A DNA stretch of 64,000 nt from Candidatus Latescibacterota bacterium (GCA_965242865.1 CBDETK010000013.1:1792001-1856000), one strand, 5' to 3'. Numbered from the stretch's first letter, positions 1 through 64,000 are shown. Notes: generated by a model from the sequence alone, not told the origin. A program made the numbers and translations.

Positions 1-2
1 AC

Positions 3-965
3 GCCTTTGACTACGACGAAGGCTTCCGCGGCAAGGGCCAGTTCTGGTTCTCAATCCAAGGCGAAAACAGCGGCAACCGCGCTGGCGAGCACGACGGCGG
101 CACCACGCCCGAGGACGGCACCCCCTATGCCATTCCGGTCATCTACAATGCCACCTATATCGGCTCCGGTGCTTTTTCCCCCAACGGCGACAACGACGTG
201 GTGCTCAAAATCCGCGATAACGCCGGGGGGCAATACCACAACAGCATCTTCACCGATTTCGCCGGGGAGGGCGTCGATATAGAGGACTTAGAATCCGGTG
301 AGGACAGCCGCGCTCGCTTGGAGGCCGGCGATCTCGTCTTGGCCGACAACATTTGGTGGGGCTTTGGCGCTGGCGAAGCCGTTGAGGATCTCGTCCCCGA
401 GTTTGCCCTCGCTCACTTCGCCGACCACAACAACCGCCTCGTGGACCCGTTGCTCAAGGGCATTTCCCGCACGACTAACGGCGGCCTCGACCCTAGGCTC
501 CAAGACGCTAGCCCGGCTTGGAGCGGCGGCACCATTCCCGACGATGGCTTCTACGCCCAAGTTGACCATGCCGGGGCCTTTGGCAACGAACTGTGGACTT
601 CGGGCTGGACCTTCCTCGCTGCGGCCGGCATCATGCCCAACGAGACCAACGAGCTGCCAACCGTCATCGCCGCAGAGTCGGCCGTGTTGGCCGCCATCCC
701 CAATGCCTATACCCTAAACCAAAACTACCCCAACCCCTTCAACCCCAGCACGACCATTGCCTTTGCCATTCCGGCGGATGGGCACGTTGAGTTGACCCTC
801 TTCAACGCCCTCGGCCAACAGGTGGCAACGCTGGCCGAAGGGTGGCGCGTGGCCGGCACCTACTCGCTCGCGGTTGATGCGTCGGACCTCAGCGCCGGCC
901 CGTACTTCTATCGCCTCCGCGCTGGAAACCAAGTCCTGCACCGCAAGATGACCCTGCTCAAATAG
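3..965 (+). CDS. Secreted protein with C-terminal T9SS type A / FlgD-Ig-like sorting domain (5' partial)
   Basis: Frame is open from the window edge (AFDYDEGFRGKGQFWF...). C-terminus YTLNQNYPNPFNPSTTIAF...FNALGQQVATL...YFYRL...KMTLLK is a typical secretion-system CTD. Confidence 0.85.
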   Translation, partial: AFDYDEGFRGKGQFWFSIQGENSGNRAGEHDGGTTPEDGTPYAIPVIYNATYIGSGAFSPNGDNDVVLKIRDNAGGQYHNSIFTDFAGEGVDIEDLESGEDSRARLEAGDLVLADNIWWGFGAGEAVEDLVPEFALAHFADHNNRLVDPLLKGISRTTNGGLDPRLQDASPAWSGGTIPDDGFYAQVDHAGAFGNELWTSGWTFLAAAGIMPNETNELPTVIAAESAVLAAIPNAYTLNQNYPNPFNPSTTIAFAIPADGHVELTLFNALGQQVATLAEGWRVAGTYSLAVDASDLSAGPYFYRLRAGNQVLHRKMTLLK

Positions 966-982
966 GGCTTTTTTACCGGACG

Positions 983-1021
983 CAAAAAGGGGGACGAGTG
1001 GTACGCCCGTCCCCCTTTTTG
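983..1021. terminator. Bidirectional rho-independent terminator
   Basis: caaaaagggggacg-N11-cgtccccctttttg perfect inverted repeat with A/T tails between convergent genes. Confidence 0.85.
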
Positions 1022-1107
1022 TACCTCCACTCGCTTCTTTATATAGCCGTCCTAAATGACTCGAAAGCATGGAATGTTGATCGGCACGGTCTTTTTTCCC
1101 TATGAGG

Positions 1108-1135
1108 CGTCATTCCCGCGCAAGCGGGAATCCAG
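1108..1135. repeat. REP/dRS3-like palindrome
   Basis: cgtcattcccgcgcaagcgggaatccag, with an ATTCCC-N8-GGGAAT core, resembling widespread small extragenic palindromes. Confidence 0.6.
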
Positions 1136-1155
1136 TCTTGAAGGATGTAGGACTG

Positions 1156-2415
1156 CTATATCACCGTACCCGCCGGAATCACCGCGTCCTTAGGCACCAC
1201 CACGATCCCGTCGCGGATGTAGTAATTAGTCCCACCGGCTTCGACGCCGCGGTCCTTGTTGGTGATGCAAACGCCCTCGCCAATGCGGGCGTTTTTGTCG
1301 ATGATCGCGCCGGTAATTTTGGTGTTGGCGCCAATCCCCACATTCGGCAGGCCCTGCGCTGCATTGCGCGCGCGATCGGCTGGCGACTCCTCCGAATCAG
1401 CCCCCATGACGATGGTATGGGCGATCTGGCAGTTCGCGCCAATCACCGACCGGATCCCGATCACCGACCGCTCGATCCGAGCCGACTGAATGTACGAGCC
1501 CTCGCAGATGATCCCGCGCTCAATGTGGCAATGCTCTAGCCGCGTACCAGCGAGGAAGCGTGCGTGCGTGTAGATCGGCGCGTCGGCCCGGTAAAAGTCA
1601 AAGGGCGGCGGCCGGTCCGTCAGCGCTAGATTGGCCTCGTAAAAAGAGCGAATGGTGCCGATGTCTTCCCAATAGCCTTCAAAGGTATGGGCAAAAACCC
1701 CGACCTTGTGGATCGCGCTGGGGATGATGTGCTTGCCGAAATCGTCTTGGTCGCTGCTCATCAGCAGGCTGACCAAGACTTGGGGCTCAAACACGTAGAT
1801 GCCCATGGAGGCTAAGTAGCCCTCCTCTGAATCGGCCGTCGCTGGCAGCCGCAGGGCCTCTAGCTCGGCCGCGTCTTGCGGCTTTTCGCGAAAATCCACG
1901 ATCCGCCCCTGTGCATCTACCTGCACGATCCCCAGCGCGGGCGCGGCCTGCCGCGTCACCGGCTTGACCGCAATCGACACGTCCGCGCCCCGCGCTCGAT
2001 GCTCTTCGACAAAGGCGCGGTAATCCATGCGATAGAGGTGGTCGCCCGACAGGATGAGCACTTGGTCGGCCCGGCGCGAAAGCAAGTGCCGGAGCTGTCG
2101 GCGCACCGCATCGGCCGTGCCTTGATACCAAGCGACGCTATCTTGGGTCTGCTCGGCCGCCAAAATTTCGACAAACCCATCGGAAAAGGAATCAAAGCGG
2201 TACGTCGTGCTGATGTGGCGGTGCAGCGAGGCGGAATTGAACTGGGTCAGGGCGAAGATGCGGTTGACCCCAGAGTGCAGACAATTGCTAATGGGAATGT
2301 CAATTAAGCGGTACTTGCCGCCAATCGGCACGGCTGGCTTCGAGCGAAGCTGAGTCAGCGGAAAAAGCCGCGTCCCTTGCCCTCCCCCGAGGATGACTCC
2401 AATGACGTTTCTCAT
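1156..2415 (-). CDS. glgC: Glucose-1-phosphate adenylyltransferase
   Basis: [57 protein letters not shown] and a C-terminal beta-helix. Confidence 0.97.
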
Positions 2416-2553
2416 AACTTAAAATCCCGATTCCCAACGTTCGGCGTGGCTCCTCTAAGCGGCCTTATGTATAGACCTTTCCCCAGCATTTAGCAAGCCA
2501 TGCGCCCCCGCGCAAAATGGCATATCTTCTGACTCTAACTTAGGGAACTTGTT

Positions 2554-3282
2554 ATGCCGGGAAAATTACAGCACAAGACCGCATTGATCACCGGCGCCGG
2601 TCGAGGCATTGGGCGGGCCATCGCCGAGTGCTTTGCCCGCGAGGAAGCGTGCGTGGCTGTCGCCGATGTTGACCCCGCCGCCGCCGGTGCCACGGCCGCT
2701 GCGATCGGCGCGTTGGGCTTGGCAATGGACGTGTCGTCCAAAGCCTCTGTCCGCGCCGGCACGAGCCGCGTCCTCGAGGAGTTCGGCCAAATCGATATCC
2801 TCGTCAACAACGCCGGGTATTTGGTCTATACCACTTTTGAATCGTGCAGCGAAGCGGACTGGGACCGCATGGTCGATGTCAATATGAAAGGCCCCTTCCT
2901 CTGCGCCCAAGCGGTCATCCCCTCGATGAAGGTGCGCCGCCAAGGAGCCATCGTCAACATGACTTCTCTAGCGGCCAAGACCGGCGGCCTAGCGGCCGGC
3001 CCTCCCTACGCCGCGGCCAAAGCCGGCGTCCTCACCTTAACCATCGGCCTAGCGCGAGCCTTAGCGCCCCATCAGATTCGCGTCAACGCCATTGCCCCCG
3101 GGGTGATTGACACCGCCATGACCGCGGCCCCGGAACACGACCAACTCAAGGCTTCCATCCCCCTCGGCTGGGCCGGCCAGCCCGAAGACGTAGCCCACTG
3201 CGCCCTCTTTCTAGCTTCGGACGACGCCCGGCACATCACCGGCGAGACCATCGATGTTAATGGGGGGTTGTACATGGATTGA
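2554..3282 (+). CDS. SDR family oxidoreductase (FabG-like)
   Basis: TGAGRGIG, VNNAG, YAAAK, VNAIAPG and DVNGG motifs. Confidence 0.92.
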   Translation: MPGKLQHKTALITGAGRGIGRAIAECFAREEACVAVADVDPAAAGATAAAIGALGLAMDVSSKASVRAGTSRVLEEFGQIDILVNNAGYLVYTTFESCSEADWDRMVDVNMKGPFLCAQAVIPSMKVRRQGAIVNMTSLAAKTGGLAAGPPYAAAKAGVLTLTIGLARALAPHQIRVNAIAPGVIDTAMTAAPEHDQLKASIPLGWAGQPEDVAHCALFLASDDARHITGETIDVNGGLYMD

Positions 3283-3310
3283 TAACGCCCTGTCGTGCGA
3301 CGGGGCGCAC

Positions 3311-3336
3311 ACGCCATGCGACGGGGCGCATGGCGT
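3311..3336. terminator. Hairpin between convergent genes (terminator or REP-like)
   Basis: acgccatgcg-acgggg-cgcatggcgt 10-bp stem; tgcgacggggcgca is duplicated at 3296 and 3317. Confidence 0.55.
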
Positions 3337-3340
3337 TACG

Positions 3341-4117
3341 TCAATCGCGACCGGCCGCCAAGGTGCGTAATAAGGCGGCGTAGCCCGCTTCGCCTTCCCG
3401 TTCCCAGACTTCCAAAAGCACTGAGCCGACGATGCCGATTTCGGCTCGGCCCTGTAGCTGGCGCACATCTTCCCGGCTGCGGAGGCCAAAGCCAATGCCC
3501 AGCGGCAGGTCGGTCGCCGCACGGCAGCGGGCGATAAACCGATAGAGGCCATCGTCTAAGTCCGTCTGGCGGCCGGTTACGCCCTTGCGGGCCACCGCAT
3601 AGACAAACGCTTGGGCTTGGGTGCCGATTTGGCGCAGCCGCTGCTCGGTGTTGGTCGGGGCCATCAGCAAAATCGGCGTTTGCTCGCACTCCGCGCTGGC
3701 GGTCCACAGGTCGCCGTACTCTTCGACTGGCAGGTCCGGCAGGATAAAGCCGCTGGCCCCGCTCGCGGCCAAGCGGCGGCAGAACGGGCCATGCCCCAAG
3801 CGGAACGCCGTGTTGTAGTAGCCCATCATCAAGTGCGGAAAGGGAAAGGCTGCGGTCGCCCGCTGCATTAGGTCGAAGTACTGGTCGAGCGCGAGGCCGC
3901 TTTTGAGGGCCTGTTGGTTGGCTTGGGCAAAGGTCGGCCCGTCGGCGATGGGTTCGCTAAAGGGCATTTGCAATTCGACCAAATCGACCCCGACCTCGGC
4001 CATGATCTCCAGCATCCGCCAGTTGGCCTCCAGCGAGGGGAAACCGGCGATCAGATGCGTCATCAGCAGCACCTTGCGCTCGGCGAGCCGCTCCTCAATA
4101 TAGGCTTGCAGATTCAC
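3341..4117 (-). CDS. trpA: Tryptophan synthase alpha chain
   Basis: ELQMPFSEPIADGPT, ILPDLP, GVTG, GIGFG, IVGS. The GTG start overlaps the trpB stop (GTGA). Confidence 0.93.
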   Translation of the reverse strand: MNLQAYIEERLAERKVLLMTHLIAGFPSLEANWRMLEIMAEVGVDLVELQMPFSEPIADGPTFAQANQQALKSGLALDQYFDLMQRATAAFPFPHLMMGYYNTAFRLGHGPFCRRLAASGASGFILPDLPVEEYGDLWTASAECEQTPILLMAPTNTEQRLRQIGTQAQAFVYAVARKGVTGRQTDLDDGLYRFIARCRAATDLPLGIGFGLRSREDVRQLQGRAEIGIVGSVLLEVWEREGEAGYAALLRTLAAGRD

Positions 4118-5364
4118 GAGCGGGCGGCCTGATCGGCGAGGAAGCGCTGCCAGTTTTCGTCCTGTAGCGCGTTGGCGATCGTGAAAATGTCCTTGTCGCC
4201 GCGGCCCGACAGGCCAATCAGCACGACTTGGTCGGGCGTCATCTCGCCAACTTCGCGCAGGGCACCGGCCAAGGCGTGGGTGCTTTCGAGTGCCCCGATG
4301 ATCCCCTCGCGGCGCATCATCCGCTTGAGGGCTGCGAGCACTTCGCGGTCGGTCGCGGCCTCCATGCGCACCCGGCCCACCTCGGCTAAGTGGGCGAGAA
4401 TCGGACTGACGCCGATGTAATCGAGCCCGGCCGCCACCGAGTGCGTGTGCCGCATCTGGCCCTCGTCGTCTTGCAAGAAGAACGTCTTGTAGCCTTGGGC
4501 GACCCCGGGGACGCCGACGCGGCCGGCCAAGCGAGCGGCGTGCGCCCCGGTCTCCAGCCCCCGACCTCCCGCTTCGACCCCGACCAATTCGACAGCCGCG
4601 TCGTCGAGGAACCCCAAGAATAGGCCGGTGGCGTTGGAGCCGCCGCCGACGCAGGCGTACACCCTGTCGGGCAGGCACCCCACCGAGTCCAACATCTGCT
4701 GGCGGCTCTCCTCGCCGATGATTCGCTGGAAATAGGCGACGATTTGCGGGAAGGGATGCGGGCCACAAGCCGTGCCGAGCACATAGTGCGTGTCGGCCAT
4801 GGAATAGGCCCAATCGCGGAGGCTCTCGTTGATGGCGTCCTTGAGCGTGGCCGAGCCATCGGTCACAGCAACCACCTCGGCCCCCAACTGCTCCATCCAG
4901 AACACATTGGGCCGCTGGCGTTCCACATCGACCGCCCCCATGTAGATGGTGCATTCCAGCCCCAAGCGGGCGGCCATCGTCGCCGTGGCCACGCCGTGCT
5001 GGCCAGCCCCGGTCTCGGCGATGACCCGACGCTTGCCCATGCGGCGCACCAACAATCCTTGGCCCATGACGTTGTTGACCTTGTGGGCGCCGGTGTGGTT
5101 GAGGTCTTCGCGCTTGAGAACGATCCGCGCCCCGCCCAGTTCGCGGGAGAGGTTTTCGAGCGCGGTAATCGGGGTGGGCCGACAGGAATACGTCCGCATC
5201 ACCTGCTCAAACTCCGCCCAAAAGGACGGGTCGCGGCGCGCGTCCGCAAAAACTTGGCTCAATTCGTCGAGGGTGGTGCGGAGAATTTCGGGGATGAAGG
5301 CCCCACCGTACTCCCCGTAGTACCCAGGGCGCGGGTGGACAAAAATGGCGTCGGTCAGCCCCAT
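4114..5364 (-). CDS. trpB: Tryptophan synthase beta chain
   Basis: KREDLNHTGAHKVNN (PLP lysine), AETGAGQHG, CVGGGSNA, LSGRGDKD. Confidence 0.97.
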   Translation of the reverse strand: MGLTDAIFVHPRPGYYGEYGGAFIPEILRTTLDELSQVFADARRDPSFWAEFEQVMRTYSCRPTPITALENLSRELGGARIVLKREDLNHTGAHKVNNVMGQGLLVRRMGKRRVIAETGAGQHGVATATMAARLGLECTIYMGAVDVERQRPNVFWMEQLGAEVVAVTDGSATLKDAINESLRDWAYSMADTHYVLGTACGPHPFPQIVAYFQRIIGEESRQQMLDSVGCLPDRVYACVGGGSNATGLFLGFLDDAAVELVGVEAGGRGLETGAHAARLAGRVGVPGVAQGYKTFFLQDDEGQMRHTHSVAAGLDYIGVSPILAHLAEVGRVRMEAATDREVLAALKRMMRREGIIGALESTHALAGALREVGEMTPDQVVLIGLSGRGDKDIFTIANALQDENWQRFLADQAARS

Positions 5365-5366
5365 CT

Positions 5367-6584
5367 TTAGTCCGTCAACTTGGCGCGCCGGAGCGCGTCG
5401 AGCATGGCGCTGCTGCCCGCTTCCTGCTCTTGCTCCTGCTGCTGCCGCTGGCGGAACTCGACGAGATGGGCCTTGGATTCGAGGGCATCGACTTGGCTGA
5501 TCGACAGGCGCAAACGCTGTTGGCGGCCATCCACTTCGAGCACCACCACCTTGACCTCTTGCCCGAGCGAGAGCACCTCGCGCGGGTGGCCGATGCGGCG
5601 GTCCGCGATCTCCGAGACGTGGACCAGCCCGCGCACCCCTTCGGCCAGCTCGACAAACGCGCCAAAATCCTCCAGCCCATCGACCTTGCCCGCGGCGACC
5701 GTGCCGACTGGGAACCGCTCTTTTATCGCTTCCCAAGGATCCTTTTCCAGTGCCTTGAGCGAAAGCGATATCCGCTCCTTGCGCCGCTTGCCCAAGTCCT
5801 TGGTGCGCAAGACCTCGACTTGGACCGGCTGCCCCACCGCGAGGGCCTCTTTGGGATGGCCGACGCGGCCATGGCTGATTTCCGAGACGTGGACCAAGCC
5901 TTCTACGCCCGAACCCAAATCGACAAACGCCCCAAAAGACTCCAGCCGCTTCACCTTGCCGGCCAGTTGGGCGCCCTTCTTTAGCTGGCTCCGCACCAAG
6001 CCGGCGGCCTTATCCCGCTCGGCTTCGAGCAAGGCCCGGCGCGACAGGGTGATGACGCGGCCTTGGTGCCGGAACTTGATAATTTTGAAGGCCAAGGTCT
6101 GGCCGCGGTACTCCTCGGCACTTTTCACGTACTGGGTATCGACGTGCGAAATCGGGCAAAAGCCGCGCACATCGTCCTCGATGGTCACGCCCAATCCCCC
6201 CTTATTGACCGCGTCGACCCGGCCTTCAACCGGCAGCCCGGCCTTGTACGCTTGATAGAGCAAGTCGGCTTGATCGTCTTGGCGACTCAGCGCCCGGCTG
6301 AGCTGGACTGGGTCTTCAACCCCCACGACAAACGCCACGATCGGGTCGCCGACCTCATAGCCCATTTTCCCATTGGGCCCTTTGAGCTCGCTGGTGCGAA
6401 TTACGGCCTCGTTCCGACTGCCGTATTCCACAAAGCTATGCTCGTCCTCGACCTTGACGATCACGCCGCTGACCTCGTCGCCGATTGCGACCGAATGGAT
6501 GGCCGGGGCCGGGGGGACCCCTTCGGCGTCGAGCAGCTCGGCAAAGTCCGCGCCGCGTTCCGCCGTTGAATCTGCCTCTGTCAT
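5367..6584 (-). CDS. S1 RNA-binding repeat protein (RpsA-like, 4 S1 domains)
   Basis: Repeated FGAFV.L..GV.GLVHVSEI and ISLSLK motifs; GGAG RBS precedes ATG at 6584. Confidence 0.85.
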   Translation of the reverse strand: MTEADSTAERGADFAELLDAEGVPPAPAIHSVAIGDEVSGVIVKVEDEHSFVEYGSRNEAVIRTSELKGPNGKMGYEVGDPIVAFVVGVEDPVQLSRALSRQDDQADLLYQAYKAGLPVEGRVDAVNKGGLGVTIEDDVRGFCPISHVDTQYVKSAEEYRGQTLAFKIIKFRHQGRVITLSRRALLEAERDKAAGLVRSQLKKGAQLAGKVKRLESFGAFVDLGSGVEGLVHVSEISHGRVGHPKEALAVGQPVQVEVLRTKDLGKRRKERISLSLKALEKDPWEAIKERFPVGTVAAGKVDGLEDFGAFVELAEGVRGLVHVSEIADRRIGHPREVLSLGQEVKVVVLEVDGRQQRLRLSISQVDALESKAHLVEFRQRQQQEQEQEAGSSAMLDALRRAKLTD

Positions 6585-6604
6585 CGCCTGTCTCCTTGGC
6601 TGCT

Positions 6605-7573
6605 TCACGGTATGAGGACGACCTTGCCGGTCGTCTTGCGCCCCTGCAAGGCGCGGTGGGCATCAGCCGCGTCCGACAAGCCGAACTGAGTGCTGATGCG
6701 CAGCACCAACTCGCCGGCCGCGATCCATGCTAACACCGCGTTGGCGCGTTCCAATAGATCCGCGCGGGTCTGGATGTAGTGCAGCATGGTGGGCCGCGTC
6801 AAAAAGAGCGATCCCTTAGTGCTGAGGATGCCGGGGTCAAGGGGGGGAACCGGGCCGCTCGACTGACCGAACAACACCAAGTAGCCCAACGGCCTAAGCA
6901 CGTTCAAGCTCTTGTCAAAGGTCGCCCGGCCCACCGAATCGTACACCACATCCACGCCGCGCCCCTCGGTGAGTGCCATGATGTCCCGTTCAAAGTCGCG
7001 CTCGGTATAGCGGATGACCTCGTCCGCCCCCGCCTTCCGCGCTAGCTGCTCCTTCTCCGCGGTCGAGACCGTGCAAAACACCCGAGCCCCGCACCGCTTG
7101 GCGAGCTGAATTAGGAGCAGGCCCACACCGCCCGCCCCGGCGTGGATGAGGGCTGTGTCTTCAGGCCCCAGCCGATAGGAGCCATAAGCGAGGTAATGCG
7201 CCGTCATGCCTTGTAGCAAAGCGGCGGCCCCCACCGGATAGGACGCGGCCGCCGGCAGCGGAACCAAGCGGTCCGCGGGCACGACAGCTTCTTCAGCATA
7301 CGACCCCATCACCCCGGCATAAGCCACGCGATCGCCCACCTGCACGCCCTGCACGCCCTCGCCGACCCGAGCGACAACTCCAGCGGCTTCCATGCCGGGG
7401 ATGCAGGGCAGCTCGACTGGGTACAGCCCTTCGCGGTGATAGGTGTCGATATAATTTAAGCCGATGGCTTTGATTGCGACTGCGGCTTCGCCCGGCCGCG
7501 GGGTGGGCGCGGGCACGTCCTCATAGGTGAGGACTTCAGGGCCACCGCACTGGTGGAAACGCACTGCTTTCAT
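6605..7573 (-). CDS. qor: NADPH:quinone oxidoreductase (zeta-crystallin family)
   Basis: GLNYIDTY.R.G.Y, LLQGMTAHYL, AGAGGVG, YDSVG, GSLFLTRP, TTGKVVL. Confidence 0.93.
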   Translation of the reverse strand: MKAVRFHQCGGPEVLTYEDVPAPTPRPGEAAVAIKAIGLNYIDTYHREGLYPVELPCIPGMEAAGVVARVGEGVQGVQVGDRVAYAGVMGSYAEEAVVPADRLVPLPAAASYPVGAAALLQGMTAHYLAYGSYRLGPEDTALIHAGAGGVGLLLIQLAKRCGARVFCTVSTAEKEQLARKAGADEVIRYTERDFERDIMALTEGRGVDVVYDSVGRATFDKSLNVLRPLGYLVLFGQSSGPVPPLDPGILSTKGSLFLTRPTMLHYIQTRADLLERANAVLAWIAAGELVLRISTQFGLSDAADAHRALQGRKTTGKVVLIP

Positions 7574-7714
7574 CGTGAACCTTCGCGTGGGATGGGGGCC
7601 GTAGGGGCCGCTGGGGCCGTGATAAGCGTTTTAAGATAATCACAAAAGACTAATTTGTAAAAATGGCGATTCGTGCATTTTTTATAGAGCGAACTTGATT
7701 CGCAAAGAGACCCG

Positions 7715-9067
7715 ATGAAAGTAGCCAAATTCGGCGGCACGTCCCTTGCGTCCGCCGAGCAAATAGAGCAAATCTGCGCCATCGTCACCGCCGATCCAGC
7801 GCGCCGGCTCGTCGTGGTTTCGGCCCCGGGCAAGCGCGACCCGCAAGACTCCAAAGTAACCGACCTCCTCATCGAGGTGGTTCGCGCCCAGCTAACCCAC
7901 CAAGATGGCCGCACCGCGCTGGCCCGCGTCATCGACCGCTATGCCGCCCTCGTCGCCGATCTCGGCTTGCCGGATACCGCGCTTGCGCCCATTGTCGCCG
8001 ACTTTGAGCGGCGCCTGGCCATGGACCCGCACGACAAGGCACTCTACGCGGACGCCATGAAGGCCGGCGGCGAGGACAACTGCGCCCGTCTAGTGGCCGA
8101 ATACCTGCGCCACAGCGGGGCCGAAGCCTACTATCTCGACCCGGGCGAAGGCGGCTTAATGCTCTCGGAAGAGCCGGGCAATGCCCGCGTCTTGCAAGCG
8201 TCCTACGGCAAGCTGCGCCAGCTCAAAAACCGCCCGGGCATCACCATTTTCCCGGGGTTTTTTGGCTATTCGCCCACCGGCCGCGTGGTCACCTTTTCGC
8301 GCGGCGGCTCGGACATCACCGGCGCGATTCTCGCCGCGGCCGTCGATGCGACCCTGTACGAAAACTTCACGGACGTGGACTCGGTCTTTGCGGCCAATCC
8401 CGCGCTCGTGCCCGACCCAGTAGCCGTTTCCGAGATCACTTACCGCGAGATGCGCGAGCTGTCCTACGCGGGGTTTTCCGTATTTCACGACGAGGCCCTC
8501 GAACCCGTGTTCCACGCCGGAATCCCGGTCGTCGTCAAAAACACCAACAATCCGCAGGCCCCCGGCACCCGCATCGTCCCCCAGCGCCCAATCGGCGACC
8601 GCCCGGTCGTTGGCATTGCCGCGACCGACGGGTTTTGCAGCATCTACATCAGCAAGTACCTCATGAATCGCCAAGTGGGCTTTGGCCGCCGCTTGCTGGC
8701 CATTTTTGAGGACGAGGGGATTCCCTTTGAACACACGCCTTCGGGCATTGACAACATGTCGGTGATCGTGCGCGAGGCGCATTTCAACCACGCGACCCAA
8801 GAGCGCGTGCTGCGCCGGATCCGCACCGAGCTCGCAGCAGACGAGCTGTCGGTTGCCCGCGGCCTCGCCTTGGTGATGGTCGTCGGCGAAGGCATGCACC
8901 ACACCATTGGCTTGGCCGCCCGCACCTGCACGGCCTTTGCCCGCGCCGCGGTCAACATAGAAATGATCAATCAGGGGTCGAGCGAAGTCAGCATGATGTT
9001 CGGCATCGCGGCCGCAGACATTCCCGCAGCCGTGCGCTCGCTCTACCGAGAGTTCTTTGGCGATTGA
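7715..9067 (+). CDS. lysC: Aspartate kinase
   Basis: KFGGTSLA, VVVSAPGK, FSRGGSDITG, TDVD and two C-terminal ACT domains. Confidence 0.93.
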   Translation: MKVAKFGGTSLASAEQIEQICAIVTADPARRLVVVSAPGKRDPQDSKVTDLLIEVVRAQLTHQDGRTALARVIDRYAALVADLGLPDTALAPIVADFERRLAMDPHDKALYADAMKAGGEDNCARLVAEYLRHSGAEAYYLDPGEGGLMLSEEPGNARVLQASYGKLRQLKNRPGITIFPGFFGYSPTGRVVTFSRGGSDITGAILAAAVDATLYENFTDVDSVFAANPALVPDPVAVSEITYREMRELSYAGFSVFHDEALEPVFHAGIPVVVKNTNNPQAPGTRIVPQRPIGDRPVVGIAATDGFCSIYISKYLMNRQVGFGRRLLAIFEDEGIPFEHTPSGIDNMSVIVREAHFNHATQERVLRRIRTELAADELSVARGLALVMVVGEGMHHTIGLAARTCTAFARAAVNIEMINQGSSEVSMMFGIAAADIPAAVRSLYREFFGD

Positions 9068-9072
9068 TAGGG

Positions 9073-10302
9073 CTACGCCGCGGCCCAAATCACCAACTGC
9101 AATTCGCTGTCGTCAATCAAGCGGTACTCGGGGCGACGGCCCGAGAGTTTGCGGCTCTCGTTTAGAATGATCGGCACTCCATCCCCTCTTCGATCCATTA
9201 TATGCGTTCGTCCCAGTTTTTCGCCCTCCCAAACCGGGCAACGCGCCAGCAGCGAAACGATCAATTCGTTTCGGCTGTATTGCCGCAAATCCATACTGTC
9301 TGGCGTGAGCGTATTCGCCAGTGCTCCTGGTACATAGAGTTCGAGCCGGTTCCCGAACAGATGTAGCCGCACCCTCGCACCCACCATTGAGTAATCCCTG
9401 TGGGCAACCGCGTTGACGAGTGCCTCAAAAACCGCTCGCTCGCTGAATTGAGGGGTCTCCACCCGAGCCATCGTTTTCATGGCTGCCACCCGCATATTCC
9501 GGCGCACGAAGTGCAACGCCTCAATAATCTGATCATCAAGCGGCCCACCAAAGTCGCGTGCATCGCTTTGGTAATTGATGTCCTGTCGCTCGCCCGCATA
9601 GCTCACCGCCTGAATCTGTGCATGCGGCATCCACTGTCCCGGATCGCGAGTGCATAACAGCATACCGGCGACTGTGATTCGTGCGATGTCGTCTTCGTCG
9701 TTGGCGACGATCCGAAGTTTACGCAGATCGTCCTCGGTCAAAACGCCATCTTCCCGTAAGAATCGGCGAGTCAATCCATCATCCAGATTTTCCGGTGCGG
9801 TCCTAGGCACCGGCGACTCGTCAAACCGAATTACGCGGCTCTGGCTGCGCTCTTGGAACAGCCGGGCGAGCAACTCAGGAGACATCTCGCGTTTTGAACT
9901 GCCAATCCTGCGGAAATAGCCGCTTGGACTTTTGTGGACAAACAGACTGCGGACGATTTCGACGCAAATTACGGCAACGAGACTGCCGTCTGCGCTGGGA
10001 AGTTCAACCTTTCGGATCTCCGCGTCGAGTGGAGGCTTCACGGAATCGTTGCAGATTTCCCTCACCCACGCTTCGACCGCGTCTAACCGCTCAACAGGGA
10101 TGCCCAAGACTTCGCGGCTCCGGTCTTCAACCCCCAGTACAATGGTCCCTCCCCGACCATTAGCCATGCTGGCCAACTCATCGGCAAATTCGGTGCGCCC
10201 AAGTGCCGTGATCTTGGAGCCAGCCAGCAGTACCCGCTTGAGTTCCAACGTCGAGTCCTCGCCGAGGCGGATGCGCCGCGCTAACTCATCTCGTTCCATC
10301 AT
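9073..10302 (-). CDS. Schlafen/AlbA_2 domain + HATPase_c_4-type domain protein
   Basis: N-terminal GEDSTLELK...MANGRGGTIVLGVED...YFRRIGSS; C-terminal EALVNAVAHRDY...PG...RNELI. Start overlaps the upstream stop (ATGA). Confidence 0.88.
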   Translation of the reverse strand: MMERDELARRIRLGEDSTLELKRVLLAGSKITALGRTEFADELASMANGRGGTIVLGVEDRSREVLGIPVERLDAVEAWVREICNDSVKPPLDAEIRKVELPSADGSLVAVICVEIVRSLFVHKSPSGYFRRIGSSKREMSPELLARLFQERSQSRVIRFDESPVPRTAPENLDDGLTRRFLREDGVLTEDDLRKLRIVANDEDDIARITVAGMLLCTRDPGQWMPHAQIQAVSYAGERQDINYQSDARDFGGPLDDQIIEALHFVRRNMRVAAMKTMARVETPQFSERAVFEALVNAVAHRDYSMVGARVRLHLFGNRLELYVPGALANTLTPDSMDLRQYSRNELIVSLLARCPVWEGEKLGRTHIMDRRGDGVPIILNESRKLSGRRPEYRLIDDSELQLVIWAAA

Positions 10303-13022
10303 AGTTCCAATCCCTGCGGGGACATAATCCGCTGGTAGCGACTCTCGAAAGCCTCCCGGCCACCCTCCATCACGCGACAGATTTCTGCGCGAACCCGCCT
10401 TTCCTGAAGGCCCCCTTCACAGGCAATGTGGCTCTGGCCATCTCTGGCCTCGAGCGAGAGCACGAGTTCGGCGTCGCCGTGGACGACGATATTGGGATTA
10501 TGGGTGACGACGATAACTTGGCGTTTAGTCTTGGTTTCCCTCAGCCGACGGACCAGCAGTTCGTAGATCAGGGTGTTGTCCAAGTCGTCCTCGGGCTGAT
10601 CTAGGATGATCGGCTCGGCACCATAGCCCAAGACAAAGGCCAACAGCGCAGCCGTTTGCTGGCCCGGTGATCCTTGGGTGAGATGCCTCCAGTCCCCACG
10701 ATCTTTGAAACGGACCTTAACAGCATCTTCTGGAAGGTACACAGCGAGCCGATCAATCCTCTCGGGTGGAACTTTTTTTAGGGCTGGCCCAAAACGCGGG
10801 TCTTTCATCTTCAAGAAACCTCGATCTCCCGAAAGAAACTGACGCATCTCTGTAACTACACCATCGAGCTTCGCCCGCTCCCATGATTGACCCTGTTTGG
10901 GCTGAATTCTCCGGGCGAGCTCCTGACGGTCGCGCGCAAAGTGCTCAATGCCCAAGATCTCGCTCAACTCTTCCGCGAGGTTCTGATAATTTGCGTATTT
11001 GTCTATTTCAACGCGGATGCTCTCGCCTGACGCCTTCTCCGCGAAGTTCCGGCGGTTGTTGCTCAACTCACAGCGTAGCCTGCGGTATTCGGCAAGAGTT
11101 TTAGCGGCCTCACTTTCCAGTTCCTCCGCCCGCTTCTGTTCTTTTTCCAAGGCTTCAATTTCTCGCCCGAGCGTAGCCTCCTGTTCCAACAAGTCTCCGT
11201 ACTCGTTCGGATCGTAAATACCTTCTTGGGCGAGTCGGGCGGATGCTTCCCGGAATTCGTTTTCACTGTCCTCCACTGCCGTCCGCCACTGTTCAGCGTC
11301 CGCGCCCTTGTCAATGGCATCGATATCTCGCCGAGTTTGCTCTACACTCCCGCGTACCCTGCTCTCAAGGTCTGCGACGGTCCGTCTCAGCGTTTCGTGC
11401 ATACGCACAAGACTCGCCTGTGCTGAATCGTCCTCGTCCTCGGCTTCTATATTGAGATCGGCGACCGAAAGCTCTGCCGCGCTGTCTCCCACAGATTCCA
11501 CCGCTTGCGAAGCCGCCTCGAGAATCGCTCGCCAAGTTTCATCCTGCTGACGTCGCTTTCGATACACGTTCAATAGCTGCGCTTGTCCACCCCCCTCGAG
11601 GATATCCAGCTTGCGTCGCACCTCCGCGTGCGACGCTCGGAGTGTCGGCAGACCGTCCGCTTGCTTATACGCCGCACGCGCTCCGGCGCATAGAGACAGA
11701 TAGCGGGTCTCCTGCTGTGTGATCTGTCGTTTCAGGCCCGTCCCATCAACGGTTTCACTGTCGTCAATGACCGTGAGCAGCGCGTTCGGATCTTGGGCGA
11801 GGGCGAATAGCTGTTTCTGGCTGTAGATACGCACCGGAAAGCGCGCACGGATATCGCCCTCTTCGGGAATTTGTTCGTCTCCATCCAAGCGAGCGATGGG
11901 GTGTGCCGATCCGTTCTGGTCCCAAGAGAGGACGAAGCACTCGCTGTCTTTCCGATACACGATCTCGATAAGCGTTTCATCCGTCAGCAGGCCCTCCTCC
12001 CGGCGCGATGGGGAAACGCGCATGCGGCGATCAAACAAACTTCGCAGTGAGCCTTCTTCGCTACTGTCGCTGCTGTTGAGTTCCGCTTCTCGGCGGAGCG
12101 TCTTGCGGCAGAAGTCAATGAGTGTGGATTTGCCGGTGCCGCGTCCGCCGATAATCGCATTCAGCCACGGATTGAACTCGACCGTAATCGGCTCACTTCG
12201 ACCAATGAATTTGCCCTTATCAATGGTAATGCTCTCAATGGCCAAGTCGGCGTGGACATTTGGATCGCCCGGCTCCTCCCGAGCTGCCGGTTTGAGGGAA
12301 GCGGCACCATCCAGCAGCGCCAAGCGTAGCCCCTCTAGGTTCGGGCGCGTCATTTTTACCCAAGTGAAACGCCGGCCCAATTCGTTGAAGTCATGACCGT
12401 CGGAGGCCCACACCTGCGGAAGTCGCCGCTTAATCTCAGAACGGCTTCCATCGAGCCAGCTTTCGTCGATCTTCTTGGTCGGGTGAACCTCGACTGCGGC
12501 CAAATTCTGATGTCGCAGCACTGCGATCCGCTGCTGGCCATCGTGTTCTTGGAGCAGTCCCGCATCTGTGTTGACATGGGCACCGATGATCAGGGTGTCC
12601 CCCCCGCACTCTTCTAAAATCTGCTCAACGCCTAGTGGAGAACGGGCAGTCTCGGCTCCCCGTTTATCTACGGGAATTTTTACTTTGGCGAGAAACTCGT
12701 CGATGTGTTCTTGCTTACAATCCGGGTCCATCAGCAAGAGCAGGTGGACCCCGTCGCTGGCGGTAATCTCTACTCCGGGGAAGAGCACCGGGGCGTCTTC
12801 CATGCTGGCAGCGGCCTGCTTTAGCTTGGAGATACCCTCGGCAGTATTGTGATCCGTGATCGCGACCGCTTGGATTTCAGCATCGCGTACGGCTTTAATC
12901 CAGCACTCCCAGTCCTGAGCATCGCGCTCCGATTGGCTCCCGAAATCATGTGAGGCCGGAGAATGCGTATGGAAGTCAACGCGCCACCAGCGGGAACCGG
13001 GCCAATCCCAATATGTACTCAT
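10299..13022 (-). CDS. PHP phosphoesterase fused to SMC/ABC-type ATPase (Ppl/TrlF-like defence protein)
   Basis: PHP motifs DFHTHSPAS, ITDHN, GVEI, AH, SDGH; Walker A GGRGTGKS, coiled coil, SPGQ signature, Walker B ILDQPEDDLD, VTHN. Confidence 0.88.
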   Translation of the reverse strand: MSTYWDWPGSRWWRVDFHTHSPASHDFGSQSERDAQDWECWIKAVRDAEIQAVAITDHNTAEGISKLKQAAASMEDAPVLFPGVEITASDGVHLLLLMDPDCKQEHIDEFLAKVKIPVDKRGAETARSPLGVEQILEECGGDTLIIGAHVNTDAGLLQEHDGQQRIAVLRHQNLAAVEVHPTKKIDESWLDGSRSEIKRRLPQVWASDGHDFNELGRRFTWVKMTRPNLEGLRLALLDGAASLKPAAREEPGDPNVHADLAIESITIDKGKFIGRSEPITVEFNPWLNAIIGGRGTGKSTLIDFCRKTLRREAELNSSDSSEEGSLRSLFDRRMRVSPSRREEGLLTDETLIEIVYRKDSECFVLSWDQNGSAHPIARLDGDEQIPEEGDIRARFPVRIYSQKQLFALAQDPNALLTVIDDSETVDGTGLKRQITQQETRYLSLCAGARAAYKQADGLPTLRASHAEVRRKLDILEGGGQAQLLNVYRKRRQQDETWRAILEAASQAVESVGDSAAELSVADLNIEAEDEDDSAQASLVRMHETLRRTVADLESRVRGSVEQTRRDIDAIDKGADAEQWRTAVEDSENEFREASARLAQEGIYDPNEYGDLLEQEATLGREIEALEKEQKRAEELESEAAKTLAEYRRLRCELSNNRRNFAEKASGESIRVEIDKYANYQNLAEELSEILGIEHFARDRQELARRIQPKQGQSWERAKLDGVVTEMRQFLSGDRGFLKMKDPRFGPALKKVPPERIDRLAVYLPEDAVKVRFKDRGDWRHLTQGSPGQQTAALLAFVLGYGAEPIILDQPEDDLDNTLIYELLVRRLRETKTKRQVIVVTHNPNIVVHGDAELVLSLEARDGQSHIACEGGLQERRVRAEICRVMEGGREAFESRYQRIMSPQGLEL

Positions 13023-13160
13023 AAAGCAACCTCCTGTAGTTGTCTTCGGTGAAGCCTAGCCCTGACGCCTACCGGATGAAGAACCTAAGCCCCTATAACA
13101 TATCCTACATCACTACTTACGCACTTTTGATGGATGATCGCCATAGCCAACTTCCGTTTA

Positions 13161-14579
13161 TCAAGCTTCGGTACTTTGCAAACGTCGCGAGTTCTGGTCG
13201 ATCTGATTCAAGGTGGGAATCTCACGTGTCGTGCCGACGCCGAGTTCCAAGAACCGACGCGCCTGCGGCAACAGCCGCCCATCGAACGAACCTACACTGT
13301 TATTGTAATGCGACACCGCTGTGTCCAGTGCCTGTCCCACTAGTCCTAGATGCTTGGCAAATATCGCCAGACGATCGTGTAGGTTTCTACCTAGCTGTCC
13401 GATCTCATGCGCCTCATCCGTGATATTCCGCTCCTGCCAACCCATCGCCACGCACTTTAGCAACGCCACCAAGGTCGAGTACGTCGCTATCACGACCTTA
13501 TTCTCAAGGGCTCGTTCAATGAGTGCGGGCTCGCGCTCAACGGCGGGTGCCAATGCGAACTCCGGTACGACCATCACCACGAAGTCGGCCGTCTCCGGCA
13601 GATTGCTCCAATACTCCTTGGAACCCAGATTCTCCGCATACAACCGCATCTGCACGGCGTGACGCTTCAGTTTCTCCTCACGTACATCGTCCGTTTTCGC
13701 ATCACCTGCTTCTTGCAGTGCTGACAGCACAACCTTTGAGTCGAGGATGATGTCCCGGTCATGCGGCAGATGTACGATAAAGTCAGTACGACCCCCTTTT
13801 TGGTCGCTGTCCTGCGTCGTGTAGTGGATGCCTTTCTGTAGCCCGGCGAGTTCAAGTACGCGCTCGACCTGCATTTCTCCCCATGCCCCACGCACCTGTG
13901 GCTTCGATAGTGCCGAGGATAGACTACGTGCCTCGTTCGCCACTTGGTCGTTAGACCGTACCAGCAACTCGATTTGCTCCTTCAGAGAAGCTGAACTTTC
14001 CACTCGCGACTTGTCCAGAGCGTTGATCTGCTCCGCCAACGGCTTTACCATCTGCTCCACGGCCCTTTCACGCTCCTCAAGCGTCGCCTTCGCCGTGTCC
14101 ATAAACGACTTCCGCTGCTCCGCCAAGACCTCCGACGACATGGCCCTAAATTCGGCCGTTGAATGTTCCACCCACTCGGCCTGTTCTGCCACCTTCGCGA
14201 GCGCATTCTCCAGATCGCTCTCCAGTCGAGCCTTTTCAGCATTCAACGATTGGAACTGATCCTGCAATTCCGTTAGCTGCTGATCAACGGCTTCTTTGGC
14301 CTGCGTCATCTGCGTCAGCAATTCCGACTCGGTCTCCAGACGCTGGGATAACTGCGCGTTGGTGATTCGTAGTTCGTCAACCTCGCTAGCTTCTTGCCGT
14401 GCGGCTTCGGCTTGCACCTCTAAGTTCTTCAGGTCGCTCTCCAGCCGAGCGTTGACTGTGGCAAGTTCGGCCTTTTCGCGATTAACGGTCGCGTTCGATC
14501 TCAACGCACTAACGGCGATCAACAACGCGATTATCGCCAAGAAGGCGACAATGATTAGCGCAATACTTACTCCATCCAT
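13161..14579 (-). CDS. rmuC: DNA recombination protein RmuC (TM anchor, coiled coil, PD-(D/E)XK domain)
   Basis: N-terminal TM helix, long coiled coil, RGAWGEMQVERVLELAGL, TDFIVHLP...ILDSK, DFVVM. Confidence 0.9.
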   Translation of the reverse strand: MDGVSIALIIVAFLAIIALLIAVSALRSNATVNREKAELATVNARLESDLKNLEVQAEAARQEASEVDELRITNAQLSQRLETESELLTQMTQAKEAVDQQLTELQDQFQSLNAEKARLESDLENALAKVAEQAEWVEHSTAEFRAMSSEVLAEQRKSFMDTAKATLEERERAVEQMVKPLAEQINALDKSRVESSASLKEQIELLVRSNDQVANEARSLSSALSKPQVRGAWGEMQVERVLELAGLQKGIHYTTQDSDQKGGRTDFIVHLPHDRDIILDSKVVLSALQEAGDAKTDDVREEKLKRHAVQMRLYAENLGSKEYWSNLPETADFVVMVVPEFALAPAVEREPALIERALENKVVIATYSTLVALLKCVAMGWQERNITDEAHEIGQLGRNLHDRLAIFAKHLGLVGQALDTAVSHYNNSVGSFDGRLLPQARRFLELGVGTTREIPTLNQIDQNSRRLQSTEA

Positions 14580-14645
14580 CTCGTTTTACTCCTCTACTTT
14601 GCTTTTGACGCTCATGCCGCCGCGGTTTCTGCCGTCCTCGCCTCC

Positions 14646-15776
14646 CTACACCAACTCGCCCAAGACCGCCAAGAACCGCTCCACATCGCCGCTGTTGTTG
14701 TACAAATGCCCCGAGACCCGCACCCGCCCGTATTCCCCCCACACCAACACCCCGCGGTCGGCGAGGGCTTCGCACAGCCGGTGCGCGTCCGCGTCCGCAA
14801 AGCAGGTATTGCCCGAGCGCTGGGGCCGGGCACTCGGGGAAATGACCGGCCGGCCGAGCCGCGCCAGCCCAGCGCTGATTTGTTCGGATAAGTCGCGGTT
14901 GTGCTCGGCTATCCGGTCGATTCCCACGTCCAACAGCCGCCCCAAGGCGTAGTCGAGGTAAAGCACCGCGACCATGGCCGGATTGCCCGGCTCCATTTTA
15001 TCGGGCATTGGCTTTTCATCGGCATCGAGGGCGCGTTCCGCTCCTTGGGCCGGCCACACCGCCAAGTTGCGCCAGCCAAAGGCCGTGCTGCGCACGCACA
15101 CCTCGGCCCGGGGGCTTAGATAACACGGCGCGACCCCGTGGGTGGCCAACAGCCACTTGTAGCACGAGCTGACGCACAAGTCGGCGCACGCGGCCGGCAC
15201 GGCGACCGCCCCGGCCGCGTGGGTCGCATCAACCGCCAAGAGCGCGTCGCGGCCAGCCAGCCCGGCCGCAAGCTGCTCAATATCGAGGTTTTGCCCCGTG
15301 TAGAAGCTGACTTGGCTCACGGCCAAGACCCGAGTGCGCTCATCGACTGCGGCCAACAGCTCGTCCTCCCGCACCAGCCAGTCGCGGTGCGGCACCAGCC
15401 GCAGCTCAACCCCGTGCTGACGCGCATTGCGCCAATTGTACGCCACCGAGGGAAATTCCAAATTGGTGGTGACCACGTTGTCGCCCGGCCGCCAGTCCAA
15501 GCCCCGCGCCAACCAAGCCATGCCCTCAGCGGCCGAGGGCATAAAGGCGATGCGCTCGGCCGGCACTCCCCACAACTGCCCCATGCGCTGGCGGCAGCGG
15601 TCGCCGCGGGCGTAGAGGGCGCGTCGCCCGCGGTCGCCCCTGCTTTTGTACTGGACAAATTCTGCGTACACCGCGCTCTGCCCGGTGAGCCAAGGACCTT
15701 CGCCCCCGGTACACAGATGCGTCACCGCGTCGAGCCCGACGAAATCCGCCGGCGAAATGAGGCTTGCGTTTTGCAT
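14646..15776 (-). CDS. Class V PLP-dependent aminotransferase (cysteine desulfurase-like)
   Basis: EFPS, VSQVSFYTG, VDATHAAG, SSCYKWL, RVSGHLYN. Start taken at MQNAS with a GGAG RBS. Confidence 0.88.
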   Translation of the reverse strand: MQNASLISPADFVGLDAVTHLCTGGEGPWLTGQSAVYAEFVQYKSRGDRGRRALYARGDRCRQRMGQLWGVPAERIAFMPSAAEGMAWLARGLDWRPGDNVVTTNLEFPSVAYNWRNARQHGVELRLVPHRDWLVREDELLAAVDERTRVLAVSQVSFYTGQNLDIEQLAAGLAGRDALLAVDATHAAGAVAVPAACADLCVSSCYKWLLATHGVAPCYLSPRAEVCVRSTAFGWRNLAVWPAQGAERALDADEKPMPDKMEPGNPAMVAVLYLDYALGRLLDVGIDRIAEHNRDLSEQISAGLARLGRPVISPSARPQRSGNTCFADADAHRLCEALADRGVLVWGEYGRVRVSGHLYNNSGDVERFLAVLGELV

Positions 15777-15786
15777 GGTAGGTCTC

Positions 15787-17790
15787 CTATGGGCTGGCGA
15801 CAATCCGCCTGGCTTCTTGGCGCGCGCTTTGCAGCAAGGCCCCGTCGGCGACCAAATCGGCCGCCTTAAACGCGGGCAGCCCGGCTTGGCGCACGCCGAA
15901 AAACTCGCCCGGCCCGCGCAGTTGCAAATCCTTTTCCGCGATCGCAAAGCCGTCTTGGGTGTGCTCCATGGTCTGGAGCCGTGTGCGCGAATCCGCCAAC
16001 TCGCCGCCGGCGCGGGCATAGCTGATGAGGATGCAAAACGACTGCTCCCCGCCGCGCCCCACGCGACCGCGCAACTGGTGCAACTGCGCCAAGCCAAACC
16101 GCTCGGCGTGTTCGATGATCATCACCGTGGCATTGGGCACATCTACCCCGACCTCGACGACCGTGGTACAGACCAAGACTTGGACCCGGTTTTGCTTAAA
16201 ATCCTCCATGACCGCGGCCTTTTCTTCAGCCACCATGCGCCCGTGCAGCAAGGCCACTGCAAAGTCGGCCAATGGGCCGCAACGCAGCTCGTCGTAGGCT
16301 TCGAGCGCGGATTTGTAATCGGCCTTTTCCGACTCTTCGATCAGCGGATATACCACGTACACTTGCCGCCCTTGCCGCACCTGATCGCCGGCAAACTCAA
16401 AGATCGCCGCGCGGCGCTCGTGGCCGCGGACAGCCGTGCGAATCGGCTTGCGCCCGGGAGGCAGCTCGTCGATGACCGACACGTCTAGCTCGCCGTACAG
16501 GGTCAGCGCCAAGGTGCGCGGGATGGGCGTGGCCGTCATCACGAGCAAATCGGGCTTGGCGCCCTTCTTGTAGAGCGCGCCGCGCTGCACCACCCCAAAG
16601 CGGTGTTGCTCGTCGATGACCGCCAGCCCCAAGCGCGCAAATTGTACCTGCTCCTGAATCAGCGCGTGGGTGCCCACCGCAATGTGGGCCGCGCCGCTGG
16701 CAATGGCGGTCAACCGCTCCTGCCGCAGGGCCTTGCGCTGGCCGCCCTTGAGAAAGATCGTGGTCAGGCCGAGGGGGGCGACCAGGGCCTTGATGGTAAA
16801 AAAGTGCTGCTCGGCGAGGATTTCGGTCGGGGCCATCATGGCCGCTTGGTAGCCGTTTTCCACGGCCGTCAGCATCGCGCACAGCCCCACCAAGGTCTTG
16901 CCCGACCCGACGTCGCCTTGGACGAGGCGATTCATCACTTGGGGCCCCTGCATCTGCGCGGCGATCTCGGCGACGACCCGGCGCTGGGCGCGCGTTGGGG
17001 CAAACGGCAGGGAATCCCACAAGGCCGGCACCAGTTTTTCGCTGGGCGCGAACCCTATACCGTCGGCCTGCTCGCGGTTTTTTTTGCGCCGCTCGGCCAA
17101 GCGCAACTGGAAGGCAAAGAGCTCGCCAAAGGCCAAGCGCTGCCGTGCGCGCTCGGCTTCGGCCAGGCTGGCGGGGAAATGCACTTGGCGCAGACTCGCG
17201 CCCCGCTCGGCAAAACCCAAGCGCTGTCGCAGGGCGGCGGGCAAGTCGTCTTCAACGCGCTCGGCAAAGGCGTCCAACGCCCCGCGTATCAACCGGCGGA
17301 ACCCCCGGTTGCGCAGGCCGCGTTCCTTTAGATCGGCACTGGTCGTATAGAGCGGAACCACCGCCCCGGTGTGGAGCCGCTCCTCCCCGTGGATGAACTC
17401 GTACTCGGGATGGACCATCTGCCGCCGCCCCTGAAAGAGATCGACCTTGCCGCTGATGGCCAGCTCGTCGCCCACGGCAAAGTTGCGCTGCAAGTAGCGC
17501 CCCCCCTGAAAAAAGGTGCAGGTAATGTCGTCGGTCTCGTCGGCCACGACCATGACGAAGCGGGGCCGCGGCCCGGGCATGAAGCGCGTCTGGCGCACTT
17601 GGCCGATGAGGGTCACCTCTTGGCCGATGGGCGCCCGGGCCATGGGCAAAACCTGCGTGCGGTCGAGGTAGCGGCGCGGCAGATAGTACAACAAATCGCC
17701 CAGCGTCCGAATCTCGGCGTCTTTGAGCGCGGACGCGCGTTTGGCCCCTACGCCTTTGATTTGTTCAATGGGAATGGACAGGATTTCCAT
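15787..17790 (-). CDS. recG: ATP-dependent DNA helicase RecG
   Basis: QGDVGSGKT, MAPTEILAEQH, IDEQHRFG, MTATPIPRTL, QLHQLRGRVGRG, DL.LRGPG. Confidence 0.97.
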   Translation of the reverse strand: MEILSIPIEQIKGVGAKRASALKDAEIRTLGDLLYYLPRRYLDRTQVLPMARAPIGQEVTLIGQVRQTRFMPGPRPRFVMVVADETDDITCTFFQGGRYLQRNFAVGDELAISGKVDLFQGRRQMVHPEYEFIHGEERLHTGAVVPLYTTSADLKERGLRNRGFRRLIRGALDAFAERVEDDLPAALRQRLGFAERGASLRQVHFPASLAEAERARQRLAFGELFAFQLRLAERRKKNREQADGIGFAPSEKLVPALWDSLPFAPTRAQRRVVAEIAAQMQGPQVMNRLVQGDVGSGKTLVGLCAMLTAVENGYQAAMMAPTEILAEQHFFTIKALVAPLGLTTIFLKGGQRKALRQERLTAIASGAAHIAVGTHALIQEQVQFARLGLAVIDEQHRFGVVQRGALYKKGAKPDLLVMTATPIPRTLALTLYGELDVSVIDELPPGRKPIRTAVRGHERRAAIFEFAGDQVRQGRQVYVVYPLIEESEKADYKSALEAYDELRCGPLADFAVALLHGRMVAEEKAAVMEDFKQNRVQVLVCTTVVEVGVDVPNATVMIIEHAERFGLAQLHQLRGRVGRGGEQSFCILISYARAGGELADSRTRLQTMEHTQDGFAIAEKDLQLRGPGEFFGVRQAGLPAFKAADLVADGALLQSARQEARRIVASP

Positions 17791-17839
17791 GATTGGCCAT
17801 GCGTTGACGCCCCTTAGCGGCAGCCTATCTTTGGCCACA

Positions 17840-18313
17840 ATGCCCAAATTTGCTGCTTTTGCCCACTATCTAATGGGGCACTCGCCGTTTGATCGCACGC
17901 CCTTTTTCTACGCCTACGTCGGGATGTGGCTTCACCTGCCCGTTGGCACGGGCCTTTTAGGGTTCGCGGCGGTGTGCGATTGGCTGTCGGCCTTGGCGGT
18001 CTCGGTCGTTGCCTCGTTCTGCCTCGGCCTCGTGCTCTACGGCGTCCTGACCAAGCGACCCGTCCTGCTGATCAACATCGGCGCCTACGCCGCGAGCATC
18101 GCCCGGGCGTTCTCGGCCGACGCCGTGGTCCTCACCTGCTTCATCGCCGGGCTGATCGCCGCCTTTGTCTCTGGGTACAGCCTCTTGGCGGCCGAGTACG
18201 CCCGCTATCAGCGCGCAATCAGCCGCCCTCCCGAGCCGCTCCCGGCCGCGGCGGCCCTCCTGCTCGGCGCGGCCATCGTCCTGCTCGGCGCTTATGGCCT
18301 CTGGGCACGCTAG
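17840..18313 (+). CDS. Small integral membrane protein (hypothetical)
   Basis: 157-aa ORF with several hydrophobic segments, filling the gap between recG and mraY. Confidence 0.6.
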   Translation: MPKFAAFAHYLMGHSPFDRTPFFYAYVGMWLHLPVGTGLLGFAAVCDWLSALAVSVVASFCLGLVLYGVLTKRPVLLINIGAYAASIARAFSADAVVLTCFIAGLIAAFVSGYSLLAAEYARYQRAISRPPEPLPAAAALLLGAAIVLLGAYGLWAR

Positions 18314-19416
18314 CGGATCTTGAGCGTCGCCAAGCCGCACAGCGCCAAAATGCCGGCCACGATCCAGAAGCGAATGACGATCTTGGTGTCGGCCAAGCCG
18401 CGCTGTTGGAAGTGGTGGTGAATCGGCGAGCGCGTAAAAAAGCGCCGCCCCAGCCAGCGGATGCCGATCTTTTCTTGGATGACCACCGACAGGGTTTCGC
18501 CGACAAAAATCCCCCCGACGATCAAAAACAGGAACTCCTGCTTGACCAAGACGGCCACCGTGCCCAACAAGCCGCCCAAGGCCATGGACCCGGTGTCGCC
18601 CATGATGACGTTGGCCGGATAGGAGTTGAACCACAAAAACCCGAGGCAGGCCCCAAAGACGATGGAGCAGATCACGGTGACTTCCCCCACGCCCGGCATA
18701 AAGGGAAAAATGAGGAACTCCGAGATCGCGACGTGGCTGGACACGTAAGCGAACACCCCGAAGACCGCCACGACAAAGGAAGTCGGCACAATCGCCAAGC
18801 CGTCGATTCCATCGGCGAGATTGACCGAGTTGGAAATGGCCGTCACCGTAAAGGCGATAAAGGGCACATAGCCCCACGAGAGGTCGAGGACCGGGGTTTT
18901 GAAAAAGGGCACGTAGAGCTGGGTCGCCAACCCAGCCGACTCGGCGGGAAGGGCTTGGGTGATGTACGCGGCCCCAAACGCCAGCCCAAAGGCGACTTGC
19001 AGCCCCAACTTGGCCCGCTCGGACAACCCGCGATCGCTAGAGCGATAGCGCACCTTGAGGAAGTCGTCCATCCCGCCGAGCGCGGCAAACCAGACAATCG
19101 CCCCCACGCAGACCAAGACGAAGAAGCTGAACAGCTTGCACCACAGGACAATGCTGATCAAGATCGCCGCGACGATGAGGCCACCGCCGTAGGTTTTGGC
19201 TTGATTGCTGACGGCCTCAGTGTTGAGATAGTCGCGGGGCATGTCGCGGTGCCCTCGGCGGTAGAAGTAGAGAATGGCTCGCCCGCCGCAGAGGATGGTG
19301 AGGATCAAGGAAGTGATCGCCCCAAAGATGGCGCGAAAGCTGATCGAATCGACCAAGCGCAAAAACGACAGGGCCTCAACGGCATCGTGCAGGTAAAGCC
19401 CGAGGTAGTAGATCAT
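18310..19416 (-). CDS. mraY: Phospho-N-acetylmuramoyl-pentapeptide transferase
   Basis: GGMDDFLK, NSVNLADGIDGLA, FLWFN.YPA...MGDTGS, SPIHHHFQ. Confidence 0.93.
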   Translation of the reverse strand: MIYYLGLYLHDAVEALSFLRLVDSISFRAIFGAITSLILTILCGGRAILYFYRRGHRDMPRDYLNTEAVSNQAKTYGGGLIVAAILISIVLWCKLFSFFVLVCVGAIVWFAALGGMDDFLKVRYRSSDRGLSERAKLGLQVAFGLAFGAAYITQALPAESAGLATQLYVPFFKTPVLDLSWGYVPFIAFTVTAISNSVNLADGIDGLAIVPTSFVVAVFGVFAYVSSHVAISEFLIFPFMPGVGEVTVICSIVFGACLGFLWFNSYPANVIMGDTGSMALGGLLGTVAVLVKQEFLFLIVGGIFVGETLSVVIQEKIGIRWLGRRFFTRSPIHHHFQQRGLADTKIVIRFWIVAGILALCGLATLKIR

Positions 19417-21428
19417 TGCTGCGAGGCCGCCCAAGGCCGGTCCGCACGCACGAGATCGGCCAGTTCGCGCAGGTGGGCGCCGAGGGGAAACTCCGGCTTA
19501 AAATAAGGCATGGAGATCAAGACTTGGTCGAGATCGCGCTCCAGTTGGGCCGGCTCCAACACGCCGCGTTGCAGAAATTCGATCAGCACCCGCACGACCT
19601 GCTCGCGGAATTGCCAGTTCGGATGTAAGTAGAAGCGGCGCAACCGGGCTAGCAGGTCGGGATTGCGGCTTATGTTGCCGAGGGCACTCAGGGCTTGGAC
19701 GACCACTTCCGGGGCGCGGTCGTCGAGCGCTGTACAGAGCGCGCTTTCGAGCGGGTCATCTGCGGCAAAAAGCTCCCCGAGCGCCCGCGCCGACCACGCC
19801 CGCACCTCAAAGTAGGGATCGGCCGCGAGCGCGTTTAGCAGCGCGGCCCGGGTGTGCCCGTCGGCCGCCCCCAAGCCGCGCAGGCCGTATTCGACGACGT
19901 TGCGGCGTATAATGCCCCCGTGGCAAAAGTCGCCGCCGCACAACCGGCGCAACCGGCTGGCCGGGGTGCGGTCGGTGAGGATGTGCAGCAGGAGGGGCAG
20001 CCGCTCTTGGTAGTCTAAGAGCGCAATGAGCTTAATGCCCACATTGCGCCGCCCCAGCGGGATTTCGCACCACCCCTCGGACGCGAGCAGGCGATCGGCC
20101 TGATAGCGCAGGTACGCCAGCTCGCTGCGATTCATCGCCTCCACTCCCCCGACCTCTTCGACCCGCTCCTGTACCCAGCGCAGCAAGGCGTTGGGCGCGG
20201 TCGGCAAGCCGCTTTTTTGCGCCGAGGGCAACTGCAAGCGCAGCCGCGGCGGCTCCTGCCCGGCGACGAGGCGGTCCAGCTCGGTTGTGATGAGGTCGAT
20301 GCTGTTGGCCTTGGGCATGGTCTGGGCGGCCGCGCTCATGGCTTGCAAGCGGTCCTCATCGGCGCACAACGCGAGCACCTGCTGGGCCAATTTCTCCCCG
20401 TCCAATCGACTATAGACGCAGGCGTCGTCCCAAACCGCCTCTTGATAGAGCACCTGCGCCGCCCCGATGCGCTCCATCTCCCGCGCATTCAGGGCTTGGT
20501 GGTCTTCGGCTGCGGTCGGCAGCGGCACAATCAGGGCGGGCGTCCCGCTGACCGCCATCTCCGTCAGGGTCCCCGCGCCCGAGCGGCAAATGACCAGATC
20601 GGCCGCGGCAACCAGATCGGCCATTTGATCCGCGTAATCGAGGCGTCGATACCCGTCGCAGTCGCCGGCCAACCCCAGCGCAGCCACGGCGGCCTCGGTT
20701 TCGGCTACGGCGTCGTAATCCGGCCCCTTGTAGCGGCCGGTGACGTGGATGACCTCCAGCCCGGCCGCACGCCAGCGGGACAAGGCGTTGAGCACGGCTT
20801 CGTTGATGGCCTTGGCTCCGCCCGACCCGCCAAAGGCGAGAACGACCTTGCGGCTTGGGTCAATGCCCAATTTTTCCCGCGCGGCCGCCCGGTCGAGGTG
20901 AAAAAAAGAGCGGCGCACCGGATAGCCGACCACCGCCACCCGGTCTGCGTCGAACCAGCGACTCGCCTGCTCAAACGCCACGCCGATTCGCTGCGCCAAC
21001 CGCCCGGTGAGTTGGTTTAAGAGCCCGGGATGGGCATTCGGCTCGTAGAGGAAGACGCGGGCGCGAGAAAGGCCGAGCTTGGCCAGCGCACCGTGCGCGA
21101 AGAGGATGGGTGCGCTGACAAAGCCGCCCGTGCTGACGATGATTTGCGGCCGGTAGCGCAAGAGGATGAACGCCCCTTGTACGACCCCGACCGCGAGCGC
21201 ACTGGCAAATCGCAACAGGGCCACCAAGGACCGCGAGCGCGGGAAGGGACGAGAGCGAACAAAGCGGATGGGGTAGCCCTGCTCGGGCACGACCCAAGCA
21301 TCGAGCTTGTCTCGATGCCCCACGTAGAGGAATTGGGCGGCGGCCCGCGTCCGCCGAATTTCGTTGGCAATCGCCAATGCCGGATACAGATGACCGCCCG
21401 TACCACCGCCCGTAAACAAGTACTTCAT
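19413..21428 (-). CDS. murG: MurG-type glycosyltransferase fused to a C-terminal HEAT-repeat region
   Basis: GGGTGGHLYPAL, GYPVR, GGSGGA, RSGAGT..E, HQ..NA; then ~280 extra aa with DPYFEVRAWSARALG and DRAPEVVVQALSALG HEAT-like repeats. Confidence 0.85.
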   Translation of the reverse strand: MKYLFTGGGTGGHLYPALAIANEIRRTRAAAQFLYVGHRDKLDAWVVPEQGYPIRFVRSRPFPRSRSLVALLRFASALAVGVVQGAFILLRYRPQIIVSTGGFVSAPILFAHGALAKLGLSRARVFLYEPNAHPGLLNQLTGRLAQRIGVAFEQASRWFDADRVAVVGYPVRRSFFHLDRAAAREKLGIDPSRKVVLAFGGSGGAKAINEAVLNALSRWRAAGLEVIHVTGRYKGPDYDAVAETEAAVAALGLAGDCDGYRRLDYADQMADLVAAADLVICRSGAGTLTEMAVSGTPALIVPLPTAAEDHQALNAREMERIGAAQVLYQEAVWDDACVYSRLDGEKLAQQVLALCADEDRLQAMSAAAQTMPKANSIDLITTELDRLVAGQEPPRLRLQLPSAQKSGLPTAPNALLRWVQERVEEVGGVEAMNRSELAYLRYQADRLLASEGWCEIPLGRRNVGIKLIALLDYQERLPLLLHILTDRTPASRLRRLCGGDFCHGGIIRRNVVEYGLRGLGAADGHTRAALLNALAADPYFEVRAWSARALGELFAADDPLESALCTALDDRAPEVVVQALSALGNISRNPDLLARLRRFYLHPNWQFREQVVRVLIEFLQRGVLEPAQLERDLDQVLISMPYFKPEFPLGAHLRELADLVRADRPWAASQQ

Positions 21429-21559
21429 TTATAGATCGTTTCGATGATTAGACGCGCTCCTCCGGCGTTACCGCAGCAGGAGCAATGGTTCATAAATGGT
21501 AGTAATCTAATATAGTTACTGTTAGTACAGGTGTCTATCACAAAGTGGGTTGGCGGCCC

Positions 21560-21746
21560 CTACTGGTAGGATTCAGTGCGGTCGCCGCCGTTGACGTTGA
21601 CGTGCTGTCCGGTCACGTAGCTGGCGGCTGGCGAGGCCAAAAAGACCACGGTCGCGGCCACCTCTTCCGGCCCGCCGGCCCGGCGCATGGGAATGCTGTT
21701 GAGAAACTGCGCCCGCTCTTTTGGCGTCCGCCGCGCCCCATGCCCG
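21560..21746 (-). repeat. Duplicated 3' end of the SDR gene (direct repeat of 26087-26286); gene fragment
   Basis: Identical to 26087-26286 except one substitution and a 13-bp deletion between cgccg microhomologies. Confidence 0.95.
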
Positions 21747-21853
21747 AGGGGCCTATTCAATTTTCTCTGAAATTCTCTTTTTTTACCACCCTTGACATAA
21801 CCTCTTGCTGGAATTAGGGTACATTTATAGTAATTCTTGCTGCATGATATACT

Positions 21854-23416
21854 ATGTACGTAGATAAAGAAACCCTTACTCGCGCTCTTCAGGCACTCAA
21901 TGGTACTGCGGACCATATGCTGAAGATATGGCTGACTCTCAAGCATATGGGCTTGGCTACTGGTGCCCCCCCTGTCGAAATAGACACTGGAAATTCCACC
22001 CCCTCACTCCAGCGTTTGTTCGCATACGGTGCTTCTGACGGCAGTTTTTTTGTCCCGTTTGCCCATAGTGGGCGTTGGGCAAAGATGCAACATGATGCAG
22101 CTCGTTCTATTATTCAGACTACCGTGCGTAGGTGGGAAGTCAGCCAGTCTGTTGTACAATGTGATCCGAGTGGATATCTTGACTTTCGTAGCACTCCCGA
22201 CTCGAAGGTTCTAGTTTCTTGTGGTCGAACTTACCCTCTTGGTCTTGGCTTTGGTCCAAATGGGTTTGCACGTAGCGACAATTCTCGGGTGAGTCTTCCG
22301 ATTAAATCTTTCGCTGTTTGGTATGGCAGAACTACCTGCATACCCGATAATGTAGATAGGCTTCAGGCCTCTAAATTTCTCATCGATCAGATGCTAAGTG
22401 AGTTGAATATCTCACCGGTTGAGAAAGAAGTTATCTTTATTTTTGACCATTTTGATATAGGCCTCTCTGATAAGGTCGTCAGCGATGATGAACTCGTCAG
22501 GATCTGTGGCCCTTTTGTGAAGCTATATACACGTCCCGATCCCAAGGCCTCTGTGTTCCAAGAGGACTTTCCTAGATATACTCGAAGGGTTAGATCAATG
22601 ATTCCGCACTTGAATAGTCCCGAGTGGTTGCGCTCCAGTCCCGAAGGTGATTTTCGGGCGTTGTTGGACTCTGGAGCGAAAGCTATTCTCCTCTATGGCC
22701 CGCCTCGCACCGGCAAGACGCGCCTCATCGATGAAACTATCCCGCGTTCTAATTCAGATCGCAGCACAATTCAGATTCATGATGGCTGGGTTTATGACCA
22801 CTTAGTTGAGGGATTCCAACCAGATAAAGATGGTAATTGGGGGTGGTGTGCTGGCCCTCTCAAGAGAGCCATCGACGCTCAGAAGAAGTTTATTGTGCTA
22901 GAGGAGATTAACCGAACGGCCATAACACAGGCTCTGGGAGAAGTATTTTCACTGCTCGAGGATGCGTATCGCGGCGAGGACAACGCGATTACATTGCGCA
23001 GTGGAGACAATTTCTTCATCCCCCCTGATGTCGTTTTTATTTTGACAATGAATACTATTGACAAATCGACCGAGGATGTCGATGACGCTCTGGTGGGGCG
23101 GATGGCCTCTGTTGAATTTCCTCCTCAGCCTCCGGCTCTCTTAGCCATGTTGGCAGATAATAATGTTCCTGATGCCCTGCATCGTCCTCTAAGCCAGCTC
23201 TATGCGGATATTTTGGAGACCTACCCGCTTGGCTATGGTTACTTTGCTGGCCTTAACCATAGTGCTGATGCAACCGCTGTTATCAGGTATTACAAGGCAA
23301 GGATACGGCCGGTTATAGGGAACTACTTGGGTGTCCTGAAGAAGCAAGAACTTGAAAAGATCGATAACGTAGTTGACGAGTTGTTTGGCGGACGTGATGA
23401 TTCATCAGGCGATTGA
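21854..23416 (+). CDS. McrB-family AAA+ GTPase with unrecognised N-terminal domain
   Basis: YGPPRTGKT, LEEINR, GEVFSLLE, TMNTID (McrB NxxD signature), D.AL..R. Confidence 0.88.
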   Translation: MYVDKETLTRALQALNGTADHMLKIWLTLKHMGLATGAPPVEIDTGNSTPSLQRLFAYGASDGSFFVPFAHSGRWAKMQHDAARSIIQTTVRRWEVSQSVVQCDPSGYLDFRSTPDSKVLVSCGRTYPLGLGFGPNGFARSDNSRVSLPIKSFAVWYGRTTCIPDNVDRLQASKFLIDQMLSELNISPVEKEVIFIFDHFDIGLSDKVVSDDELVRICGPFVKLYTRPDPKASVFQEDFPRYTRRVRSMIPHLNSPEWLRSSPEGDFRALLDSGAKAILLYGPPRTGKTRLIDETIPRSNSDRSTIQIHDGWVYDHLVEGFQPDKDGNWGWCAGPLKRAIDAQKKFIVLEEINRTAITQALGEVFSLLEDAYRGEDNAITLRSGDNFFIPPDVVFILTMNTIDKSTEDVDDALVGRMASVEFPPQPPALLAMLADNNVPDALHRPLSQLYADILETYPLGYGYFAGLNHSADATAVIRYYKARIRPVIGNYLGVLKKQELEKIDNVVDELFGGRDDSSGD

Positions 23417-24596
23417 AGGACAGGTAACTTGGTTACCCGGTGTTTCTCAGGTTGATATTCCGCATCCTTGGCCTTCTTCCATAACTATCCGACTCCGTTC
23501 TAGAGGTGTAGGCGTCGAGCCTCGAAGTGTCGTTGGTGCTGTTCCACTGTTGAATGGAGATACGATTCAGATACTTCCAAAAATCGGCCGTGTAAACTTT
23601 TTTCATCTGTTCATTATAGCCGGTGGGCTTCAGCGCGAGCTCAGACGGGAGTTCCAAGAGTTTGTCTCATACTTGCTGGATGATGAGTCCAATATTGACT
23701 CTCTGGTTGTGAGACAACTCCATCTCGCCATTATGGACATTCTGAGACTCAGCCCACAGATAGGACGGGTAAACCGTCGTCATAAGGGATCTTTTGCCCT
23801 AGGACGACTAGATGCTAAAGCTACGGCGTTTAATATCGCAATTCGTCGTCAGGAACCCATCGTGTTCTGCCACCGGGAGCGTACCTATGACATTCCTGAG
23901 AACCGTGTTTTGACAGAAGCTATAATTCGGGCGTTCCCGCTACTATCCGAGCAAGATCGGGATTACCTTGCGCCAATTTATAATCGATGGCTATCTCGAT
24001 TCCCGCGTTCTGGTAATCTCATGGTCGACCTAGAGTGGATTGGCTGTCGATTTGGCCTCATGCAGTATGGGGGTGCCAGAGACTACTACCGTAAAGCCTT
24101 GATGCTAGCGCAGGTTGTACTGGGTAATTCCGGTATCGGTCTCGAAGGATCATCCATCATAGAAGGGGACTCGGTTCTCCTCAACACCGCCAACATTTAT
24201 GAAAGGTATCTGCTAAATGTAATTGCTCGTGCCCATTCGGAGTCAGGCTATGTCGTCTCCAAGGGCAATGCGTGGATCATTAGTCTTTACACTGATGGTA
24301 GCCGTGAGATAATTCCAGACATAGTCGTTTCTCACAGCGGATCCGTCAGGCTCATTGCCGATGCCAAGTATAAGGAGCCGGATTCATCCGATCACTACCA
24401 AATGTATACGTATCTGCACGTTATGGGCGTCAAGGCAGGATTATTACTGGCCCCTTTATTTGACGGAGATGAGGTTGTCTCCCGCAAGTTTACCTCAACT
24501 GATGGTAAGACTGTCTGGGAGATTTACCTACCGATGTCAAATTTGCCGGCTACAGAAGACTTCTTGGCCTGCCTAGTTCGGGAATTTGGCACCTGA
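23397..24596 (+). CDS. McrC-family PD-(D/E)XK nuclease subunit
   Basis: IQILPKI, DIPENRVL, IIPDIVV...ADAKYK...DHYQMYTY; overlaps the mcrB-like stop. Confidence 0.88.
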   Translation: MIHQAIEGQVTWLPGVSQVDIPHPWPSSITIRLRSRGVGVEPRSVVGAVPLLNGDTIQILPKIGRVNFFHLFIIAGGLQRELRREFQEFVSYLLDDESNIDSLVVRQLHLAIMDILRLSPQIGRVNRRHKGSFALGRLDAKATAFNIAIRRQEPIVFCHRERTYDIPENRVLTEAIIRAFPLLSEQDRDYLAPIYNRWLSRFPRSGNLMVDLEWIGCRFGLMQYGGARDYYRKALMLAQVVLGNSGIGLEGSSIIEGDSVLLNTANIYERYLLNVIARAHSESGYVVSKGNAWIISLYTDGSREIIPDIVVSHSGSVRLIADAKYKEPDSSDHYQMYTYLHVMGVKAGLLLAPLFDGDEVVSRKFTSTDGKTVWEIYLPMSNLPATEDFLACLVREFGT

Positions 24597-25854
24597 AGCC
24601 CAGATCGTTTACAGCCTGTGCCTCAGTGACTTTTCTATTAGCGGTATCAAGGTACTCTTGGCATACATCGAATCCTAGAAATCGGCGTCCTAGCTCCCGT
24701 GCAGCTAAAGCAGAATTGCCGACCCCAACGAATGGGTCTAATACTAGGTCGCCCACTCTAGATGATAGGGCGATGCACCGTGCTGGTAGGGAGATCGGGA
24801 ACTGGGCACCGTGCCCATCGCCCCCGTTTGCCGTCGGTAGGGTCCATACGTCAGACAGTTTGTCCGTCTCCCATCCGTTGTTTCTACCTCCCCACTTGGC
24901 TGGTAACTCCCGATAAGTCTGTTTCTGAAATAGAGGTTTCCGTACTTTACTCAGGTGCAACACATACTCAAGGTTACGGCTTACACGCGATTCTTGAGGC
25001 TCGGGCAGGGTCCCGGTTTTGGCCCAAGTTATAACGCTCTTCACATAGTAGCCGATACGTGAGGCGCGTTCTGCGATCAGCCCCGGTATCATACACTGCT
25101 CACCATCCTTAAGATAAGAATGGCCAGCGCTGTATCGTCGGCAATCTTGCTCTTTCCAAGTCCTGTGATCCCGGCCCTGCATAGCGTGTAGTGCCTCTAC
25201 AGCACTGTTCCGAATCTGGGTTCGCGTGTTGAATGAATCCATGACGTTCCACCATATAGAACCCTCCGGAGTCAGCACATCGTAGAGTGCTGTCAAAACC
25301 TCAATCGTATGTCTCGCGAAGCTCTCGGGCGTTTGCTCGTGACCGTAAGCAGCCCTCTCACCGTCTGCCCAATCAACCACGCACGACTCGTTGTAAATAC
25401 GCATACCCCAGTAAGGAGTTGAAGTGACTACGCATTGGACGCTGTTGCTAGGGATAGCCTGCAACAGGTCGAGAACGTGGCCCTTTAGTAAAGCATATTC
25501 TTGGACTGGTGGCATCGCGTTCTTTACTGTTTCCGGCGTTGTTACCCTCTCTAGTAGATAATCAATCACCCTACTGCGCGGGACAATCGTTTCCTTATAA
25601 GAATCTTGGTCTAGTAATGACAAGACATCCTGTGCCGTAAGCTGTTCTTTGCGCCCGACGACCTTCTTGATGAAGGTATGGGACATTCCTACCGCAACGG
25701 AGACCGTTTCGATAGGAAATTCCTGCTGCAAGTCACAGTAGTCCTCTCGTCGTAGGGCTGCGATCTTAGTCTTGGGCTTGATGTCTGAGAGTTTAGTCTC
25801 TTCGTCATTGTCGAACTCTTTTATCGTGGCCATGCTAATACCGTTGCTCGTCAT
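24550..25854 (-). CDS. Beta-class amino (N4-C/N6-A) DNA methyltransferase with ~120-aa N-terminal extension
   Basis: Motif IV VVTSTPYWG precedes motif I LDPFVGVG; H.AQFP..L; GGAGG RBS before ATG at 25854. Confidence 0.88.
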   Translation of the reverse strand: MTSNGISMATIKEFDNDEETKLSDIKPKTKIAALRREDYCDLQQEFPIETVSVAVGMSHTFIKKVVGRKEQLTAQDVLSLLDQDSYKETIVPRSRVIDYLLERVTTPETVKNAMPPVQEYALLKGHVLDLLQAIPSNSVQCVVTSTPYWGMRIYNESCVVDWADGERAAYGHEQTPESFARHTIEVLTALYDVLTPEGSIWWNVMDSFNTRTQIRNSAVEALHAMQGRDHRTWKEQDCRRYSAGHSYLKDGEQCMIPGLIAERASRIGYYVKSVITWAKTGTLPEPQESRVSRNLEYVLHLSKVRKPLFQKQTYRELPAKWGGRNNGWETDKLSDVWTLPTANGGDGHGAQFPISLPARCIALSSRVGDLVLDPFVGVGNSALAARELGRRFLGFDVCQEYLDTANRKVTEAQAVNDLGFRCQIPELGRPRSLL

Positions 25855-25917
25855 GGATGATTTCCTCCAGTGATCTAGATGGGGGTACACTATATATAAC
25901 AGTATAACATAAAACTT

Positions 25918-25931
25918 GAGGTGTACACCTC
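25918..25931. promoter_or_regulatory. Perfect 14-bp palindrome upstream of the MTase (candidate operator)
   Basis: gaggtgtacacctc lies just upstream of a minus-strand TGTTATACT extended -10-like element. Confidence 0.45.
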
Positions 25932-26086
25932 CAAATTGCTAGGCTTTTCGTGAGAAATGGGTTTTTGTGCAGAAACGGCTAACGAGAGCTCAACACAGAG
26001 CATCAGGACGCCGAGGGCGATCCTCTCCGGGACTTCAGAGGGACCTATATTTTTAATATATCAGCTACTAATCAGGATGTCTAACT

Positions 26087-26845
26087 CTACTGGTAGGATT
26101 CAGTGCGGTCGCCGCCGTTGACGTTGACGTGCTGTCCGGTCACGTAGCTGGCGGCTGGCGAGGCCAAAAAGACCACGGTCGCGGCCACCTCTTCCGGCCC
26201 GCCGGCCCGGCGCATGGGAATGCTGTCGAGAAACTGCGCCCGCTCTTTTGGCGTCCGCCGTGCCAGCGCGCCGCGCCCCATGCCCGCGTCAATGATCCCG
26301 GGCGAGACCGCGTTGACGCGGATGCCGTGCTCGGCTTCCTCTTTTGACAGCACCTTCGTCAAGGCCACGACGCCCGCCTTGGTGGTCGCATACGCTGCGG
26401 CCCCGCCGGGCAGGGTATTGACCACATTCGAGGCGATATTGACGACCGCGCCGCCCCGCACCCGCAGCAGCGGCAGGGCGGCCTTACACATGTAGAAGAC
26501 GCTGTTGAGGTTGACATCGAGCACCCGGTGCCAGTCCGCCAGCGCCATATCGGCCACGGATTGCCCGCCGATGGTGATTCCGGCGTTGTTGACCAAAATG
26601 TCCAACCCGCCCAAGTCGTTGGCCACGCGCTCAACCAGCGATTGCGCGGCCTCGGCCTCGGTTATATCGGCTGCAAAGGCCACCCCGCCCAGCTCGGCGG
26701 CGAGGGCGTGCGCGGCCTCCTGCTGAGTGCGGTAGTGCAATGCGACCGCCGCGCCTTCGGCGGCCAACGCACGGCATATCGCTTGGCCGATGCCGCCCGC
26801 CGCGCCGGTTACTAAGGCGATGCGCCCGTGGAGGGATGTGCCCAT
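26087..26845 (-). CDS. SDR family oxidoreductase
   Basis: TGAAGGIG, VNNAG, YATTK, VNAVSPG, VNGG. Confidence 0.92.
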   Translation of the reverse strand: MGTSLHGRIALVTGAAGGIGQAICRALAAEGAAVALHYRTQQEAAHALAAELGGVAFAADITEAEAAQSLVERVANDLGGLDILVNNAGITIGGQSVADMALADWHRVLDVNLNSVFYMCKAALPLLRVRGGAVVNIASNVVNTLPGGAAAYATTKAGVVALTKVLSKEEAEHGIRVNAVSPGIIDAGMGRGALARRTPKERAQFLDSIPMRRAGGPEEVAATVVFLASPAASYVTGQHVNVNGGDRTESYQ

Positions 26846-27279
26846 GAGGTTCGCTCTCCTTTCGAGAAATCGCCGAGGCGGGCGGTGCTGCCCCGGTAGC
26901 TCGCACGGTCGCAGTTGGTGAGGGTGACCAGCCGGTGGTGGCGTCGCAGGTAAGCGAGCGATTCGGCCGCGTCCGCAAAGGCTGGCCAGTCCCCGACCGA
27001 CTGGCCGAAGCGGATGCTCTCGGCTTCGTCAGGTTCGCGGCCCCAGTTCCGGGCCAGTGTGCGGTGGGTGCCCGCCAAGAGGTCGGCGTAGAGCAGGTCC
27101 GGGGTGGCGGCTTGGCAGGCCGATTCTGCTTGGGCGAATGCGGCGAGTGCGGCCTCGCGGGTCGGCGGAGCAGCCAGCCGCGCACAGAGCGGTTGCAGCG
27201 CGTCCCAGATTCCCGTCTCCCAATCAATTAGGGTTCCGTAGGTGTCGAAGGTCAGGATTGGAAAGTCGCAGAGGCGCAT
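26812..27279 (-). pseudogene. Truncated HAD-superfamily haloacid dehalogenase type II
   Basis: Motif I TFDTYGTLIDWETG and motif II LTN are present. Homology ends at ...STARLG, the frame runs into the SDR RBS, and motifs III/IV are absent. Confidence 0.75.
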
Positions 27280-27406
27280 GGGCGTTTTTTCGAGGGTGGA
27301 GATGGGAGGGGGCTTGGGGTCAACTCAAAGCACACCACGGGCAGGAGCCATAGGGCCATAAGGCAAGGCATTTAGCGATCACAGGCGTTCTCCCGGACAA
27401 CCCCCA

Positions 27407-28597
27407 TCAACTCCGCCGCGTCTGCACCCAGTCGAGGATGCGGTCGGCGACCGCTGATTTGCTCAGTAGGGGCAGCGCTTCCTCGCGGCCGGTCGCGTCG
27501 ATCAGGGTGACGCGATTGGTGTCGCCGGCGAAACCAGCCCCCTCGTCGTTGAGCATGTTGAGCGCGATTAAGTCGCCTCCCTTGCGGGCCAGTTTCTCCC
27601 GCGCCCGCTCCAGCCCCTGCTCGGTCTCCATCGCAAAGACGACCAGCAGCCGCTGGCCCTTGCGCCGACCCAACCCGGCGGCAATGTCCGGGTTTTCGAC
27701 CAACTCAATGGAGCGGGACGCAGTGCCGCGCTTGATTTTTTGCGCGGCCACCTCCTTGGCGCGGTAGTCGGCCGGGGCCGCGGCCAAAATCGCCCCATCG
27801 ACCTGCTCAAATAAGGCTTCGACTGCGCGCTGCATGTCGAGCGTTGAGCGCACCAACTGCCGCTCCACGCCCGCTGGCACCGGCAGGGCGGTCGGCCCGG
27901 ACACCAGCCACACCCGCGCCCCGCGGGCCGCGGCGCGTACGGCTATGGCATGGCCCATCTTGCCGGACGAGCGATTGGAAATAAAGCGCACCGGATCGAG
28001 ATCCTCGACTGTGGGGCCGGCCGTTATTAGCAGCTTCAGCCCTGCCAAGTCGCCGCTGAAATGCGCGGCCACGGCCGCGACCAATTCCGCGGGATCGGGC
28101 AGCCGCCCGCGGCCCACGGCCCCCGATGCCAACGGCCCCACCTCCGGCTCGATCAGGTGAAATCCCCGCTGCGCCAAGGTCTGCACATTGGCCGCGACCG
28201 CCGCATTGGCGAACATGGTTTCCTCCATCGACGGGGCCAGCAAAACCGGCCCGGCCGCGCACAACAACACCGAGGACAGCAAGTCGTCGGCCAAGCCGCC
28301 AGCCACGCGCCCCAAGCAGTGCGCCGTGGCCGGAGCGACCAAAATCAAGTCGGCCCACTCGGCCAACCCCACGTGTAGAACGGGAAACTCCGAGTCGCGG
28401 CCGAACAAGTCGCTATGCACCCGGTGCCGCGAAAGCACCTCCAAGGTCTTGGGAGCGACAAACTCGCCAGCCGCGCGGGTCAGCACGACCCGCACCTCGG
28501 CCCCCCCAGCGGTCAGCAGCCGCACGATCTCCGGCGTCTTGTACGCGGCAATGCCACCCGTGACCCCGAGCAGGATGTTGCGGCCCGACAAGCTCAT
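27407..28597 (-). CDS. coaBC: Phosphopantothenoylcysteine decarboxylase/ligase
   Basis: GVTGGIAAYK, APATA, G.ADDLL, TAGPTVE.LDPVRFISNRSSGKMG, FAMET. Confidence 0.96.
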   Translation of the reverse strand: MSLSGRNILLGVTGGIAAYKTPEIVRLLTAGGAEVRVVLTRAAGEFVAPKTLEVLSRHRVHSDLFGRDSEFPVLHVGLAEWADLILVAPATAHCLGRVAGGLADDLLSSVLLCAAGPVLLAPSMEETMFANAAVAANVQTLAQRGFHLIEPEVGPLASGAVGRGRLPDPAELVAAVAAHFSGDLAGLKLLITAGPTVEDLDPVRFISNRSSGKMGHAIAVRAAARGARVWLVSGPTALPVPAGVERQLVRSTLDMQRAVEALFEQVDGAILAAAPADYRAKEVAAQKIKRGTASRSIELVENPDIAAGLGRRKGQRLLVVFAMETEQGLERAREKLARKGGDLIALNMLNDEGAGFAGDTNRVTLIDATGREEALPLLSKSAVADRILDWVQTRRS

Positions 28598-29142
28598 GGC
28601 TGTTCGAGACGCGCCAAGATGTGTGCGCAGGCGGCTGGGGGATCGCAGCACTCGGTATCGACGACCAAGTCGTACACTGATAGGTCGCTGATGGCGATTT
28701 GGTGATGCGCAGCAAAGCGCTGGGCCTCGGACGCCTCGCGCTGGCGCGTTTCTGCGAGGGCTTGCGCCCGCGGCTTGCCCTCGCGCTGCCCCACGCGCTC
28801 GGCCCGCACGGCGCCCGCGGCTTGCAGCCAGACCTTGAGGGCCGGCAGCTGGTGCCGCTGGGCCATCCAGCCCGTGAGCCTTCCTTCGACGACGACCGGG
28901 GCGCGCTCCCGCGCTTGCGCGACCAAGCGCTCGTCGAGCTGGCGGTCAATGCAGCCGTTGGCTTCGGCCCGCCGACCCAGCTCGGCCAAGCTCAAGCCCG
29001 CCTCTTGGGCCAGCCCCCGAAAGACCGCTCCGGCGTTGAGGTACGCCCAGCCCAGCCGCGCACTTAGCTGGTCGCCCACCGTAGTGGTGCCGCTGCCCGC
29101 CAAGCCGCTGATGGTAATGATTTGCACGGATGCCACAAGCAC
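28594..29142 (-). CDS. cmk: Cytidylate kinase, archaeal-like short type
   Basis: ITISGLAGSGTTT, G.VFR.LA, ID..LD, VVEGRL, YDLVVDT. Exact start uncertain. Confidence 0.8.
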   Translation of the reverse strand: MLVASVQIITISGLAGSGTTTVGDQLSARLGWAYLNAGAVFRGLAQEAGLSLAELGRRAEANGCIDRQLDERLVAQARERAPVVVEGRLTGWMAQRHQLPALKVWLQAAGAVRAERVGQREGKPRAQALAETRQREASEAQRFAAHHQIAISDLSVYDLVVDTECCDPPAACAHILARLEQP

Positions 29143-29143
29143 C

Positions 29144-30106
29144 TCACGCCAAGTTTTGCACCTGCTCGCGCAACCGCTCCACTTCCTCTTTGATCGCGAC
29201 CACCTCGTGGGCGATCTCGGCGTCTGCGGCCTTGGTGCTCATGGTGTTGGCTTCGCGGTTCATTTCCTGCAAGAGAAAGTTCAGGCGCTTGCCCACTTGG
29301 CCTCCCTGCGCCAAGGTGGCCAAGAATTGGACGTTGTGGCTGCGGCTGCGGACGATCTCTTCGGCGATGTCGCTGCGCTCGGCGATCAGGGAGACCTCCG
29401 TGGCGAGGCGATCTTCGGCAACCGTCCCGGGCGCGAGCAACGCGGCGACCTTTTCTCGCAGTCGCTCGGCCACTTGTCCCCGGGTCGCCTGCGCTCGCTC
29501 GGCCACGCGCTCCAGATGCCCCTCGATGGCCTCGATGCGGTCGCGCAGATCCGCGGCGAGGGCCTGGCCTTCAGCCGTGCGCATGGCCACCAGCTCGGCC
29601 AGCGCTTCGTCCAACCCCGCCCACAGCACCTCTTGGACGACCGCGCTATCTAGCGGGGTAGCTTGGACGCGAAAGAGCTGGGGCAGCTTGGCCAGCAGCA
29701 CCCGCTCGACCCCCACATCGAGCTGTTCTAGCCCCTTGAAGCGAGCAAAAAACGCCTTCCGCCGCGGCAGCGTTGCCCGACTCTCCGCGGCTTCGAGGTG
29801 GGCCAATTCCGCAAGCCGCCGCAACTGGGCCAGATAGTGCTTGGCGGCCTCCTCGTCGAGCTGGGGCAGGGCCTCTAACGGGCTCTCCTCGGCCCATGCG
29901 ATGTGCGCGCTGATCTTGCCGCGGCCGACCCGCGCCTGAATCCGCTCGCGGATGGCCGCCTCAAAGGACTGGAGCTCGGCTGGGCAGCGCACCTGTATGT
30001 CGAGGTAGCGGCTGTTGACCGACCGCAGCTCGACAGCAAGCCGCCAACCCTGCCGCTCGGCCGCGGCGCGGCCAAATCCGGTCATGCTGTGAATGGGAAC
30101 GGGCAT
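29144..30106 (-). CDS. yicC: YicC/YloC family endoribonuclease
   Basis: SMTGFG, RSVNSRYLD, DIAEEI.R, GKRLNFLLQEMNREANT, E.LREQVQN. Confidence 0.93.
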   Translation of the reverse strand: MPVPIHSMTGFGRAAAERQGWRLAVELRSVNSRYLDIQVRCPAELQSFEAAIRERIQARVGRGKISAHIAWAEESPLEALPQLDEEAAKHYLAQLRRLAELAHLEAAESRATLPRRKAFFARFKGLEQLDVGVERVLLAKLPQLFRVQATPLDSAVVQEVLWAGLDEALAELVAMRTAEGQALAADLRDRIEAIEGHLERVAERAQATRGQVAERLREKVAALLAPGTVAEDRLATEVSLIAERSDIAEEIVRSRSHNVQFLATLAQGGQVGKRLNFLLQEMNREANTMSTKAADAEIAHEVVAIKEEVERLREQVQNLA

Positions 30107-30185
30107 AACGGGTTCTCGTGAATGGTGAGTGCCGAGGATCAGCTACTAAGGAAGGTCGTTACGGAGTAAATCCCATGCAAGCGCA

Positions 30186-31427
30186 CTAACGGCCTGGATC
30201 CACGGCAATGCGGACGATGGACGAAAACCCATCGAGCCGCGCAAGCGTCTGCCCCTCCGGCGCGAATTTCAGCAGCGCGTTGCCGGTCGCAATCCAAGCC
30301 CGCTGCTGCACCGCGTCAAAGGACAGGGCACGGCCCCCGGGCACGTCGGTCCAGTGCTGATCCAAGGCCCCGTTGGCCGAGAACAGGGCCAAGTCCCGTT
30401 CCCCTAGCACCCAGCAGGCACCGCTCGCGCCATCCACGGCCAACCCCACGGCCACGGCAAAAGGCAGGTCCACGTCGAGGACAGCGCCCGTGCGGCCCAA
30501 CCGCGTCAAGTTGCGGCCCTCGCTACCCAACACCCAGACAGCTCCGACCGCACCGGCCGCCAACGCCTTGGGGGCCGCCAGCGCGCGGAATTCAGCGGTG
30601 CGCGTCCCGTCGATCTGGTAGAACAGTACGCGGCCTTGGGCTTGGTCGGCGATCCAGCACCCCCCCGCCTGCGCGGCCAACGCCACAGGCTGGACAAAGG
30701 TGGCATCCACCGGGACGAGGGCGAGCGAATCGGTCGCGGCCAAGGAAAACCAAAAGACCCGCTGCCGGCCCGCGTCGATCAGCCAGCCAATCCGCGCCTC
30801 GGCGTCAATGGCCACATCCCCGGGCGTCTCCACGGCCGCGGCCAGCGCGACCAACGCGCCATCTTTTTGAATCCGGTACAGCCCGGCAAACCCCCGATCG
30901 CTGACCCAGCACGAGCCATCGGCCCGGTCGAGGGCAATCGCCGCCAAGTCGAAAAAATGCCCTTGGGCAAAGTGCGCCCGGCGCGCATCCGCGCTGACTT
31001 TCCACACCAACCCGGAGTGGCGGTCGGCCACCCACGCGACTTCCGGGCCGGGCGTAGCGAGCACGGGCGGGCCGCTCGGGCGTTCCCCTTCCCCGGCGAC
31101 GAGCAGGTTGAGTTGGTATTCGTACGGGGTCCCGTTTTGTACCGCGGCATCCGTGTAGTCGGTCGCGTCCGAGGCCAGCACCGGCGTTATCGGCGTCCAC
31201 TCGTTCCCGGGCTGACGGCGGTAGAGCCGGTAGCCTTGGACATCAGAAAAACGGGAAAAATGCCACTGCAACTCGACTTGGCTGTCGAGCGCCAAGGCCC
31301 GCAAATCGCGCTGGGGCTCGCTCGGCGGGTCTTTGGCTTGTGGGTCGAGGGGATTGCGCCGCGGGCGGTCACTGCAAGCCAAAATCAGGACGCCGATGCA
31401 GCACCCTAGCCAGAGGCTGCGTCTCAC
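30186..31427 (-). CDS. Lipoprotein with fibronectin type III domain and beta-propeller
   Basis: Lipobox ILAC, RRNPLDP, FN3-like V.L.W..GY.LYR..Y.D..V.NG..Y.Y, repeated WVAD/WLID/WIAD blades. Confidence 0.7.
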   Translation of the reverse strand: MRRSLWLGCCIGVLILACSDRPRRNPLDPQAKDPPSEPQRDLRALALDSQVELQWHFSRFSDVQGYRLYRRQPGNEWTPITPVLASDATDYTDAAVQNGTPYEYQLNLLVAGEGERPSGPPVLATPGPEVAWVADRHSGLVWKVSADARRAHFAQGHFFDLAAIALDRADGSCWVSDRGFAGLYRIQKDGALVALAAAVETPGDVAIDAEARIGWLIDAGRQRVFWFSLAATDSLALVPVDATFVQPVALAAQAGGCWIADQAQGRVLFYQIDGTRTAEFRALAAPKALAAGAVGAVWVLGSEGRNLTRLGRTGAVLDVDLPFAVAVGLAVDGASGACWVLGERDLALFSANGALDQHWTDVPGGRALSFDAVQQRAWIATGNALLKFAPEGQTLARLDGFSSIVRIAVDPGR

Positions 31428-31867
31428 GACTTGGCCCTAAAAAAGAGCAGGTACGAGCTGAGCACGATGCCTACTTCCATGCCGATAAACGCCGCGCCGG
31501 CCATGCGATCAAAGCGCTTGGCCGCGGCCAATTCTCGCTCTTGGTGCTTTGCGCTGGCCGAGCGCAAATAGCGGTTGTACGCGGCGTCGGCCCGTTCCTT
31601 GCTCCAGTAGGCCAGCGCACCGGCCCCCACGGCCAAGGCCGCGCTCAAATACAGCTTCCGGCGCGAGCGTTTCTCCTTGCTCGGGGCCGCAGCGGTGGCT
31701 GGCATTGCCGGCGGCCTAGGCCGCGGCTGCTCGGCCCATTGCGCCGCTAAGGCCGCTTCCAACGGGGCCAGCCGCAGCGGCAGCTCCCACGATTCGGCCC
31801 GCGCCAGCGTGCTCTGCGTGGCGAGCACCAGCAGCAGGCCGTAGGCGATCGTCTTGGTCTTGGTCAC
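31424..31867 (-). CDS. Hypothetical exported membrane protein
   Basis: Signal peptide plus two TM helices; coupled to the downstream gene by a GTGA overlap. Confidence 0.6.
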   Translation of the reverse strand: MTKTKTIAYGLLLVLATQSTLARAESWELPLRLAPLEAALAAQWAEQPRPRPPAMPATAAAPSKEKRSRRKLYLSAALAVGAGALAYWSKERADAAYNRYLRSASAKHQERELAAAKRFDRMAGAAFIGMEVGIVLSSYLLFFRAKS

Positions 31868-31951
31868 GCCGCGATTCCTTTCAAACGGACGCAGTGTTGC
31901 TGTCAGTGCGTTGTCTCGGGGATGAGTCGATTTGCCGTGCGATTCGAGCTG

Positions 31952-32335
31952 CTAGCGATGGGCTTCGCTGTACAGCTCAACTGGACTTTTGCTTATCCAC
32001 TCGGGGGCATGGAGCAGCACGGGTGCCCGGTCTTCGCCAGCCCAAATTGGTTCGTCAAGCCCCCAATAAAAGAAATGCACACGCCTGCCATCGGGCACTA
32101 CCTTCTCGTTGATCCAGCCGTTCTTTGTGTAGAGCACGACGAGATCGCCTGATTTAACTGCCTTGTACGGGAACCAGTACGTGTGATGTGCAGCTATCGT
32201 TACGCTATCGCCTTGGAAGTCCGACTGAATCAAGATGTAATCCCCGACATCTGTATCGGCTCGTACACTCAAGACCAAGCGCTCTCTGTCTGCATGGCCC
32301 CGATCTACGACTGCTTGAATGGCAAGTCTCATCAT
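31952..32335 (-). CDS. Hypothetical beta-rich protein (possibly lamin-tail/Ig-like)
   Basis: 127 aa: ERLVL..D.DVGDY...YWFP...VKSGDLVVLYTK.G...FYWGL..PIW; ATGA coupling with the upstream gene. Confidence 0.65.
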   Translation of the reverse strand: MMRLAIQAVVDRGHADRERLVLSVRADTDVGDYILIQSDFQGDSVTIAAHHTYWFPYKAVKSGDLVVLYTKNGWINEKVVPDGRRVHFFYWGLDEPIWAGEDRAPVLLHAPEWISKSPVELYSEAHR

Positions 32336-32775
32336 GACGCCTTTCCCCTTATGGCGGATACTGCCTTTGCGGCGATGCCGATAATAAGCGTCACAGCCCC
32401 GAATATCCCTACACTCCAATCGAATGGTTGATCCGGTTGATCCGTCAAGGCCGGTCCGAATAATAAACCACCTACTGTCAAGCATCCCCCGAAAACGATG
32501 TCAAGGGCCAGAGCGGTTCTGCTCTTTTGCTCCAGTACCGCCACCTTTTTGTCCGCTTCGTGAAAACGTTCCACATAGTGTTTGTACTTTTCGTTCTCTA
32601 TCCCAAGTCGGTCAATTTCGCTTAACAAGAGTTTCTGAACGGCTGCATTCGCCAAATCTTGTTCTGTTAGTTCGCGCGAGATCTTCCGAAATGCCTGTTG
32701 ACCTGCCGGATGACTAGGCCTCGATTGCCCTTCCGCATCTTCAAGGGTGATTTCTTTGATGTCCTGCTCTGTCAT
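32332..32775 (-). CDS. Hypothetical coiled-coil protein with two C-terminal TM helices
   Basis: 147 aa, GGAGG RBS, helical N-terminus, two hydrophobic segments; AT-richer than its neighbours. Confidence 0.65.
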   Translation of the reverse strand: MTEQDIKEITLEDAEGQSRPSHPAGQQAFRKISRELTEQDLANAAVQKLLLSEIDRLGIENEKYKHYVERFHEADKKVAVLEQKSRTALALDIVFGGCLTVGGLLFGPALTDQPDQPFDWSVGIFGAVTLIIGIAAKAVSAIRGKAS

Positions 32776-32852
32776 GGCCCCTCCGTTTCAGTGCGGGTGT
32801 GAGCTCTTCAAAAGTATGCTGTCTCGACCCAACCGGCGCAATAAGCCGCAAC

Positions 32853-33926
32853 TCAGCGGCCAAACGCGTACAATGTCCGCTTTTCGGTCGCCACCACGAC
32901 CTCGTCGCCCAACGCCACGGGCGTCAAAACCGGCCCATCCAAGCGGTATTTCCACAATAGATGGCCGTCTTGGAGCTCCAAGGCGTAGAGATAGCTGTCG
33001 CTGGAGGCACTATATGCGGTGTGAGCCGTGGCGGCCGGACTGCTCCGCACCACGCCTCCGGTGGCAAACGTCCACCGCACCGCGCCCGTGGCCGCGTCTA
33101 GCCCATAGAGAGAGCGGTCGGCGCAGCCAACGACCAACACGCCAGCGGCCAGGGCCAATTCCGCGGTCGGCAGCGCACCCAAGGCCCGCTCCCACACCAC
33201 CCGGCCGGAGTCGCGGTGCGCGGCGAATACCCGACCGGAAGCTGTCGCCGCAACCACACAATCGCCGGCCGACACGGGCCGCGAGCGCACGGCTTCTCCC
33301 ACGTGGGTGCGCCAGCGCTCGTGGCCCGTGGCCGCGCTCAGAGCGACCAAGTCCCCGGCCGCAGTCCCGGCAACTGCGAGGTCGCCGCTCAGCGCCAGCC
33401 CGGCGCGCGCCAGCCCGCCCAATTCGGCGCACCACAGCACCAGCCCATCGGCTAGGCGCAACGCCTGGACCGCGCCTTCATCGTCCACCGCAATTAGGGT
33501 ATCGCCGCGCACGACCGGCACCTGACAAAACGCTCCCTCGCGCCGCCAACGCTCAGCGGCCGTCCGCCGGTCCAAGACCTGTAAGCTAGGCTTGCGGCCC
33601 AGCACCCCCAGCGCGTAGAGCACCCCGGCCAACTGCCCAGGGGCACACGCCATCTTGTCGTAGCCGTGCTTGCCCAACAGGACGCCGTTGCCCCGCGCCA
33701 GCGCGTAGAGGGTGGGCGCGGTGGTCAGTTGGAGGAGCAGGTCGCCGGCAAAGAGCGCACTCCCCAGCGGCGAGCCGTCCATTTTGTGCGTCCACAAAAG
33801 GCGCAGCGGCGGCTCAACCCCCATTGCACCGTGCCTTGGCTCGCCGAGGTAGAGCACCTTTTCGCCACAGGCCGCCAAGAGGCAGAACCCGAGCAGGGCG
33901 TATCTGTATCTAATAATCCCAGCCAA
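32853..33926 (-). CDS. PQQ-like beta-propeller lipoprotein (BamB-like)
   Basis: Lipobox LAAC; repeated L.ALD..TG...W and SSPA motifs. Confidence 0.85.
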   Translation of the reverse strand: MAGIIRYRYALLGFCLLAACGEKVLYLGEPRHGAMGVEPPLRLLWTHKMDGSPLGSALFAGDLLLQLTTAPTLYALARGNGVLLGKHGYDKMACAPGQLAGVLYALGVLGRKPSLQVLDRRTAAERWRREGAFCQVPVVRGDTLIAVDDEGAVQALRLADGLVLWCAELGGLARAGLALSGDLAVAGTAAGDLVALSAATGHERWRTHVGEAVRSRPVSAGDCVVAATASGRVFAAHRDSGRVVWERALGALPTAELALAAGVLVVGCADRSLYGLDAATGAVRWTFATGGVVRSSPAATAHTAYSASSDSYLYALELQDGHLLWKYRLDGPVLTPVALGDEVVVATEKRTLYAFGR

Positions 33927-36699
33927 AGAAGAAGTCCCAGCGCGTGTCGTCGTCTATGGACTTGAAGTCCGTGCGCCGCGCCGCATCCAAGCGAAAGACG
34001 AAAACCCCGCCCAAGGCCAAGCGCACCCCCGCGCCAAACGCCGCCCGCCATTGATCAAAGTCGCGGTTCCACGCATTGCCCACATCGAAAAAGAGCGCGC
34101 CCCGAAAGGCACTGAACTCCATGGCGCCAAACGGAAAGTGGAGCAGAAACCGATCGACCAAGGGAAAGCGCAGTTCTTGGTTGAACAACACCATCTTGCT
34201 GCCCCACAGCGAGCGCCAGCCATAGCCCCGCAGCGTCCAACTGCCCCCCAAGGAGAAAAACTCGGGCACGACGCCGGTGGATCGCCGGCCCATCAGGCGC
34301 ACGGCCAACGCGCTGCGCTTGGAGAAGCGGAAGTAGTGCCGGTAGTCGCCAAAGAGCGCGATGTTGAACCGCCGCGAGGTCTTAAAGTCAATCGTCTGCG
34401 CCAGCCCAACGCTGTAGCGCCGGCCCTCCAGCGGCCCGGTCGGAATCCACAGGCTGCTGTCGTGGGTATAGCTGACGTAGTTGTTGGCCAGCCAGCCGGA
34501 CAGCTTGCGCCCCTCAAATTGCCGGTCAATATCGGCGCGGCGCAACGAGAGCCGGGTATCGATGCGGTCGTGCTGGGAAAAGGGATAGCTCAACCCAAGG
34601 TGGCCGCCCACGCGCTTTTCGCGCACGAACCGGCCAAAGCGGCTCGAAAAGCGGTCGTTGAGCCGGAACACGCCCCAATACACGTTGAGCCGCTGGCCGA
34701 GGTGGAGCCGCGACAAGGCCACGTTCAGGCCGTCGAAAAAGCCGGATTGGCTGGCGGCAATGTGCGAGAGCACAAAGTGGTACTGGTCGTTGCCCAGCAC
34801 ATCGCTCAGGGCCACTTGGATGCCGCCCGAGGTGCCAAATTCCGGGTCTTGCGAGATCTGGCCTTGGGCTATGTCAAAGCTCATCTTGCGCCTATAGGGC
34901 CGACTGGCGAGCTCGCTCTGGCCGTGCAGGCTCGCCAGCGTCCACGGCTCGGCCAGTGCTTCCTCCACGTGCTGATAGCTGACCTGCGCGCTGTCGGCCC
35001 AATCCACCGCGAGCTCGTAGATCTGGAAGCCTCCGCTCTCATAGCCAGAAAAGAGCAGGTGCTGGCCATCGGCCAACAGCACCGGATCAAACGCCCCGGT
35101 CAACACGTGGGTCAACTGCCGAGTCGTAGCGCGGTCGGCGGCGAGCTGCAGGGCGTAGATATTGTACGCGCCGGCGCGGTCCGAGCTAAAGACGATATGC
35201 CGACCGTCCGGCGACCAGCGCGGCTGCCCGTCGTTGTGCTCGCCGCGGCTGAGGGCCGAGATCTGCTCGGTCGCCAGATCGTACAGGAACAGGTTGTAGC
35301 GGCCGCGCCGCCCCCCGGGCCAGCGGTCCGAGCTAAAGACGATGTGCCGACCGTCCGGCGACCAGTCGGGTTCGCGGTCGTGGTACAGGTCGCGGCGCAA
35401 GGCGCGGAGGCTGTCGCCGGCGACATCGACCAGATAAATGTCGGTCCAGCCCCCTTCGTCGCTGCCAGCAAAGGCCAGCCGCTGCCCATCGGGCGCAAAC
35501 GCCGGCGACGCAATCGCGACGATCTCGGCAAACGACAAATCCCGCACCGCGCGCTTTTGTTCCACATCCCAGATATACAGGTGGTCGCGGCCCCGGCTCT
35601 TGGCGGCAAACGCCAGCCACTTGCCGTCCGGCGAAGCGGCTAGCCGCGTCGAGAGCGGGTGCAGGGATTCAAAGACCGGCAGACGCTCGCCTTCGACCAC
35701 GACCTCGGGCGCGCGACCATCGCGGTGGGAGCGGACGATCTGCGTATAGCCTTGATCGTTGCGGAAGTGATAGAATGCGCCGCTGTCGCCGGGCGCGATT
35801 TCGGGCTTGATGTTAAAGCCGCGTTGCGTGCGTGCGGTGGCCAATTCAGACGGCGGATCTCGGTCCGCAATCGCCGGCAGGTGCCGCTTGTGTAGGTGGT
35901 ATTGCCAAGCCTGATCAAACTTCTCCAAGGTCTCGCCGGTCGTGACCGCAAAAACTTCGGCAAAGGTCTCGCCGCGCCACCAATTGGCAAAGAGCTGCTC
36001 AAACACGTCCGGGCCGTGCCGCGCCGCCATGAAGTGGCAAATTGACTCGCCTTCTTTGTATAGCTGATAGGTGCCGTAGATGCGGTACATCTCGGCGATG
36101 GACACCAGCCGCCGCGCAAAGAGCGCGTCGCGCACCACCATGTCGCCAAAGCTGGTGCGCTCGCTCGACCAGTACTCGGCCAGCCCTTCGGAAAACCACA
36201 GCGGCGCCGGGCGGAAGTCCAACACCCCGTGCCGCGCCAGCACCCGGGCGATTCGGTCAAACGCGAAGACGTGGACCAACTCGTGGTGCAGCACCCGCTC
36301 GAATTCGGGCAGGGAGCCGCTCAGGGGCAACGCGACCCGCCCCTTGAGGTATTCGGTAAAGCCCGCTACCCCTTCGGGCAGGAGATTGGGAATGATATTG
36401 GTTTGTTCAAAGTAGATGTGCGAGGAATAGATCACCAGCGGCACTCGCCGCTGCACGGTGTGGGCGAACTTCTTTTCCAAGTCCGCGAACTGGCGCTCGG
36501 CCATTTGCGCGGCATACGCGGCTAGCTCGGCTTCTTCGGCAAAGAAGTACACGTCAAAGTGCTCGGTCTCCATCTTCCGCCACGCGAATTCCGCGTACTG
36601 CACCTTGTTTTGGCCAAAGCCCTGACCGGCGGCCGCTGAGGCCACGAGCAGCCAACCCAACGCGACATATACCCAGCCGCGCATACCCCGCTCCGCCAC
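33910..36699 (-). CDS. Peptidase MA-like + TolB/PD40 repeats + Omp85 (BamA/TamA-like) barrel
   Basis: FGQNKVQY, HELVH...WFSEGLAEY, WSPDG repeats, LGGSWTLRGY, LFFDVGNAW, terminal aromatic residue. Confidence 0.85.
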   Translation of the reverse strand: MAERGMRGWVYVALGWLLVASAAAGQGFGQNKVQYAEFAWRKMETEHFDVYFFAEEAELAAYAAQMAERQFADLEKKFAHTVQRRVPLVIYSSHIYFEQTNIIPNLLPEGVAGFTEYLKGRVALPLSGSLPEFERVLHHELVHVFAFDRIARVLARHGVLDFRPAPLWFSEGLAEYWSSERTSFGDMVVRDALFARRLVSIAEMYRIYGTYQLYKEGESICHFMAARHGPDVFEQLFANWWRGETFAEVFAVTTGETLEKFDQAWQYHLHKRHLPAIADRDPPSELATARTQRGFNIKPEIAPGDSGAFYHFRNDQGYTQIVRSHRDGRAPEVVVEGERLPVFESLHPLSTRLAASPDGKWLAFAAKSRGRDHLYIWDVEQKRAVRDLSFAEIVAIASPAFAPDGQRLAFAGSDEGGWTDIYLVDVAGDSLRALRRDLYHDREPDWSPDGRHIVFSSDRWPGGRRGRYNLFLYDLATEQISALSRGEHNDGQPRWSPDGRHIVFSSDRAGAYNIYALQLAADRATTRQLTHVLTGAFDPVLLADGQHLLFSGYESGGFQIYELAVDWADSAQVSYQHVEEALAEPWTLASLHGQSELASRPYRRKMSFDIAQGQISQDPEFGTSGGIQVALSDVLGNDQYHFVLSHIAASQSGFFDGLNVALSRLHLGQRLNVYWGVFRLNDRFSSRFGRFVREKRVGGHLGLSYPFSQHDRIDTRLSLRRADIDRQFEGRKLSGWLANNYVSYTHDSSLWIPTGPLEGRRYSVGLAQTIDFKTSRRFNIALFGDYRHYFRFSKRSALAVRLMGRRSTGVVPEFFSLGGSWTLRGYGWRSLWGSKMVLFNQELRFPLVDRFLLHFPFGAMEFSAFRGALFFDVGNAWNRDFDQWRAAFGAGVRLALGGVFVFRLDAARRTDFKSIDDDTRWDFFFGWDY

Positions 36700-36706
36700 G
36701 CGCTGC

Positions 36707-37576
36707 TCAGTGCAAGGAGCGCAGAAACGACGGGCTGAACGCGCCGCGCGCCACTTCGGCGACCGGCCCCTTCATGGTCAGGTCGTAGTTTGCGCCCACG
36801 TCGATGTACAAGGCTCCGCCCGGGGCCTCAACCACAACCGGACTTTTGACCAAGCCCAGCCGCACGGCCGCGCTCGCGGCCGCACACGCCGACGACCCGG
36901 ACGCCTGCGTAGGGCCTGCGCCGCGCTCCCAGATCAGGATGTAGATCGCGTAGCGGCCCACAGGCACGGCGAGCTGCACGTTGGTGCGCCGGGGAAAAAG
37001 CGGGTGATTTTCCAGTGCCGGGCCCAAGGAGCGCAACTCGTCCTCGGTCCACTGCTCTCCCTGTTCGCGGAAGATGATGCAGTGGGGGTTGCCCACGCTG
37101 ACGCCGGTAAAGGTCAGGGACTGCCCATGGACGTCAATCGGCTGCGCCACGAGCTCTTCGGCCTTTAGTGTGCAGGGCAAGGCGGGCGGCGCAAACGTGG
37201 CTCGCCCCATCTCCACTGTGGCCGCGCTGGCGTCGCCGTGCTCGTCAAGGTGCAACTCAACGCGCACGAGGCCGCCCTCCGTCTCGATGGTGAACTGCTG
37301 CTTTTGCACTTGGCCGGTCGCGTGTAGGTAGCGGGCGAATATCCGCAAGCCATTGCCCGACTTTTCCGCCTCACTGCCGTCGGGGTTGTAAATCCGCAGG
37401 CCAAAGTCGGCTTTTTGCGACGGCACCAACGCGAGAATGCCATCGCTGCCCACGCCCCGGTGGCGGTCGCAAATCGCCCGGATATTGTCCGGCGTCAGCG
37501 CGAAGCTGAGCGCGGCCGGATCGACGGCAAGGTAGTCGTTGCCGAGGCCGTGTCCCTTGAAAAATTCGTTGTCCAT
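36707..37576 (-). CDS. dapF: Diaminopimelate epimerase (Ser-for-Cys variant)
   Basis: KGHGLGNDY, G.GSDG, NPDGSEAEKSGNGLR, VGNPH, ERGAGPTQASGSSACA. Confidence 0.9.
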   Translation of the reverse strand: MDNEFFKGHGLGNDYLAVDPAALSFALTPDNIRAICDRHRGVGSDGILALVPSQKADFGLRIYNPDGSEAEKSGNGLRIFARYLHATGQVQKQQFTIETEGGLVRVELHLDEHGDASAATVEMGRATFAPPALPCTLKAEELVAQPIDVHGQSLTFTGVSVGNPHCIIFREQGEQWTEDELRSLGPALENHPLFPRRTNVQLAVPVGRYAIYILIWERGAGPTQASGSSACAAASAAVRLGLVKSPVVVEAPGGALYIDVGANYDLTMKGPVAEVARGAFSPSFLRSLH

Positions 37577-37673
37577 ATCGCCCCTTTTTCGCTTTTCTTG
37601 CAGAACTTAGGCCCCCATTCGGGTCGGGTCAAACGAAGTTGCTGAGGGGCTGTCCGCTGGTATATTACCTATA

Positions 37674-38477
37674 ATGTTGTGCTTAGTCGTCGCCTTAGCC
37701 GCCGAGGCTCGCCCCCTGATCGCGCACTACCGGCTGCGAGCCTTAGAGGGCCATCCCTATCGCATTTGCGCGGGAGATCAGACGCACCTGATCGTCTCCG
37801 GCGTCGGCAAAGTGGCGGCCGCCGCGGCCGCCGCGTATTTGCGCGCTCGGATTGGGGCGGCACCAGCGGCTTGGCTCAATGTCGGCGTCGCCGGGCACGG
37901 CCGCCATGCGGTGGGTGCCGCCCTGCTCGCGCACAAGGTCGTGGACGCGGCCCGCGACCAGTCCTTTTACCCCACCTTCACCGCGCCTCCGCCCTGCCGC
38001 ACCACCGTGCTCCACACCGTAGATCGCGCCCAGCCCGCGGCCGGCGACCTTGCGTTCGACATGGAGGCCAGCGGCTTTTGCGAGGTCGCGCAACGCTTTG
38101 CCACCAGCGAGCGGGTCCACTGCCTCAAGGTCGTCTCCGACAATCCGCAATGCCCCTATCAGACGCTCAACGCGAAAAAAGTAGAAGAGTTAATAGCAGC
38201 CCAACTCGACGCAGTCGCCCACGTCGGCCAACACCTGCGAGCACTCAGCCAGCAACTCCACGCGCTCCACGCCGACCCGCCCGGCTTGGCCGAGCTAACC
38301 GCCCACTGGCCGTTTACCGCCACGCAGCAACACCAGTTACGCGGCTTGCTGGTGCGCTGGCACACGCTCACCGGGGAACCTTTCTGCACCGCCGATGTCC
38401 GCGCCTTGCAACGCCGCGATGAGGTGCTCGCCCACCTCAAGCAGCGGCTGGCCGATGTGGAACTCATTTTGATCTAG
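37674..38477 (+). CDS. Nucleoside phosphorylase/MTA-SAH nucleosidase-like protein
   Basis: VAL..EA.PLI, SGVGK, NVGVAG, FDMEASGF, KVVSDN. Confidence 0.75.
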   Translation: MLCLVVALAAEARPLIAHYRLRALEGHPYRICAGDQTHLIVSGVGKVAAAAAAAYLRARIGAAPAAWLNVGVAGHGRHAVGAALLAHKVVDAARDQSFYPTFTAPPPCRTTVLHTVDRAQPAAGDLAFDMEASGFCEVAQRFATSERVHCLKVVSDNPQCPYQTLNAKKVEELIAAQLDAVAHVGQHLRALSQQLHALHADPPGLAELTAHWPFTATQQHQLRGLLVRWHTLTGEPFCTADVRALQRRDEVLAHLKQRLADVELILI

Positions 38478-38515
38478 CGGGCATGCCTACGGGATAACTA
38501 CTCCTCGGGTCTGGC

Positions 38516-38598
38516 CGAGCAGGGATTCTTGACCGGGTGCAGGCGATTCGATACCTTGGCAACCGTAAGAACTTTGGCATAATGCAGTGCTTCATTGA
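38516..38598 (+). repeat. 83-bp direct repeat, copy 1 (copy 2 at 41039-41121)
   Basis: cgagcagggattcttgaccgggtgcaggcgattcgataccttggcaaccgtaagaactttggcataatgcagtgcttcattga; about six mismatches to copy 2. Confidence 0.92.
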
Positions 38599-38622
38599 AT
38601 GGTGATTCAGGAGTGAAACAGG

Positions 38623-39738
38623 ATGAATAGCTATAAAAGATATAATGCGCTAAGTCTTTTCTCTGGGGCCGGCGGAATGGATATAGGTGTACAGGATGAG
38701 GGATTCAACATTCTGGCACAGGTAGAAATAGATGAACACTGCTGCAACACACTACGTGCGGCAAGAGAACGCGAAAAAAGGGAGACCAAAATTGTTGAGT
38801 CAGATATTAGAGCGATTGATCCAGCTAAACTTCGCCAAGACCTACATTTAGAGAAAGGCGAACTCGACCTTCTTTTTGGCGGCCCTCCGTGTCAATCTTT
38901 CTCCTTAGCAGGAAAGCAACTTGGCTTAAAGGACGAGAGAGGCATGTTACTATTCGAGATTATCCGGTTTTGCGAAGAGTTAAAACCAAAGGTGATTTTA
39001 GTAGAGCAAGTAAAAGGGCTTCTTTCATCAAAAGGCTCCAAGCAGCGCAAAGGCGAAATTTTCGAAAAATTTTTAATCGCCTTAGAAAACGCTGGTTACT
39101 CTTCCAAATGGAGGGTTATCACAGCCGCAGATTACGGTGTACCTCAACTGCGAGAGCGATTATTCGTGATAGCCACCCTAGGAAAAAACGGCTTTTCCTT
39201 CCCAGAGCGAATATATGCTCCGCTAAAAGAATGCAATGGATTGTTTTCGTATAAACCTCATATCAGCATTGGTTCCGCGATTGAAAATTTAGGAATACCT
39301 TCGCCGAAAATTAGGGGAACGACCTTTTATAACCGCGAGGACAGTCACGTCGATGTGACGCCAGCTAGGGACCGAGAACGCATCGCACAGGTTCCCGAGG
39401 GATCATATCTGGCCGCTCAACCTCATTTGGGCCAAGAACTACTTAGAGGTCTTAAACCAAAAGATACCACAAAGTATTTAAGGCTACACAGAGATCGGCC
39501 CGCTAATACGTTGCGCTGTGGAGAGATTTTCTATCATCCCGTCGAAGATAGGTATCTCACTCCGCGGGAATACATGAGAATTCACGGCTATCCCGATTCG
39601 TATATACTAAAAGGACCCATACGCAGCAGAACGGGCACCGTGAAAAACTTAGACCAGCATCGGCAGGTTGCAAATTCAGTTCCACCCCCTCTCGCAAAGG
39701 CCCTAGCGAGCAAAATTTTCGAGTACCTAAATGAGTAA
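38623..39738 (+). CDS. dcm: DNA (cytosine-5) methyltransferase
   Basis: SLFSGAGG, GGPPCQSFS, EQV (ENV variant), YGVPQLRER, YLTPRE..RI.G.PD, QVANSVPP. Confidence 0.93.
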   Translation: MNSYKRYNALSLFSGAGGMDIGVQDEGFNILAQVEIDEHCCNTLRAAREREKRETKIVESDIRAIDPAKLRQDLHLEKGELDLLFGGPPCQSFSLAGKQLGLKDERGMLLFEIIRFCEELKPKVILVEQVKGLLSSKGSKQRKGEIFEKFLIALENAGYSSKWRVITAADYGVPQLRERLFVIATLGKNGFSFPERIYAPLKECNGLFSYKPHISIGSAIENLGIPSPKIRGTTFYNREDSHVDVTPARDRERIAQVPEGSYLAAQPHLGQELLRGLKPKDTTKYLRLHRDRPANTLRCGEIFYHPVEDRYLTPREYMRIHGYPDSYILKGPIRSRTGTVKNLDQHRQVANSVPPPLAKALASKIFEYLNE

Positions 39739-40831
39739 AATTTTTGAACTATTTGGCCATCCACTAACTTCAAGTCATTCTGACGCGATTGATTGTCGTG
39801 CGAGGGCTTGGTGTCCATTCATGGACAGTGAATGCGATGGAGGCGGCAATAGGCACCTCTCCGTTTTGCAGTTGCCGGACCATCCACAATTGGCTCAGCA
39901 GTTCCTTGGCAAAGAGACCGTTCAGGTAGGAGTCTGTTCACTCTTGGTGAGCGGGAAGCCTTGGATTGTTTGCCCTAGACGCTTATTCGCCTTGCGAGAT
40001 TCCAACCGTTCTCAGCTTCAGGCAAAAGTTCGAGAGAACCTAATCCAATACAGCGAATTGGATAGAGCAACCGAATATCGAGCATGGTCTGAGGTAAAGA
40101 TAAAATTCTCAAGAGAAGAAAAAGAAAAATCATTCGACTATACCTTCGACTATGTTTTGTCGGGAAGACGCAGAAAGTCACTTAGTGAAATATCAAAATT
40201 AGTCCAAAAGAACGAGCGAGAATGTGAGAAGATTGCAATCCAAAATAATTTCACGCTGGAAAGGCATGCTGGAGAGCACTGGGTAGTCGATTTTCCTGCT
40301 GACCCAGTCGTAATCGTCGAGGTTATGACTTCATCTACCTCTGGAGGAAACAAAAAGAATAGGACGCGGATAGGAATGGCTTTTGAGGATGCAATTCTGA
40401 AAGGGGACGACCACGAAGGCCCTGGTATCAACTACAGACAAGTGTGGGCGCGAATGGCCAGTCAACTTATTGTAAAATCACAGGTTGGTTTGGCTTGGGG
40501 AGGGAAAACTATTTGGATTGTACAGGATGCTTTAGCGGACTATATTTCTTCTTCGACCGGACTCGATCTCCAACGATTTATCAGTAACACTCCAGATGAG
40601 GTGAACATATTGTCCTTTGGATATGGAAACGATCCCGAGCCGGAAGAGGACTCCGGAATCGTCCCTCTATGTAAATCCCAGCTATATGCAGGACCAGTAT
40701 CTTCAACCAAAGACTCCGATAAGGGTGGTGGATTTACGGATATCATCACCATCGGCGTACCACCGCCGAAAGATCACTTATGGAGATCGCTTTTCCGCAA
40801 GTCTCCGTGTGGTAGCCTTAATAGGACGTAG
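39731..40831 (+). CDS. Type II restriction endonuclease, NotI-like family
   Basis: ELFG, four-Cys pattern CPF...EC...GVCS...IVCPRR, FDYVL, IVEVMT.STSGG, INYRQVW.R...QL..K; overlaps the dcm stop. Confidence 0.75.
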   Translation: MSKIFELFGHPLTSSHSDAIDCRARAWCPFMDSECDGGGNRHLSVLQLPDHPQLAQQFLGKETVQVGVCSLLVSGKPWIVCPRRLFALRDSNRSQLQAKVRENLIQYSELDRATEYRAWSEVKIKFSREEKEKSFDYTFDYVLSGRRRKSLSEISKLVQKNERECEKIAIQNNFTLERHAGEHWVVDFPADPVVIVEVMTSSTSGGNKKNRTRIGMAFEDAILKGDDHEGPGINYRQVWARMASQLIVKSQVGLAWGGKTIWIVQDALADYISSSTGLDLQRFISNTPDEVNILSFGYGNDPEPEEDSGIVPLCKSQLYAGPVSSTKDSDKGGGFTDIITIGVPPPKDHLWRSLFRKSPCGSLNRT

Positions 40832-41038
40832 TCGCCTCATGTCCGCTGTGCGGCATTGATATTATGGATCTCAGAAAGGTGGGGCGTCGTCACCAAGGAA
40901 CCCCATCGTTTTGGCCCCCAGTACGATCACGAGTTCGTGTCCACAGGTGCCCCTTCTCATTCGTCTTCGAGAACTTAGGTCCCTGCTCAGGCAGGGGCAA
41001 ACAGCGCTACCGAAGGGCGGCCAGCCGATATTGATGTT

Positions 41039-41121
41039 CGAGCAGAGATTCTTGACCGGGTGCAGGCGATTCGATACTTTGGCAACCGTAAGAACCTCGG
41101 CATCACGCAGTGCTTCATTGA
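41039..41121 (+). repeat. 83-bp direct repeat, copy 2
   Basis: cgagcagagattcttgaccgggtgcaggcgattcgatactttggcaaccgtaagaacctcggcatcacgcagtgcttcattga. Confidence 0.92.
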
Positions 41122-41421
41122 GGTAGCCTAAACATTCACCACACAATTTTTGTCGATGAATCGCGAACCGCAGATTTTCAGACAACAAGCGGCATCCTGA
41201 GAATTCTTGAAAATGAGGGGAATTTCGACGATATGCTCGCTTTCTTTGCTGAGAGAATGCTTCCGCTCGACGATATTCAGGCGCAGGCACTTGCAGAAGA
41301 AGTGATAGCAAATCCTCCTGGAATCGGATATCTGACCATCTCTAATGCACTTCAATGGCGACTTCAATACAGCCGCGTGATTCAGCAAGCGGGAGTAGTT
41401 ATCGGAATCGAAACATTATGA
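41122..41421 (+). pseudogene. C-terminal remnant of a restriction endonuclease
   Basis: The open frame LNIHHTIFVDESRTADFQTTSGILRILENEGN...GYLTISNALQWRLQYSRVI starts right after repeat copy 2, lacks an N-terminus, and is ATGA-coupled to the MTase. Family recalled from memory. Confidence 0.7.
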
Positions 41422-42950
41422 ATAAAAGAAAAGAATTTGGCGACTTTCAGACTCCTAGAAAATTGGCAAATAAGGTGACAGCCCTAGTCGCCGATGTTTA
41501 CGGGAATCCCGACTTAGTCGTTGAACCAACGGCCGGAATAGGATCATTCCTCAATGCGTCAGAAGCTCAGTGGGGCAAGGAATGTCAATATGAGGGTTAT
41601 GAAATTAATCGAGACTATGTAATCCAAACATCTGAGATATTAAAAAAATGTGGAATTAAACTTTTCCAGCGAGATTTTTTTACCCTAGACTGGAAGCAAG
41701 TACTCAACCGAACAGCATCGGGCAAAGTACTAGTGGTTGGCAATCCTCCTTGGGTTACAAACTCTGAACTTGGACTTTTAGGTAGTCACAATCGACCCAA
41801 GAAGACCAATTTTCAGCGATTGCGCGGACTCGACGCCCGCACCGGAAAGTCCAATTTTGACATTGCCGAGTGGATGCTCATTAAATTGATTGAAGCAATA
41901 CCAACTAATGGTGCCGTCGCTATGTTGTGCAAGACAATGACAGCTCGCAAGGTCTTGCGACATTTCTGGAAAACAGATAGTGGACGGAAAGGGGCTTGCC
42001 TCTTTCGGATAGATGCCAAGGCATCTTTTGCGGTTGCCGTTGATGCCTGTCTTTTGTTTATCACTGGCGTACGCGCAAACGAGCGAGTAGCAACAATCTA
42101 TGCTGGTCTAGATCTAAAATCTCCTACAAAACAGTTTGGCTTTATTGACGGACATTTGGTTTCCGACATTAGAACATATAGGAAATTCAGAGAATTTGGC
42201 AGCGGATCACTTGCTTATACTTGGAGGTCTGGCATCAAACACGATGCAGCCAAGGTAATGGAGTTTACTCGTGAGGGTGCATTGTACCGGAATGGATTGG
42301 GCGAGACGGTCGAATTGGAAGACCGCTATCTTTATCCATTACTGAAATCGTCTGATCTTGGGAATGGTCGCATTATGCCGCGCAAATCTGTTTTAGTCAC
42401 GCAGGAGCGCATGAGCGATGACACCTTAACCATCGCCGACGAAGCTCCTAAGACGTGGCAGTATCTGATAGATCACGCAGCTACTCTCGACAGTCGAAAA
42501 AGTTCGATTTATAAAAATCGCCCTCGCTTTTCCATATTTGGTATAGGCAGGTACTCCTTCGCGCCATGGAAAGTCGCTATTTCTGGCTTATACAAGTCTT
42601 TCTCGTTTGTAGTTGTTCCACCATTGGCCGATCGCCCGATTATTGTGGATGATACTTGTTACTCGCTTCCATGCAATACTGAGGCCGAAGCGCGTTTGCT
42701 TGGCGACTTACTCTCATCCGAGTCTGCACTTGCATTTCTTCGGTCTTTAGTGTTCGCGGATTCTAAACGCCCGATCACTATTGATGTGTTGCGACGTATC
42801 TCACTCGTCTCTATAGCACAACAACTCGGCAGGCTAGAAGAGCTGGAACAATTCATCCATTCGGAAGAACCAAATTTCGAGATAGGACGACAAACTACCT
42901 TAGCCATGGAACCAAGATCAAGCTACCCAGTATGTTCCTATATTGAATGA
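41418..42950 (+). CDS. Gamma-class N6-adenine DNA methyltransferase (now orphan)
   Basis: EFGDFQTP, VEPTAGIGSFL, VVGNPPW and a C-terminal TaqI-like target-recognition region. Confidence 0.9.
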   Translation: MNKRKEFGDFQTPRKLANKVTALVADVYGNPDLVVEPTAGIGSFLNASEAQWGKECQYEGYEINRDYVIQTSEILKKCGIKLFQRDFFTLDWKQVLNRTASGKVLVVGNPPWVTNSELGLLGSHNRPKKTNFQRLRGLDARTGKSNFDIAEWMLIKLIEAIPTNGAVAMLCKTMTARKVLRHFWKTDSGRKGACLFRIDAKASFAVAVDACLLFITGVRANERVATIYAGLDLKSPTKQFGFIDGHLVSDIRTYRKFREFGSGSLAYTWRSGIKHDAAKVMEFTREGALYRNGLGETVELEDRYLYPLLKSSDLGNGRIMPRKSVLVTQERMSDDTLTIADEAPKTWQYLIDHAATLDSRKSSIYKNRPRFSIFGIGRYSFAPWKVAISGLYKSFSFVVVPPLADRPIIVDDTCYSLPCNTEAEARLLGDLLSSESALAFLRSLVFADSKRPITIDVLRRISLVSIAQQLGRLEELEQFIHSEEPNFEIGRQTTLAMEPRSSYPVCSYIE

Positions 42951-42983
42951 GAAAGCATTTAGACTAGCCACCTGAACGCCGCC

Positions 42984-43991
42984 ATGTTCGACTTCATCTA
43001 CGCGGAAAATTCCATCCGCGACCACCCGCGCACCCACGCCCTACTCAAGCGCTTCCCCCGCGCTCAGCTAGTCCCCTGCGCCCGCTACGGCGAGGTTTTC
43101 AATCGCGCGGCGCAAAACTTCCGCCTGCAAAAGCACCGCCCCGCGCTCATCCTCGCCCACAAGGCCGGCCGGCGCGTCCTCCCGGCTCCCGACGGCTACG
43201 GCATTGGCGGCGAGCGCAATTACTATTTTTCGCACCTGCTCAACTGCCCTTACGACTGCCGCTACTGCTTCCTCCAGGGCCTGTACCGCTCGGCGCATCT
43301 AGTCCTCTTTGTCAATTACGAAGACTTCCAACAGGACCTCGCCGCGCACATCGCCGCAGACGCACCCGATAAGCCCTATTTCTTTTCGGGCTACGACTGC
43401 GACAGCCTCGCGCTAGAGGGCATTACCCACTTTACAGCCGACTTCCTTCCCTTCTTTGCCGACCATCCGCAGGCGTACTTTGAGCTGCGCACCAAGAGCG
43501 TCCGCATCAAGACCCTGCTCGCCACCCCAGCCCTGCCCAACTGCGTCGTCGCCTTCAGCATGACCCCACCGGCCCTAGCCGCCCAATTCGAGGTCGGCGC
43601 ACCGGCCGTGGCCCGGCGTTTGCAAGCGATCGCCGCCCTGCAAGAGCGCGGCTGGCCCATCGGGCTGCGCTTCGATCCCCTGATCTACGACCGCGCCTAC
43701 GAGGAGCGCTACCGCGACCTATTCGCCCTGGTGTTTTCCCAAATCCGTTGCGATGGCCTGCACTCGGTCAGTTTGGGCCAGTTCCGCCTGCCGCAGGGCA
43801 TGTACAAAACCATGCACAAGCTCTACCCGGACGAAAAGCTCCTCGCGTACGGCTTGGAGGAAAAAGACGGCATGGTCTCCTATCGGCCCGCCTTGGCCCA
43901 AAGGCTCCACGACTTTTGCGCGGATCAATTGCTCCAGTACATTCCCGCCGCGCTCTTCTTTCCCTGCCCCTCCACCACCTTGCAGGTCTGA
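42984..43991 (+). CDS. Spore photoproduct lyase-like radical SAM protein
   Basis: NCPYDCRYCFLQG (CxxxCxxC), DSLALE, ELRTKS, FS.TP, RL.A...L...G..IGL.FDP. Confidence 0.85.
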   Translation: MFDFIYAENSIRDHPRTHALLKRFPRAQLVPCARYGEVFNRAAQNFRLQKHRPALILAHKAGRRVLPAPDGYGIGGERNYYFSHLLNCPYDCRYCFLQGLYRSAHLVLFVNYEDFQQDLAAHIAADAPDKPYFFSGYDCDSLALEGITHFTADFLPFFADHPQAYFELRTKSVRIKTLLATPALPNCVVAFSMTPPALAAQFEVGAPAVARRLQAIAALQERGWPIGLRFDPLIYDRAYEERYRDLFALVFSQIRCDGLHSVSLGQFRLPQGMYKTMHKLYPDEKLLAYGLEEKDGMVSYRPALAQRLHDFCADQLLQYIPAALFFPCPSTTLQV

Positions 43992-43998
43992 GTCTGAT

Positions 43999-44709
43999 AT
44001 GCGCGTCTTAGTCACCGGGGCCAGTTCCGGCATTGGCCGCGCCGTCTGCGAAAGGTTGCTCGCCAGCGGCCATCATGCCATCGGCATCGCCCGCAACTTG
44101 GGCAAATTCCCCTGCGACCACGCTCGCTATCAGGCGCACGCCATGGACCTAGCCGCGCTCGACGAACTGCCCGAGCGTCTAAAAGCACTCTTGGCAGTGC
44201 ATCCCCAGCTCGACGCCTTAGTTCTCAACGCCGGCGTGGGCCGCTTCGGCTCATTAGAGCAATTTTCCTACCACCAAATCCGCGCCCTGATCGATCTCAA
44301 CTTCACCAGTCAAGTCTTTGTCGCCCGCGCCTTCCTGCCCGCCCTCAAAAAAGCCGGGCGCGGGCACTTGGTCTTTACCGGATCGGAAGCCGCGCTCGCC
44401 GGCACGGCCCAAGGCAGCTTGTACTGCGCGGCCAAATTCGCCCTGCGCGGGTTTGCCCAAGCCCTGCGCGCCGAGTGTGCCCGCGCCGGCATCCGCGTCA
44501 CCTTGGTCAACCCCGGCATGGTCCAGTCCCCCTTTTTCGACGAACTGGACTTCCGGCCCGGCCCGGCCCCTGACCACTACATCCTGCCGGAAGATGTCGC
44601 CGCGGTCATCGTCCAAGCCCTGACAGCGCGCCAAGGCACGGTACTCGACGAGATCAACCTCTCGCCGCAAAAAAAAGTGATCGAGTTTGGCGCTCAGAAG
44701 AAAAAGTAA
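43999..44709 (+). CDS. SDR family oxidoreductase
   Basis: TGASSGIG, LNAG, YCAAK, VNPG. Confidence 0.9.
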   Translation: MRVLVTGASSGIGRAVCERLLASGHHAIGIARNLGKFPCDHARYQAHAMDLAALDELPERLKALLAVHPQLDALVLNAGVGRFGSLEQFSYHQIRALIDLNFTSQVFVARAFLPALKKAGRGHLVFTGSEAALAGTAQGSLYCAAKFALRGFAQALRAECARAGIRVTLVNPGMVQSPFFDELDFRPGPAPDHYILPEDVAAVIVQALTARQGTVLDEINLSPQKKVIEFGAQKKK

Positions 44710-44764
44710 CCGCCGCTGGCGGCTTGGGGTTTAATCTGTACCCATCGCAAGGAAGCCAACGGCT

Positions 44765-45664
44765 ATGTCCCAACGCACCCTCCTCGTCCTGCTCATCGCC
44801 ACCTGCGCCCTTTCGTCTGGTTGCGTCTCCGTGCGCCGCGGGCTGGGCTCCGCCCTGATCTCCGACAAAACCGAAATCGAACTCGGCACTAAGGTAGCGG
44901 CCCAAATCGAGCAAAACAAGCGCGTCCACGCCTCCGCTCAACTCCAATCGTACGTCCAGGGCGTCACCGCCACCTTGATTGAAGCATCCCGAGACCATGG
45001 CCCCGACGCCCAGCGCAGCCTCGTCCATGGACGCACCGATGGCCCCGAAGGCAGCGAATACGCCCAGCGCGTCGCCGACTCGACCCCACGCGCATTGCGC
45101 GCCCGCCCGGGCATCCGCTACCGGGTGCAGGTCTTAGACGACCCCAAGCAGGTCAATGCGTTTGCCGTCCCCGGCGGCTACTTATACGTGTACAGCGGTC
45201 TGCTAACAGTCTTGGAAGATGAAGCCGAGTTGGCCGGCGTCTTAGCCCACGAGATCGGCCACATCGTCGGCCGCCACTCGGCCAACCAACTCGCCGCTCG
45301 CTGGGGTATGGACCTCCTCACCCGACTCGCTCTCGGGGAAGATCCGCACCAGATCGGCCAGATTGCCACCCAACTCAGCAGTGCCCGCTTCAGCCGCGAC
45401 GACGAGCGCGAAGCCGATACCTTTGGCGTCCGCTGCGCCATTGCCGCTGGCTACGACCCGCGCGGCCTGCTGCGCTTTTTTGAAAGGCTAAAAAAGCTAC
45501 AAGCGCGCCGGCACTCCGACCTAGAAAAGCTCTTCGCCAGCCATCCTCCCACCAGCGAGCGAATCCGCCGCATTGAGCGGCTGATCGATCAGTACGGCCC
45601 CCCCGAGGGGCAGCGCTATCGCACGCGGTTTGTGCGGGAGACCGCCGTTGTGCGGCGCGAGTAG
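44765..45664 (+). CDS. M48 family zinc metalloprotease lipoprotein
   Basis: Lipobox SSGC, VNAFAVPGG, AHEIGH, FSR..E.EAD, SHPP...RI. Confidence 0.9.
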   Translation: MSQRTLLVLLIATCALSSGCVSVRRGLGSALISDKTEIELGTKVAAQIEQNKRVHASAQLQSYVQGVTATLIEASRDHGPDAQRSLVHGRTDGPEGSEYAQRVADSTPRALRARPGIRYRVQVLDDPKQVNAFAVPGGYLYVYSGLLTVLEDEAELAGVLAHEIGHIVGRHSANQLAARWGMDLLTRLALGEDPHQIGQIATQLSSARFSRDDEREADTFGVRCAIAAGYDPRGLLRFFERLKKLQARRHSDLEKLFASHPPTSERIRRIERLIDQYGPPEGQRYRTRFVRETAVVRRE

Positions 45665-45739
45665 TGCCCCATTGTTCCGGTCCAATGCAACCCCTACCTT
45701 CTTAGTAGTAGCTCGTTCACGCCTCTGAGGAAATCCATA

Positions 45740-46750
45740 ATGCTCCCTGTCTTGCTCCTGCTCCTGACCGTGCTGGCCGGCACCCTCTCAGCCCAAGAGC
45801 GGCCGGCGACGCCGGTCATCGTCGCCGAAGTTCTCGAACAACCGCTCGTCGAAGACCTCTCCTTTGTCGGGCGCGTCCAGCCCCGGCGCTCCAGCCGCGT
45901 CGCCGCGGAGACCGAGGGGCAAGTGGTTGAGCGTTTTAAGGACGCCGGCCAAGCCGTGCATACCGGCGACCCCCTCTTTGCGCTGGCCAACGATCCGCTC
46001 CACGCCGCGTTGGCCGAAGCGCAGGCCGATTTCGCGTTGCGGCAGTTCAACCACGACCGCAGCCGCCAGTTGCGGCCCACCGACGGGGTCTCCGAGCAGG
46101 ACCTGCGCTACCACGCCTACGAACTGGCCCGCGCCCAAGCCAAGCTAACCGGGCTTCAAGCCCAAGTAGAAAACCTCCTCGTCCGCGCCCCGTTCTCCGG
46201 GCACATCACCCGCACCTTTACCGAGGTGGGCCAGTGGGTCGGGCGCGGCGGCGAAATCGCGCAGGTAATCTCCATCGACACGGTCCGCGTGCTCGTCGAG
46301 GTGCCCGAGCGCCACGTGCCGCAACTCGCCTTGGGCGCGGGCGTCGCCATCGCGGTCGATGCCCTCGGCAGCGACCCCATCGCCGGCCGGGTGACCGCCA
46401 TCCTCGCCGAGGGCTATGCCTCCTCGCGCACCTTCCCGGTCGTCGTTGAGGCCGCCAACCCCGCCGGCCGGATGCGCAGCAACATGTCCGCCCGGGTGCG
46501 CTTCCAGCTCGCGCAGGCCCAAGCATCGCTCCTAGTGCATAAGGACGCCCTAGTCTCCAGTCCGCAAGGGCCGGTCGTGTACCTCGCCCGCGACGGTCAG
46601 GCCATCCAGCATGCGGTCGCAACCGGGCTAGCGCACAAGGGGTACGTGGCCGTTACGGGCGAACTCGCGCCCGGCGATCTAGCGGTGGTGCGCGGCAATG
46701 AGCGGCTGACAGACGGCCAAGCCGTGCGCATCATCCGCCGGCAGCCATAG
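45740..46750 (+). CDS. RND efflux periplasmic adaptor subunit
   Basis: Signal peptide, lipoyl halves V.AETEG.V and VRAPFSG, SRTFPV, L.PGD..V.RG. Confidence 0.9.
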   Translation: MLPVLLLLLTVLAGTLSAQERPATPVIVAEVLEQPLVEDLSFVGRVQPRRSSRVAAETEGQVVERFKDAGQAVHTGDPLFALANDPLHAALAEAQADFALRQFNHDRSRQLRPTDGVSEQDLRYHAYELARAQAKLTGLQAQVENLLVRAPFSGHITRTFTEVGQWVGRGGEIAQVISIDTVRVLVEVPERHVPQLALGAGVAIAVDALGSDPIAGRVTAILAEGYASSRTFPVVVEAANPAGRMRSNMSARVRFQLAQAQASLLVHKDALVSSPQGPVVYLARDGQAIQHAVATGLAHKGYVAVTGELAPGDLAVVRGNERLTDGQAVRIIRRQP

Positions 46751-46760
46751 TTCGTTCGTC

Positions 46761-49901
<3,141 letters not shown>

Positions 49902-49911
49902 GAAGAGTTAG

Positions 49912-51832
49912 TTACCCGGAACCTGCATTTCTCAGCTATCGTTCCCCGGCGAGTTAGTGCTCGATCCATTTGGTGGCAGTGGTACTACCGCCTTAGAAGC
50001 CGTTCGCTTGGGGAGGAGGGCACTGAGCGTTGACGCTAATGCAGTGGGGACCCTGATCGGGCGCGTAAAAACTTGTAACTTGGACCGCAAAGCCGCGATA
50101 GAGCTTCACACTATTCGCAGTTCCCTGACCACTTACTGCTTCGACCTTCCCGCTGCCAAATCCCTGTGTGCTGCACATGCCGCATACATCCCCAACATCC
50201 CCAACATCGATAAGTGGTTCCCGATCACTGCGCGGGGCGAACTGGCTTTAATCAGATCGCGCATTGCGAGGATTGCACGCGAGCAGGCCCGCGATGTGGC
50301 CTTGCTCGCCCTTTCGCGTATTGTTCTAGCGGCCTCGTTCCAAGACTCTGAGACCCGCTATACGAGCAAGCCGCGTGACATACCGCAAGGCGAGGTCTTA
50401 AGTATGCCGTGCTCATTGTAGGTGACGCGATCTACAAGAAAGTCCTTTATCCGGCGGCAGAGGCACTGAGCGACTCCGCAGAAAAAATTGGCTTTGAAAG
50501 CGTTTGTATCGCAGAGCGAGCAATCCATTCGTCAAAGCGTTCCTTTGCGGCGGCTGGAAGAAGAGCCACTACCGAGAAACTTCTCGTCATCCGCAAGCCC
50601 CCCAAGAAGGTATCCTTATGGTTGGCGTCGCCCCCGTACAAGTTGTGGCCCTACGAAGACGCGTTGAGAAAACGCGAAATTGAGTCCGTAGTGGGCGTTC
50701 CAACGACCCGTGGCCCCAGCTTAGAGTTGGACCCTTATTCTGCGACGAAGACGCGCCAACTCGTATTTACTCACGGAGTCGGACGGACGGCGTTTGACAG
50801 CGAGCCTACGTGGCAAGCTATCCTCGAAAACGGCTTCGCACGACAATTTTCAGCCCGCAAAGACCCCAAGTACGTCACGCATGGCCTACACCCCTACAAG
50901 GGGAAGTTCTACCCACAACTCGCCAAGGGGTTGATGAATGTTTGTGCCCTCCGGGCGGGTGCCAGCGTATTTGACCCATTCTGCGGGAGTCGTACGGGAT
51001 TTTCTAGAAGTGGTTTTGAGCAGCATCATCCGCGAGGTTTCACAGCAAGCCCCAAACGACTTGAGGATCCGGCGGCGGAAGGAGCCGATCGCGGACGCCG
51101 ATGTGTTCAACATGTACCTTGAGGCCCTCGATTCTCAATACACGCGCATTGAGAAGTTCTGGGCCGTGCGCGGCTATTGTCCGCATCGGTTCCGTCCCAG
51201 CAAGGTCGTCGAAGGGGACGCCCGCACCCCAAAGACCGTTGAGGCCCTCGCCCTCACAGAAAACAGCGTGGATTCTGGTACTTACAAGTCCACCGTATGC
51301 TACGGCCCTTCCATACATTGATACGGATAGACTATCGCTCCTCATACTATTCGGAATGGATTCGTCGGCTCGGCGGCCCATTGAACAGGGCCTTATTGGC
51401 AGCCGTGAGATCGCGACTAAAGAGCGACGCCGATTGGAGCAGGCCATAACGGCCAGTGAGGGCGTCTTGCCCGCAACCACTCAGAACTATCTTCAGGATC
51501 TACACGCTCGGATCGCCCAAGCAGACGTTGGTTTCCGACGCAAGAATATGCCCGCTTTGTTGCAGCGGTTTTTTCAGGACATGGCATTGGTACTGAAGAA
51601 TTGCCGTCGAGTTCTCCGCCCGAGCGGTGAAGCTATGATCGTCATTGGCGACAACCGCATGCGCGTGGACGGTGCATACGAACGAATTCCCACGACGGAC
51701 TTTGTTCAGGACATTGCAATACACTGCGGAATGGAGCTAATCGAACGGATCGATATTTCCGTGACAACAGAAAACTTGGTTCACATAAAAAACGCGATTA
51801 CTGAAAATGTAGTATTGCGCCTAAAGGCTTAA
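49912..51832 (+). pseudogene. Degraded tandem double DNA methyltransferase
   Basis: Two motif-I blocks (LDPFGGSGTT, FDPFCGS), HGLHPYKGKFYPQ and LTSPPY. The 5' end is missing, with frame breaks near 50400, 50990 and 51275. Confidence 0.8.
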
Positions 51833-51945
51833 ACGCGCTCAGGCATAGCCAAGACAGCACGGTTCCCAACGAGTTATCAGGTTGGGCTATATAGTCAAGG
51901 TGCAAGATGTGCTCCTCGCACCGTTCCCCTCGCACGCCGCTAACG

Positions 51946-52578
51946 CTAAAAATTCAGCTTCAACCGCAGGGCGGGAACGGCCGTTTCGCGCCCGGGCAAA
52001 GCACCCAGCTCTACGCTCGTGGCCACCTTGTTGATGGCTTGGACTTGGTCGCGCAGGTGGGCCAAGGACGCGATCTTGACCCACGCCGACAGGGGCATCC
52101 AACCGGCCGCTGTCTCCGCCCCGGTCAACAGGGCCGTTCCCACAGCCGTCACCGTAAAGCCCATGAGCGCGAGCCCCTGTTTGTGTTCCCCAATGTAGAA
52201 ATAGCCCGCGCCCGGCACGGGTAGCTCTAGCAGGAAGGCCACCAGCCCGGACTTTGGCTGCTGGTACGCGGCGCGGCGCGCCTGAATCCGCTGCGGCCCC
52301 AGCGTGCGCAACGAGCGAATTTCGGCCAGCGAGTATGCGGCCTCCCGCTCCTGCAAGGCCCCAACGACCTCGACGACCGCCACTGAATCCGCCGCAATCT
52401 CCTCCACGCGCAACGAGCGCACCCGACCATCGGCAAACGTGGCTTCGCCCCACGCCGCTTCGGCCTGCATTTCTTGCAGCAGGCTCCGCACCTGTTCGGT
52501 CTCCATGGCCGCCTCAGCCCCGCGCACCACCAGCAGAATCGCCGGCAACCAAATCCATAATCGCATGTTCCACCTCAT
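51946..52578 (-). CDS. Hypothetical exported protein with TM2-like segment
   Basis: Signal peptide; KSGLVAFLLEL.VPGAGYFYIG motif. Confidence 0.6.
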   Translation of the reverse strand: MRWNMRLWIWLPAILLVVRGAEAAMETEQVRSLLQEMQAEAAWGEATFADGRVRSLRVEEIAADSVAVVEVVGALQEREAAYSLAEIRSLRTLGPQRIQARRAAYQQPKSGLVAFLLELPVPGAGYFYIGEHKQGLALMGFTVTAVGTALLTGAETAAGWMPLSAWVKIASLAHLRDQVQAINKVATSVELGALPGRETAVPALRLKLNF

Positions 52579-52696
52579 TGGGAAATTGTCGCTTTTGCCT
52601 TTTCAATCTACCCGCCGCCTCTTCTTCCTGTCAAGCCGCCACGCCCCCGACAGCCCATTGCTCGCCCCACGGTCAAACCCTATCTTCAAAACGCTC

Positions 52697-53482
52697 ATGC
52701 AGGCCCAACTCCAACAAGCCATAGCCGCCACGCGCGAGGCCGGGGCACTGACCTTGCAGTACTTCGGCGGGCCGCTCAAGGTCGCGTACAAAGACCGGAA
52801 CGACCCGCTGACCGCGGCTGACCTCCAAGCCGATGCTTACCTCAAGCAAGCCCTGCGGGACTTGCGCCCAGACTGCGGCTGGCTCTCCGAAGAGACGGTC
52901 GACGACCGCCAACGCCTGCAAAAAGAAGCCGTGTGGATCGTCGATCCAATAGACGGCACGCGCGAGTTTGTCGAAGGCATTCCCGAATACGTGGTCGCCG
53001 TGGCCTTAGTCGAAGGCGGCGTGCCGACCTTAGCGGTGATCCACAACCCCGCGCAAGCGGAAGTATTTGCGGCCGTAGCGGGCAGCGGCACCTTCCGCAA
53101 CGGTCGGCGCGTGTTTTGCAGCGAGGTCCAATCCCTCAGCCAAGCTACGGTCGTGGTCAGCCGCAGCGAGACTAAACGGGGCGAGATTGACCCCTTTCGC
53201 CCGCACCTCGGCACCATCCGCCCGGTTGGCAGCGTCGCCTACAAGCTGGCCTTAGTCGCGGCCGGGGCCTGCGATCTCAACTTTAGCGTCCAAGACAAAA
53301 ACGAGTGGGATGTTTGCGCCGGCGACCTGCTGGTGCGCGAGGCGGGCGGCCTCATGCACACGCGCGATTGCCAAGTGCGGACCTACAACCAAGCAGACCC
53401 TCTCATCCGCCGCGGCCTCGCGGCCGGCAACGCGCCATTGGTCACACACCTTCTCCGTCTAATGCGGGAGCAAGAGCAATGA
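52697..53482 (+). CDS. cysQ: 3'(2'),5'-bisphosphate nucleotidase / inositol monophosphatase family
   Basis: PLT.AD, WLSEE, WIVDPIDGTREF, EWDVCAG. Confidence 0.82.
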   Translation: MQAQLQQAIAATREAGALTLQYFGGPLKVAYKDRNDPLTAADLQADAYLKQALRDLRPDCGWLSEETVDDRQRLQKEAVWIVDPIDGTREFVEGIPEYVVAVALVEGGVPTLAVIHNPAQAEVFAAVAGSGTFRNGRRVFCSEVQSLSQATVVVSRSETKRGEIDPFRPHLGTIRPVGSVAYKLALVAAGACDLNFSVQDKNEWDVCAGDLLVREAGGLMHTRDCQVRTYNQADPLIRRGLAAGNAPLVTHLLRLMREQEQ

Positions 53483-55173
53483 CAACGGCCCGGCTCGCAG
53501 CGGATTTTGTCGAAGAGTACGCCACCCTCCTCGAGCTCAGTGGCACCTCCCCCTTCCGGGTCCGCGCCTACGCAAACGCCGTGCGGGCCCTCGAAACCCT
53601 ACCGGCGCCGCTCGACGAGCTCCTCGCGGCCGGGACCCTGACCGAGGTCAAAGGGATCGGCGACCGCGTGGCCGAACTGGTCGCCGAGTTTGCCGACACC
53701 GGCACCGCCCAAGCCTACGAAAAGCTACGGGCCGCCACGCCCGAGGGGCTGCTCGACATGCTGCGGGTCCCGAACTTGGGGCCGCGCAAGATCAACGCCA
53801 TCCGCCAAGCCCTCGGCGTCGAATCCCTCAGCACCCTCGAACAAGCCTGCCGCGCCGGCCAACTCGCCGGGCTCAAGGGCTTTGGCGCCAAGACCCAAGC
53901 GACCATTCTCAAGGGCGTCGAGTACATCCGCGCCCACGAGGGGCACTGCCGAGTCGATACCGCGCACCGCAGTGCTCAACGCCTGCTCGCCGCCCTGACC
54001 CCCCACGCCCGGCAGCTCGCCGTTGCCGGAGCACTGCGCCGAGCGCGGGAGACGGTCCAACAGCTCGACTTCGTACTCAGCACCCCGGACGAGGAGGCTG
54101 CAACTGCGGCCTTTGCCTCCCACCCGGATGTCGCCGAAGTCCTCGCGCCGGGTGCAACAAGGCTGTCCTGCGGGCTGCGAGCCAACTTGCACGTGGTCCC
54201 CAACGCGGCCTTCTCGGCCGCCCTACACCATTACACCGGCAACGAGGAACACCGCGCTGCAATACGCGCCAAGGCCGCCGAGCGCGGACTGGTCCTCAAT
54301 GAACGCGGCCTCTGGCGCGGCACTGAGCGCATCGAGTGTGCGGATGAAGCGGCCTTGTTCGCCGCCTTGCGCCTCGCGTACATCCCGCCGACATTGCGCG
54401 AGAACCGCGGCGAAGTCGAGGAGGCCGCCTTCCATACACTGCCCAAGCTGGTGACGACCGCCGACATTCGCGGCCTGCTCCACCTGCATTCGACGTATTC
54501 GGATGGGGCCGACAGCCTAGCGGCCATGGCCTGCGCCGTGCGGGAGCGCGGCTTTGAGTACATGGGCATTGCCGACCACAGCCAGACCGCGGCCTATGCC
54601 GGCGGGCTTAGCGTGGCCCAAGTCCAGCACCAGTGGGAGGAAATCGACCGGCTCAACGAGTCGCTGGCGCCCTTCCGCATCTTCAAGGGCATTGAGTCCG
54701 ATATCCGCGGCGACGGCTCGCTCGACTACGACGACGACCTGCTGGCGCGCTTCGACTTCGTGGTCGTCTCCGTCCATTCGCAGTTCAACCTGAGCCGCGA
54801 CGCCATGACCGCCCGCATCGTCCGCGCCATTGAGCACCCGGCCGCGACCATCGTCGGCCATCCAACCGGGCGGTTGCTCCTCAGCCGCGAGGGCTACGCC
54901 GTCGAGATCGAACCCATCATCCGAGCCGCCGCCCGCTGTGGAGTCGCCCTCGAAATCAACGCCCATCCCGCGCGGCTCGACCTCGACTGGCGGCACGTCA
55001 AAAAGGCGTGCGACCACGGCGTCCAAATCTCCGTCAACACCGACGCCCACAGCGTCGCCGGTCTGGACCATCTCCGCTACGGCGTCGGCATCGCCCGCAA
55101 GGGCTGGCTCCGCGCCCCCGATGTCCTCAACACCCTCAGCCGCGAAGCCATTGCCGCTTGGTTCCAACGCTAA
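53479..55173 (+). CDS. polX: Family X DNA polymerase/PHP 3'-5' exonuclease with altered polymerase active site
   Basis: PFRVRAY, HhH motifs, AG.LRR..ET; PHP motifs H.HSTYSDG, DHS, GIESDI, GHPTGR, EINA, NTDAH. Confidence 0.92.
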   Translation: MTTARLAADFVEEYATLLELSGTSPFRVRAYANAVRALETLPAPLDELLAAGTLTEVKGIGDRVAELVAEFADTGTAQAYEKLRAATPEGLLDMLRVPNLGPRKINAIRQALGVESLSTLEQACRAGQLAGLKGFGAKTQATILKGVEYIRAHEGHCRVDTAHRSAQRLLAALTPHARQLAVAGALRRARETVQQLDFVLSTPDEEAATAAFASHPDVAEVLAPGATRLSCGLRANLHVVPNAAFSAALHHYTGNEEHRAAIRAKAAERGLVLNERGLWRGTERIECADEAALFAALRLAYIPPTLRENRGEVEEAAFHTLPKLVTTADIRGLLHLHSTYSDGADSLAAMACAVRERGFEYMGIADHSQTAAYAGGLSVAQVQHQWEEIDRLNESLAPFRIFKGIESDIRGDGSLDYDDDLLARFDFVVVSVHSQFNLSRDAMTARIVRAIEHPAATIVGHPTGRLLLSREGYAVEIEPIIRAAARCGVALEINAHPARLDLDWRHVKKACDHGVQISVNTDAHSVAGLDHLRYGVGIARKGWLRAPDVLNTLSREAIAAWFQR

Positions 55174-55221
55174 AAAAGACCGTGTCGCACTTTGGCTATC
55201 AAACTAAGTAAAATTTCGTAA

Positions 55222-57195
55222 ATGGTTGTTTTTAATAAACTTATGAGGGGGGGGGAATCCACCCTTCTTATCGCCTTCCTCGCCATCTTGGGCACCACCC
55301 ACATCCTCGTCCGCACTGCCTCCTACGGCACCGCGATCACCACGGATTCCACAGTTTTCCTATCCACAGCCCTGAACTTCCTCGCGGGACAGGGCTGGCG
55401 AGATTTCGCGGGCAACCCATCGGTAGAATGGCCGCCCTTGTTCCCCCTGTTGCTGGTGGCCTTCGGCTGGGTCGGCATCGATCCGCTGGCGGCGGGTCGG
55501 TATATCAACGCCACCGCCTTCGGACTGATCATCTTCGCCGCGGGGTGCTGGCTGCGCTCGAATCTCCGGTCGCGGTGGCTGGTGCTAGCCGCCACCGCGA
55601 CCATTGCGACCTCCCTGTCCTTGAGCGATTGGGCATCCAACTTTAGAACCGACATCCTCTTCTACCTGTTTACGCTCCTCGCCTTAATTCAATTGGCGGC
55701 CGTCCTCAAGTGGCGGACAGACGCACCCCTGTGGTGGGCGGCGGTTTTCACTGCGCTAGCCGCGCTGACCCGCTATCCGGGCGTGGTCCTGATCGGCGTC
55801 GGCGTCCTGCTGCTGCTGGTGCGCCGCACCCCGCCGCTGGCGGTCCGGTTGAAGCACGCTGTCGTATTTGGTGCGGTCTCTTCCTTTCCCCTCGCGTTGG
55901 TGCTGATGTACAACTGGGCGGTCTCTGGGCACCTGACTGGGCCGCGTAGAAACGCGTCTGGGCAATCCCTATCCGATGGGCTGAGCCAGACCGTCAACAT
56001 ATTCCGCGAGTGGGTCGTCCCTCCAAACGCGCCGGACTGGTTGGGTTATCTCCTGTGGCTGGCTTTCGGGGCGGTCGGGCTAGCCGGCGCGGCGGTCGTC
56101 CTGCGCGGCGGCAGAGCACCCACAAGGGACGCTGCCGACCAGTCATCCTTCGGCGGCTGGTATGACCCAAAGGCCACGCCATCGCAGGTCCGCTTGGGGC
56201 CGGCTCTACTTTTCGGGGTGTTCGCCAAAATCTACATCGTATTGATGGTCGTCGTGCCATTATTCGCATTGCCTGTGGGCATCGAAAGCCGTTACTTGCT
56301 GCCCGTGTATGTGCCGTTGCTGTTGGCAGCGGCGTTCTTGCTGGATCGGTTCCTATCCAGCGAGGCGACGGGTCGGATGGCCGCCATCCGCTATGGGCTG
56401 GTGCCCCTCGTTCTGCTGGGTGCCCTCGCCCACATCGGCTTCTCGGCGCGAGAAAACCTCCATTATACCGCCCAAGCACAGGTAGCCGGATACCCCGCCC
56501 AAGCGTACAACGCCGCTCGTTGGCAGCATTCCGAGACCATGAATTACATCCGGGACCACCGCATGAAGGGCAAGATTTACAGCAACGCCGCCCCTCTTGC
56601 TTGGTTTGCGAGTCGGATCGCCGCCCCGGGTAAGTACGCAGGTCTCCCGACATGGTTCAAAGCCGGTACACATATCGTTTGGTTCCGGGAGTCCCCACTC
56701 GAGTTCCATTACGGCCCCCACCTCATAGACTTCCACCTCCTGCCCGGCGTGGAACCTGTGGCCGAACTGGCCGATGGCGTTGTATTCCGCGTAACGGCGG
56801 CCGGAGCCTTCGATCCAAAAAGTCGTCGCGCCCGGAAACAACGCTACGTGCAGGGACTCATCGAACGGAGCGGCGAGCAGGTGATCCGCGCCGACTGGGA
56901 CGTGTACCGCAACGGACGCAAGCTGACGTACCGCAAAAAGCCGTGTGCCCCCGCCGACGTGCTGACGAGTTTCGTTTTGCAAGTCAGCCCCATCGATCCG
57001 GCCGGCCGCCAGCCGCACGACTTTGATAACTTCGACTTCTATTTCTTCAGACAGGCGGGCGTATGGCTCGACGACCAGTGTGTCGTGACCGCCCAACTAC
57101 CCGGCTACGCCATCGACCGCATTCGGGTCGGCCAGTGGAGTTCCAACGGGAACCGCACCCTCTGGGACGCGGAGTTTTCGCCGGCCGGTGGGTGA
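55222..57195 (+). CDS. GT-C/PMT-like (glycosyltransferase family 39-like) multi-pass membrane protein
   Basis: DS..FLS.A.N...G.G, WPPLFPLLL, LTRY.G, RYLLPVY; many TM helices and a soluble C-terminal domain. Confidence 0.65.
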   Translation: MVVFNKLMRGGESTLLIAFLAILGTTHILVRTASYGTAITTDSTVFLSTALNFLAGQGWRDFAGNPSVEWPPLFPLLLVAFGWVGIDPLAAGRYINATAFGLIIFAAGCWLRSNLRSRWLVLAATATIATSLSLSDWASNFRTDILFYLFTLLALIQLAAVLKWRTDAPLWWAAVFTALAALTRYPGVVLIGVGVLLLLVRRTPPLAVRLKHAVVFGAVSSFPLALVLMYNWAVSGHLTGPRRNASGQSLSDGLSQTVNIFREWVVPPNAPDWLGYLLWLAFGAVGLAGAAVVLRGGRAPTRDAADQSSFGGWYDPKATPSQVRLGPALLFGVFAKIYIVLMVVVPLFALPVGIESRYLLPVYVPLLLAAAFLLDRFLSSEATGRMAAIRYGLVPLVLLGALAHIGFSARENLHYTAQAQVAGYPAQAYNAARWQHSETMNYIRDHRMKGKIYSNAAPLAWFASRIAAPGKYAGLPTWFKAGTHIVWFRESPLEFHYGPHLIDFHLLPGVEPVAELADGVVFRVTAAGAFDPKSRRARKQRYVQGLIERSGEQVIRADWDVYRNGRKLTYRKKPCAPADVLTSFVLQVSPIDPAGRQPHDFDNFDFYFFRQAGVWLDDQCVVTAQLPGYAIDRIRVGQWSSNGNRTLWDAEFSPAGG

Positions 57196-57207
57196 GGACG
57201 CCCCATC

Positions 57208-57807
57208 TTGCCGCCTCGTCTCGTCGGCTTGGCCGGACCGTCCGGCGCCGGTAAAACCACGCTGGCCCGTGCGCTCCAGACCCACCTGCCCGGCCCGACC
57301 ACCGTGCTTTCCCTCGATGCGTACTACCGCGACTTGGCCGCCCTGTCCGCAGCCGCAAGAACCCGCGTCAATTTCGACGCCCCCGACGCCATAGATCACC
57401 CACGCCTCGCCGCTGACCTGCGCCAACTCGCGGCTGGCCACCGCGTCGAAATCCCGGTGTACGACTTTGCCACCCACACGCGCCAAGCGCACCAGCAGAG
57501 CCTCGCCCCGGCCGACTTCCTGATCGTCGAGGGCCTCTTCGCGCTCTATTGGCCCGCCATCAACACCCTCTACCACCTGCGCCTCTTCGTCGCAGCCGCC
57601 GACGCGCTCTGCTTGGAACGCCGCCTCGCCCGCGACCGCATGGAGCGCGGCCGTTCCGCCGCCTCGGTCCGCGCCCAGTACCAAGAACAGGTCCGCCCCA
57701 TGTACCGCCGCCACATCCAACCCACCGCCCGCCACGCCGACCTAATCCTCGACGGCAGCACCCCCATCGAAAAACAGGTCGCCGCCACCCTAGACGCCCT
57801 GTGGTAG
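57208..57807 (+). CDS. udk: Uridine kinase
   Basis: GLAGPSGAGKTT, LDAYYRD, NFDAPDAID, PVYDF.TH.R, IVEG, RR..RD..ERGR. Confidence 0.92.
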   Translation: MPPRLVGLAGPSGAGKTTLARALQTHLPGPTTVLSLDAYYRDLAALSAAARTRVNFDAPDAIDHPRLAADLRQLAAGHRVEIPVYDFATHTRQAHQQSLAPADFLIVEGLFALYWPAINTLYHLRLFVAAADALCLERRLARDRMERGRSAASVRAQYQEQVRPMYRRHIQPTARHADLILDGSTPIEKQVAATLDALW

Positions 57808-57831
57808 GGACAACCCTCGTGGTTGTCCCTA
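57805..57831. repeat. GTAG-type REP-like stem-loop (target of the adjacent element; partial copy at 60367-60387)
   Basis: tagggacaacc-ctcgt-ggttgtcccta perfect 11-bp stem; acaaccctcgtggttg repeats exactly at 60367-60382. Confidence 0.8.
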
Positions 57832-57949
57832 GAAGCGGTCTGCTCCGCAAACCACCTTGGGGCATGTTGAACAAGCTCTGAGGATTGCCGTAGAAGTAAG
57901 CAGGTTGCGGCTTCTGTGTTTGGGCTTTTTATTAAAGAACCTACAATCA

Positions 57950-58050
57950 GGGCCGGCCCCCCGTGCCTGCCCGTTAGAATCCCGTTGGGGCAGGCCCCCG
58001 TGCCTGCCCGTTAGAATCCCGTTGGGGCAGGCCCCCGTGCCTGCCCGTTA
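57950..58050. repeat. Tandem 37-bp REP-like units (about 2.7 copies)
   Basis: Unit ggggcaggcccccgtgcctgcccgttagaatcccgtt with an internal gggcaggc/gcctgccc hairpin; linkers identical. Confidence 0.85.
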
Positions 58051-58379
58051 CAGCGGCCCATTTGGGGTTAGCAAATGAACGAGACGATGGTTAAGCATTT
58101 CACATCAGGCAGGGGCCTTGCTGTGGGGCAAAACCCTGTTGGATGCTTGGAATCATCGTCGGATTTAATGTGTCGTAAGTCGTTGAAAAACAACAACTTA
58201 CCCTCCCCCCCCGAAAATTCTCCGCTAGCACCAAGCACTAAACTCTCTACTTCTCTGCATAGGCCGACGGCTCGTGTGCGGCTGTTGGGCGTCGCGTCGG
58301 TCTGCCCGCGTGGCCCCAAGCGCACGCTACCGTGCGGCCTTTGTGCTGATCCCCGTTTACTGCACCACCCCCGCAATCA

Positions 58380-58523
58380 GTCTGCCAAGGACCGAGAGCG
58401 GAATCTCTTCGACCCAGACACCGCGAGAACACTAGCAAAGGCGCACCCACAGCAAGGGGCGCGTCCTGAGCACTCCAAGTTAGCCCTAGGGCTAGCTCTG
58501 CCTCTTTCGGGGCGTCATGCCCC
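58380..58523 (+). ncRNA. Candidate structured 5' leader RNA
   Basis: Successive hairpins: gtctg/cagac enclosing gaga/tctc, gcgcaccc/ggggcgc, tagccctagggcta, ggggc/gcccc. Ends ~30 nt before the AAGGAG RBS. Family not recognised. Confidence 0.35.
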
Positions 58524-58564
58524 TCTTCCAATCTCCACACCATATCCACACAAAGGAGCAAAAA

Positions 58565-60235
58565 ATGCTTTCGTTGAAATCTCTCAAAACCCTGTTTGCG
58601 TTCGTCCTTTTGGGCATCGTCAGCACTTGGATGGGCTGCTCGGACTCCGCGCCGGTGGCCTCTCGGCCGGCGGGCAAAGCCACCTGTTCCTTGTGCGAGT
58701 TCTTGGGCGACGACGCCTACACCGCTACCGACGGACTGGCCGCCCGGGAAAGCCCCGACACCACCCAGACCGAAGCCGAAGCCGAGACCGACAGCACCCA
58801 GACCGCTGACGCCGATAGCACCCAAGCGACCACCGTGGAGTTCGCCGACGCCAATCTAGAGCGGGCGGTGCGGGAAGCGTTGGATCGCCCGCAAGGGCCG
58901 CTGACCCCGGCAGACTTGGCCGCCCTGACCGAACTTGACGCGAGCTATAAAAACATTGAGAGCGTGGCCGGCCTCGAACACGCCACGGCCCTGACAACGT
59001 TGTATCTGCGAGGCAACGCGATTACCGATGTGCAGCCGTTGGCCAGTCTGACCAATCTTCAAACGTTGTCGCTGTGGGGCAACAAGGTGGCGGATGCGAG
59101 TCCGCTGGCCAGCCTGATCAGCTTGCGCAAGCTGGATATGTGGGGCAACGAAATTACGGATGTACAGCCGTTCGCGGGCCTAACCAATCTGCAATTTCTC
59201 AATCTAGGGGACAACGACATTGCGGACGTGAGTCCCTTGGCCAGCCTGACCAACCTGAAATGGCTGGGCGTGATGGAAAACGGCCTTAGCCAGCACGCGG
59301 CCAACCAACAACTCGCCGCCGCGATAACAAGCGGCCTCCGCGTCGAAGCGGTAATAGAAAAATACCCCCGCGTCGAAACCGTCCAAGTCTATCCAGAAGA
59401 ACCGGAACCAGAGGAACCGGAACCAGTGCCCGTCATATACTGGACAGACTATACCACGTATAAGATTCAGCGGGCCGATTCGGATGGCGTAAACTCAAAC
59501 GTCCAAGACGTCGTCACAGGATTGGGTAATCCAGACGGCATCGCGCTGGACTTGGCGGGCAGAAAGATATACTGGACAGCCTATGGCGCGGATAAGATTC
59601 AGCGGGCCGATATGGATGGCGTAAACGAAAACGTCCAAGACGTCGTCACAGGATTGACGACCCCATTGGGCCTTGCGCTGGACTTGGTGGGCAGAAAGAT
59701 ATACTGGATAGACGATGGCACGGATAAGATTCAGCGGGCCGATATGGATGGCGTAAACGAAAACATCCAAGACGTCGTTACAACAGGATTGTCGTCCCCA
59801 TATGGCATCGCGCTGGACTTGACGAACAGAAAGATATACTGGACAGACTATGGCGCGGGCGTGAATAAGATTCAGCGGGCCGATATGGATGGCGTAAACG
59901 AAAACATCCAAGACGTCGTTACAGGATTGTTGTACCCATATGGCATCGCGCTGGACTTGGCGAACAGAAAGATGTACTGGACAGACTGGGGCACGGGCGC
60001 GGATAAGATTCAGCGGGCCGATATGGATGGCGTAAACGAAAACGTCCAAGACGTCGTCACAGGATTGGGTAATCCATTGGGCCTTGCGCTGGACTTGGCG
60101 AACAGAAAGATGTACTGGCCAGACAATACCACGGATAAGATTCAGCGGGCCGATATGGATGGCTTAAACGAAAACGTCCAAGACGTCGTCACAGGATTGA
60201 CGACCCCATCGGGCATCGCGCTGAGTATTCGGTAG
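58565..60235 (+). CDS. Lipoprotein with internalin-type leucine-rich repeats and a six-bladed YWTD (LDL-receptor class B) beta-propeller
   Basis: AAGGAG RBS, lipobox WMGC, FADANLE.AVR cap, 22-aa L..L.L.GN.I.DV.PLA.LTN repeats, EEPEP linker, six YWTD repeats. Confidence 0.9.
   Translation: MLSLKSLKTLFAFVLLGIVSTWMGCSDSAPVASRPAGKATCSLCEFLGDDAYTATDGLAARESPDTTQTEAEAETDSTQTADADSTQATTVEFADANLERAVREALDRPQGPLTPADLAALTELDASYKNIESVAGLEHATALTTLYLRGNAITDVQPLASLTNLQTLSLWGNKVADASPLASLISLRKLDMWGNEITDVQPFAGLTNLQFLNLGDNDIADVSPLASLTNLKWLGVMENGLSQHAANQQLAAAITSGLRVEAVIEKYPRVETVQVYPEEPEPEEPEPVPVIYWTDYTTYKIQRADSDGVNSNVQDVVTGLGNPDGIALDLAGRKIYWTAYGADKIQRADMDGVNENVQDVVTGLTTPLGLALDLVGRKIYWIDDGTDKIQRADMDGVNENIQDVVTTGLSSPYGIALDLTNRKIYWTDYGAGVNKIQRADMDGVNENIQDVVTGLLYPYGIALDLANRKMYWTDWGTGADKIQRADMDGVNENVQDVVTGLGNPLGLALDLANRKMYWPDNTTDKIQRADMDGLNENVQDVVTGLTTPSGIALSIR
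59435..60232 (+). repeat. Six near-identical ~132-138-bp coding repeats (YWTD blades)
   Basis: aagattcagcgggccgat...ggatggc.taaac..aaac.tccaagacgtcgt recurs six times. Confidence 0.95.
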
Positions 60236-60419
60236 TCGTAGAGGTTCACCTGCCCGGCTTGAATGGGTCGAGGCGCTGGGCTAAGGCCGAGCGGGAAGGA
60301 CGGCGACCGCCTCTACGGCTTGTTCAAAACGACCCAAGATAGGATTTGCGGAGCAGACCGCTTCTTACAACCCTCGTGGTTGCCCTTATCTGCGTCCCGC
60401 CCCACGCTCCAATGGCATC

Positions 60420-62357
60420 CTAAAACGGCCCGGCGTGGTGCGAAGGCTCGTTGACGTAGCGTTGGGTCTCTAGGTCGAGGGTGATTTCGCAATGAGGCGG
60501 CAAGGCGATGCTCAGGTGCTTGCCGTTGACGGCCACTTGACGCTCTTCGGTCGCCAAGGGCACCGCCGCGTACGTACCGGCATAGCCGCCCAGCCAGCCC
60601 GGGTACTCGCTGGTGCGGCTGTGGTACGCGGCCCGGCCAAAGCGGTGCTCGCCAAAGGCGCCGCCCTGAATGACCAGTTCCCTGCTCTCGTTGGGGTTCA
60701 AATTGACCAAGCGCACGACCGTGCGGTTCGCTTCGAGCGTTTCCACCAAGGCCCCTACGTCGGCGGGCAGGCCGGGGCGGCCGCGCTGGGCGTCAAAGTA
60801 GCGCAGGCGGGTGTGCAGCAGGCCGCCGTTGTAGATGGGTTGTGGGCCGCCCAGCGTGAGTTGGATGAGCGCTTCGGACGAGACGGGATTGCCCCATTGC
60901 CAGTGGTGGACGTGATGGCGAGTGCCCACGTCTTGATCGGCGCGCAGTTGGGCCAAGCGGCGGCCGGCCACTTGGTACGTGGCCTGCAACATTTGCTCTG
61001 GATAGGTCGGGTTGGCGCCGGCCAAAAAGCGCACCCAAGGGGCCTCGTGGCCCGAGTCCTCTTTGTTGTGGAAGGGGAACACGGCCGCCCAGTCGAACGC
61101 TTCCTTTTGCCGAATGGCCTCCACGCGCTCCCAATCGGCCTCGTCCATGGACAAATTCCACAGGGTCACCGGGTACACCGGACTCATGGGCTGCCAGTCG
61201 AACCAGCCGGCGTCGCCGTAGCGGTAGGGCACCAGCAAGGTTTCGCGCTGCTCGCCCATGGCGGCAAATTGGCTCGCCCAGCGCTCGGCCACGCTCATGT
61301 ACTGATCGCGAATATCCTCCATGCGCCCTTGTTCCAAAATGCGGTCCATCTGCTGGCGCGGCAGGTCGAGATAGGCGCGGTCGCGGGTCAACAAGTAGGC
61401 GTTGGCCGCGGCGTCGAGGGTGGCCTTCTGCAACGTCAAAAAGCCGTGCGGAAAGGTCCAGCCGTAGCGGCCCCCGTACCAATTTCCAGCGCAGTATTCG
61501 CCCACTTGGCCGGACAAGCCGACGTTGTCGGGCAACAGGCCGCCGTTGGCGCGGGCGCGCTCCACCCAAGCGTCCGTGTATTCCACGACCCAAGCGCGGT
61601 ATTTTTCGTCGCCCGTGATCAGGAAGGCATTGGTCGCCAGCGAGGTGACGGCCAAGTTGGTCGGGGTGTCGCCCTGACGCCAGCGGTCGAACAGGGTTTG
61701 CCCCATCAGCCGAGCTTTGGCCGGGTCGGCCAAGTCCTGCACACAGGTGATGCCGGGCAAGTCAAAAAAGGGCAGGTCGTACACTTCCATGCTGCCGCCC
61801 AAGGGGTTGTAGCTTTGTCGGTCGCGCTCGGCGAGTGGGGCGAAGTAGGGGCCGTGGCTGCCGTTGAGGCCCGAGCGCAGGATTTTGTGCTCGGGGTCGT
61901 AGTTTTGCGCGTCCGGGTCTTCGTTGAGGTAAAAGCCGGCAAAGCGACAGGCCCGTTCGACGCGCCGCGGGGCATTGGGGTGGGCTAGGCACAAGTGATA
62001 AAAGCAGACGTCGCTTTCGGCTTGGTGCATCTGGTCTTCGCGGATGCCGTATTCCTTGCTGACCGTGCCCAAGCGGGTCAGTTGGCGGGTGATGGCCTCC
62101 CACTGGCGGTCGGCCAAGTGCAACAGGTGCTCGCCGCCGCCCATCAGATAAACGAGCGGCCAATTAAAAAAAGGCTCGTAGAAATCGTCGGGGCTGCCGC
62201 CGCCCCACTCGTCCTGCCAGATGAATTCGCCATCCTCGCGGGTGAAGTGGTCGAGGAAGGGCTGCACCGATTGGTCGAGGGCGTCGAACAGGCGACGCTG
62301 CCACACGGCCCAGTGGGCCGGTTCGTTGAGCGGGATATTGGCGGTCAGGCGTTGCAT
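60420..62357 (-). CDS. Conserved hypothetical protein (possible alpha/alpha-barrel carbohydrate-active enzyme)
   Basis: 645 aa with host-like codon usage; DDFYE.FFNWPL.YL.GG, PDNVG..G, G..GW.FPHG, RYFD...RPGLP. Fold is a guess. Confidence 0.7.
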   Translation of the reverse strand: MQRLTANIPLNEPAHWAVWQRRLFDALDQSVQPFLDHFTREDGEFIWQDEWGGGSPDDFYEPFFNWPLVYLMGGGEHLLHLADRQWEAITRQLTRLGTVSKEYGIREDQMHQAESDVCFYHLCLAHPNAPRRVERACRFAGFYLNEDPDAQNYDPEHKILRSGLNGSHGPYFAPLAERDRQSYNPLGGSMEVYDLPFFDLPGITCVQDLADPAKARLMGQTLFDRWRQGDTPTNLAVTSLATNAFLITGDEKYRAWVVEYTDAWVERARANGGLLPDNVGLSGQVGEYCAGNWYGGRYGWTFPHGFLTLQKATLDAAANAYLLTRDRAYLDLPRQQMDRILEQGRMEDIRDQYMSVAERWASQFAAMGEQRETLLVPYRYGDAGWFDWQPMSPVYPVTLWNLSMDEADWERVEAIRQKEAFDWAAVFPFHNKEDSGHEAPWVRFLAGANPTYPEQMLQATYQVAGRRLAQLRADQDVGTRHHVHHWQWGNPVSSEALIQLTLGGPQPIYNGGLLHTRLRYFDAQRGRPGLPADVGALVETLEANRTVVRLVNLNPNESRELVIQGGAFGEHRFGRAAYHSRTSEYPGWLGGYAGTYAAVPLATEERQVAVNGKHLSIALPPHCEITLDLETQRYVNEPSHHAGPF

Positions 62358-62526
62358 GGGGACTCCTGCGAGGTTTCGGGGGCGTTGGCCGAGGCTTACG
62401 CGGATGAGTTTAGTGGGAGAAAGCGCCGGTGTAAAGCCGCTTGACAGCGCGGGACGAAGCGGGCTTATTGCGCTAGGCCAGCGTCCCACCCCGTGGAAAT
62501 TGGGATATTGAGAAGAGGGTAGCACC

Positions 62527-62976
62527 ATGCGCTGCATCGCGGAAATCGCTCTGTGGGGCGCGGTTCTGTTGGAGGCGGCCGGTTGCACACCCGCCCTGCC
62601 TCCAGAGCCGTTGCGCATCCAAATCACCGGGGAAGAGTACACTTGGCAATTTCGCTACCCCGGCCCCGACGGCGCATTGCAGACCGACGACGATGTAATC
62701 AAGCCGGGCAAGGAATTGCACCTGCCGCTCGACCTAGCGATTGAACTCGAACTGACCAGTCGAGATTACATCTACACCTTCGCCCTGCCCCATCTCAACT
62801 TACATCAGGTGGCCGTGCCCGATTTGACCTTTGCGCTGGCCTTTACCCCGCGAGAAGCGGGCGCATTCTCCTTTGTCGGCGACCAAATGTGCGGCTTTGA
62901 ACACGAGTCGCTCAACGGCCGCGTGGTGATCGAGCCGCCAGCAGCTTTTGTCGATTGGCTGGCCGGGCCGCGATAG
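62527..62976 (+). CDS. Cytochrome c oxidase subunit II C-terminal (cupredoxin) domain lipoprotein with degenerate CuA site
   Basis: ITG..Y.W.FRYPGPDG, LHLP, LTSRD, DQMCGFEH; lipobox AAGC. Confidence 0.75.
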   Translation: MRCIAEIALWGAVLLEAAGCTPALPPEPLRIQITGEEYTWQFRYPGPDGALQTDDDVIKPGKELHLPLDLAIELELTSRDYIYTFALPHLNLHQVAVPDLTFALAFTPREAGAFSFVGDQMCGFEHESLNGRVVIEPPAAFVDWLAGPR

Positions 62977-62983
62977 ACTTGGG

Positions 62984-64000
62984 TTAGGCGTGTCGCGCTA
63001 GGACATCCTCGACATCGCCGGGGTCGTTTGACACGTCCCAAGACCAGCGGCCAAAGCTACCGTGTGCGTTGACGGCCTCCACCCACTGGCCGAGGAAACG
63101 GCGCTTGGTCCGCTCCTGCTCGCTATCTTGGCCCTTGGTCTCCAAAATCAAATGCTTCCCCGACTTGAAGCGGATGAGAAAGTCGGGGAAATAGCGCTTC
63201 ACGACGCCGTGGTACAGGTATTGCACCTTAAAGGCGAGATGGTCGTTTTTGGCCCAAGCGGCGACTTGGGGGTTGTGGTCCAGTGCAAAGGCTTCGGATG
63301 CTTCCCAAGCACTGTCGCAAACGCAGAAGTTGATGTGACTGTGGGCCGCGTGTTCACAAGGCTTGCTCGTGTACCAAGTCGCCATATCGCCAGTTGAGCA
63401 GATCGGGCGATCCCGGTCGAAGACCGGCACCAAGGTCTCGGTATTCTCAAAGCGGATCGCCTCCCATATATGTTGCACCACTTTGGTCATGTTGAGCGCG
63501 ATGATGAGGCGGCGACGGAGAGCGTCCTGCTCAAACAAGGACGGAGTAATGCGGATTTTGTCCGAGCAGACAAACTGCTCAACCAATAGAACGAGTTGGG
63601 CCAGTAAGTGCTCCCGGCTTCCCTTCCAATCCGTTTGCATCTGATCATACACCAACCGGGCCGTCTCAAAGGCGATGCGCTGTACGCGGTCAGTACGGCC
63701 CCGTTTCTCCAAGTCAATGCGGTCAATCTGTGAGACATTGGGTCTGCCCTCCACCATCGGGGCCAACTCGGCGAGGCGAGCCGTCTGACTAGCGTTCAAC
63801 TCCAGCGGTTCCACTGCGTCCCCGTCGAGCAATAGGCGCGGGCGGTACATATAGTCGATGCGGACGACATTGGGCCAGCGAATTTCAAAGCCAGCCTTGT
63901 CCACGACCGGCTCAATGGCGGTCTTGGGCTTGGGAGGGGGCGGAATGACGCCTTCTTGGGATTCGTGCGGCAGGAAGGTGAACGGCACGCCGAAGATATT
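62984..64000 (-). CDS. Type III restriction enzyme Res subunit, C-terminal part (5' partial)
   Basis: NIFGVPFTFLPHE, DS.WE, W.KNDHL.F, YFPDFLI...ILETKG, W..AVN..G.FG.W. Confidence 0.88.
   Translation of the reverse strand, partial: NIFGVPFTFLPHESQEGVIPPPPKPKTAIEPVVDKAGFEIRWPNVVRIDYMYRPRLLLDGDAVEPLELNASQTARLAELAPMVEGRPNVSQIDRIDLEKRGRTDRVQRIAFETARLVYDQMQTDWKGSREHLLAQLVLLVEQFVCSDKIRITPSLFEQDALRRRLIIALNMTKVVQHIWEAIRFENTETLVPVFDRDRPICSTGDMATWYTSKPCEHAAHSHINFCVCDSAWEASEAFALDHNPQVAAWAKNDHLAFKVQYLYHGVVKRYFPDFLIRFKSGKHLILETKGQDSEQERTKRRFLGQWVEAVNAHGSFGRWSWDVSNDPGDVEDVLARHA

Follow-up and report, generated by a model that had tools for sequence, protein, structure and literature searches.

The window, a stretch of 64,000 nt from a Candidatus Latescibacterota genome (GCA_965242865.1; G000), carries between the convergent genes for a udk-like kinase and a conserved 740-aa protein an LRR-YWTD gene with its leader, enclosed by a pair of inverted repeats. 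The outer arms (57831-57851 and 60345-60365) comprise 21 nt and are 100% complementary, and the inner arms (57856-57876 and 60318-60338), likewise 21 nt long, are 86% complementary. With up to 3 mismatches allowed, the window has two occurrences of the 21-mer, compared to 0.00 expected (100 shuffles). This bracketing had been proposed by an earlier, sequence-only reading and is real. The same holds for its claim that no transposase lies inside: in domain searches of the ORFs within the cassette, the sole one bearing Pfam families encodes the LRR_4 plus Ldl_recept_b protein, and for five further internal ORFs no family exceeded the cut-off. The transposase-less unit with IS-type ends thus stands, but its size is refined from 2535 to 2533 bp (57832-60364) when the tips are judged from the whole family of copies described below (G at 57832, C at 60364; the right tip reads ...AGACCGCTTC and has 60364 as its last base). 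A composite transposon was considered and rejected, since two complete IS copies around the cargo are lacking and the ends are transposase-free sequences of 47 and ~80 nt.

The right end is of a type (R type) that corresponds to one half of ~160-bp MITEs present in G000 and in the congeneric genomes G027 and G005, in the latter two without cargo. At the udk site both ends are of R type, a left-end structure that is unique among the copies, and the left end stops 3 nt short of the leader (TGA, 57879-57881). The 47-bp inverted end that had been described is peculiar to this copy, whose left end consists of a second, truncated right-type end; the left ends of other copies differ. Contigs of the public runs X7 and X8, which may represent the source sample, span both junctions (57300-57910 and 60309-60900), and there are 0 differences.

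Table 1. Features of the udk locus (window positions) and positions of two-tip copies elsewhere in the genome (C13 positions).
Feature	Position	Strand	Remarks
udk-like kinase gene, left neighbour	57208..57807	+	Pfam PRK 5.2e-38
Left stem-loop, 11-bp perfect stem	57805..57831	+	holds left copy of ~21-bp flank repeat at 57811-57831
Left end of cassette	57832..57878	+	tip GAAGCGGTCTGCTCCGCAAA, then ~27 nt R-type sequence, inverted
Conserved non-coding leader	57882..58564	+	begins GGATTGCCGTAGAAG
LRR-YWTD cargo gene, 556-aa predicted lipoprotein	58565..60235	+	LRR_4 2.6e-39, Ldl_recept_b 2.3e-35
3' flank and right end	60236..60364	+	~50 nt conserved 3' UTR, then R-type half-MITE (~60286-60364)
Right flank	60365..60388	+	TTA at 60365-60367, then right 21-bp copy at 60368-60388, also TTA-terminated
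Right neighbour, conserved 740-aa protein	60420..62642	-	0 Pfam families; relatives 86-96% identical in Latescibacterota MAGs
Two-tip copies with TAA/TAA flanks	C13 891246-893989; 1108734-1111263; 1921095-1923536; 5563345-5566309		

Within the leader, a 37-bp unit is tandemly repeated 2.7 times (57950-58050), and the ribosome-binding site AAGGAG is located at 58553-58558. Pairwise identities among 14 copies of the leader range from 0.81 to 0.96 (median 0.895), and no ORF is kept in frame and position across these copies. Searching 57700-60500 against Rfam gave 0 matches at E values up to 1; no sigma-70-like promoter was found, and terminator-like sites occurred at the level of shuffled sequence. 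The predicted cargo protein starts with a signal peptide ending in Cys (...WMGC), followed by an LRR module and six YWTD (LDL-receptor class B) repeats, and its gene contains a 132-bp repeat array. Across the alignment of the cargo family the N-terminus and the LRR part are conserved (0.89-0.98), compared to 0.3-0.5 for the YWTD part.

The unit of 0.7-kb leader and LRR-YWTD lipoprotein gene is present in 26 close gene copies in G000, all dispersed, none in tandem and with a minimum spacing of 19 kb. The leader gave 28 matches in G000 and none of full length in 20 relatives, and the close protein gave 35 matches in G000 and none of full length in 25 relatives. Both tips are recognizable in five of the 26 copies and one tip in seven, while 14 copies have no recognizable tip. 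Four of the five two-tip copies are flanked by TAA on both sides (Table 1). As the chance that two independent insertions carry a matching TNA is ~0.32 per pair (estimated from tip-flank frequencies), i.e. about 1 in 3, these matching flanks are suggestive and not proof of transposition. For 8 copies the tip, located 129-141 nt past the stop codon, is also the precise end of the repeated unit, with unrelated flanks and TNA beyond. The leaders of different copies diverge by 4-19% and thus give no sign of very recent movement. Two cassettes have a common derived left end of 150 bp, yet their leaders are only 84% identical, and leaders are mosaic. These data indicate that the copies recombine and that shared ends can spread without transposition.

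We also looked for other cargo between such tips. Among pairs up to 20 kb apart none was seen beyond LRR-YWTD cassettes, and the five other same-flank pairs of >1 kb compare with ~7 expected by chance (estimate). The suggestion that the element spreads host-interaction genes in general is therefore not borne out: every cargo-bearing pair encloses the leader and an LRR-YWTD gene, and other pairs are at chance level.

The tips belong to an IS5-family superfamily, with the sequence GAAGCGGTCTG... and a 3-bp TNA target duplication; the same tips delimit dozens of MITEs as well as an IS of 931 bp. Genome-wide, 97 of 231 matches to the tip motif are TNA-flanked (TTA 42, TAA 34, TCA 11, TGA 10), and facing tip pairs less than 6 kb apart have identical 3-bp flanks in 16 of 20 cases. 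The tip itself is better conserved (5 of 210 alignment cells off consensus) than the next 37 columns (21 of 370). The 931-bp IS is present in two copies that are 100% identical, the first of them flanked by TAA/TAA, and has the tips GAAGCTGTCTGAAAAC and GAAGCGGTCTGAAAAC. Its two overlapping frames match DUF4096 (1.2e-26) and DDE_Tnp_1 (2.3e-14); on the NCBIfam IS5_3 model (NF033580) orfA scored 116 bits (cut-off 110) and orfB 84 bits. Among named elements it is closest to those of the ISRm4-3 type (39.5% identity). The genome encodes a further IS5 transposase whose frame is not split, and this one scored 212.7 bits against the IS5 cut-off of 110. Members of the IS427 and IS1031 subgroups are 0.8-1 kb long, have two frames and make duplications of 2-4 bp or TNA. 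The search for an intact transposase with such ends, which the earlier reading had called for, thus led to a resident autonomous IS with related tips. With this family, which is represented in the genome by the autonomous 931-bp two-frame element, the cassette shares the GAAGCGGTCTG... tip and the TNA flanks. The cassette differs in lacking a transposase, in its 2.4 kb of cargo and in a tip that diverges after nucleotide 11, as IS and cassette tips share 11 identical nt followed by a 5-nt difference. No autonomous IS with the exact 21-nt cassette tip was found, and of 185,579 species genomes scanned for the exact tip a single one, an unrelated Caproicibacter MAG, had one match, which is at chance level (~0.3 expected, estimate).

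The ends had originally been ascribed to the IS1182 family. IS1182 elements are DDE-type elements with inverted ends as well, and according to the earlier reading some of them duplicate the hairpins at which they insert. However, the transposases scored only 16.1 and 27.5 bits on the IS1182 model (NF033551, cut-off 270), while the full-length transposase passes the IS5 model, and an association with hairpins is absent in the family of the cassette.

At the udk site itself a hairpin is conspicuous. The left stem-loop, to which the TAG stop of the udk-like gene contributes, forms by pairing of 57805-57815 with 57821-57831 (11 bp, perfect, -18.5 kcal/mol, z = -3.9). Part of it recurs outside the right end, as had been noticed for 16 bp; the duplicated flank really comprises ~21 bp (57811-57831 and 60368-60388) with two differing positions, precisely those by which the left hairpin becomes perfect. 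Folding of the right copy is weak (-4.7 kcal/mol). The direct repeat ACAACCCTCGTGGTTG, located at 57810 and 60367, has no further match in the window when up to 2 mismatches are allowed (0.00 expected) and no further exact copy in the genome. In addition to the ~21-bp repeat, the immediate flanks of the cassette are CTA (57829-57831) and TTA (60365-60367).

We asked whether hairpins are a property of the element. The mean best stem beside 97 termini was 3.62 compared to 3.60 in 2000 controls, stems of at least 7 bp were found at 1.0% of the termini flanks (n = 97) and 0.9% of the controls (n = 2000), and a flank repeat of more than 7 bp was present in 1 of 21 pairs, namely the udk-site copy, and in none of the other 20. 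Insertion at palindromes with duplication of the hairpin was therefore rejected as a feature of the element. The term REP site had to be dropped as well, since no dispersed repeat is involved: the stem-loop has 2 exact genome copies, both at the udk locus, and 5 matches at up to 2 mismatches, i.e. 3 extra against ~3 by chance (estimate). The cassette resembles REP-targeting IS, such as IS1397 and some IS110-family members, in lying by an intergenic palindrome between convergent genes, and differs from REP/BIME systems in that this palindrome is unique in the genome and that its IS family has no palindrome preference. A hairpin duplication of ~21 bp is thus a peculiarity of the udk-site copy.

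As the earlier reading had proposed, we inspected the udk locus of relatives for an empty site. Udk and the 740-aa gene show the same convergent synteny in 22 relatives, which represent other species (udk 75-90% identical), and in 22 of 22 there is no LRR gene between the two neighbors. A single stem-loop-like sequence follows the udk stop in those relatives that align among the 10 short-gap sites compared, and the sequence 3' of the right flank matches single-copy sequence of the relatives. The gap between the two genes varies from 33 bp to 4.7 kb. A base-exact empty site was identified for another copy (C13 2789464-2791925): G027 reads ...gatgctt-cactccagc-TAA-ggaaaaag..., and in G000 the right tip abuts that single TAA. 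Other loci were less clear. For cassette c3, left-flank orthologs are present in 13 congeners, the right flank is not adjacent and there is no clean site; for cassette c1, left-flank orthologs are at most 73% identical and occur in 5 genomes only; and for the copy at C13 3655135... the flanks lie ~600 bp apart in relatives with no clean junction. In contigs of public runs (X7, X8, X1, X11) 0 of the 15 joints listed, out of 20, skip the cassette; since contigs drop rare variants, this is uninformative either way.

Taken together, we consider it probable (roughly 0.6) that 57832-60364 is a mobile insertion cassette (MIC), i.e. a non-autonomous IS5-family MITE whose central hairpin was replaced by the leader and the LRR-YWTD lipoprotein gene. 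By homology, the ends of the cassettes appear to be MITE-derived: the right end corresponds to one half of the cargo-less MITE, and in 3 cassettes a left-end remnant that matches the other half adjoins the leader. An IS5-family transposase resident in the genome, of the type encoded by the 931-bp IS, would bind the GAAGCGGTCTG... tips and move the cassette in trans into TNA sites, and the leader would bring expression signals to each new site. Most copies may later have been immobilized by deletions that took an end, usually the left one. For the udk copy, a MITE might have landed at the TGA by the leader and later suffered an internal deletion that produced the present left end, and the left flank CTA may formerly have been TTA.

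A more far-reaching version of this idea is tentative and, in our view, rather less likely to be right than wrong. It holds that a MITE took up a surface-lipoprotein gene with a portable 0.7-kb leader and burst to at least 26 copies in one sponge-symbiont lineage, creating a transposition-driven repertoire of proteins with constant LRR and hypervariable YWTD propeller and thereby a mobile-element engine by which eukaryotic-like proteins expand and vary, and that the udk copy goes back to a non-canonical insertion at a hairpin in which 21 bp of target were duplicated instead of 3. Finding a single ...GGTTGCCCTTATCTGCG... at the udk site of cassette-free strains would favor such a non-canonical 21-bp duplication.

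We weighed these interpretations against growth of the LRR-YWTD family by ordinary duplication and recombination, with IS/MITE ends as separate insertions and the pair in the window as unrelated end fragments. Such a scenario would accommodate the 14 of 26 copies without tips, the mosaic leaders and the matching TNA flanks, for which chance alone gives ~0.32 per pair. It would also fit the point upstream of the leader, which bears different IS/MITE ends depending on the copy, often across TNA and in a hot-spot-like manner, and the 26-bp left end of the copy at C13 1108734-1111263, which has its own TAA on both sides. However, 8 copies keep the same spacing between stop codon and right end, and their homology breaks off exactly at the tip, indicating that the right end belongs to the copied unit and that the boundary is a transposon tip. 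The dispersal of the copies and the exact empty site in G027, which ends at the tip and a single TAA, also argue against plain duplication, and the absence of the family from 25 congeners fits a burst. We regard this alternative as unlikely.

For the udk site in particular, homologous or microhomology-mediated recombination, e.g. between a resident MITE and a cassette elsewhere, would account for the non-canonical flanks: CTA/TTA with a 21-bp repeat is unlike the products of the family at other sites, the copies evidently recombine with each other, MITE ends offer plentiful substrates, and the udk intergenic region is variable in relatives. We nevertheless judge this decidedly improbable, as both tips are intact with homology ending exactly there, a canonical TTA opens the right flank, and no MITE remnant lies outside the tips. 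By far the weakest candidate is a non-autonomous element of IS1182 type with a preference for inserting at the 3' foot of REP-like stem-loops, which it would duplicate in the process. What speaks for it is the udk copy itself, whose left tip abuts a strong hairpin that partly recurs beyond the right tip; it is opposed by the failure on the IS1182 model, by the lack of a hairpin excess or of long flank repeats at other termini and pairs, and by the uniqueness of the stem-loop, which together make it very hard to sustain.

The preferred reading as a MIC places the cassette in a known category, of which the udk/LRR-YWTD member is new and unusually prolific. As described in the MIC literature (PMC4337579), MICs hold passenger genes between IS-related inverted repeats, lack a transposase and are activated by a cognate transposase; examples given there are MICs of Bacillus cereus and TALE-carrying MICs with TnXax1 ends in Xanthomonas. 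Measured against that account, the cassette has the IS-type inverted ends, the passenger gene and the missing transposase, and the family likewise shows apparent target duplications at some copies, solo ends by others and members outside intact cassettes. It differs from the MICs covered there in that its ends are of the IS5 family (3-bp TNA) and not of Tn3 (5 bp) or IS231, in being MITE-built with a conserved 0.7-kb leader that travels along, and in an unusually high copy number (26) with one cargo family throughout; mobilization in trans is putative here. The cargo resembles that of the TALE MICs in being a repeat-rich protein of the host-interaction type. As TALE effectors in Xanthomonas show the same pattern in that account (PMC4337579), such cassettes may be a general route by which host-associated bacteria increase the number and diversity of their surface or effector proteins.

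The literature searched yielded no description of cassettes of this kind from sponge symbionts. Sponge symbionts encode large sets of eukaryotic-like repeat proteins, whose growth is mostly attributed to horizontal transfer or simple duplication. A study of sponge Latescibacterota lists LRR and similar proteins, and its main text contains neither words beginning with 'transpos' or 'mobile' nor the term 'insertion sequence' (PMC12993501). The cassette family suggests one testable route to the expansion of host-interaction genes in these symbionts: a gene with IS5-type ends and its own leader is present in ~26 copies in one lineage and in none of 25 congeners.

The LRR-YWTD gene and its leader stand between inverted repeats with perfect outer arms and a second pair inside, as the sequence-only reading had described. 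With up to 3 mismatches allowed, the arm 21-mer matched the window only at these two places, and 100 shuffles gave no match. No transposase lies inside: the cargo gene was the sole ORF to match a protein family, the remaining ORFs giving none above cut-off. A 16-nt stem-loop word does recur outside the right end; it is absent elsewhere in the window and has no further exact copy in the genome. Its left copy sits within an 11-bp perfect hairpin of -18.5 kcal/mol (z = -3.9) that takes in the udk stop codon, and its right copy folds only weakly. Contigs from two public runs, which may be the source sample, spanned both junctions with 0 differences, ruling out that the arrangement is an artefact of how this record was assembled.

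Coordinates of the cassette, its copies and related repeats (window positions, or positions on C13, the contig of the host genome, where marked)
Feature	Position	Size	Remarks
Outer arms	57831-57851 / 60345-60365	21 nt	perfect
Inner arms	57856-57876 / 60318-60338	21 nt	complementarity 86%
Element in register of the IS5-type TNA family	57832-60364	2533 bp	flanks CTA / TTA
Stem-loop word	57810; 60367	16 nt
Leader	between left end and cargo gene	683 nt	non-coding
Cargo gene (one)		556 aa	predicted lipoprotein; LRR_4 (2.6e-39), six Ldl_recept_b/YWTD repeats (2.3e-35)
Leader tandem repeat	57950-58050	37 bp	2.7 copies, 96% matches
Right neighbour	60420-62642 (-)	740 aa	no Pfam family
Two-tip copies besides the window copy	C13 891246-893989, 1108734-1111263, 1921095-1923536, 5563345-5566309		flanks TAA / TAA
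Copy with an empty site in G027	C13 2789464-2791925
Copy with the leader closest to the window copy's	C13 3988633		94.3%
Second IS5-family type	C13 5598702-5599594, 5378781-5379673, 4813316-4814208		two copies flanked TAA / TAA, one TTA / TGA
Abundant MITE family, examples	C13 5553743-5553876, 5054427-5054561, 4768453-4768586	~135 bp	TNA duplications
Another repeat (at least 6 copies)	C13 1652364, 1775336, 1978065, 4504659, 5083010, 5121486	>80 nt in common

The host genome (a 6.0-Mb Candidatus Latescibacterota MAG, with related sequence in sponge metagenomes) matched the whole cassette at more than 30 loci; the N-terminal part of the gene has close copies at 26 loci, which are at least 19 kb apart. 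Leaders are 81-96% identical between copies (median 89.5%, 14 copies) and contain no ORF conserved across those 14; no near-identical pair was found among the copies. Column conservation in the proteins is 0.89-0.98 over the lipoprotein signal and LRR module, which they share, and 0.3-0.5 over the strongly differing YWTD part. Across the 19 full-length copies, a constant N-terminal signal and LRR accompany a hypervariable YWTD propeller, with 1 to 6 recognisable motifs and protein lengths of 493 to 607 aa. The full leader gave 28 matches and the close full-length protein 35, all in this genome; 20 relatives hold leader fragments of up to 180 nt, and 25 congeners give partial protein matches of 45-62%. 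Using a relaxed tip and pairs up to 20 kb, we found no cargo other than LRR-YWTD between these ends, and the 5 additional pairs above 1 kb with matching flanks are in line with the about 7 expected by chance (our own estimate). The cassette is a multi-copy unit, not a set of shared ends around varied cargo. The tandem repeat in the leader has matches among short sequences scattered through other genomes of the class; leader queries gave 41 matches in the related genome G013 and 15 in G020, most of those listed at leader positions 102-183, and it may be a separate small repeat family.

Both tips are kept in 5 of the 26 copies, the right tip only in 4, the left only in 3 and neither in 14, three of which still have part of the right-end sequence. 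Four of the five two-tip copies have TAA on both sides, the window copy being the exception; TNA flanks would match by chance about 1 time in 3, as we estimate from genome tip frequencies. The right tip lies 129-141 nt past the stop codon in 8 of 8 copies having it, and homology between these ends exactly at the tip, beyond which come TNA and then unrelated DNA. The copied unit is therefore bounded by a transposon tip, which a simple segmental duplication would not give.

Left ends are less uniform. The leader starts with GGATTGCCGTAGAAG, the IS or MITE ends abutting it vary by copy, often across a TNA, and the five complete copies show four kinds. That of the window copy, unique among the copies, consists of 47 nt of right-end type, inverted, hence its long inverted repeat; the 47-bp ends of the sequence-only reading are thus present here but peculiar to this copy. 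In the copy with the closest leader, the tip fragment across the corresponding TGA is truncated in another way, which suggests that a MITE once stood at TGA beside the leader and later lost different parts in each of the two copies. Two further cassettes have in common a derived left end of ~150 bp, with unrelated DNA outside and leaders only 84% identical, which means that copies exchange segments.

Genome-wide, there are 17 real copies of the 21-nt tip and 231 matches to the shorter motif GA[AG]GC[GT][GT]TCT, 97 of these directly preceded by TNA (TTA 42, TAA 34, TCA 11, TGA 10). Facing tip pairs spaced below 6 kb have the same trinucleotide on both sides in 16 of 20 cases; they comprise MITEs of 131-209 bp, one 758-bp deleted IS, a 931-bp IS and the LRR-YWTD cassettes. 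The 931-bp IS, present in two 100% identical copies, encodes a DDE transposase between related ends: its two overlapping frames match DUF4096 (1.2e-26) and DDE_Tnp_1 (2.3e-14) and score 116 and 84 bits against NCBIfam IS5_3 (cut-off 110). Among named elements, the nearest are IS5-like ones of the ISRm4-3 type (39.5% identity), and the IS family occurs in 11 of 25 congeners. The IS tips (GAAGCGGTCTGAAAAC and GAAGCTGTCTGAAAAC) share 11 nt with the cassette tip (GAAGCGGTCTGCTCCGCAAAC), followed by a 5-nt difference; the exact 21-nt cassette tip was not found on an IS in this genome or in a scan of 185,579 species genomes. Against the same IS5 model (cut-off 110), a second IS type with an unsplit transposase scores 212.7 bits. 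From the tip motif, the TNA flanks and the IS5 model matches, we assign the ends to an IS5-family superfamily that duplicates a 3-bp TNA target. The IS1182 family suggested earlier was rejected, as the transposases reach 16-27 bits against a cut-off of 270. The second type has tips GAAGCCTTTTTAAAAC, a single 295-aa transposase ORF and DNA ~65% identical to the 931-bp IS; the abundant ~135-bp MITEs have tips GAAGCGTTCTTAAAAC and a central ggattcccgc...gcgggaat hairpin.

Convergent udk and 740-aa genes are adjacent in 22 of 23 loci of relatives (one locus ends before udk), and none of these loci holds an LRR gene between them. Ten relatives have a gap of 33-208 bp and seven one of ~913-919 bp; a single relative has 1279 bp, and the remaining four have 3.6-4.7 kb. 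The short-gap relatives show one stem-loop-like sequence past the udk stop, continuing into sequence like that after the window's right copy, as expected of an empty site. The junction is variable in relatives (loci L006-L060), the larger gaps also lacking the LRR gene. A base-exact empty site exists for another copy (C13 2789464-2791925), in the congener G027: left and right flanks are parted there only by cactccagc and TAA, and the right tip of that copy in the host genome abuts the same TAA. On its left side, that copy lacks 9 bp of flank, the expected left tip and the duplicated TAA. This is a deletion, and it shows how copies lose left ends. Public-run contigs gave no empty-site allele, a result that is not informative. 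In locus L102 of the relative G031, a related IS-type tip (AAGCTGTCTCAAAAC) lies directly past the ortholog of the gene left of the copy at 5563345-5566309, at the same stop codon, pointing either to recurrent use of the site or to an old shared insertion.

The flanks of the window copy are odd. Their order is udk-GGGA-[X-CTA]-element-TTA-[X-TTA]-TCTGCG, X standing for CAACCCTCGTGGTTG(T)CCC. Between its two copies the 21-bp unit has 2 differences, both making the left hairpin perfect, and relatives carry the right copy's form (GGTTGC) at the first differing position. A left flank that was originally TTA and changed afterwards would restore the canonical TTA/TTA duplication; even then, an extra X-TTA is left over beyond the right TTA. 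The alternatives are a target that was already tandemly duplicated over 21 bp, a state seen in 0 of 10 short-gap relatives, and an integration that itself doubled 21 bp and brought 3 bases from the donor. In the family as a whole, the best hairpin stem averaged 3.62 in the flanks of 97 TNA-flanked termini versus 3.60 at 2000 control TNA sites, stems of at least 7 bp occurred in 1.0% versus 0.9%, and a flank repeat above 7 bp was confined to the window copy (1 of 21 pairs). With a stem-loop word that is not dispersed in the genome, these data indicate that the palindrome targeting and REP-like site once attributed to the element are traits of one locus.

MITEs of ~130-160 bp stand alone in the host genome; one half of them shares homology with the right end, and the other half (...ggtggtcgtcccttgcgtc...) adjoins the leader in three cassettes. 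Right-end sequence without cargo occurs in G027 (3 matches) and in the related G005 (1 weak match), including a complete MITE with TAA/TAA flanks. On the simplest reading, the central hairpin of a MITE would have been replaced by the leader and gene in the host-genome lineage.

PMC4337579 defines mobile insertion cassettes (MICs) by a passenger gene, IS-related inverted repeats, no transposase and a cognate transposase elsewhere, and the cassette in the window has this structure, with the 931-bp IS type as the candidate source of a cognate transposase. As in the Xanthomonas TALE-carrying MICs of that paper, some copies have duplications, some solo ends only and some none; unlike those, the cassette has IS5-type MITE ends, a long conserved leader and a different copy number. 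The core of the sequence-only reading stands, but the family it named, the targeting rule it proposed and its generality do not.

The 740-aa neighbour is 50-96% identical across Latescibacterota, Poribacteria, Gemmatimonadota and Chloroflexota MAGs, often with two paralogs per genome. The repeat at six or more C13 sites, whose shared stretch encloses an internal AGAAGCGGTAT word, is unrelated to the cassette ends; it probably represents a further multi-copy element.
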